Origin: Dirinaria sp. TL-2023a
Lineage: Eukaryota
DNA: 36,446 nucleotides
Direction: 5' to 3'
Assembly: GCA_051941275.1 (NCBI GenBank)
Contig: JAVEBF010000061.1
Coordinates: 1 to 36,446 of the forward strand
Part shown: piece after piece, positions 1-36,446 of the stretch
How the letters are laid out: each line of letters opens with the position of its first letter
Position numbering within the stretch: position 1 is the stretch's first letter
Program-made: the position numbers and the translations under genes
Notes under the pieces: model-generated
Told to the model about the DNA's origin: nothing
The model's input: only the letters and a program-made list of their open reading frames with translations
Database searches by the model: none

Positions 1-886
1 ATTTATCTACGCTCGAAACTAAAAAATCGACTTTAGCTGATCTATAAACAACGATCTTTTTGAAATCCTTACTCAGATATTAGACATTTTAGTTGAGATC
101 TCTCGATATCGATTTCGTGTTACTGATTTTCCATGTCTTAGCACGAAGTATTGCGGAGGACGTGTTCGATCGGACTTAGCGTCGGTCATATGACTTATCC
201 CCGATACACACTTGGTAATTCCATCGCACCCAGACCACTATGTACAATAGTTAGCATCCTCATTATTCGTACAGTTGATCAACATTAGTGACCCTCATCA
301 TTGTTAGTCCCTGACACTGTACTAGCTTCGAGACGAAGCTAAGCGAAGAGATCGCAAGTGCGTTACGACCTTGCAGCATCAAGTAATAAGATAGACAATC
401 CAAGTCGCTGACTTGATTTGATTGCTTTTGATAACACCTCCATCAAGATCTTCGACCATGATAAACTCCCTTAATCAAGATCAGGGTCCTGACAACTTCG
501 CAGCAATTGGAATGATGAATCTTCTTCTAACCCTCTCTACTCTAGGGCGCCGCCCGACTGAGCGGGAAGAAGATCCCTCTCTTCTTCTGCCCTCAATACA
601 CTAAGGCTCAAGAATAAGATGAGTCAGCCGTTGAATCGCCGCCAAGACTGGTACGAGTGAGGCTCGAACGGTGAATAAAGACCAGATAACGAGAAGCTCA
701 GCAGATGCTTAGCTACCAAACTAGGCATCAATCGAAAAAATAGAGCTTATCTCGTTCAATGAAGAAAGAGCAAGATCTTTGCAGCTCCTGAGATCTGTCT
801 TGTCAGTCATCTGCTTATTCTCTTGATTTTCTGTCTCAAAGGAAATCCCGTCTCAAAATATTAGTATTCCTAGATCAACTGTCGAG

Positions 887-2311
887 ATGAGCAATATCGA
901 TCAACAGCTTCGACATCAATGGGCCGATCCGGGCGATATTTTGTCACTCCTTCTATTAATCGGCGGAGACATTGTGCAAAAGGCGATCGCTCAACTTGTT
1001 GGTTGCGAAGTCCGTGTCCCCGGTTCAAGCACACGGCTTTCCATTACTCCTGTCGCATTCTCTTTCGGCTGGGTAGCCTACAGTTTCTCGAATATCCTCA
1101 CGGCCTTTGGGGAAATGAGGTTGATGCCATCAACCGATTGTCCTTCGCTGCTGGTGAATTGCTCTAACGGTTTCGTGAGAGAAAATCGTTCTTGGATACT
1201 GGGCCGACTTCTTCGCGATCACGAGCTCAAATGCGCCATCGATAGTCGTGGTAAGGATCAAGGGGGCAAAGGGGAGTCGATCAGGATTGATATCTTCAGT
1301 CTCGGCCCTGTATCTTTCCCTGATCGGGACTTCGTGTGGTGGCTTGGTTGGGTGGTCATTGCCATTCAAATCATGGTGTCCATTCTGCCCTGGATCTTAC
1401 ATGGTGTACGGGACATCATGACGATAACCATATGCGGCAATCTTCTCGCTGTTCTTACTGGTGCCATGCCGCAATGGGCACAGGAGAAGTGGCCCACTGC
1501 AAAGTTGGATCGCGACAAAATCACATGCCTCACTCGCGGAAATGGATATCAGCACATTATGGTCTTCATTGGATCTTCTGGCTCTTGGAATCTCGAGATT
1601 CTGGCGACAGGCGGGTCACATCCACGCCCAGAGACTCGGTGGATGTTATTGATACTTGCAGGGCTGTGGACCTGTCTCTTGGTCAGCGTAGCCGGGATCA
1701 AAAGCAACACCTGGTTTCTCATGGGGATTGGAGGCATCGGCATGTTGCAAAATCTATTGGCTGCAGCAAAACCGCGTAGCCCTGCGACTGCCAATGTTCA
1801 CACAACAAGATATTCTCGAGCCGCGATTATCATTGGACTACGGGATTCCCGCAACAACAGCCCAGGCGCCGAGGAAGACCCTGTAAAAGCGGAAGAGAGC
1901 CTCGCTGCGGTCGTTGCCTGGATTTCACGACCGAAGCAAGCAGCTGCGAGTACAGCCCACCCTCCTTCAATGCCCCAATGGCTCGCTTCCATGTCAAAAG
2001 AGGATGGCACTCCTGTATGGTTGCAACCCATCAAACCAGAGCGCGGTGCTCAGGTCACATACTCAGCTGGCGTGCACGGAGCCTTGATTGAACTGGAAAA
2101 ATGGATCCCAACAGCAGGACTTGCGATGGTCCAAGTATTCTTTCCCCACGGCCTTGTGTACAATGACCCGGCCATCCGAGACAATGTACACAAGCGATTC
2201 TGGAAGAAGGCCTATAGTACCCGGTCGGTTCGGAAAGAGGCGGAGAGGCAAAGGAGAAGCGAGGAACAGAAGCGAGGAACATCCTTGCACCGCGGGGCAT
2301 TTGCAGCCTGA
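887..2311 (+). CDS. Conserved fungal multi-pass membrane protein of unknown function (474 aa, single exon)
   Basis: Long intact ORF with several hydrophobic segments (ILSLLLLIGG, FVWWLGWVVIAIQIMVSILPWIL, IMTITICGNLLAVLTGAM, WMLLILAGLWTCLLVSVAGI, TWFLMGIGGIGML). The motifs GGDIVQKAIAQL and PVAFSFGWVAY match an uncharacterised fungal family as recalled from memory. Confidence 0.85.
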   Translation: MSNIDQQLRHQWADPGDILSLLLLIGGDIVQKAIAQLVGCEVRVPGSSTRLSITPVAFSFGWVAYSFSNILTAFGEMRLMPSTDCPSLLVNCSNGFVRENRSWILGRLLRDHELKCAIDSRGKDQGGKGESIRIDIFSLGPVSFPDRDFVWWLGWVVIAIQIMVSILPWILHGVRDIMTITICGNLLAVLTGAMPQWAQEKWPTAKLDRDKITCLTRGNGYQHIMVFIGSSGSWNLEILATGGSHPRPETRWMLLILAGLWTCLLVSVAGIKSNTWFLMGIGGIGMLQNLLAAAKPRSPATANVHTTRYSRAAIIIGLRDSRNNSPGAEEDPVKAEESLAAVVAWISRPKQAAASTAHPPSMPQWLASMSKEDGTPVWLQPIKPERGAQVTYSAGVHGALIELEKWIPTAGLAMVQVFFPHGLVYNDPAIRDNVHKRFWKKAYSTRSVRKEAERQRRSEEQKRGTSLHRGAFAA

Positions 2312-2328
2312 CTAACGGACGCCTTGAA

Positions 2329-2361
2329 GGGCAGTGAGTGGGCAGTGAGTTGGCAGTGAGG
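2329..2361. repeat. Short tandem repeat, 3 x 11 nt (GGGCAGTGAGT)
   Basis: gggcagtgagt gggcagtgagt tggcagtgagg, starting 17 nt after the stop of the membrane-protein gene. Confidence 0.8.
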
Positions 2362-2697
2362 GGTATCGTGTAACCACACCTGAAAGCCTCGATTATTTCA
2401 GCCGCTCGAGTGCAGAATAATCTTCTCCCTTCATTCACCAGAACAAGGTCTGTCAGTTCTCAATACGTTCGCTAGTGAGTTGGAGAATCCTTCGACTGTA
2501 AAGCACAGTATGCAAACTTGCCTCAATCTCGTGCCATTTCGATCATTTTGCTCAGTTGGCCGCTTTGGAGTGGCACTGTGGCAGTTGCAACGCTGTTCTG
2601 CCGGCTACATGTCTTAAACCCTTGGCAGTGCTCTAGCGCCCTACCGAACCCAATCGATATCGACCTGTCTATCTAAACTGGTGTCGCAGCATCGAGC

Positions 2698-5600
2698 ATG
2701 ACTGAGCAGAGCGGGCGGCATAGCCCAAGCAGGCAGATACATGATCTAGATGATAGTGAGTCCTGAATACCCTACTAGCACGGTTTTCATCAGTCCTTCA
2801 AGGCGTGAATTTCTTCGTTTTCTGCTGTGTCCACAGGCGTTTCATGGATTGACCTTCACTCTCACAGTTCGAAGCGACCTTTTCCGTCGTATCCTTGTCT
2901 GTCTCGCCGAAACCGACAATTTCAGTAAAGCAGCCACTCCAAGCTTCTTTGTAGTCTACGCCCATGATAATGCAAGCGAGGAAAACGTTCGTTTCCTGAT
3001 TGAATGGTTTGGCATCATTCGATCTCGAATGGTTTCTGACAAGCGCCCATTACCGGTTTTGGGGTCCAGAGCAGAAGATTCGGCCAGAAATATCTATTGG
3101 AATCAATCTTGTCTACTACCACACGAGGGTGCTCCATCGAGTGACGACGTAATCACCAGCGTTGATAAGGTTATCCTATGCGCTTCTGAGGTACTGAAGC
3201 GATATTTTGAGCATGAATTCACTCCACCGTACATCCATGGCATCGTGACGGAATTCAATAATAGAGAGTTATTCCAAAAGCCAAATCGCACATTGTTTGA
3301 GAGCCTCAAGGACTTCGTCGAGACGCATCTCCAAAACGACGGATTTCATCATGTTCTCACTGAGCTCGCTTTCCTGAATATTCGAATTTCCTACCTGAAG
3401 CCTCATGGGATCATTCCTCTGGTCCTTAACGGAGATCGCACTGACTACTCGTCGCTTTTTGAAGTGATCGGACTTCAAAAGAGTGATCTAATACTTGAAC
3501 TCAAAGCTCCTATACTGGTTGAGCTGCAGCGACTGTTCTTCAAGCTACTCAAACATGTATATACAGAGCATCATGTTCTCATTGATTTTTTTATGGATTG
3601 CTTCAATACTACAACTAGAAACTTGGCGAACCTCATGCATATGACGGAGTCGCAGCTTAGCAATAAAATCGACTCGGACATTGGCGTAGCACAAGCCAAG
3701 TGGATCAAATTTCAAAACGCACACAGTCGTCATATAGACACCCGCCCAGCAGTCGGAAAACTTGACGAACAATTGATGCAGGTGCTCGGAAAGCTCAGGA
3801 ACCATGATGACGTGCTAGGTTCCATTTATCAGATGGCCAAGGATCGTCAACTGGAATGTGTCCGGAAAAGGTGGAAATTTACCAATCCCAGCGGCAAACG
3901 GATTGTGCTACGTGATAAGATGGAAAACATGATCCGGTGGATCAATACGTATAGGGACTTAGGGCCAGTAGCTACCGAACACCATGCAGCGAGCGCCAGC
4001 TGGCCTTGGGCTGCCGTTCGATATATCCTCGAGACCACAGTGAACGATGACGAGTTGTTTAAAGCAGTGTCAGATAGTCTTGAGACAATTGCAAAAATAA
4101 TCACGAGGCACCGCATGGCCGAAGAGCTACTGATAAGAAGCTCCTGCTCAGATCACGAGACGCAGCTGCTTGAGTCCGCATTAGCTGGTCTGTATATCGA
4201 GATCCTAAGATTTTTAGCCATGGCCGTGGCGTACTTTAAAACCCCCAAATCAAGTAAGAGAACAAATTTCCCCAGGTGATTTGGATTTCGATAAATAACT
4301 ATGCATAGAACGCAGAATCAAAGACCCACTGGTAGCAATGAACGATTATGACCTTCCTAAAGTCTTGCAGAAAGACCACAAAGTCTCTCAACTAACTACA
4401 ATGATCGAAAGACACGCAAAACCACAGGATGAAGTGCCGATCAAAGAGCTACGGCAGCTCATGCAGAGTTCAGAAGCCTTCTTGACCCGCTTGAGCGTTC
4501 AGGAAGAAAAATCAACAAGGGTTATGGAAGCAACCAAGTATCGTGACTTGCTAGTCTGGCTCTCGAACGTCAATTACTCTTGCCACCATCAGTTCCATTC
4601 AGACAGTCGATTGGAAGGGACTGGAGAGTGGCTTTCGGAAAATGATAATTATATCGACTGGAGGTCGTCCAGTATTTCTGCTATCATGATTCTTCATGGA
4701 ATTGTCGGTAGTGGGAAGACGAAAATCGCATCGTGGGTCATTGATTCGTTCATCAACTCTTTGCACAGCAGGATCGAATCCAGCACTCAAGAGACAGCAC
4801 CTATAGCGTACTTCTATTGCAGCAACACTGAGTCCGAGCCTGAACGACGTGACCCTGCAAGTATACTGCGCAGCGTTGTACGCCAAATCACAGTGAATAC
4901 AACTACGACCCGAGTTGATGAATTTAAAGCCCACAGATCCGTTCTCCTAGAATTTGAAAAACGATCGCACCAGTCAAAGAAGAACGGGTTTAGTCCAGAC
5001 AGACTTAGTAACAAGGAGTGCATCAATATCATTGGTCTTGTTGCTGAGACTGAGCCTATTACAATAATCATTGATGCCTTGGATGAGGTTGAGGATGACG
5101 AGCCTCTGCATGAAATGATTCTAGGGCTTGACAATGTTGTCCGCAATGCTGCCAACGTAGTCAAGATCTTCCTTACGAGCCGAAATGGAGGGCCATTATT
5201 CTCGCTTCTTCCCCAGGCGACTAAAATTCGTATCAGCAAAACTGACAACGCAGCGGATATGATAGCTTTCACTCAATGGCAGATCGACAAAGCGGTCAGC
5301 GCGCGTCGGCTGCTCGGTGGCCATCTGGAAGAAGCGACGAAAGCTAAGATTATCGCCGTCCTCACTGCTGGGGCCGGAGAAATGTTTCTCTGGGTCAAGC
5401 TGCAACTTAACCGTATCTGCTGCAGAAAGACTGAGGTTGATGTGCAAGATGCGATCCGGCATCTACCCACAGCATTGGAAGACATATACAACGACGCACT
5501 CGAGCATATCGCCAGTACGGAGTATGGGAAAAGGGCATTTGAGATAGCCCGTTATGCTTTTTTATGGGTGCTCCACGCATGCAGACCACTTTCAATACCA

Positions 5601-8600
5601 GGTCTCCTTCAAGCAGTGTCAATGTCTTTTTCCCAAGAAAGGTTGGCAACGGATCTTACAGTTTTCGAGATCGAGGACTGTTGCCTCTACCTGATTTGTA
5701 TTGATCCCGCGTCCAACATGTTTAGGCCAATTCACCCATCAGTTCAGTTGTTTCTCGCCTCGCGACCAGACTTTGCTAATTTTGAAATCCAATCAATCAT
5801 GGCAAAGGCCACTATCAATAGCTGCTGTCAACTATCTCCAATCGAAGAGCGCCCTGAAGGTAGTCATATCTCAGCTGCCTCAAGCATCAGTTTTTCAACC
5901 TATGCCGTCATGTATTGGCCTTTCCATTGTCAACAAGCGAGCTTGCGGGAAAATACCTCTGAGTTGGGTTCACAAATGATCTCATTCGTCTTTGAAGGCC
6001 CCAGAGACCCCCAGATCAGTATCGAATTCAAGTTTTGGCTCGAAAACACAAAGCGATTAGTACAACGACTTTCTTGGGCCGATCCAATGTTCAAGCGACT
6101 TTGCTCGTTGACAAGCCCAGACAACGACTCGTTGTTCGCCGCGGCAGAATTTGGATTGGGGGACCTTCTCGAGCAGTTGGGCCAGGACCCGATCACAGGG
6201 CACGAGTGTGATCGTAGGAATGACTTGCAACAAACGCCACTGTACCTCGCATCAGTTTCAGGCCATACTAATCTTGCTCGAGTTCTTCTTCAGAAAGGCG
6301 CCAGTGTCGATTTGGCAGGAGGGAAACAAGGCTCACCGGCTCATGCTGCCGCTTTCTATGGCCACAAAGATGTCTGCTTACTTTTGCTTGAACGAGGCGC
6401 GAGCCCTCGACAAACGCCAGATGCTCGCCCTGAGGCTTTTGCTAATGTTGTCGAGGCAGCACTCGCCGGTGGTCATGAAGAGCTTGGAAGAGAAATCTTA
6501 ATCAAAATCGCGCCTACATTGGAAGAGGAGGATCTGAAAACAATCATGAATGAGGCTTGCAGAAGGGGTTATAATCATATTGCTCGCTGGCTGCAGTCGC
6601 AAGTTCCCACACTGGCTCTGTCACCGTTAGTAGAAACGGCTTTGACGAAAGCAGTATGCCATGGGCAAGTTGAGACCATCAAATTCCTTCTCAAAGAAGC
6701 ACACGGAAAATTCGATGTCCTACCTCTCGACACTATTACACTTGCAGCGCTTCATGGGCATGAAAATGTCATTATATATTGTCTCGAACGGGGCTTAGAT
6801 ATCAACCGATTGGGACCATTCGGCTCGCCACTTCGAGTGGCCAGCAGGATGGGACACGACCATATTGTTCGGCTGCTCTTAGACAACGGGGCCAAAGTGG
6901 GTTGTGATCAGCCTCTGCAAGCCGCAGCTTTCTGGGGTCACGTTGAAGTCGTCAAGACTCTTCTTTACATTGGCGGCTTAAGCGCTGACGAAGGCGGAGA
7001 CGAATACGAGCCTCCTCTGACAGTTGCGGCATATAGAGGGCATGTGGACGTTGTCAAAGTTCTTCTAGACGCTGGCGCAGATCCCCGCAAATCGCTGGAC
7101 CCGAAATTCAGGTACGCCAACGCATTTCACGCTGCTGTCGAGGGCGGAAATAATAGCATCGTCGACCTGTTCAATGAGAAAGGGTTCACGCTAGAATATC
7201 GCGTTGAAGCACAGTATGGTCACCGAGCACGGAGTCACGATCTGGACGCTTCAACTTTCCGGAAGCTGAACCTCACGGATATTATGCCCGAGCAGTTAGA
7301 AGCAGAAGGCTCCTTAACCCCAGTGAGACCTACCGGCACCATTCACCAAGCTCCCGTTCAGGAAAAGGGTCCAAACGCCGTAAGTTTGAGACTCTACATG
7401 GACCAAGTGCACAGGATACTTGATAATTTGAGGTTGACAGGAGACGGACATGCTCAGATAATCGGCTTCTTTGCTAGTGCGGTCGAATGCGGAAATTTAA
7501 AGGTTGTCCGGGTGGTAGGCCCTGAAATACAAGAGCAATTGATGTCCCTAAATATTAACAATAGCCAAGACGCATCTAAATGGAAACGCATGGCCCGGGC
7601 TCTTGGTGGTTACCAAGATTGGGAGCCACTGACTGCGGCTGCTTCATATGGTCATCTAGGTTTTGCAGAGTATATTCTGTCGTTGAGAGACAGTGATGCA
7701 TTGATTTCAATGGCTGAGATAGAGAGTTTGCTTTCGGTCCGCTCGAGCACCAATCTCCAAGTTCTTTCTAAAGCTTTGACATATTTAGAAAATCTCTGCG
7801 AGGGGGACGTCGATAAGCACTTGGAAGCTGTGAAGCTCTTGCAATACACAATGCAGACCGCAGCTGGTTTTAGCAGAAAAAGTGGGGTGTTATCCGTTGG
7901 CACTGATAATCCCGAATTGCTAGCTATGTTGCTCGGAAGCCAAGGTGTGACGATACCGACTTCCTCGCCTGAGTCGATCTATCAAGCTTGGGCTATGGGT
8001 CGCGAACATGCTCAAGCGCTGTCTGTTTTATATACCAAGTCGCCCGACAAAGCAGCTCACCTAGCGCAGTGTTTGGTCAAGACTGTGGAACGTGGTCATT
8101 TCCAAAACTTCTTACTTATGATGTGTTGTAGTCCTCCGGACACTGAGAAGGGATTCCTTATTGCCTGTCGTTATGGCCACACCGCTATTGTTGAGTATCT
8201 CATCTTGAAAAGCATGCCAAGTTGGCAAGACCGCTCCAGAACCATGGCCAAAGGTTTGATTCTGGCGTCTCAAAGCGGCCACTCAAACATTGTTAACCTC
8301 GTTCTCACTGGAGGCGCTGACGTCAATTGCGAATTGGAGTATGAAGTAGCGGAAAGAGGTCCCCTTATTGCTACCGATGGATTTGACGAAGCTTTCTACT
8401 GGCAATACAGATATCTCCCGCAAGAACAGAAACCCAATATCTATCAGCGCGCTGATCCCAAGGATACCGATGCGGTTAGGGACTCAGCTGGCGTTGTAAG
8501 TCCTTTAGGCGCTTGTCTTGTAGGCCTTGCTCGCTTTAGCTTAGACCATAATACTTTCAACCACGAAATGGTCAAACAGACTTTGACCCACGAGATCGAC

Positions 8601-11600
8601 GGACCGAGGCGCCTAGCATTCCAGACTAATCATGGCTTTGAACCTTGGCGAAGTCGAGGGTGTGACCAAGAAAAGTGCACAGAAGGTGCAGCTTCGGAAA
8701 ATTTACAAAGAGAAACATTGGGATTACTTCTCGACAAAGGGGCACGAGTCGATCTGCTGTCCAGTAGTTATCTGTCAGACCACCCTTTATTGCTGGCAAT
8801 TAAGTACTGCGGGCCCAAAGTGATAAAACATATCGCGGAGCGTATGAATGCTATCAAGCCAAGCGTTCCTTACGACGAATTGACTGCTTCGATCTTGTGT
8901 CGGCGGTTCAAAAACTTGGAAGCAGCCGAAGAAGTTTCTCAATGCATATCACGACTACGGGCAGAATCTTTGGGAAAACAGAGCGTTTTTCAAATGTTGC
9001 CGAATCTTAATTTGAGATCGTGTGTGCGAGAGCTGATGAGGCAATCCTGCGCGCTGATGATGACACTCCTCTACATCTCTCAATCCATCAAACTTAGACG
9101 CCTTGACCATACCACTGTCAGATCCCATGAAGAGATGCTGTCAGAAGTTCGGTATGAGGCTATGGATCCTTTTTGTGCCCCAGTAGATGGACTGGGAGCT
9201 TTAGTGAGGGAGATCTTGTCAAATCACCAAGAGAGTTTGGATCTAGACGACCAAGGGTTCTTATTTCTACTTGCCGGCATTAGTGGCCGCTCAGCATGGG
9301 TCTCTTGGCTTTCCCGCTATCCAGAACGCTCTCACGATCTCGAACTTTTTTGGCGAAACTACAACCCCACGGAGATCAATCACAGTCCGCCTCCATATCT
9401 TCTAGATTCCCGCATCATTAGTAATCCAGACTTCCAAGAGGGCCGCCCCAATATATCTCCATTAGAGGCGGCGTGTTTCAATGGGCACCTTGAGTTCGTG
9501 GTGGAGCTTTTGCCTGTCTTGCATCACATCTATCCGACCACTGAAACCTGCATCGCACGGCTGGAGAGCGCCCTGTACGCCGCCATTGTAACGGAACACA
9601 GCGAGGTTGCTGCTGCGCTCATACAGAGTGCTTCGCAACTACAGTTTTCGATACAAAGGCTTGACCCAACCATATTTACCCTTGCAGCTAAAGTCCAGTT
9701 GCCCCGGATAGTTGAGCTTCTAATCGAGGCTGGTGTCTATGTAAACTCTGTTGGCCGACCATGCGATGGGTGTGATGAGGCGCCTGCACTTTATTACGCC
9801 TGCACAACGGCGGATCCTAAGATTCCTCAAATGTTGCTTGCCGCTGGCGCTGATGCCACATGGGTGATGCCTCAGGGACCGGATGAGAATGCTCCAGTAT
9901 CAGTATATGATTTTGCTCGGACTCCCTACCGAGGGTTGTCGCGCTTACTGCCCGATATTGTCTTCCATGGGAAAGTGTCCTATAGGATGTCGTGGTCAAC
10001 AGACTTTAGTCACACAAACAGATCGGGCCCTCTCCACATTTCATGCGCATACGGCAATGTTTCTGCATCTCGTGCACTTATTGAGCGTGGTGCAAATCCA
10101 CGGATGGAAAGCACTATTGGAACACCGCTCATTTGTGCCGTTCAGGGAAACAGCTTGGCATGCGTCCGGCTACTGCTCGAGACAATAGACGGCGACGATG
10201 AGGAAGATTTAGGTAAGAGCCTTGACAAAGCCGTTGAAATGGGTGCCTCCGACATAATCGCAGAGCTTTTGTCATGGGGAGCCCCCGTTTTTGGCTGCGC
10301 CGGCAGAAATACACGCAATGCACTTGTTCATGCAGTTGAGTATAGAGATATAGTTTCCTCAGAAAAGGAGATCCGCGAGAGAGTATCAATTACGAAAGCG
10401 TTACTGACTGCGCTAGAGAATATGGAAGATCTGGAAGCTTTGGTTGAAAGCTATGCCGCAACATCGGCTCCCCAACGCGACCCCGTGCAAGTTGCGGCAC
10501 TTAGGGCTATGGAGTTTGGGGACAAAGAGTGTTTTGAGCTCCTAGCCAATTTCCTTCCTGCAGAAATCTCGTACTTCACCGATACCATGCAGCTGCACGC
10601 AGCGTGTTGCGTGGGCTCTTTATCTACAGTTGAGCGGTTAGTTCGTCAAGATATCGATGTGGATGTCCCGGACAGCTACGGCGACCGTCCTCTGCATATT
10701 GCCGCTCATCACCTGCACTACGATATTTTGCAATTCCTCCTCGCAAATGGCGCAGATGTCACGTATAGTAGCAAAAACTTAGGATCCCCCTTGATGACTG
10801 CTATGGAAGGCTGTCTTGCAGAGATGAACCGTTCAATATTTGGCCGCTTACGTGATAGAATCATGGAAGCTGAACTATTGGAACCAGGTCTTCCACCAAA
10901 GACATACTTTGGTCCTGCCAAACTTCATGGTGAAATGGAGAGATACCCTACAATTCACCTGGAGGGTGAGAGAACCGGCAACTGGACAAAAGATGAGATT
11001 GGTAGAATCACCTTCTATATGAAAAGACAGGGGCATACACCGACTTTTCTTCTCCGCACTTTGCAGGTACTTTTCAAGCACGGAGTAGAGGCAAATCCAA
11101 AACCCGGCTACTTTGGCACAGCTCTACAGATAGCTTGTTTCATTAGAAGCGAGACCATCGTAAGACTCCTCCTGGACCAGGGAGCGGATGTCAATGGAAC
11201 CGGCGGCTGGCTTGGGTCGCCGCTTATGGCTGCTATACACGCCGGAAACACAGGCAAGTCGCACAGAATCATCAAGCTACTTCTAGAGAAAGGTGCCGAT
11301 GTTTCATTTCGAACCGAAAGAGGGTGTTCGGTCCTGAATCGCGCCTGTGAACTGACCACTCTGACCAGTATTCGCTTACTTCTCGAGCACGGCGCGGATG
11401 TGAATGAGGGACAAGGAGCGCTCCTGGAGAGAAGATTCGCGTTCGGGCACCCAGGTGTCGCGTGGGCCTTGCTTCGCTACGGCAAGGGACTACGCCTTAA
11501 AAAGGTACATTTGGAAATTGCGAATATCTCACCATGGGGCTATCGAACCTACTTGGGCAAGACGGCTGCTGAGTGGCTCTTAGACTATCGGTACCGCCAT

Positions 11601-11723
11601 CCTGAATTGTGCTGGTCAGACGAAGATCCCAGGCAACTTGAGGAAGCTCTCGATTTTCAAAACTCGTATAAGGATGCCATACAAAAAATTATTAAGTCTT
11701 CGGATTATTGGAAATCGCATTAA
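2698..11723 (+). CDS. Fungal NLR: TIR-like + NACHT_N/Goodbye-type helical region + NACHT NTPase + ankyrin repeats (~2952 aa; exons 2698-2755, 2868-4253, 4309-11723)
   Basis: Introns 2756-2867 (GTGAGT..CAG) and 4254-4308 (GTAAGA..TAG) are both phase 1 and join the ATG at 2698, ORF 2750-4279 and ORF 4338-11723 in frame. Walker A GIVGSGKT (4698-4721), YFYC, Walker B IIIDALDE (5064-5087), IFLTSR, EMFLWV and LPTALEDIY mark the NACHT. Many ankyrin units follow (TPLYLASVSGH, SPLRVASRMGH, PLTVAAYRGH, PLHIAAHHLH, TALQIAC). The upstream helical region carries KRWK..IVLRD..WPWAAVRYIL. Confidence 0.92.
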
Positions 11724-12313
11724 CTATTGAAAATCTATCTGGAGACATGATCAGGTATTTATATAAAGATTGGATAGTCATAAAGACAACTATAATGAAA
11801 GAAATCAAAGAAATTCATCCAGCATACATGATATGAAACAACATGGTAAACATCGGGATCTAGGCACTTCGCCTTTGCCTTGCAAGACCCTAAGGTGAAA
11901 TAAGTGGTTCATCTCTGCATCAAGATGAGAACACGCGATCTAAGGTACTTTATGATTCATCATGATAGGCGGCGCAGGACGAGTTCCTAGCCTGAGCATG
12001 ATCTGCTGGACTCTTATTCTTGCTATCTAGCTTGTTGTTAGAAACAAGTGAAGTTGATTTATAGAACGATATCGGTGCAATAAGAAGACGTCTGTAGCAC
12101 AAGTAGGATAGCCAAATCTTCAATTAGTAAACAAAAGTTTTACTCAGCGTCTCTCCAAACGCACTTGAAACTTATTAAACTTTGATCGTGAGAGATATCA
12201 CTTCTGTGAGAAGAGAGAGTCAAAGAATGGGCAAGTCTAGAAATCTGTACTCCAATTGTAACCCCTTCATCTTCAGACTTGCCGTTTCCGAAATTGATCA
12301 GCTTCCAATCCTC

Positions 12314-13988
12314 TCAGTACACGGGAACTCCTCCACCGTCGGATTCATCCTCGGAATTATCGACAGCTGAAGCGAGACTCGACTCCGGGGGCTCGCAACT
12401 CGATCGCTCCACATCTCCGCCAGACGTCAATTTAGTTTTCTCCAGAAGAAATAAGTCTTCATCTTCTTGAGGCGGAGTGCATATCGCGCGATGCAGATCT
12501 ACTAAAATGTATAATAAGCTATGAAGACCACTAGTTGATACCTCAACTTACGGCCACATGTGTCGGTCGGGAACGGTGCTTTTATATCATCAGCATATAC
12601 TGAAGTGTCCAGGCCCGTAGTCGAGTCAGGATGCGCCCTAAACCCTCGATAGTCTGGTTTAATCTTGTCCAGAACGAACAGACGGATTCCCTGGATCATA
12701 TCGTTTAAGATCTTCTCTTGCTCTTTTACCAATGCCGGCAGATCCTGCTGGATATATGGCGGTTGCCATTGAATATATAAGTTTTCGCTGCAGCCCGACG
12801 TTTGCACCTGCAATGGGTGGGCCTGAAAGTATCGATAGCACAAGAAACAAGCCGGTTTGCTCACGCCAATGTATCGAACCCCGTCCCAGAACGGCAAATT
12901 CTGGCGGTGGAATAGGTCGAGAAGGATTATTTCCGCATGAGTTCTCAGCTTAAATTTCGGGTCCTGGTACTCGTCTCGAATGCGTTTTTCTAGCTGCAGA
13001 TGGAACTTTTCTTCCTGGGATTGCAGCTCTTTCTGGTAGTATTCGCAGACCTGGGGTTCTTTCACCATTCGGTTGATGATACCGTTGATTGACGACTTTC
13101 CCCTATAAGTCGGCGGTGTAAAGTTCAGACGAATTGTCGCGATTTCAATCGAGTATCCCGTAAACAACTGCGGGCAGTGCTTTCCAGCCTCCACTAAAAT
13201 CCACGCAGCTTTCAGGTATGACCCTAGACGGCCGATGTAATGTCGAACACGTGCAAATCGGGCTTCATAAGAAGTGTTCTCTTCGTGTATGCTGCTATTA
13301 TTGGCTCTCTGTTCGACTGCTTTTAAAAACATTGATTTTCTAGCTTCATAGCATAGTCGGCAAAAGTCCAGGATGTTCACGTCTGACTCTGCGATGGATA
13401 AGAGCCAATCTTTCAGATTGTTGGCTTCTGTAATGGAGACAAGTGTTTAATCAGTCAATTGGTGACTTATGGACAAAACTCAGCCTTGTAAAGCAACTAC
13501 GAACCTTCTTCGTTCTGCGTCTCCAATTTTGGGAGGCACGTTTTGATCGCACATTTGACCTTGAATCTATAACGTCGCAGTTTCTCGTCGGCGAACTTCA
13601 TCGCGCTGTCGGAGATTTCGCGTCGCAAAACAGAGACATGCTCATCGCTTGCGTTATAGACTTGACCAAGTCGCTCTAAGATGCTCAAGAGAAATGGCTT
13701 CATTAGCTTGACTTTAGATCCTTTGTGAGTATTCGCGGCCACCCAATAGGTCAAACGAGGACCGTCCTGTATTGCAACCGCGGCCACAGTATCTCCACTA
13801 GGCGAGTAATCGCATATATAGGCAAGCTCGTCAAGGAATCTCTTGCTCAATCTCTTGTCGTTTTCAGACCATGCCTCGTCGGACTTAACATGTCTTCCCT
13901 GAGATTTACCATAAGCCAGTAGGAGTATCAAAGGCTCATAGAATCGATCCCAAAGCTTCTTGTTAACTTGTGGCGGATAAGTGTTCAT
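12314..13988 (-). CDS. OTT_1508-like nucleic acid/nucleotide deaminase-family protein (~515 aa; exons 13988-13505, 13427-12552, 12501-12314)
   Basis: Zn-deaminase motifs RTHAE (HAE at ~12939-12931) and YIGVSKPACFLC; N-terminal RFYEPLILL and FLDELAYICD..GDTVAAVA. Introns 13504-13428 (GTTCGT..CAG) and 12551-12502 (GTAAGT..TAG) keep frame and give an acidic C-terminus ending SEDESDGGGVPVY*. The start codon could lie further upstream. Confidence 0.85.
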
Positions 13989-15646
13989 TTGGGCAATAGC
14001 TAGAGGTTGAATAGTTGGGATGCTCGTTGGAAGCAGAAAAGTTGGCTCCGTGAAAGACTGTACGATATTATGGAGTGTCCAATAACAGACCAAAGCCTAA
14101 GAAGTATTCAAAGCAATATAAAGCGATATGAACACCGAAGATGATTAATTTCGGGTTTGAATATGTCACCGTCGTCGATTTCGACAGCCTTCTAAGAAGA
14201 AAGCGGGGAAGAGATATCTTTTTCCAATCACGCAAAGAAGGTCTTAGTCATAATGACTTACCGAGTATTATGTACCTAGGTAATGTTCTGAATACTGGCC
14301 ATCCAGCGCCCTCGCTTCGTGGTGTGACAACATGATTCGGATAGCGAGCCTATTGGTCGTGTCTTTCTTGGCTTCCTCGATATACTTCTGTTTAAAAGAA
14401 CCCAAAACTCACCTAGCAATGAAATCATTTCGGTATTATTGGTTGTTAAAATGGTAAAGCTGGGGACTGTAAGTAGAAAGATAGTAGTGGGAAAAAGAAT
14501 ACGATTGAGGCCCTCGGTCAAGCTTGCTGTGCGAATAATTCTCTCCATCTCGATCCCCACTTGACACCCTCCACCTCCATTAATATTTTCTAATAGCCAA
14601 GTCCACGAGGACAAGATAAACGGAATCTTTCTCCAGTCAGGATGTAATCTTGATAATTGCCAAGCTACTGGTCTGACGAGAGTCAAGCTCGATCCGGTAC
14701 TATCATAGCTTACATTTTCCGACTCCGCAACTTCGATCCAGATCATGAAGATGTAAGTGGTGAAAGTCGGGTGGAAGAGACAGCAGCGCTAGCGCAATGG
14801 TTTCTTAAGTGTTTAATATAGCTTCTAGAATCAATTAGTTGATCAAGCGAGTCTAGCGTTGAGCAGAAATGCTTCCCTAAATACCTGGTCTAATTCCTGT
14901 TCGATGAAAGCTGCAACTCTCAATGAACGTACCTACTACCTGGGTCTATGCCAGCGTAAAAAATGTGAATGTCGCTATCACTTCTCTGCTTTAACACCAA
15001 GTCCCTAATTCTGAATAGAGCTGAGCGGTGGCATTGAAAATGCACGTTCCGGCGTTCATCAATTGATTATGTGGAGCCCGAGCAAGTTTCCTCAACGGAG
15101 TTCGCTCGAGAATCAAAGAGTCGCGTCTCTGCGAATGCAACCATACTATATTTTATCGCGTTTCAGAAGCCGGAATTTGAGAGTGTTCCAAGGCAGATCA
15201 CGAATCAATGACATCGACCCAGGATCTCATCACTTTTTCCTCCCCACTCCTGCTCATGAGTTGTGAAATATTAGCAAATAAATGACTCTCAGTTTCGATC
15301 GCCGAAGAGAGCATGACGGGACTTTGGACGCTGGACGAGGGTATCGAACAATATCTTTGGACAGAGTTATGATCCCTCAACTCGAGTTTCTTGACGTATC
15401 TCGGCGGATACGCGTCATATCCGTCGTAGACGACATACAATCCGATGAGCAGTTACTGCGAATACCATCGTCATTGACGTTACACAAGAGTAGAGTCGTA
15501 GTCAGAATATTCGTAAGGGCGTCGATATCGTTATGCAATCACTTCAGCAATTAAGCTTCGATTTCTCAACTCCATCCTAGTGTCAGCTGCAATGTCAATG
15601 ATGGAGGTATCTATGAGACTCTCGGTCGAGCTATTGAAGATCTCGC

Positions 15647-16961
15647 TCATTGCTCCTCTACAGCCTGTAAGCTCTTCACCGTATCCACAATCGTCTCCCT
15701 CAGCGACCTATATGTCAAGCCCAGTACGCTCTTTGACCTCGCGTTATCAAAACCATACGTACCCTTCTCCGGGTACCCTCCGGGCTTCAGCGCCTCTCCA
15801 CTGGGTAAGTTCTCCTTCAGCTCTGGAAACGCATCTCCTATGATTTCCGCGATTTCTTTGTTGCAGAAGTGCCCGCTCACAACGAAAAACCGTTTCCCTC
15901 CCGCCTCGTCCTTCTCGGCGGCGAGCACATGTGCTAACGCAAGGTCGCGCACGTCGACGAAGAGGTAGTTTCCTGTCGGCGGGCAGGAGGCTTTGGCGGC
16001 GCCGGTCATGAGATCGCGGGTTCGTTGGTTGGAAGTGTTGAGTGCTGAGAGGGAGTTGAGATAGTGGACGATTGGACCAAGGACTAGTGGCGGATTGCAC
16101 TGTATTGGGAGTCAGCTGCATAGCAGCAGTTGACAGGCAAAATTCGAGAACAGGAACTTACTACTGCGAGAGTGAAATTGGGACTCTCTTGTGCAACAAA
16201 ATCCCAGGCTGCGCGTTCCTGTATCATCATTATCATCTGTACGCCTTCAGTCTTTCTTACCACTTACTGCAAAAGTCTTACTGGCACGGTAGCCGTTAGC
16301 TGGCCCCTCGTAAGCTTCGGCTTCAGTTATTGGGTTCCAGTCCGCCTGTGATTTCCGGTCAGGGTTTTGGAATGAAAAAGCCAGAATGGTGAAGTGCGGG
16401 TTACCTCCGAATATATCTTTCCAACGCTTTGAGCTTGATCCAACATGGCAGCAGTCGATGAGGTGATGACGACTCGTTTGACACTGGGCGCATTGTTCTT
16501 GATTGCTTTCAGTATACCCGTAGTGCCAATGATAGCTAGATAATGTACGATCAGATAAGGCTCGAATCAAGATTTTCCAATTCAGCGCTACAATACCTGG
16601 GTCAAGCATTTCCTTCTTGACGTCAGTAGCATTGAAGTGGTACGGACTCGCCGTATGGATCACGGCTCCAAATGGTGGATCAGAAATGACAGCTTGGTCA
16701 AATGCTATATATACAGGTCAGCGATAGGTTTGCGATACGTTCTACGCTATGAGGTCTCAACGTACCATCTGGTTGAGCGATATCTTCGACAATAGCGAAA
16801 TCAAGCCTATCTTTGCCGAATCTCGGATGCGCCGCTTTGATCGCTTGGGCCTTCTGCAAGGATCTTACAGTGGTAACAACGGAATGTCCTCGTTCAAGCA
16901 GGATGTCCAAAACATTGGCAGCAATGAAACCGCTCCCGCCTGTCAACAGAAATCGTGTCAT
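15647..16961 (-). CDS. NAD(P)H-dependent ketoreductase / GRE2-like extended SDR (epimerase family), 340 aa, 6 exons
   Basis: TGGSGFIA Rossmann motif, VIHTASP, VVITSS, catalytic YRASK, NPPLVLGP, FVDVRDLALAH. Introns 16765-16705, 16596-16536, 16404-16346, 16267-16219 and 16161-16100 are all GT-AG and frame-preserving. Confidence 0.92.
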
Positions 16962-17451
16962 ATTGAGGGATTATATGATGAAGACACAGACGATAGAATG
17001 AGAACAATCTTTTTGCTGTGGAGTCCGGATGTACTCGTACAGACTGGGGCCGACGTCGCTGAATCACAGATTTCCTGAGATTCATTCTTTCACTAGATGA
17101 TGGAGCCTTTATAGATAAGTAAATTACATAAACATCTGACATCTTGGTGGATCAACATTGACACTGATAATGTGAGCATGAATAATCAAGGAGCAAATCG
17201 AGATAGCGACTATTGACCCACCAATGAAAAGGAGCGAAGCGATCCAGGCGAATCGGGAGCGGCCCGTCACTGCCGACCGCAGTCTAGAGAATCTTCGCGG
17301 AGATACTGCCATGAAGGCGCGATACCTCTAAAAGAGCCGGAAATACACATCAATAACGGGAGGGGCCTTGTAGATACCGTATTGATACAATTAATGAAAA
17401 TTTCTTAGGTGTAGATGACGTTGTTTCAGTCCTACGGCGCCTTCTAGGACT

Positions 17452-18645
17452 TCAAGACCCTTGGGCAAGCTTTGCGAACACTTTAGCTGGGTACTCCTCG
17501 TCCACCATCGCTTTAGCAACAGCTGTACGCTCATCAAGGTCCTCCTGCGGTAATCCCAGCTTTTCATTGTCCAAACCGCGCGTGCTCTCATAGTCGCCCC
17601 CGCCATTCGGGAAGAATGTTCTCACAAACGACGCCTGCGCGGCTCCCATACGTGCAGACAGAGGGTCCTGCGCTTTCTTCATGGCTTCCATACCCTCCTG
17701 ATAGCGCTCTTTGCTAGGCACCTTCTCGATCGTCCAGTCCGAGTCCTTATCACCCGAGACACGCTTCCAGCTCTCAAACATATCTACCTGACTTATCAAG
17801 AAGCTGGAGATGACGAGAGGCTTGTTGCGCCACGTGTTCATCGTCGGATTCTTGTCATTTTCATCATCAGGCAGCATCTTCAAGCTCAAAAGAGCAGCAA
17901 CGGCGCGTGCACACTGCTCCCAGGTAGTAACATTGATCTTGGTCGTGCCGTCGTCGTACAGAGTGAGTTTCTTACTCCCAAAATCGAACCCAAACCAGAT
18001 CGGGCCCATAGCTAGGCTGTACTCATACCACAGGCTACATATCATGGAGGTCCATGAGCAGCCGGCAGCCTCGATCTCGGCGAGCATGTTTTCGGGGTCG
18101 CCGCTCAACGGAGCTTCTTTCATCAAAGCTTCGTTGGAGTTGTCCAATGAAAAGACGTTGGGCATGATGTGCTTGATCCCGGCTTTGGCAGCTGCCTGGA
18201 CAATCTTAGAATGGACGTCTGGCGTAGCCGTGGCGGGCAGTGTGATGATAAGAAATTGCTGATCTTTCAAGGCTGTGATGACGCTTGACTCGTTGCTGTA
18301 ATCAACTGGGACTGTTCTGCAGCCGGACGGGACCGAGTTTCGACTGTCATGGCGTGTGAGCGCAGTGACTGTGTGCTTTCCGGCTTTGATAAGGGCTTTG
18401 ATGATGTGCTCGCCCATTTGACCGCTAGCCTGTGACTCGGATTAGTATACGGGGATTTCCGTGAAAAATCCTTGAATCAAATCTTTCCAACCTTAAAGCA
18501 AGCAATGACCGGTTCGACATATTCGATGAGAGCATGTACAGAATATCGCGTAAAGAAAGATAGTTGAACCTACTCCAATGACGGCAACTCGCTCGACGCG
18601 ATTGACGAAGCCCGCAGGCATATCCTTTGCATAGCTCGCAGCCAT
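17452..18645 (-). CDS. CipA-like / NmrA (isoflavone reductase)-family oxidoreductase, 349 aa, 2 exons
   Basis: Exon 1 (18645-18574) encodes MAASYAKDMPAGFVNRVERVAVIG. Intron 18573-18430 (GTAGGT..CAG) is followed by ASGQMG, completing the GxxGxxG motif. Downstream motifs HTVTALTR, VDY, WYEYSL and FGFDF..LYDDG are typical of fungal CipA-like proteins. Confidence 0.88.
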
Positions 18646-19055
18646 GTTGCTCGTGTCCTTCCTCTACTTTTTCTCAACGTATTACGATCTTACTCGATGA
18701 CGCAGCTTTCTTATTATTGGAACGCTCTCATGCATTAAAGAAAAGGAGATCGAACAGAGGGGCAATACATAAAGTACATAAAAGGCACCAGCGATCGAAG
18801 CTGAAGACAATTGCTTACGGGCTTTGTACTCCTTAAGTCCGCCTCCCGCGCACGGAGATAAAAGTTTTGCGCCGGAATCAGCCGATCGTCTCATCTTACA
18901 TCCGAGTCAAACTTCCGTTCATTCTAATTCGAAGTCAAGAGAGAATAGCGATCTATAAAAAATATTTTCCATTTACATGGCTTTCAAATCTACCTTTTTT
19001 TTTTCAAGCTGTGCTTCATCATCAGCCAGAGCTATCAGGGCGGCAGAAGCAGATC

Positions 19056-19750
19056 ATGACCATACACTTCAACGGTTAAATCACTTCCCGCCAGCGAAGC
19101 TTGTATAGCTGTCATGCTGAATATTCCTTCTATAATATACGATTGCCCCCTGGCAATTGATATAATTCTCGACCACTCCCATGATAGGGGCGCCAGCTAC
19201 TCCCCTGATCTTTCCTTCTGAGAAAAACAAAAAGAACTAGATTCTCTACCTTTTCTTCTCCCAAAAAAAAAAGAAAAATAAGAAGAATTTCCTCAGCATG
19301 TAAATTTATCTTCAATTCATCGACAAAGAGTCGCAGCGTCTTCATCGATGGTAAGATCGAGCATTTTCTGCTTAGTTCATATTAGAAACCATTGATCAGC
19401 ATGAATTTTTCCAAAACCTCCTTGAACCCCCTGCATATAAATAACAACTCTAATCCCAAATAACTAATCACAAGTAATTAGTATCTACCCACTTCCCTAA
19501 CCCGTATTCGCTAGATAGGTAAGATACATGGAGCGATAATTTCCAATAGTTCGTTAAAGCTGTTATCGAATCATTCCAAACCCTCGAGAAGATACTAAAA
19601 CCTTACCCCTCAGAACCATCTTCCTCGCCCAATCCTTGTCCTTAGACCAGCCAACCTTCCTTAAATGACCTTAATCTCAACGATGAAATCCCTGGCATAC
19701 ATCGTTCGTTTTTACGGATCGCAACATGAGGGCGTTAGATCTTTGAATTA
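19056..19750 (+). pseudogene. Degraded Zn(II)2Cys6 transcription factor remnant (3' extent uncertain)
   Basis: From the ATG at 19056 the frame reads MTIHFNG*ITSRQRS-L-YS-C-HAEYSF-Y-NIRLPP-G-N*-Y-NSRPLP-*. This gives exact C-x2-C-x6-C-x6-C-x2-C-x6-C spacing, with the Cys codons replaced by TTG, TAT, GGC, TAT and TGA. The surrounding DNA is AT-rich and stop-rich. Confidence 0.55.
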
Positions 19751-20377
19751 AGGGGATTTTTACGCCATGCAAGTTTGTTGCCTCGCCATATTCTATGACA
19801 CAGTACGTTCGGCATTTATCTTAGAAGTGTTGTGGAGCCATCGACGACTAATGGATTATCTTAAAGACTATTTTGAAACCCAGGTTGTAAATGCGGTCTT
19901 CGGGTGGCAGTCTTGAGATCGAGGCGTGGTAAGATTTACGTCGTTAAGGGAAATCGGATCATGTTTCTGCATTCATTGGGTATTTTGAAAACGTTGGATT
20001 GCGGGTCAAAGATTCTAATATAGCTTACCAGTATGCAAAACGACTAAGAAAACACAGGGTCAAAGTGTAGCCGGGGACCTGAGCTTTCACTTAGGGGCAC
20101 GCTGAAATGGTGATCAAAGGTTACAAATCATGATTAATAATTGTAATAGAATCTATCTACAAACGAAGTCCCAACCATCCTTCCAACGCGGATACTCCTT
20201 GCAGACGAGATGTCGTCGACAATTTACCGGTGCTCCACAACATACGAAGTATAATCGGACATTGAAGGTCAGGTTGGAAAAGATACACCAGCGACAGTGA
20301 GAACTCTCCTTGAGATGTTCCCTTGTCGTGAACGGCAGCAGATGCCGATCAGTACAGTATGCATGTTGAGATGCAAC

Positions 20378-20795
20378 TTACAAGCTGATGGGATTGCACG
20401 AAATGACCACAAGGCCGGACTGTATGGGGAAAAAGGACCAAAGGTCAGTGATGGATTCAATAGCTAGCCATCGCCGAAATATGTGAGAAAGAAAACTTGC
20501 CTGATCTCCATTGCAGCAAGCCAGCGACTGCGTCCCCGGGCAAGATGGATCTGCCAGGTTTAGGACTATCAAGGGTGTCAGCTCAAGGCTCCTTGCGAGT
20601 CCGAAGAAAAGGGCAGATCGTACTTCCGAAAACACATCCGGCGCCGGCACCGTTGATGACGGAATTACAACAAGCTAATGACTGGCCATTGTTGCAGCTT
20701 GAGGGTGGGCTGTCGTTCGGGAGGGCAGCTGGTGCAGAAAGAACAGGTGTTGCAATGCCGAGTGAGAGGACGGCAAAGAATGTCGAGAAGTGCAT
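20378..20795 (-). CDS. Hydrophobin (8-Cys, secreted, 92 aa; exons 20795-20624, 20565-20501, 20419-20378)
   Basis: Signal peptide MHFSTFFAVLSLGIATPVLS. The spliced product has C-x7-CC-x10-C-x11-C-x7-CC-x11-C. Intron 1 is 20623-20566 (GTACGA..CTGAC..TAG) and intron 2 is 20500-20420 (GCAAGT..CTGAC..CAG). Confidence 0.85.
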
Positions 20796-20923
20796 GTTGA
20801 TAATCGAGGGTATCTCGTCGGTCTCGAAGGGGGCTTGTAAGGTAGGATAAGTTCCAGAGGTAATAATGCTGGGTCTTGCTTTACAGTTGATTCATCCTCA
20901 AAAGCGGATGAACGAGGACATTC

Positions 20924-20930
20924 TTATATA
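20924..20930 (-). promoter_or_regulatory. Putative TATA box of the hydrophobin gene
   Basis: TATATAA on the minus strand ~130 nt upstream of the ATG at 20795. Confidence 0.4.
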
Positions 20931-23441
20931 TTCCGTCTGGGCTTGGCTCAGCATTGTCATCAGAGGTTTTGCTGGGCTGAAGTCTAATGACGATCGTCAT
21001 TTTCCGCTCTGCCATACGGCCTGAGAGTCTGCCTCTCAAGCAGAGAGGGCAGGAAATTGATAGTTCGGCAATGCACGGGTTCCTGGATCCTGGATCTGCA
21101 AGATACGATGTCGGACAGGAGATATTGAGATCTCGGTATGTAAATCATCGTACGATCCACATGCATACCCCAGCCAGCGCGTCATCACCACAGATTTGTC
21201 TTTCGGAGCAGATCTGATCGTCGAGTGTCTTACCTCCTAATGGTCAATCTATAGAGCTATCTGTAATTTGATCAAGCTTTGGAAATTAGATAGAGTATTG
21301 TATGCAAGATGGTGCACGTTAGCGTGGTTCGAATCCATTGACGGAACAATTTCTTGCCGAGTCGAACCGGATACTTGCATGAGAGGCATCGTTACTGGCT
21401 CAAAGGCATACGCTTTGATTAAGCAACAAAATAGGCTTCGAAGGATTGTCGCTTCGCCTGCATAGAGGTGTCATCCATGCCTCAGCCGCATTCATGGCTA
21501 TTGCGAAATCCGAGAGGTGACAACTGTGGCTGCACGTACTTGCAGCTCTTTGAGCGTGTGAGAAGTGCGAGGACAACCTGTCTCGAATTGCCTGGAACAA
21601 GTTCACGTTCGCAATCAAGAGAAGGAGATAGAAACTGACTTACGAGAGAGCTTTGAGTGGGCCTACTAACGAACAAAATGAGTAGCTCCAAATTAATTCC
21701 TGCATGGCGCTCAACAGTGAACAGTAATGAGATAAGCGGCGCCACAAAATCAAGCCCCAAGATCTCTCGTCTGTCCAAATTCGTCCATGTCAGCGGAACA
21801 TTATGTCCTTCTCAGAGCAGCGCCTGCGTCGGGGGAATCAATGATGCGTCCATCCTGCAGGTATTTTCGCGGTTTTATTTTGGGGTCGGGAATCCCTGCA
21901 TGAATTAGTCGGCGCCCTCTGCAGGTCCCACTTAGCGGATTCGATCAACATGGAAATCTTTTGTGCATACACGAGAAAGCCTTGTTCCTGTTTCGGGAGG
22001 CGGCTTTTCCCATCCGGCTCGTGCGAAGTCGATAGGATGGTTTCCGATTCGATTGTTGATGTTATCTCAAGTCCTGACTAGCTCACTAGTCTGCGCCATT
22101 GGAACCGCTAAATAACGATCATCCAAAGCTAAGACTGTTGCGGAGTCAAGTCTGATGCAGATACGACTGCTTAAAGTGTTTTTGCCAGAATGCACGCTAT
22201 GAAAGACAATCATGAAATCATTTGGCAAGGTGACTATCTTCTACTTTATGGACCGCATGACTACCGTAGGTAAGGGTTGGGTAGGGCGGAGGGGACTCTC
22301 CCTTAGTTAGATCGAACCCTAGTCTAACCCTGCTATCGGCATTCCCGGAATCTATCACTAACCAAGGTACGAGTACAACAAAACCTTCAGAATCAAGGAC
22401 GTTAGACATAGTGCGACTCAGAAGAGAAAATCCGCATCTTTCTTTGCCAAAAATCATCCTACCAGATTACCATGTGGTAGGAGGGCGGTCTGTGCGAGTC
22501 GGAGTCGGAGTTAGTGATACACAGCAAGATAGCCTCGATAGCGTGGACCAGGAACATGCCGAATAGTGAGAAATGTAAAACCATATCTTGTAATGATAAT
22601 GGTGCTGGAATCGAAAGCTGGGGATGGCTGTGACCAGGTATTTAATGCGAGGAGGAAGGGAGAATATCAGTTTTCTTTGTATGATGTGAGGAGGAGGCTG
22701 GATACTGAGTATATCTGCTCGCACAGATATCGACTGGTATGGAGCTTTTTAGCGCACAATTATCTCGTAACATACTGATAAGCAGACGCTCTGCTTCTTC
22801 CTTCCAATTCACTTTCTGTGCCTGTATCCAAGATTCCATGATTACACACGACGTCAAATCGTTTCTCAAGTGTCAAGGTCTGCGATTACTCGGTTTTCTT
22901 CAATGTTTCGCACATGTTTCTCGTCGTCGTCACTTTTTCGAAGAAGATCGTCACGTTAACCGTCCAGCAGCGTTATCGATCGAACTTAACAAACAGCAAC
23001 GACGAGGGAGTTATCGAAGTCAGCATCAAGAAACTCAAGTTAGGATAGACAAAGTTTGATGCCGGGAAAAGTGATTCTGCACTGTGCAACGATACCTTAT
23101 TCTTCTGACGACGTTGCGTAATAAAGAATCTTTTACGCCTCCCGTGTAAATAAAAATATGAGAGGTGCGTGTGTTTTCTGCGGTCTCGAGATGCGACAAC
23201 TGTACTGAAAACATTTAATCATGGGAGTCGAACACGAAGAACAGCAACAAAAGCAATGGTGACGACGGCCATCTCTGGGGGTACATTGGGGCGTCGCTGA
23301 TCCCATTATCGAGTCATTGTTTGCAGTAGGAAGACGATCCACATGTGACTGCGTCTAAACTCTGTGTATAGATCGATCTGTGCTTCTATGAGCTGCACTC
23401 CCTGGTGCCACCATTTCTCTATCCTCCTTGATTTATCCAAG

Positions 23442-25311
23442 TCAAGCCTTGCGCGCCTGTTCCCTAGGAGAGATGACGATAGCGAGCCTATCGCCCTTGA
23501 TAGGATCCATGATTCCAAGTGTCGGTTTGGTCACATCCATTTTCGGAAAAGGCTGACTTGTATTCTGTAAACGCAGATCATATAGATGAATCACCGATGC
23601 CACATATGCCATGATCTCGCGCTTTGCAATGAATCGTCCTGAGCAGTACGTCGAACCGCCGCCGAAAGGTTTGAAGCTAGGACTGCGGCTAAGAATCTCA
23701 TTCTTCAGAGAGCGACTCGGGTCGAAAGTTCGAGTATTAGGCCCAAAGACAGCGTCTTCGAGATGAAGCTGGCGGTAAGGCATCAGTAGCTTGCCGTCTG
23801 GTTGCAGAGTCTTGCCGCCAATGACAATAGGAGCTTTGATCTCTCGTGCTGAAGAGTTGACGCTTGTGATGCGCAAGGTTTCGTGGAATGCAGCCTCGAG
23901 GAGCGGCGAGTGGCCTAGAAGGCTCTGCAGGTCGACCTTCCCCTCGGAAGAAACGCTAGAAGCTATCTCTTTCCGAACAGACTGCAAGAGATCGGGGTCG
24001 TAGATCATGTATGAAAGGAGCCAGAAACAGACTTTGAAAGGGTTTGCATTTGCACTGTCACAGGGAGTCAATGGGAGCGGTCAGAAAAGGGGAAGTCGGA
24101 CTATCGGACGGAAGAACTGACCCCCAGAAAAACATTTGCGCGGCTATCCCAATGTCCGCATCACTCATAACTGCTTGTCTTTGCTTCGCCTCGACTGTTC
24201 GAAGGTAATGACAGGCTTGCGATCTTTTTTCCAGAGAAAGCTGGAAATAATGGATGTAAGCTTTTTTAGCATTATCCTTGGTAGTGTGTATGTCTCTGGC
24301 GAAAAGCGGGGGCAATTGGAATGTCAACTTCCAGCTCTCTTGATCAAAGCCATAGAAATACTCCAGTAGCCGAGGCTCGAGTTGTAGAAGGCCATCCCCA
24401 TACAGAGCGTTCATCCCCGCGTGGCCTAGAATGTCGGCACACCAGTCGTACAGCATCACCTTTTTGCTCTCTTTGCCTTTCAGCGAGTAGGTTGGGGCTG
24501 GAATCTGGCTCCAGACAAGCTGCTGCTGGATTTGCTGCAGGTATTTGCCGGTGATATTGTCCAAGTGTGGCCCAGGATGTAACTGCTCGCGATGAACACC
24601 TTCTCCTAAATGGTACTGTTTAGCGTCGCCTGTGCTGGCATCGAGAGATTCAGTAGGAGACGTCTGCCACATGAGCCTTATTCCGTCTTTGGACATGCCA
24701 AATGTAGTGTACAAGTCTCGGATAAAGCCGTCGAAGGTAAGAGTGGTAATAGTCTTGTACACGGCGGCCATGTCCTTCGAGGACATGATGAAGTACAGCT
24801 TCTGACCGGCGATCGCAAGGATAAATGGCTCCCGAGTATTTCCACAATAGCGGCTGGTAGCTATTAGCAAGCTCTGCTGGGGATGAGCCTGTCTCAGCAG
24901 TAGACAGTGCAAGCAATCGCAGACACGAGCTTGACGTACCGAGCATAAGCCAAAGTGGCCTCGGAGTCTTTGAAAAAGTGCATCGCGTAGCCTATGGCAA
25001 AATGGAAAGTCAGATACACTTGGCTGAAGGGTACATGCCTCTACAACGGAATCGTCGGTTACCTATAACTGACTAGCAAGGTCAGCGTCACAAACCAATG
25101 GAGAGCTCAAGAGACATGATTTCTCGACAGATATCTTACAGGGAATCCAATATGGGAGCCTTTTAGGTTCGTCCGGTCTCAATGCCGCAAGGATCGTGAA
25201 TTTCCACAAACGCCAAAGTGCTAGCAGCCCAATAGCTGGGACGATGGCCACCAGCACGCGCAAGAGCACGGGATCAAGCCCACGAAGGGCTGCGGCAATG
25301 GCGACCAGCAT
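23442..25311 (-). CDS. Cytochrome P450, CYP7/CYP8-like fungal type (524 aa; exons 25311-25140, 25068-25063, 24991-24940, 24853-24122, 24054-23442)
   Basis: N-terminal membrane anchor, proline-rich hinge PKRLPYWIPFIG, I-helix FWGANANPFK, ExxR motif ETLR, FDPSR, and heme motif PFGGGSTYCSGRFIAKRE. All four introns are GT-AG and frame-consistent. Confidence 0.9.
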
Positions 25312-26422
25312 AGCGTGCAGAAGCTCCTGCCCGAAAGCCTCGGAACGGAAACGATAATGACGATAGTATTATGTCAAATGCCATATGAACATCGAAGAGC
25401 GAAGGTGCGAATGTAGGTTCGTGGGTGTTGCAAAAGATCAAGGATTCGAATTTTGGGTTGCTAGAACGAGCGGACGGGAGATGAGCAGAGCGAAATGCGG
25501 CTGGCTGGCGGAGGATCAGATTGTGCAGCAAGGAAGCAGGGGACTGCATATATAGATACTGGAGCTGCCGTCAGGGAACGTAGCAGCCATTCACATCCCC
25601 AGATCCAACCAGACTTGACACAGAACGCTGATTACAAGCCCTTCTGACTACTAGTTCAACACATCCATTCAGGATGCTCGAGACAATCAGGACAAGGAAA
25701 CCCGATCTTACATATCGAATGATGTCGTGATGTTAGACCTCCGTAATTAACACGAAGCAGGTAGCACTATGGTTATGGTCGATCTACCCGGCGGCTGAGA
25801 GCCACGCTGTGAGGACTTTTGTCGCCAGCGCTTATTTACCTTTGTCAGCACTTTTACTAGCTCAAAACTAATGCGGGTCAGGCATGAGGGTACGCCATTT
25901 CGTAGATTAGTATCTGCTCTCATCAGAGAAACGGGTCAAATAAAGCAAAACATCACGAAGATAGAATCAGCGTGTTTTTCATTTTTCGTATTCTTACGCT
26001 CTTCTTACGCTCGATGATGGATGCGTTTAGGTTGCTAAAAGATAGAGTCGCACGATAACGAAGGGAAGTCGAAGCTCCATGCGTGCAGTGTCGCAGATTT
26101 ACGAAAATGTTCGAGAAAACGCGCGTCGATCACGACCAACATGACTAAGATACCTTAGCACTTACTTGCAAGTGGCTGCGTCGATCATGCTTCTGTTGGC
26201 GCAAGGAAAGTTGCTGCGCAGCATGTTCCGCCTCGCATGCATCGATAGGGTTCTCGAATACTTTAACTGTCGAGAACTGAGTATCGATATGCAATTGTAC
26301 TTCGAAAGACGATCTTCGAGTATCGAGCTATTGCCATTTACTATAGAGTATGTCCTAGAACACTTTCACAAGATAAATCACAGTCTCCTTGCGCTACCAA
26401 GAGAAAAGATGGAAGCAAACCT

Positions 26423-28129
26423 TCAATTTTTCACAGCTTTGACATTGAACGGATTAGGGGTGAACGTCCCCTGAGGATCAGCTAGGTATCGTTGCTTCCC
26501 GATACGCTCGTACTTCGCTTGGTCCTCGTAATAGAATGGCCAGCTCTTGTCCATATCCCAATCGCCGTACGAGCCCCAGAGCACACGCTTATCCTGCTTA
26601 CTGAAAGGACTGTCCTCTCCGTTCATGAGCTTGTCGTTGACAGCTTGCCAGTCATTCGCAAGCTTTTTGCCTTTCTCGCCCTCCTGGTAGAAGCAGTCCA
26701 TGGTCTGGCAAATCGTCGAGTCTCGCCAGCTGTAGGCCGTGCCATTGTCGCGGTTGACATAAAATTGAGAATGATTACCGCCAAAGTTTTGAATCTGGAC
26801 GGAGAGGAAGCAATTCTCCCACAATGCGAGGTTGGTCAATGACGGAGCCAAGACCTGATGGATTCGATCCGCGACTTGGTCGGCCCATTTGTCCTGCACC
26901 AGCGTCGTCGAATTGGTCAAGTAGGTGCGCTTCTCGTAAGGATGGTCGAACTCGCGCGGTCTCGTGAAAAGCCACTCGCCTGTCATCTTGGACATGGGCT
27001 CAACAGGCTCCGCGGTATGTATACACCAGTATTTGAGGAAATGGTCAAGGTTGCGGAATCTTTGAAACCATGCATCCACCTTGTCGGTATACTTGTCGTC
27101 TGCATTCATCGGAACCCACTGCGCATATAGGACGATTGATGCGGGCCATTTGGTGTCACCGTTCACACCCACTGCATCGGCAATGCGCTTGAGAATTTCC
27201 CCCAGATTTTCTTTCAATTCGGGCATCAAGTGGAACATGGGGAAGGAGGAACTGAGTACACTGACGCACAAATCAAAATTTCGGGGAAATTCTGGATCGT
27301 CGGCCATCTCCGCCACTTCGTTGAGAAGCGATTTCACCACCTTTTCGCTGTAAAGCCAGATTCCTTTGAAGCCATGCGGCCTGGCATTGGCTTCCGGGAA
27401 GTCATGATCCGCATCACGGTGAACCTCGATGGTGTAATGGGTGATGACGCCGAAGTTACCAGGACTGCCCCCCAAGATGGCATAGAATAGGTCTGGATTG
27501 GACTTTTTGGTGACCTCTTGGATTTCGCCGTCGTGGTTGATCATTCTGATGCCCCAGATATGGTCTCCCAGCAGGCCGAAGCTGCGGCCGAGTTGGCCGT
27601 ATCCGCCTGTTTGGCCATGTCCGCCGATTCGTACATCGGTGCACTGTCCGTGAGGCACAAAAAATTGGTGGTCTCGAAGAAACTGGTTGAATTCGCCAAG
27701 GCTATGGCTCACACTGACGTAAACGAGAGGCCTGTTATTGTCTGGAGGTGGCAGTTCTGGTAGAACTACGAGATCTTGCGGGCCTCTGTATGTGTATTTG
27801 AGTTTGAGCTGAATGCCCTTTCCGTGCGTAGAGCAGGCGCCACTGTATTGGTGGCCACCGCTCATGATCGAGACTGGGTAGCCATTATCCTTTGCGTACT
27901 TGATCGCTCTCTGGATATCATCGTCGTTTTGAGGAATCGCGATCAGGCCTGGGAACATGTCATGGTCGATCTGGTGGCTGGATGTCGCATATTCCACATT
28001 ATTGGCATCGTATTGTTTTCTTGGAATGGGGTCCGTGGTAAAAGGATACTGAAGTCCTTTGAAGTCCTGAATTGTCTCCATTATTTGGTGGTGTGAAGCT
28101 GGGAGAGGTGCTGATCCGTTTGTCGGCAT
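26423..28129 (-). CDS. FAD-binding PCMH / berberine-bridge-enzyme-like oxidoreductase (568 aa, intronless)
   Basis: SGGHQYSG (covalent-FAD His), PHGQCTDVRIGGHGQTGGYG (second covalent Cys), DLFYAILGGSPGNFGVIT, and C-terminal YY..KYERI....YLADPQGTF. Confidence 0.9.
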   Translation of the reverse strand: MPTNGSAPLPASHHQIMETIQDFKGLQYPFTTDPIPRKQYDANNVEYATSSHQIDHDMFPGLIAIPQNDDDIQRAIKYAKDNGYPVSIMSGGHQYSGACSTHGKGIQLKLKYTYRGPQDLVVLPELPPPDNNRPLVYVSVSHSLGEFNQFLRDHQFFVPHGQCTDVRIGGHGQTGGYGQLGRSFGLLGDHIWGIRMINHDGEIQEVTKKSNPDLFYAILGGSPGNFGVITHYTIEVHRDADHDFPEANARPHGFKGIWLYSEKVVKSLLNEVAEMADDPEFPRNFDLCVSVLSSSFPMFHLMPELKENLGEILKRIADAVGVNGDTKWPASIVLYAQWVPMNADDKYTDKVDAWFQRFRNLDHFLKYWCIHTAEPVEPMSKMTGEWLFTRPREFDHPYEKRTYLTNSTTLVQDKWADQVADRIHQVLAPSLTNLALWENCFLSVQIQNFGGNHSQFYVNRDNGTAYSWRDSTICQTMDCFYQEGEKGKKLANDWQAVNDKLMNGEDSPFSKQDKRVLWGSYGDWDMDKSWPFYYEDQAKYERIGKQRYLADPQGTFTPNPFNVKAVKN

Positions 28130-28847
28130 CAGATAGGGTATGCGACATGATCGCGACTATATATGCGTTCATCCCGTTCGATGTCGCATGCTCAATGAGA
28201 CTACAGACGGTCAGCCCATGCATTACAAGCCACGATTTTTTCACGCATGCTCGACAAAGGAGAGCTTTGGAAGATCAGGGGCACGTCAAAGTCGACGGAG
28301 CCACCGATTGGCCGCAGGAGGCTTAGCTAAGCCCCAGCTGAAGGCAGTTTTGCCGGAGCTGAGCAGCGCCACGTCGCCTACTTCAGCTGAGTCTGGAGAA
28401 GGTTGCATGTAGCAATTCTCGTTGGCTGATTCGCGAATCGCGATTCGCAAGGCCAAATGAAAGATGACTATTCGCCCTGTCACTCCATGAAAGGTGTGAT
28501 GCATTCGGGGAATACGAGCACGGCACGAGCCGACAAGACCAAGTACCATAAGATATCGATTGCCAATCGAGTGGCAGCTTCGAAACATCACACAGCCCAT
28601 CACGTCGTAGCGCCTCAAACACGCATGTCAGAGACAATATGATATAATGATATACTGTATAGGAGATTCTCTAGCCTGGCCTTTGACTGTCGCTGGGAGT
28701 TCAATGCTCGACGAATTGACGTCAGTGATACGTCCGAATCGAGTTCTCGACGAGTGCGGAATTGATCGGAGACGGAGATGCCCATTGGTTTCTCTTCGTA
28801 CCTACAGTAGCGTCGAGCGTGTTCGCCGGGACAGCAATTTGGTTCTC

Positions 28848-28890
28848 TTGGCGTGTTTGACGTGTTTGGCTTGTTTGGCTTGTTTGATGT
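28848..28890. repeat. Imperfect 9-nt minisatellite (~4.5 copies of TTGGC[G/T]TGT)
   Basis: ttggcgtgt ttgacgtgt ttggcttgt ttggcttgt ttgatgt. Confidence 0.75.
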
Positions 28891-30607
28891 GAGGACGAAG
28901 GCTTGGCGAGTTCTCGCCCATTGGAATCATCGATGGGCATCGACGATCGGCGGAATCCGTATCAAGAATTATGTACATGATGTCTCTGGCGGAACCACTG
29001 CCACACGAATTGGGACAGTCTTTGCGGTTCGAGTGAACTGGACAGTTTCGATTCGCCAACACGTACGTACGGGTAGTGTGCGAAGACGGCAGCTGTAAGC
29101 ACCTTGGTCAGCTGACTGCATATACGCGGTCTGACATACGGAGGCCCCTAATGTACCTCAATGTAACTTCACCTGTTCGCCCCACCAGATAGCATTCCGT
29201 GGCTGCAGGTCCTGGCATCTAGACCCTCAAGCTCGACCGTATTCGCTCTCACCCGCCGAGTCTCGTCTTTGTTGTCGTTGCCTCTGCCGCTCTTTGCAGT
29301 ATGCGCAAGGCTCTCGAAGTCATCCTCCTACTTCCACTCGAATTGAGTAGTCGGGTGGTAGCACGCTCATCACCATCCGAGGGCCGAATGTAGATAGGAC
29401 GAACCAAGGGACAAGTCGAATACTGTGGAGCGAAACAAATTGGACTATCGAAACGGGCGGACGGTAAGACTGGCATGAATGACATGAGGTGCTAAAACAG
29501 CACATGTTCCCATTGTTCTGGAGTTCAATCTCTGTACCTCGAGTTTGAGCTTCATCTACGCCCCCAATCATAACCCTTGTCGCCCGTCACTTGTCAAGAC
29601 TACGTCATTTGAGGCTCCAACTTTGTCTAGTACAAGAGCTGATCCTGTGCGCGGTATTTCAGCAGCACGTTTATTTTCATGCAGGTTAGAATTTTTACAA
29701 GAGGCTCTGGATAGCTCTGATAACAAAGTGGCCTATTGGGGGAGTCTGGGTATATTGGACCAGAAGTACCCTTGCGAATGATTGGCAATAAGGTAGGGTT
29801 GGTGATGTTGAAGGTATCAGACATAGGGATGTCGAAGCATGCTCTCAATGACAACATGATGTCGCACGAGGGATTGACTTGTTTGCTTCGTGCCGAATTG
29901 GTTTCAACACCAATTGACCTCATAGCATTCACTTCATCGCCGCCGAATGTCTGAAGCTAAATTAGTTGATCTATTACACTTGGTGACCTAATTTGAGTCG
30001 CACGCCGTCTATTATTGATACTCCCATGTGTAGAGGTTTTTGGTGTTTACCTACTTACCGTATGTGCGGAGGTCTATACCCCGATTGGGCCTAGCGCTCT
30101 CTCTGCCGGGTATGCCCTACACCGTATGCCGCTCACTTTCCAACATGATTGACGAAAATTCCAACCTTCTCAGACCAAAAGTGATAGGGTGGGGTAAGAG
30201 GATTTCTCAGCAGGGTGCAAGAGAGAGATGATGCTTCACTACTCCGTTGCTAATGAATCTTTCACTGTGAATCTCATTGTAATCACATGTCAACTCCCCT
30301 GTTCATCATTTGATCCGGAACCCTGCCACCCCCTCCTTTTCCTGATGCTACAAAATCGATTGATTTTGCTCTAGTCACACTTTCACAAGCCACGAACTTC
30401 AATTTCCAAACAAAACAAGATCACAACGTTCTCTCAAAACTTCTGAGAATCCGATTCTAGCGGTCGCTACCGCCACAACCTGCGCATGTCAACACAGAAC
30501 TACAGATAACAAGGTCATATCCACATGGTCAACCATCCGCAATACTAATCAATCCTCTCGAAGCTCTCGTACTGAGCAGACGCTGTCGGATACAGCAACG
30601 GTACACG

Positions 30608-33533
30608 ATGAATTTCTCATTTGTACTCGAAAATGTAGAAAGGGACCTTCGGATAAAAGCAGCTCACGCCACAAACAGAACAGGGCCTTTCCAGGTCTAT
30701 CAGCTACCATGTGACTGCAAGGTTTGTTCAATGCAATTACGAACCGTCTCTGAACAGCAGCATGAGGTCGGGCTTCAATACACTGGCCATCTGAATGACT
30801 TAGAAGCGATGTCCTCGGCTCGCAAATTCGTTCAGTGCCTCATCTCGGATCTTGAGTTTCTCCAATTGGCTTGGAATTTGCAGGGAGATTTGATCCAGAG
30901 ACACTGGTTGAATAAATCTAACACCAAGCGAAAAGCGATACTAAAGAGACTGAGACCTCATATGGCCGACAGTCATGACGCATTCGATGGGGTTCAGATG
31001 CTTGATCAAGTTCAATACTGGACCTGGACATTTCGAGAGACTTTATTAATTCCCTACCTGACGGTCGAGAACCTTTCCAAAGATGGTGCTAGATTGCTTC
31101 GCCTCCTCTTTTATCGTAGCTTTCATCTTCCGGAAGAATGGGTTTCTTTCGATAATCGTCAATTACTAGAAGGCTGGCGCACAGGCATGTTTGATGAGAA
31201 GTTCAACGGTGGACGCATCACAATGCATGGTGAATCGTACGGAACCTGGAATCCATTCGATAAAGCAGCTGGTAAGCAACCACATACTGCATGCCAATGG
31301 ACTAGCCATCAGGACTAAAATGAGCCTTTTCTTTGCAGTGCACAATGGAGACTGTTACACTGCACCAAGAGCTCTGCTGATTCTCGACGCACAAGCGACC
31401 CTGGTGAGCTTCTTACGGGACTTCGTTGTGTTAGTTTGTACGAGCCTGGACGAATTGACCATTGAAGAAACCTCAGGAAAGCTTGCGCTTATGTCCGTGA
31501 AGACTGAGAGTTCTACACAATCTCAAGACTCTCCTTGGTTGCATTTTGGTATGAACTATTACAACCTGTGTAACATCCGATGTTCCTGTCTGCTACCATA
31601 GCAGACATATTAGACTCACTTGAATCAGCACCGTCTTTGCTAAATGTCGAGTATTTTAGGAACCATTTTGTCGTCCTCCGGTTTTTGACGATCGTACAAT
31701 CGATCAACTATTAGAAATTGTATGTCAGAAGCAGGAGGAAGCTAAAGACAGCATGTGGCTTCTTCAAACGGATCCGGCTTATTTCTACGAATTCGCTACT
31801 CATTGGAATGAGTATAACTACAACGCTCTGCCCGGCGCCAAGGCAACCAAGGACGCTAAAATTCATGCACTGGGAGGCCGCCTGGTAATTTACTCGGTCA
31901 CCCAAGTGCAAGACTGGGAATCACTGGAAGATGAGCTGCGCCATGTGCGAGCAGAGTTTGAGACACATCGTGAAGCCATCAGTGTTGGCCAGGGTCTTCC
32001 TAAGACCTATGACCAAGCTCTAGGCTACTTAGAAACGCTCGTCCATGGAGTCCTGATCCATAAGTCGATTCATCTGAAAGAATTATGTCATGTATCGCCA
32101 GCTTGGAAGTCGTGGTGGACAGTCGAGGAGCAATTTGGTGCCGACAAATTCATCTTGGCCCCCAAACCCGACATAGTCGGCACTGAGGATCTCCTCTTAT
32201 TGCGCCTAGGGGCACTTTGTACCATTGGCGAGCGGCCTAAGTCTGCAGAGTAAGCAGGAATTACCCATTGGGTCAGGCCAACAATAATGTGTCGCATGAC
32301 TGATTGTATTTTATACATAGATCCTGGCTGGATGTTGCCGCAGTTCTAAAGTCGCTAGATCAGTATCTCGCCAAATGTAGCAAGACTGAAGCTGCCAAGA
32401 TCGATGCGATCACTTATAGCAGAATTACTGACATGGCGGCTATCTATCGCATTATGGCCGCCATACAGATGCATAGGCCTACACCTTCTGTCTCAATCGA
32501 TTCTCTTGACCAGATTCCAGCAACGCATGATTTCCGCGGATGGCGACTACGGCGTGTCGGCGCAGAGAAGAGCATCATTACCAATGACCCACGGCAATTT
32601 CGTTTCGGTAACGCGCTCAGCAATCTTGAGAAGTTCCGCATGCCGACGGGAAAGAGGACCCAAGAATGGTTGGATCAGGCCGACCGCGCGGTAAGCGTCT
32701 TCAACTCCATTGCTGTTCCAAGACTATTTGGATTCCCAATGTGCTCAGGCTGACGACAAGAATTTCAATAGCGCAAATCACTCTCGAGCTTTTGGTCCAG
32801 GGCCAGAGAGAACTACAAAAAAACATACCGTGCTCTCGACATCGACCGTGAAAACACGGAAGCTATAGTCCAATTGCTGTCCTACCACGACTCTCATGAA
32901 GTTCGAGCTATGGTTGCCAAGGAGAGGCAAGAGATAACGATGGAGATAGCCCGACATCCTAAGCCTCCATCGCAATACCAGTCCAGCATTCCGCATCTCC
33001 CTGCCTCAAAAGATAAGCCCGACAAAGTACCAATCGCCGCCCTAGAAGCGAAAGCGAAACTCAAAATGCGGCCATCTGATCACGCTGCCAATGCCGAGTC
33101 GCAAAAGCCTCCGAGGCTGGAGCCTATAGCTCCATTCGAGCTGCTTCACCCAGGGCAGCGTCTCCCCTTGCCCAAGAAAATGAGGTCGCTCGACACCCTC
33201 CGCCTGTTGTTCCCTTCTGCGACATCAGACCTCCAAAGCACAATTCAGTGGACAGACTTTGTTGGGACTATGAGTGAATTAGGTTTCCACGGGGAGCACC
33301 GTGGCGGTTCGGAGTGGACCATTCAATCCATGGGGGTTTGCCAGAGCCCCGTTGCAGAATCGAGCAAACAGAACTCAGAACAAACTGAGCAAGAGAAGGT
33401 GCACAACAAGAGGAGTATTGTTATCCATCAGCCGCATCCCGTTCAGAAGATGGGCACTCTACGCTTGCAGCAGATTGGTAAAAGGTTGTGGAGAAGGTTC
33501 GTGTGGCAGAGGGAGTCTTTCCAAGGGCTGTAA
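30608..33533 (+). CDS. Large fungal protein with C-terminal HicA-like domain (~870 aa if repaired); possibly disrupted at 31567-31660
   Basis: Introns 31272-31338, 32250-32320 and 32691-32771 are frame-preserving and link five ORFs of the track. Family-like motifs include CDCKVC, LLIPYLTVENL, PEEWVSFD and MWLLQTDPAYF, with C-terminal WTDFVGTMSELGF..GGSEW..SIVIHQPHP. No clean in-frame intron bridges 31566-31661. The start codon is uncertain. Confidence 0.7.
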
Positions 33534-34813
33534 TGCGAATCAAGAAGCAGAAAACATGGTAGAATGCTGATATACCTCTGCGATTTTAGTCGAATTTTCC
33601 TAACCTGGCCTATCGGCAGGCCACCCTTCTCGTCTTGAGCATCCAGACCATATCAACTCCAAGGAGAAAGCCGTCGCGCACCGAAACCACCTCGTCGCCG
33701 CCTAAAGAAGCTCGCGCGAGAAGTCGCCTGAATCCGTTCGCACATTATTTCGCGTTGACTGCTCAGATACAGATATAGTTCCGAATCCCGCGACATCTTA
33801 TGCAGCTCACGCAAATTTCCCTTAATTGCCTTGATAATCATCTCGAAGGATTCGACCCTGCTCTGATTTAAATGAGCAACGGGATGTCTACCCGCTGCGT
33901 GTGACCTTGTAAATGTTTCCCGCATTTGCATTTGCGTGATTGACTCCCACGCGGCGGCTATACGGCAGCCACTTCGATTGGCGCGCTACTCGCAAATCTC
34001 CACGGCTGATCCCGACAGGAATTCACGATATTCCTTCGACGGTCTGGAAGCCAATCTAATAATCTCCACGATTCATTTACGGTTGTCATAGAAATACCAG
34101 CAATGGTGTCCCAACTCTGAAACTATTGGTCAATGATCCTATATGTTCTTAGTCTGGCATTGAGTGTCACAGATTTCCCCGGATTCATGGCAGTCGGCGA
34201 CGTCCTTACTCAAAAGTGTGCTGAATACCTATGCTGGAACAACGTAGAACTCTAGGTGCGTTGGCGCACACACACTGGCTATACATTCAATGCCCGGAGA
34301 ATAATGCGCATGTCGGTTGCACAAGACCAACCTCTCTGCCCCAGAACACGCTTTCTTACTGCAATACCTTAATCTCTTTCTCTGGCTACTTATATCTGAC
34401 ATTATCATTGTTGCCAGACTTGGCCTTCTTAATTTCCCACCACCATTATTACGTGACGTCCCGCGCTGGTGCCGTGGGCTTTAATGATGTCCATGATCGA
34501 CCTCCAGTCGTTGGTTCTATTGATCCGCTTTGATCTCTCAGCCGCGTCGCCTATACTTTAATCAAACATTCAAACGTATATCAGAGCATCAAACGGTTAG
34601 CTTCTTAGAACACGTGCTTCTCCGCCATATGGAGGGGTCTCGCGATGCCTTCTTATATGGTAGGCATTTCCGGCATTTGCCTTCCTTATTGTAGGGTTTG
34701 TCCGTGAGAAAGAGTCATAGACACGCCGAGTGCCTCATGAACGCCTATCTTTGGCGAGGACTTTAATGCCATCAGGTATTTTGAAGAGTCAACATCAACA
34801 ATAGCGGCCCGGC

Positions 34814-36446
34814 ATGGACGCTGCAACAGCGCAGGCTCAGGCCGCATTTGCCATGTTCCCCACATGCGTCGTAAGTCATGTACTCGCTCCTCCGTTTCTG
34901 CGCAGGTCAGCTGACTGAAATCCGCAAAGCAAGCCCCAGCCGTAAAGGCCGTCATGGCCAGTGGTTGCGGTCTTGACGTACCCTGCATCTGTCAGAACGA
35001 TGTCTTCCTCACGACTCTACAGGGCGCCGTGCTCTTGGAATGCAGCCCGACAGACCAAACTAGTAATTATCTATCGCAACACCGAGCATGGCATTTTCGC
35101 TGACAGCGTTGTTTCTGCGTAGCTGCTACGTCTATGGCACGGGAGCTCTGTACTGCCGCCGTTCCCTCCCTGGAAGACAGTCAAACAACTTTAGTCATTG
35201 CATCGTTGACCGTCATCCTGACGTTCATGTTCATTTCCGTGATACTTCGGCTCGTTTCTCGATATCTTTCGGTGGCCACGTTTGGGCCCGATGACTATCT
35301 TATTGTCGTCGCTATGGTAAGTCGAGTCCATCTACTTCTGTCGGTGATGTTTGTCATTGCATCACGACGATCGCAACAGTCCCTCCCATTTGGAGGATTT
35401 TTTTCCCGAAGAATTTCTTCTACAAATTACCTGTCAATACTATGAACATTTCGAGAATACTCAAAATGTGCGAGGAGAATTTGGCCCTGTCCTAAACATG
35501 GCGGCGTTGTGGCTCTACTTTTCTCAGAGTATCGGGGATTAGAACCCCCGAGACACCGAATGATTCCAGACTTGCAGCGACACGCAAAAGCAACGGATCA
35601 ATAAACAGCAGCTTAGGATGTTTCAGGTCTTTACAATCGGTGTCGGCGTCACCTCATTCTTATGTAAGTCTCTGCAACAACAACCTACCACCTATCGCAG
35701 CTTATTCAGGATTGAATCTGCAGGCCTGCCCCACGGCCTAGGAAGGCATACGATAACGCGCAGCATCCCCGACATCATCACCTTCACCAAACTATACTAC
35801 GCCAACACAGTCCTTTTCCCCATAACAATGAGCCTGACCAAGCTATCAATGCTCTACCTCTACCGCCGAATCTTCCCATCCAGGCGCTTCATCCAGATCC
35901 TGTACATGGTCGGAGCGTTCATCGTAGTCTCGTGCATCGCGTGCGAAATCGCCATTCTCACCCTCTGTCAGCCCCTCGCGTATTTCTGGGACAAAACCAT
36001 TCCCGGCGGGCATTGCGGGAACGACAATGGGATCCTGTTTGGGGTGGCGGCGCCGAATATCATCACCGACATCGGGGTCTTGATTTTACCTTTGCCGCTC
36101 ATTTGGAGGCTGCAGATGCCGCTGTGAGTAGTTCTTTTGCCTTTTCGTCGTCACCCGTGACTCGTCTACGAGGGTCATCATCCCTTCGACCTCAAGTGGG
36201 GGTGTTTGGAGCTGGCTTCAAGAATGCTGATCATGAGGGATCCCAGATCTCGGAAACTGGCCATCATAGCCATCTTCATGCTGGGAAGCTTGTGAGTTTG
36301 ATGCGCACTCAGTCTTCGCCGAGATGGAACCTAACCCCCCAACCAGCGTCTGCGTCGCATCCATCGTCCGTCTCCCGTTCCTCGCCGAAATCAAGCAAAG
36401 TGACATAACCTGTACGCTCCCCTTTTCCTCTCTCTCGCCTCAAACC
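34814..36446 (+). CDS. CFEM-domain Pth11-like (fungal rhodopsin-family) membrane receptor, truncated by the window end
   Basis: Exons 34814-34870, 34930-35062, 35123-35316, 35627-35663, 35724-36123, 36247-36291 and 36347-36411 splice in frame. CFEM-like PTC..CGLDVPCICQN..ECS..LC. Pth11 motifs LRLVSR, GPDDYL, GLGRH, TKLSMLYLYRRIF, CQPLAYFWDK, NIITDIGVLILPLPLIWRLQM and FVCVASIVRL. Confidence 0.9.

What the first reader, a model, noticed from the sequence alone, without database searches (positions are those of the whole stretch)
887..13988. Candidate three-gene fungal immune module: membrane protein + TIR-like NLR + convergent OTT_1508 deaminase
Seen in the sequence: three intact genes sit close together. 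The membrane protein stop is under 400 nt from the NLR start on the same strand, and the deaminase ends ~590 nt from the NLR stop, tail-to-tail. Established: fungal NLRs often lie next to the effector they activate (e.g. nwd2 with het-S); in bacterial Thoeris systems TIR-made nucleotide signals activate separate effectors, including transmembrane ones; OTT_1508-clade deaminases have no defined fungal function. Inference: this could be a sensor (ANK) -> signal/NADase (TIR) -> membrane or deaminase effector system. No amyloid signalling motif is evident, which would fit small-molecule rather than prion-type coupling. Adjacency in one genome is the only linkage evidence.
Basis: partly seen in the sequence, partly recalled or inferred. 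Interest (0 to 1): 0.8.

Follow-up and report, generated by a model that had tools for sequence, protein, structure and literature searches.

The report
Conserved membrane protein plus TIR-like NLR
A fungal immune-receptor gene carrying a TIR-like signalling domain sits beside a membrane-protein gene in many unrelated fungi, which suggests the two work together, whereas the neighbouring deaminase gene looks like a bystander.

Summary
The three genes exist as described. They are a 474-aa multi-pass membrane protein (887-2311, +), a 2,952-aa NLR (2698-11723, +) and a convergent 515-aa OTT_1508 deaminase (13988-12314, -). The gaps are 386 nt and 590 nt. RNA contigs confirm two NLR introns.

The NLR N-terminal domain has a TIR/SEFIR fold (Z 12.7). 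It fits the "TIR-like effector" cluster of Pezizomycotina NLRs described in 2022.

The new result is that membrane protein and TIR-like NLR are recurrent neighbours:
- Four NCBI genomes have adjacent locus tags.
- Two further pairs share small contigs, and two metagenome organisms show the pair.
- One merged gene model points the same way.
- The pairs span three classes, with NACHT or NB-ARC, and ANK, TPR, WD40 or HEAT repeats, in varying orientation.

Paralogous clades of the membrane family lie beside HET-domain genes, which the literature treats as TIR-related. Of 18 de-duplicated metagenome loci with 2.5 kb or more of flank on both sides, 12 have a HET or TIR-like gene within 2.5 kb.

No deaminase occurs in any of the 79 related loci, and its homologues come from other genomes.

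Verdict: a conserved two-gene module, with the deaminase not supported as a member. The mechanism is inferred. I found no published description of the pairing.

The parts
887..2311 (+). Single-exon gene for a 474-aa multi-pass membrane protein of a Pezizomycotina family with no Pfam model. It is the proposed partner of the NLR.
   Evidence: ORF and translation. No Pfam hit at E 0.1. 605 homologues with E <= 0.001 among 7,999 scored candidates, named ones all Ascomycota. TM-like segments. AF2 model with pLDDT 68.8 and no fold match, best Z 6.3. RNA contigs cover 1019-2307.
2698..11723 (+). NLR gene of 2,952 aa. Exons are 2698-2755, 2868-4253 and 4309-11723.
   Evidence: Spliced CDS has one terminal stop. 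Joints 2755>2868 and 4253>4309, both GT..AG, in RNA contigs. Pfam domains.
2930..3574 (+). TIR/SEFIR-fold N-terminal domain (residues 7-221 of the query window:2912-3904). A helical extension follows, to about 3904.
   Evidence: AF2 model with pLDDT 84. VIA-align hits: ACT1 SEFIR Z 12.7, IL-1RAcPb TIR 11.6, prokaryotic SEFIR 11.6, SARM1 TIR 11.5. The first 23 rows are all TIR or SEFIR entries. Family of 252 representative clusters at E <= 0.001.
3938..4253 (+). DUF7708 (PF24809) linker domain before the NOD module.
   Evidence: Pfam E 2.7e-9, 37.4 bits against cut-off 25.
4617..5219 (+). NACHT-type NTPase (NPHP3_N, with a weak NACHT hit).
   Evidence: PF24883 E 2.4e-28. PF05729 E 0.0034, below its cut-off.
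6132..11510 (+). Long ankyrin-repeat region, the presumed sensor (ends approximate).
   Evidence: Ank_2 E 7.4e-95 with 10 stretches, plus the Ank, Ank_3, Ank_4 and Ank_5 models.
7380..7440 (+). Optional 61-nt intron inside the ANK region. Splicing shifts the frame and gives a stop at residue 1511.
   Evidence: Joint 7379>7441 (GT..AG) in X3 record 21. The stretch is retained in X2 record 12. Frame consequence computed.
12314..13988 (-). OTT_1508-type deaminase gene of 515 aa. Exons are 13988-13505, 13427-12552 and 12501-12314. It is a neighbour and not part of the conserved pair.
   Evidence: Spliced CDS. The C-terminal exon agrees with homologues. PF14441 at 67.3 bits. RNA contigs lie on 13505-13548 and 13637-13959 only.
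12757..12939 (-). Deaminase catalytic core, with the HAE and PCxxC motifs present.
   Evidence: PF14441 matches residues 132-192 of P0004. The motifs are visible in the translation. Their role as zinc and catalytic motifs is recalled knowledge of the deaminase superfamily.

Best explanation
The locus holds a conserved two-gene fungal immune module and an unrelated neighbour.

Shown: the NLR has the architecture TIR/SEFIR-fold domain, DUF7708, NACHT, ANK repeats. It is the recurrent genomic partner of a Pezizomycotina-specific multi-pass membrane protein. The pairing follows the N-terminal TIR-like domain. It does not follow the NOD type, the repeat type or the gene orientation. Other clades of the same membrane family sit next to HET-domain genes. 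The literature regards HET domains as TIR-related cell-death domains.

Inferred mechanism: a ligand binds the ANK repeats and the NACHT module oligomerises. The clustered TIR-like domains become active. They then act on the membrane partner, either through a small nucleotide product or by direct contact. The partner changes membrane permeability and brings about regulated cell death.

The convergent OTT_1508 deaminase is an intact gene, with RNA-library contigs on part of its first exon only, but it is not a member of the module.
For: Adjacent NCBI locus tags in 4 genomes, from the lists:
- VE03_03419 / VE03_03418 (Pseudogymnoascus, NACHT-ANK)
- Q9227_002723 / Q9227_002722 (Pyrenula, NACHT-ANK)
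- LTR96_011448 / LTR96_011449 (Exophiala xenobiotica, NACHT-HEAT)
- ANO14919_040370 / ANO14919_040380 (Xylariales sp., NACHT-WD40)

Of the 10 assemblies or species that appear in both lists, 4 are adjacent, 4 more have both genes on one contig and 2 have them on different contigs. Among the 4 same-contig cases, Hypoxylon FL1150 (186 kb) and Nemania serpens (165 kb, NB-ARC-TPR) also have nearby JGI ids.

Unnamed pairs share contig lengths of 8,014 bp (P0060/P0281) and 34,970 bp (P0040/P0230).

In the metagenome loci, a profile of the TIR-like domain hits 5 of 79 loci, which represent 2 organisms. The hit is always 626-837 bp upstream and divergent. The gene is NB-ARC+TPR in L001 and NPHP3_N in L006.

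P0177 is a gene model that merges the membrane C-terminal half with a TIR-like domain, which implies a tandem pair elsewhere.

In the tree, all TIR-like-adjacent membrane proteins, including the window's, fall in one clade of 23 rows (SH-aLRT 99). HET-adjacent ones fall in other clades.

For HET: 33 ORFs were confirmed by Pfam (15 of 50 submitted, 18 of 27). Of 18 de-duplicated groups with at least 2.5 kb on both sides, 12 have a HET or TIR-like ORF within 2.5 kb. Density is 19 ORFs in 175.9 kb near the gene, against 7 in 266.6 kb farther away. The binomial p is 6e-4, and the chance of 10 or more of 16 loci at the local background rate is 3e-6.

The RNA contigs with spliced joints are.
Against: - Nothing shows which way signalling runs, or that there is any enzymatic activity.
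- No TIR, SEFIR or HET sequence model matches the domain. Pfam TIR_2 hit 1 of 37 family members at E 0.022, and a PDB sequence search gave nothing relevant.
- A profile-profile comparison of the TIR-like family with the neighbouring HET proteins found no similarity (probability 0.2). The TIR-HET link therefore rests on the literature (PMC9815663, passages).
- The pairing is not universal. Two assemblies have the genes on different contigs. Six of the 18 well-flanked groups have no HET or TIR-like neighbour. Seven close homologues with 1.4-3.7 kb of upstream flank show no divergent partner within it: L009, L010, L011, L023, L025, L073 and L079. An eighth, L078, has 10 kb of upstream flank and none within 5 kb. 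L025 and L079 carry a HET gene there instead. L078 has a HET ORF 5.3 kb upstream. L009 has a HET-like ORF seen only by my local profile.
- The named lists are truncated. Only 120 of 605 membrane hits were listed, and the NLR search covered only proteins of 694-2000 aa.
- The membrane model is of medium confidence (pLDDT 68.8) and has no fold match.
Confidence: 0.5

Rival explanations
1. The pair is real, but the membrane protein is not the executioner. It could be the guarded target, a negative regulator or antidote of the TIR-like/HET domain, or the polymorphic partner of an allorecognition (het) locus. That would resemble the linked membrane-protein and HET-domain genes het-c/pin-c of Neurospora (recalled, not checked here).
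For: The linkage evidence is the same as for the best explanation, and linkage alone does not give direction. HET-domain genes are typical het-locus components (PMC12881547, passages). The variable orientation fits selection for co-inheritance more than for co-transcription.
Against: The membrane protein is strongly conserved, at 48-58% identity across classes with 56 positions at least 90% conserved family-wide. That is unlike a hypervariable recognition partner. It has no Pfam Het-C domain.
Confidence: 0.27
2. The membrane protein is an upstream receptor or anchor. It recruits the TIR-like or HET protein to a membrane, as IL-17 receptors recruit ACT1 through SEFIR domains.
For: The best structural match of the N-terminal domain is the ACT1 SEFIR domain in a receptor complex (Z 12.7).
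Against: No TIR- or SEFIR-like domain is evident in the membrane protein. The NLR already has its own large ANK sensor.
Confidence: 0.08
3. One reading: a three-gene system in which the deaminase is a second effector of the TIR-like NLR.
For: In this window the deaminase is intact and lies 590 nt from the NLR stop, tail to tail. Contigs from an RNA library lie on part of its first exon.
Against: No deaminase homologue lies in any of 79 related loci. Its 36 homologues come from other species (Geoglossum, Arthrobotrys, Drechslerella, Vezdaea) and from contigs that are not shared with the pair.
Confidence: 0.05
4. All the adjacencies are chance or plain inherited synteny, with no functional coupling.
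For: Adjacency in this one window proves nothing. HET and NLR genes are numerous in Pezizomycotina and tend to cluster.
Against: The pair recurs in three classes, with different NOD and repeat modules and different orientations. The other flanking genes differ between loci: aminotransferase and GatF in L001, and FNIP, MFS and a Tle1-like gene in L006. HET and TIR-like ORFs are about 4 times denser within 2.5 kb than at 2.5-10 kb in the same loci.
Confidence: 0.05

Closest known systems
TIR-like (SEFIR-resembling) N-terminal effector domains of Pezizomycotina NLRs (Wojciechowski et al. 2022, PMC9815663; section 17 read in full)
   Same: The domain is an N-terminal NLR domain of about 390 aa. 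It has no Pfam annotation and an AlphaFold model of the TIR/SEFIR type. Homologues occur in Mycoavidus. All of this matches what I see.
   Different: The main text of that paper does not contain the word 'transmembrane' (0 occurrences), and section 17 names no partner gene. I did not open its supplementary tables, so identity with their cluster is inferred from the description.
Fungal two-gene NLR/effector clusters: nwd2/het-S (amyloid signalling) and protease-NLR/gasdermin (PMC12881547 and PMC10197012, passages)
   Same: An NLR-type sensor gene is genomically clustered with a gene for a membrane-acting protein. The N-terminal domain of the NLR defines the pairing.
   Different: No shared amyloid motif is present, and there is no protease or gasdermin domain. 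The partner here is an integral multi-pass membrane protein of unknown fold.
Bacterial Thoeris (TIR protein ThsB plus effector ThsA) and other TIR-signal systems (recalled)
   Same: A TIR-fold protein is encoded next to a separate effector candidate. ThsB structures align with the domain at Z 7.6-8.2.
   Different: No PADLOC model matches either protein. The sensor here is an NLR. NAD-derived signalling is untested.
HET-domain proteins (PF06985), the cell-death domain of fungal incompatibility genes
   Same: HET genes occupy the same position next to paralogues of the membrane protein. The literature regards HET as a distant TIR relative (PMC9815663 and PMC10197012, passages).
   Different: The window's domain does not match PF06985, and hhalign found no similarity to the neighbouring HET proteins.
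OTT_1508-like deaminases (PF14441)
   Same: The Pfam match is clear and the HAE and PCxxC motifs are present.
   Different: Nothing links it to the NLR pair beyond adjacency in this window.

Membership tests
Fungal NLR (STAND NTPase with an N-terminal effector domain and C-terminal repeats) | A central NACHT or NB-ARC NTPase domain | tested here: met
   NPHP3_N E 2.4e-28, above its cut-off. The NACHT model itself scores E 0.0034, below its cut-off.
Fungal NLR (STAND NTPase with an N-terminal effector domain and C-terminal repeats) | C-terminal superstructure-forming repeats (ANK, TPR or WD40) | tested here: met
   Ank_2 E 7.4e-95 with 10 stretches.
TIR/SEFIR (STIR) superfamily | Flavodoxin-like TIR fold | tested here: met
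   Z 12.7 (rmsd 3.3, 149 aligned) to ACT1 SEFIR. Z 11.5-11.6 to IL-1RAcPb TIR, a prokaryotic SEFIR and SARM1 TIR. The first 23 rows are all TIR or SEFIR entries. The best Foldseek E was only 0.09.
TIR/SEFIR (STIR) superfamily | A match to a curated sequence model (Pfam TIR, TIR_2, SEFIR or HET) | tested here: not met
   The window's protein has no such hit at E 0.1. TIR_2 hit 1 of 37 family members at E 0.022. The PDB profile search found no TIR.
TIR/SEFIR (STIR) superfamily | The catalytic glutamate of NADase-type TIR domains, and NAD+ cleavage | not testable with these tools
   The family has invariant residues D43, Q65, S92, H146, H147, T150 and E151. No residue-level superposition on a catalytic TIR was available.
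Thoeris-type defence system | Homology of the components to ThsB and ThsA | tested here: not met
   No PADLOC model matches the TIR-like domain or the membrane protein at E 0.1. Only fold-level likeness to ThsB was seen, Z 7.6-8.2.
Amyloid-signalling NLR/effector pair (nwd2/het-S type) | A short motif shared by the NLR N-terminus and the partner | tested here: not met
   BLASTP of P0001 against P0002 gave a best E of 3.9. The NLR N-terminus is a folded domain of about 330 aa.
OTT_1508 deaminase (PF14441) | Pfam model above the gathering score, plus the zinc-binding motifs | tested here: met
   67.3 bits against a cut-off of 27. The HAE and PCxxC motifs are in the translation. The meaning of these motifs is recalled.
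Conserved membrane-protein / TIR-superfamily gene pair (proposed here) | Recurrent adjacency in independent genomes, beyond chance | tested here: met
   4 adjacent locus-tag pairs, 2 shared small contigs, 2 metagenome organisms and 1 merged gene model. Including HET partners, 12 of 18 well-flanked groups are positive, with p-values.

The most novel reading that the evidence does not exclude
This membrane-protein family is the missing downstream partner of TIR-superfamily death domains in filamentous fungi, covering both the SEFIR-like NLR N-termini and the classical HET domains. Under this reading it is the executioner, or the receptor of a TIR/HET-made signal. HET-mediated heterokaryon incompatibility and TIR-like NLR signalling would then converge on one conserved multi-pass membrane protein. 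That would be a eukaryotic counterpart of bacterial systems that pair a TIR with a membrane effector.
Probability: 0.3. Interest if true: 0.9.

Novelty: new variant of a known kind. Interest (0 to 1): 0.74.

Why it matters
How HET and TIR-like domains kill fungal cells is still open. Passages of the 2023 and 2025 reviews (PMC10197012, PMC12881547) list the biochemical activity of HET as not determined.

A conserved, genomically linked membrane protein gives a concrete candidate to knock out, co-express or purify. It would add a third type of two-gene fungal immune cluster beside amyloid/HeLo and protease/gasdermin.

It also gives a simple rule for annotation: a member of this membrane family flags a functional TIR-like or HET partner next door.

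Tried and rejected
I therefore could not count paralogues in the genome or collect more locus tags.
- Complex prediction on the TIR-like domain plus the membrane protein gave a score of 0.00 and the verdict 'no answer' (after the queue was full). This is evidence neither way.
- Foldseek against the PDB with the TIR-like model gave no match at E <= 0.001. The wide VIA search settled the fold.
- The membrane model had no fold match, best Z 6.3. The protein atlas showed only unnamed Ascomycota clusters. For the TIR-like domain the atlas gave bacterial TIR_2/SEFIR clusters at 0.79-0.82, which counts as a lead only.
- hhalign of the TIR-like family against the neighbouring HET proteins found no similarity. 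The PDB sequence search returned only chance CD9 hits. PADLOC returned nothing.
- I looked for signs of a mobile element around the deaminase. There are no direct or inverted repeats in 11500-17000 and no second copy in the window.
- Tandem-repeat search found no long DNA-level ANK repeat arrays, only two short arrays in the intergenic region 2255-2360.
- RNA contigs left 2308-2715 and 10823-13504 without any listed piece (table 8; eight further pieces were not shown). This is not evidence of silence.
- Nine ORFs hit by my local HET profile were not confirmed by Pfam. They were kept apart as 'local-only' and not counted as HET.
- Literature searches found no paper that describes a membrane-protein partner of TIR-like NLRs or HET genes. 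Subscription journals and the supplements of PMC9815663 were not examined.


Full report
**Observation.** The window is fungal. Besides the three genes it holds a P450, an FAD-binding oxidase, an NmrA-like gene and a fungal rhodopsin-domain gene.

The three genes of the finding are real and intact.
- The membrane protein is one exon, 887-2311, 474 aa. Hydropathy gives TM-like segments at 16-40, 148-195 (two) and 250-294 (two).
- The two large plus-strand ORFs (2750-4279 and 4338-11723) belong to one NLR gene. Reading the junctions suggested introns at 2756-2867 and 4254-4308. Both appear as GT..AG joints in RNA contigs of a lichen-metagenome RNA study (one study, four runs of one sample, 95-99% alike). 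The spliced CDS gives 2,952 aa.
- The deaminase has three exons and 515 aa.

**The NLR.** Pfam finds DUF7708, NPHP3_N/NACHT and a very long ANK region. It finds nothing for the first ~390 residues.

A HMMER search of 1.84 billion representatives with residues 55-385 of the first ORF found 252 clusters at E <= 0.001. The match is nearly always at the N-terminus of the hit protein, and hit lengths range from about 250 to 2,669 aa.

An AlphaFold model built on 37 family members (pLDDT 84) aligns with TIR and SEFIR domains:
- ACT1 SEFIR, Z 12.7
- IL-1RAcPb TIR, Z 11.6
- a prokaryotic SEFIR, Z 11.6
- SARM1 TIR, Z 11.5

The first 23 rows are all TIR or SEFIR entries. Foldseek alone gave only E 0.09.

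Sequence models do not recognise the domain. 'TIR-like' is therefore a statement about fold. Family-invariant residues include an FHHVLTE-type motif. Whether any of them is the catalytic glutamate could not be tested.

This domain fits the 'TIR-like effectors present in Pezizomycotina' of Wojciechowski et al. 2022 (PMC9815663, section 17 read in full). That section describes unannotated NLR N-termini with a median of 389 aa, resembling SEFIR, with homologues in Mycoavidus. I also found the core of the domain in NACHT/NB-ARC-WD40/HEAT proteins named Mycoavidus and Glomeribacter.

**The membrane protein.** It has no Pfam family, no PADLOC match and no fold match (best Z 6.3 on a medium-confidence model).

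It belongs to a well-conserved family. There are 605 hits at E <= 0.001 among the scored candidates. The 120 listed are 48-87% identical to it, and all the named ones are Ascomycota. Across 66 diverse members, 56 positions are at least 90% conserved, among them FSFGW, several arginines and a T-x-G-N-G loop.

**Linkage of membrane protein and TIR-like NLR.** A scan of JGI metagenome contigs with the family alignment returned 79 loci.

A profile of the TIR-like domain hits 5 of the 79 (L001-3 and L005-6, which represent two organisms). Each hit lies 626-837 bp upstream of the membrane gene on the opposite strand. In L001 the gene continues as NB-ARC + TPR, and in L006 as NPHP3_N. The other flanking genes differ between the two organisms.

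I then searched the 5.8-billion-protein set with the domain alignment, restricted to longer proteins (only 694-2000 aa were searched). I compared names and contig lengths with the membrane list.
- Four genomes have consecutive locus tags: Pseudogymnoascus VE03_03419/03418, Pyrenula Q9227_002723/002722, Exophiala xenobiotica LTR96_011448/011449 and Xylariales sp. ANO14919_040370/040380.
- Of the 10 assemblies or species present in both lists, 4 are adjacent and 4 more share a contig. These four are Hypoxylon FL1150, Nemania serpens, Xylariales AK1849 and Cadophora; the first two also have close JGI ids.
- The remaining 2 are on different contigs (Paramyrothecium foliicola and Parahypoxylon ruwenzoriense).
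- Two unnamed pairs share contigs of 8,014 bp and 34,970 bp.
- P0177 is a gene model that runs from the membrane protein's C-terminal half straight into a TIR-like domain. This implies a tandem pair like the window's.
- L004 has an ANK-encoding ORF convergent on its membrane gene.

The partner NLRs carry NACHT or NB-ARC, with ANK, HEAT, WD40 or TPR repeats. The hosts span Leotiomycetes, Eurotiomycetes and Sordariomycetes (Xylariales; this placement is recalled). What is conserved is therefore the combination of membrane protein and TIR-like domain. The rest of the receptor varies, and so does the orientation.

**Limits of that evidence.** Only 120 of 605 membrane hits were listed. NLRs longer than 2,000 aa, the window's own size class, were not searched. 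Locus-tag adjacency is taken as physical adjacency.

Seven close homologues with 1.4-3.7 kb of upstream flank lack a divergent TIR-like gene within it (L009, L010, L011, L023, L025, L073, L079). An eighth, L078, has 10 kb of upstream flank and none within 5 kb. Their downstream sides are missing.

**The wider family and HET.** Pfam scans of the neighbours of more distant family members showed HET domains (PF06985) again and again. HET hits came from 15 of 50 ORFs. Among further ORFs picked by a local profile, 18 of 27 were HET. The nine unconfirmed ORFs were kept apart.

I merged loci whose membrane genes are at least 90% identical, which gave 52 groups. The counts of groups with a Pfam-HET or TIR-like ORF within 2.5 kb are as follows:

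| Flank available | Groups | Positive |
|---|---|---|
| At least 2.5 kb on both sides | 18 | 12 (2 TIR-like, 10 HET) |
| At least 2.5 kb on one side only | 14 | 5 |
| Short on both sides | 20 | 1 |

In the representative loci there are 19 such ORFs in 175.9 kb within 2.5 kb of the gene. There is 1 in 106.7 kb at 2.5-5 kb and there are 6 in 159.9 kb at 5-10 kb. The binomial p is 6e-4. At the local background rate, 10 or more of 16 loci has p about 3e-6.

A quick maximum-likelihood tree was built (66 rows; five groups with under 700 nt of ORF overlap were left out; the careful search did not finish). It puts every TIR-like-adjacent protein, including the window's, in one clade of 23 rows (SH-aLRT 99). 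The HET-adjacent ones fall in several other clades.

The literature treats HET as a distant TIR relative with a conserved glutamate (PMC9815663 and PMC10197012, passages).

**The deaminase.** It is a clear OTT_1508 member with the HAE and PCxxC motifs, and it is intact. Contigs from an RNA library lie on part of exon 1 only, and no joint shows that they come from spliced RNA.

No homologue occurs in any of the 79 loci (and at E <= 1). Its 36 retrievable homologues are 32-83% identical. The four named ones are from Geoglossum umbratile, Arthrobotrys, Drechslerella and Vezdaea. They share no named species and no contig length with the membrane or NLR lists. No repeats flank it. I conclude it is a neighbour and not a member of the module.

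**Mechanism.**
- Shown: the gene pair, the fold, the architecture, and spliced RNA of the NLR.
- Inferred: ANK-mediated sensing, NACHT oligomerisation and proximity activation of the TIR-like domain, which then acts on the membrane partner. This follows the logic of the known fungal two-gene clusters, nwd2/het-S and protease-NLR/gasdermin (PMC12881547 and PMC10197012, passages), and of bacterial TIR systems (recalled).
- Not excluded: the membrane protein could instead be a guarded target, an inhibitor or a recruiting receptor.
- A complex prediction gave no verdict.

**Novelty.** The TIR-like NLR domain is published. I found no description of the membrane partner or of its HET-linked paralogues. 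This rests on five full-text searches and on passages of three papers. Subscription journals and supplements were not seen.

Noticed in passing
window 7380-7440: There is an optional 61-nt GT..AG intron inside the ANK region of the NLR. It is spliced in one RNA contig and retained in another. Splicing shifts the frame and would give a 1,511-aa isoform with the TIR-like domain, the NACHT and only the first ANK block.
   Followed up: partly
window 10404-10795: A 53-nt RNA contig, seen in two runs of one sample, joins 10404 to 10795. This is a 390-nt in-frame skip with TG..GA ends and 7 ambiguous letters. It may be an ANK repeat-number variant in the related strain or an assembly artefact.
   Followed up: no
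window 12314-13988 and proteins P0375-P0410: The deaminase has many close homologues (70-83% identity) on short metagenome contigs, in 90% clusters of up to 24 members. Named relatives reach 62-76% identity in Geoglossum, Arthrobotrys and Drechslerella, which is higher than the cross-class identity of the membrane protein. The extreme C-terminus ends in a GGVP[VL][YF] motif, which the Arthrobotrys and Drechslerella proteins also carry.
   Followed up: partly
proteins P0310, P0311, P0337, P0349, P0350, P0354, P0358, P0363: The core of the TIR-like domain (query residues ~8-175) also occurs, at about residues 120-390, in NACHT/NB-ARC proteins with WD40 or HEAT repeats of Mycoavidus and Glomeribacter. 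These are bacterial endosymbionts of fungi. This agrees with the horizontal-transfer idea in PMC9815663.
   Followed up: no
L038 6817-16426: One membrane-family gene (10001-10918) is surrounded by three HET-domain genes. They lie 854 bp upstream, 389 bp downstream and 3.8 kb downstream.
   Followed up: partly
L039 1690-3891: A membrane-family ORF carries a WD40 beta-propeller stretch (E 8.5e-76) within the same open frame. It may be a fusion or an unrecognised intron.
   Followed up: no
L074 14468-17836: An Abhydrolase_6-NB-ARC-TPR NLR lies 3.5 kb downstream of a membrane-family gene that has no HET or TIR-like neighbour.
   Followed up: no
L006 11490-13283: A Tle1-like phospholipase-domain gene (PF09994, E 5.8e-38) lies convergent, directly downstream of the membrane gene of the L005/L006 organism.
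   Followed up: no
protein P0031 (VE03_03419): The Pseudogymnoascus membrane-protein gene model ends in ankyrin repeats in place of the family's C-terminal tail. It has probably been merged with part of the adjacent ANK-NLR gene.
   Followed up: no
window 2255-2360: Two short tandem arrays (13-nt and 11-nt units) lie at the 3' end of the membrane gene and just after it, in the spacer before the NLR.
   Followed up: no

Follow-up and report, generated by a model that had tools for sequence, protein, structure and literature searches.

The window, a stretch of 36,446 nucleotides from Dirinaria sp. TL-2023a (contig JAVEBF010000061.1), encodes on its forward strand one predicted NLR of about 2,950 amino acids (2699–11723), and our analysis supports the view that the N-terminal domain of this protein belongs to the TIR/SEFIR (STIR) superfamily, in which it is divergent and SEFIR-like. 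After the N-terminal STIR domain come DUF7708, a NACHT module and approximately 2000 amino acids of ankyrin repeats. With the effector domain, a central P-loop NTPase and subsequent repeats on one chain, the protein has the arrangement of an NLR/STAND NTPase of the NACHT clade. In the family to which the domain belongs, a glutamate, Glu165, is kept in nearly every row aligned.

The features of the gene are collected in Table 1. The start codon and intron 1 are putative: the borders GTGAGT at 2757 and CAG up to 2867 were read from the sequence and preserve the frame, and in place of exon 1 translation could begin, with no splicing, at ATG 2750. The alignment with the ortholog P0003 begins only at residue 30 of the ORF from 2750. 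Intron 2 also preserves the frame, connecting the ORF of the domain with that of the NACHT module, and its joint from 4253 to 4309 (GT..AG) is found in one RNA contig (run X3), whose shorter arm measures just 21 letters. Coverage by RNA contigs is confined to positions 3726–4632 and is thus uninformative on the N-terminal domain and intron 1. The ORF track does part the domain (ORF 2750–4279) from the NACHT module (ORF 4299–11723), as an earlier note made from the letters of this DNA had remarked. The match to DUF7708 extends over residues 357–463 of P0001 and profile positions 9–107 of 146, the PF24883 match over residues 103–291 of the translated window positions 4311–7300, and after the ankyrin repeats the frame remains open until the stop codon at 11721–11723. 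A search of the window with the family HMM found no second copy of the domain. The gene is an intact, clean example of its family and is apparently expressed.

Table 1. Features of the predicted NLR gene in window coordinates. Residue numbers of the N-terminal domain refer to P0002, the translation of window positions 2870–3700.
Feature	Position	Strand	Details and basis
Putative exon 1	2699..2756	+	ATG, 19 codons and 1 base; sequence reading
Putative intron 1	2757..2867	+	111 nt, GTGAGT...CAG; inferred from sequence
Entire conserved N-terminal domain (N-terminal helix, STIR core, C-terminal helices)	2873..3625	+	Residues 2–252; family conservation; AlphaFold2 pLDDT 91.8
TIR/SEFIR-fold core	2939..3571	+	Residues 24–234; span of structural matches
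Strand A and loop, FFVVYAHDNA	2945..2974	+	Residues 26–35; pairs with bacterial SEFIR VFISYSHDS
S56-D57, end of strand B	3035..3040	+	Family conservation and profile alignments
Helix motif I75-L-x-N-Q79-x-C-L-L-P84	3092..3121	+	Family conservation
Strand C and short helix, VDKVILCASEVLKRY	3161..3205	+	Residues 98–112; AlphaFold2 strand 100–105, helix 107–114
Two-helix insert, family-specific, poorly conserved	3212..3340	+	Residues 115–157; AlphaFold2 helices 118–135 and 139–151
Helix C region, motif G-F-H-H-V-L-T-E165-L-A-F-L-x-I-R172	3341..3394	+	Residues 158–175; AlphaFold2 helix 161–175
Strand D, HGIIPLVLNG	3404..3433	+	Residues 179–188; AlphaFold2 strand 181–185
DUF7708 (PF24809) linker domain, interrupted by intron 2	3938..4253	+	Pfam E 2.3e-9
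Intron 2	4254..4308	+	55 nt, GTAAGA...TAG; sequence reading and RNA contig
NACHT-type P-loop NTPase module (NPHP3_N; weak NACHT match)	4617..5183	+	PF24883 E 8.1e-29
Ankyrin-repeat region	6132..10790	+	Ank_2 E 4.4e-39 and 1.9e-58

The earlier note had recognized a TIR/SEFIR-like order of motifs in the N-terminal part of the protein, and all of them are found in P0002 at the places and in the order it gave: FFVVYAHD (residues 26–33; 2945–2968), NVRFLIEWF (39–47), MVSD (54–57), SVDKVILCASEVLKRY (97–112), HHVLTELAF (160–168) with Glu165 as the gag codon at 3362–3364, and GIIPLVLNG (180–188, ending at 3433). Its assignment of these motifs to strands and helices agrees with the secondary structure of the AlphaFold2 model, which has strand 26–29, helix 36–49, strand 54–56, strand 100–105, helix 107–114, helix 161–175 and strand 181–185. 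Two long insertions had also been proposed. Both exist, the first between strands B and C (residues 58–96) and the second as the pair of helices 118–135 and 139–151, but the first is not a plain insertion because the strongly conserved motif I75–P84 lies inside it. Neither the SEFIR nor the TIR_2 profile has an equivalent of this motif, which hhalign leaves unaligned. The second insert (residues 115–157) is a gap in the SEFIR alignment, and its mean column conservation is 0.30, compared with 0.71–0.78 for the core motifs.

The model shows a flavodoxin-like alpha/beta fold, its strands A–E alternating with helices, that is superposable on solved TIR and SEFIR domains, with structural matches covering model residues 20–234 and 15–234 in two comparisons; the prediction of a TIR-like alpha/beta fold thereby withstood the test by which it was to be refuted. 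Together with homology at the profile level to a member family, this places the domain in the STIR superfamily. In hhalign, the family profile was aligned with the bacterial SEFIR profile at a probability of 97–98% (E 1e-10 to 1e-12), and a second run gave 95.8% (E 6.7e-9). Since a reversed SEFIR template used as control reached only 0.2% (E 0.33) against the 97–98% of the true one, the motif pattern is more than chance. FxVYAHDN of strand A pairs with VFISYSHDS (the F-I-S-Y-S-H-D type of motif), VILCxSExLxxY of strand C pairs with VLVVCtE.Y (the C-x-E-x-Y motif), and D57 pairs with the LD of bacterial SEFIR and with the D of TIR_2. The direct comparison of the family with TIR_2 is weak (56.9–59%), and judged by such profile alignments the domain is nearer to SEFIR than to canonical TIR (95.8% vs. 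56.9%).

Standard HMMs overlook this domain, as the earlier note had suspected, in the window protein and among 54 members of the family. At E ≤ 1 the Pfam SEFIR model (PF08357) matches neither P0001 nor P0002. It is absent from the listed 25 families with the most matches, out of the 62 that the 54 members matched, and it found nothing in two endosymbiont genomes rich in copies of the family. The window protein is likewise without a match to TIR or TIR_2 (PF01582, PF13676), and TIR_2 was matched by 2 of the 54 members with a best E of 0.022, which is below significance. PADLOC assigned no TIR or Thoeris models to the 54 members. A sub-threshold Pfam match to the RGS domain (E 0.0016, below the cut-off) was dismissed as chance on helical sequence. 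A sequence search of the PDB gave no match with the protein, and CD9 alone (E 1.2) with the family profile. Foldseek against the PDB gave no match at E ≤ 1e-3; its top rows were SAH hydrolases (E 0.12), and its TIR rows were weak (AbTir, probability 0.89, TM 0.60 by target length). The feature search of the ESM Atlas scored 0.82–0.84 against TIR/SEFIR clusters, below the level of 0.9, and was thus taken as a lead only. A profile word-search for a bridge to annotated TIR/SEFIR proteins matched family members alone. A branch of the HET domain (PF06985), known from fungal cell death, could be proposed in place of SEFIR, since HET is itself considered to be distantly related to TIR and to have a conserved glutamate; we consider this very improbable, as neither P0001 nor P0002 gave a HET match even with E ≤ 1 allowed, and the list of the 25 families most often matched by the 54 members does not contain HET.

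The SEFIR-like family is large, with 255 representatives of 50%-identity clusters at E ≤ 1e-3 in the sequence search, and in the relatives the domain stands ahead of NACHT or NB-ARC modules that are combined with ANK, HEAT, WD40 or TPR repeats. Conservation of the glutamate in homologs, the test set by the earlier note, was borne out: 147 of the 148 aligned rows carry E165, and in alignment A1, which has 54 rows, the residue never varies. Strand A is conserved at F27 (132/132 aligned rows), Y30 (132/133) and H32 (131/133), and the same is true of D57 (138/138), Q79 (145/145), S106 (150/151) and Y112 (147/149). Helix C keeps H160 and T164 in 146 of 148 rows each and R172 in 143 of 148, and P183 is kept in 129 of 148. 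When 11 polar or aromatic positions are chosen, 111 of the 125 rows covering all of them keep every one.

How this glutamate relates to that of the NAD+-cleaving TIR domains can be traced by aligning profiles step by step. E165 is matched to the Glu of the bacterial SEFIR motif GVxxE, its T-E falling on the T-E of GVGTE; bacterial SEFIR aligns with TIR_2 at 99.3% in hhalign, Glu on Glu; and the TIR_2 Glu pairs with that of WTNYE in 'NAD(+) hydrolase AbTIR'. Taken from family to SEFIR to TIR_2 to AbTir, these alignments suggest a correspondence of E165 with the catalytic WxxxE Glu of AbTir. The weak direct alignment of the family with TIR_2 sets the TIR W...E helix on residues 142–152 and not on E165, and after deletion of either the insert (115–157) or the Glu helix (153–176) the score rose equally, to 93.3% both ways, so that sequence by itself favours neither helix. 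We tentatively assign the Glu helix to residues 161–175 because of the SEFIR bridge, the invariance of the residue and the location of this helix directly before strand D. From topology, Glu165 is predicted to lie in the pocket. Compared with the NAD+-cleaving TIRs (SARM1, AbTir, SPARTA TIR-APAZ, plant TNL TIRs and Thoeris ThsB), the window family has a weak direct sequence link, lacks the WxxxE tryptophan, carries the motif H-H-V-L-T-E instead, and has a putative activity.

On balance we think it probable that this NLR acts through its SEFIR-like STIR N-terminus in the following way. The ankyrin repeats would sense a ligand, and the NACHT module would then oligomerise, as is inferred from NLR families. 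Oligomerisation would gather the N-terminal STIR domains so that an active site could form at the C-terminal edge of the sheet, lined by Y30/H32, S56/D57, S106, H160/H161/T164 and Glu165. The last of these would carry out the catalysis, cleaving NAD+ or synthesizing an NAD-derived signal, and regulated cell death would be the end result. Animal SEFIR adaptors, namely Act1/TRAF3IP2, IL-17RA and IL-17RB, are known as scaffolds and not as enzymes, and the window domain might similarly be a non-enzymatic adaptor resembling the SEFIR of IL-17R/Act1 or the TIR of MyD88, which after NACHT oligomerisation would recruit partners homotypically, the stand-alone members of the family being those partners. 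We hold this to be rather unlikely. Act1 carries His at the position of Glu165, whereas the family and bacterial SEFIR have Glu; the invariant polar set of H32, D57, Q79, S106, H160, H161, T164, E165 and R172 lies at strand ends, which is typical of an active site and not of an interface; and many of the short matches, found on contigs a few kb long, might be fragmentary. In addition, a bacterial SEFIR defence protein reportedly causes NAD+ depletion by means of the SEFIR domain at its N-terminus (10.1101/2024.02.11.579819). A different solution would be an enzyme that acts not on NAD+ but on another nucleotide or on nucleic acid, for example with chemistry of the nucleoside 2'-deoxyribosyltransferase/hydrolase or 2',3'-cNMP synthetase type, and we regard it as quite unlikely. 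NAD+ cleavage upon NLR oligomerisation appears to be the likeliest mechanism.

Judged by sequence comparison, the domain is a member of the Pezizomycotina 'TIR-like' cluster PQE30996 (Wojciechowski et al., 2022; PMC9815663). P0013, a Hypoxylon sp. EC38 protein of 870 amino acids with 47% identity to the window domain (E 7.6e-46), agrees with OTA56891 in the PQE30996 cluster table, and P0011, P0024, P0051, P0069, P0074, P0085 and P0106 agree with members of the cluster by length only. PMC9815663 lists 29 sequences in PQE30996 and gives the same resemblance to SEFIR (HHblits 90%), and its searchable text is silent on the glutamate, on catalysis and on NAD where PQE30996 is concerned. Like the window family, PQE30996 combines NACHT with ANK, HEAT or WD40, includes NB-ARC-TPR proteins and has copies in Mycoavidus. 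The window protein differs in having DUF7708 added after the domain and ahead of NACHT, and NACHT therefore starts near residue 585, compared with about 370–390 in the PQE30996 members. The domain, which the earlier note had called cryptic, is so in escaping standard HMMs, but it is less cryptic than was assumed, the family being in print as 'TIR-like' (PMC9815663). The assignment of the fold is thus not new, and our finding mainly confirms and sharpens known work; what is added here is a specific set of residues headed by Glu165 and a quantitative link to bacterial SEFIR. From the latter (PF08357; B. cereus 5y8e/5y8f; a single-protein anti-phage system) the window family differs in falling below the Pfam SEFIR model, in being approximately 60 residues longer through the insert 115–157 and a longer B–C region with its own conserved motif, and in being eukaryotic and NLR-linked.

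Fungal NLRs are numerous, and the action of their effector domains is mostly unknown. In a review table of 2025 the entries for fungal HET/TIR domains under biochemistry and structure read 'ND', and a TIR atlas of 2026 speaks of 'almost zero fungal TIRs', with an InterPro STIR clan that is without fungal sequences. If the domain described here is an NADase, filamentous fungi would join plants, animals and bacteria in having NLR-triggered loss of NAD+, and in fungi this loss would proceed through a SEFIR-type domain and not a canonical TIR. A wider reading, which we offer tentatively and with some doubt, is that this would be the first catalytically active eukaryotic SEFIR-type domain and would represent a large class of Pezizomycotina NLR effectors missed by Pfam and InterPro, in which oligomerisation leads to Glu165-dependent destruction of NAD+ or to an NAD-derived signal, and whose module may have undergone exchange with the Burkholderia-related endosymbionts of Mucoromycota (Mycoavidus, Ca. 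Glomeribacter) and massive amplification in them. If true, that SEFIR reading would tie bacterial SEFIR anti-phage immunity directly to the control of cell death in fungi.

The N-terminal domain of the NLR belongs to a large protein family in which one glutamate is nearly invariant. Searching all of 1.84 billion cluster representatives with HMMER matched 255 proteins at E<=1e-3, of which 187 reach E<=1e-10 and 46 reach E<=1e-30; conservation was read from an alignment of the query (P0002, the translation of 2870–3700, whose residue numbers are used here) with 155 matched stretches from the 150 proteins listed of these 255. The conserved blocks are F27-x-V-Y30-A-H32-[DEN]-N-A, S56-D57 (D in 138/138 rows), I75-L-x-N-Q79-x-C-L-L-P84 (Q in 145/145), V-D-K-V-x-x-C-x-S106-E-x-L-x-x-Y112, G-F-H160-H161-V-L-T164-E165-x-A-F-L-x-I-R172 and H-G-I-I-P183-x-x-L186, while segment 115–157 is weakly conserved (mean 0.30 versus 0.71–0.78 in the core blocks). 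Eleven positions (Y30, H32, D57, Q79, S106, Y112, H160, H161, T164, E165 and R172) are kept together in 111 of the 125 rows that cover them all. The earlier note had described here the ordered motifs of a TIR-like domain with a glutamate at the catalytic position. All of these motifs occur in P0002 in the order and places described, and the glutamate, Glu165 (codon 3362–3364), is kept in 147 of the 148 rows that are not gapped there, the single exception being Lys; we regard the observation as confirmed and its interpretation as supported. The domain is also hidden from standard models, as had been supposed, because Pfam gives no TIR, SEFIR or HET match to it even at E<=1; that it is of HET type by classification is highly improbable.

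Profile comparisons used bacterial SEFIR domains (Pfam PF08357), found in 13 of 400 genomes searched, and TIR_2 domains (PF13676), found in 36 of 151, with loci from two genomes flagged unpublished excluded. By these comparisons the family is a remote relative, nearer to SEFIR than to TIR_2.

Profile comparisons of the family with SEFIR and TIR_2
Comparison	Probability	E-value	Columns
Family vs SEFIR, local	97.0%	1.1e-10	182
Family vs SEFIR, global	98.0%	1.1e-12	197
Family vs SEFIR, second run	95.8%	6.7e-9	147
Family vs reversed SEFIR, control	0.2%	0.33	81
Family vs TIR_2	59.3%	9.1e-5	138
Family vs TIR_2, second run	56.9%	1.1e-4	65
SEFIR vs TIR_2	99.3%	1.6e-20	139

AlphaFold2, given a 54-row family alignment, predicts (mean pLDDT 91.8, pTM 0.90) helix 2–14, strand 26–29, helix 36–49, strand 54–56, helices 69–82, strand 100–105, helix 107–114, helices 118–135 and 139–151, helix 161–175, strand 181–185, helix 190–200 and then more helices. 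Foldseek alone returned no match to this model at E<=1e-3, with TIR chains as weak rows only; the structural matches obtained are TIR and SEFIR domains. Judging by topology, Glu165 would share a pocket with Y30/H32, S56/D57, S106 and H160/H161, since a parallel alpha/beta sheet places each of them at the C-terminal end of a strand or the N-terminus of a helix.

Structural matches to the predicted fold
Chain	Protein	Value	Value	Value
9ot1_E	Act1/TRAF3IP2	12.5	3.4	151 (177)
7fcc_A	IL-1RAcPb TIR	11.4	3.5	140 (146)
9hq0_A	SARM1 TIR	11.1	3.0	136 (140)
7beq_A	MyD88 TIR	11.0	3.8	135 (138)
5y8f_B	Prokaryotic SEFIR	10.9	3.0	139 (144)
4c6t_B	RPS4 TIR	10.9	3.2	136 (166)

The family–SEFIR alignment sets T164-E165 on the T-E of the SEFIR motif G-V-G-T-E, whose Glu is present in 10 of 13 untruncated bacterial rows and likewise in the B. 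cereus SEFIR structure. This column pairs in turn with the near-invariant Glu of TIR_2, which that profile puts on the E of W-T-N-Y-E in the 'NAD(+) hydrolase AbTIR', a residue we take to be the catalytic WxxxE glutamate. Against this reading of Glu165, the direct family–TIR_2 alignment sets the TIR W...E helix on residues 142–152. Deletion of either candidate helix raises the family–TIR_2 score equally, to 93.3%, so that sequence by itself favours neither. We prefer helix 161–175 as helix C because its five-residue loop runs directly into strand D, because it is the conserved one of the two whereas residues 142–152 vary, and because the stronger SEFIR alignment sets the Glu there. A homotypic adaptor role is a rather unlikely alternative: in the SEFIR-profile alignments the scaffold Act1 (PDB 9ot1_E) has His where bacterial SEFIR 5y8e has the Glu of G-V-G-T-E, and the family keeps Glu. 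Glu versus His at this position could distinguish enzymatic from scaffold SEFIR domains.

The reading frame is preserved across both introns of the gene model. Downstream of the domain the Pfam matches are, in order, DUF7708 (E 2.3e-9), NPHP3_N (E 8.1e-29; NACHT itself matches weakly) and ankyrin repeats reaching close to the C-terminus, so the predicted gene encodes one NLR of ~2,950 aa. Three RNA runs of one lichen-metagenome sample, in which DNA may be present too, gave contigs of ~95–96% identity to 3726–4632. One fuses 4253 to 4309 (GT..AG), the shorter side of the joint being 21 letters only, and a second terminates at 4253; this is modest RNA evidence for intron 2, with boundaries exactly as predicted. 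A close relative of the NLR gene is thus present in the RNA library, spliced at intron 2. The start through exon 1 and intron 1 is putative, and an in-frame ATG at 2750 is a possible alternative; the intron fits the ortholog P0003 (84% identical), whose alignment to the 2750 frame begins only at residue 30. DUF7708 separates the domain from the NACHT module in the window protein, P0003 and another relative, P0219, and three long ankyrin-type relatives (P0009, P0012, P0016) have NPHP3_N directly after the domain, at residues 369–382.

Features of the window
Feature	Position	Strand	Basis
494-aa ORF directly upstream of the NLR	827–2311	+	Translation
Putative exon 1	2699–2756	+	Sequence reading
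Open frame with TIR/SEFIR-like domain	2750–4279	+	ORF track
Putative intron 1, GTGAGT...CAG	2757–2867	+	Sequence reading
Exon 2	2868–4253	+	Sequence reading
DUF7708	3938–4253	+	Pfam
Intron 2, 55 nt, GTAAGA...TAG	4254–4308	+	Sequence reading and RNA contig
Second open frame, 2,474 aa	4299–11723	+	ORF track
Exon 3	4309–11723	+	Sequence reading
OTT_1508-like deaminase domain ORF	12505–13446	-	PF14441, E 1.6e-18
NmrA-like NAD(P)-binding protein ORF	17455–18441	-	Pfam
Cytochrome P450 ORF, C-terminal part	23445–24080	-	Pfam
FAD_binding_4 oxidase ORF	26426–28156	-	Pfam

The deaminase frame is convergent with the NLR and begins ~800 bp past its stop; as a predicted deaminase of nucleotides or nucleic acids beside an NLR, it may belong to a conflict system too. 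The upstream frame has several hydrophobic stretches and no Pfam match at E<=0.001, and the last three frames are ordinary fungal metabolic genes.

The single-protein SEFIR system of bacteria protects against phage phi29 (preprint), and according to a later preprint (10.1101/2024.02.11.579819) its N-terminal SEFIR domain depletes NAD+, with ADPR and nicotinamide as products. We lean towards the window domain being an NLR-activated effector that cleaves NAD+ or makes a signal, on the grounds of the fold, the invariant Glu with its polar neighbours, the His in its place in scaffold Act1 and the fact that an oligomerising NACHT NTPase carries the domain. Activation of the NACHT NLR would then lead the N-terminal domain to cleave NAD+ or produce the signal. 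An enzyme acting on another substrate we consider improbable.

When 185,579 prokaryotic species genomes were scanned with the helix-C motif, 149 relatives turned up; the best 80 comprise 79 from Mycoavidus cysteinexigens assemblies and one from Candidatus Glomeribacter gigasporarum. At these loci 81–82 of 82 copies retain the motif residues that the scanned pattern did not include, and in the two endosymbiont genomes with many copies the Pfam SEFIR model detects none. The domain is strongly amplified in bacterial endosymbionts of Mucoromycota; of these endosymbionts, Wojciechowski et al. (2022; PMC9815663) mention Mycoavidus alone.

That study groups 29 N-termini of Pezizomycotina NLRs in a cluster lacking annotation (representative PQE30996, median 389 aa) that 'partially resembles the SEFIR family' (HHblits 90%). 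Its partners are NACHT with ankyrin, HEAT or WD40 repeats, or NB-ARC-TPR, with stand-alone Rhizophagus relatives and Mycoavidus relatives on NACHT-WD40/HEAT proteins, a picture that the family matches here reproduce. Our family is taken to be this cluster on the following matches: P0013, an 870-aa protein of Hypoxylon sp. EC38, agrees with member OTA56891, and seven more matches equal listed members in length. It is far larger than the 29 sequences reported (255 representatives at E<=1e-3), and the window protein differs in having DUF7708 between domain and NACHT. In the searchable text of PMC9815663 'glutamate' occurs once, for HET only, and 'catalytic' and 'NAD' are absent, as is 'glutamate' from its S1 text. 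Among the matches listed for SEFIR in fungal NACHT NLRs were this paper and a sponge study. In the portions available, the TIR atlas of a 2026 preprint speaks of 'almost zero fungal TIRs' and of an InterPro STIR (TIR/SEFIR) clan without fungal sequences, and a 2025 review gives fungal HET/TIR domain biochemistry and structure as 'ND'. Novelty is limited because the family was already flagged as TIR-like, and the window protein is a new member of slightly different architecture; the conserved Glu at the catalytic position is a modest addition that is open to testing.
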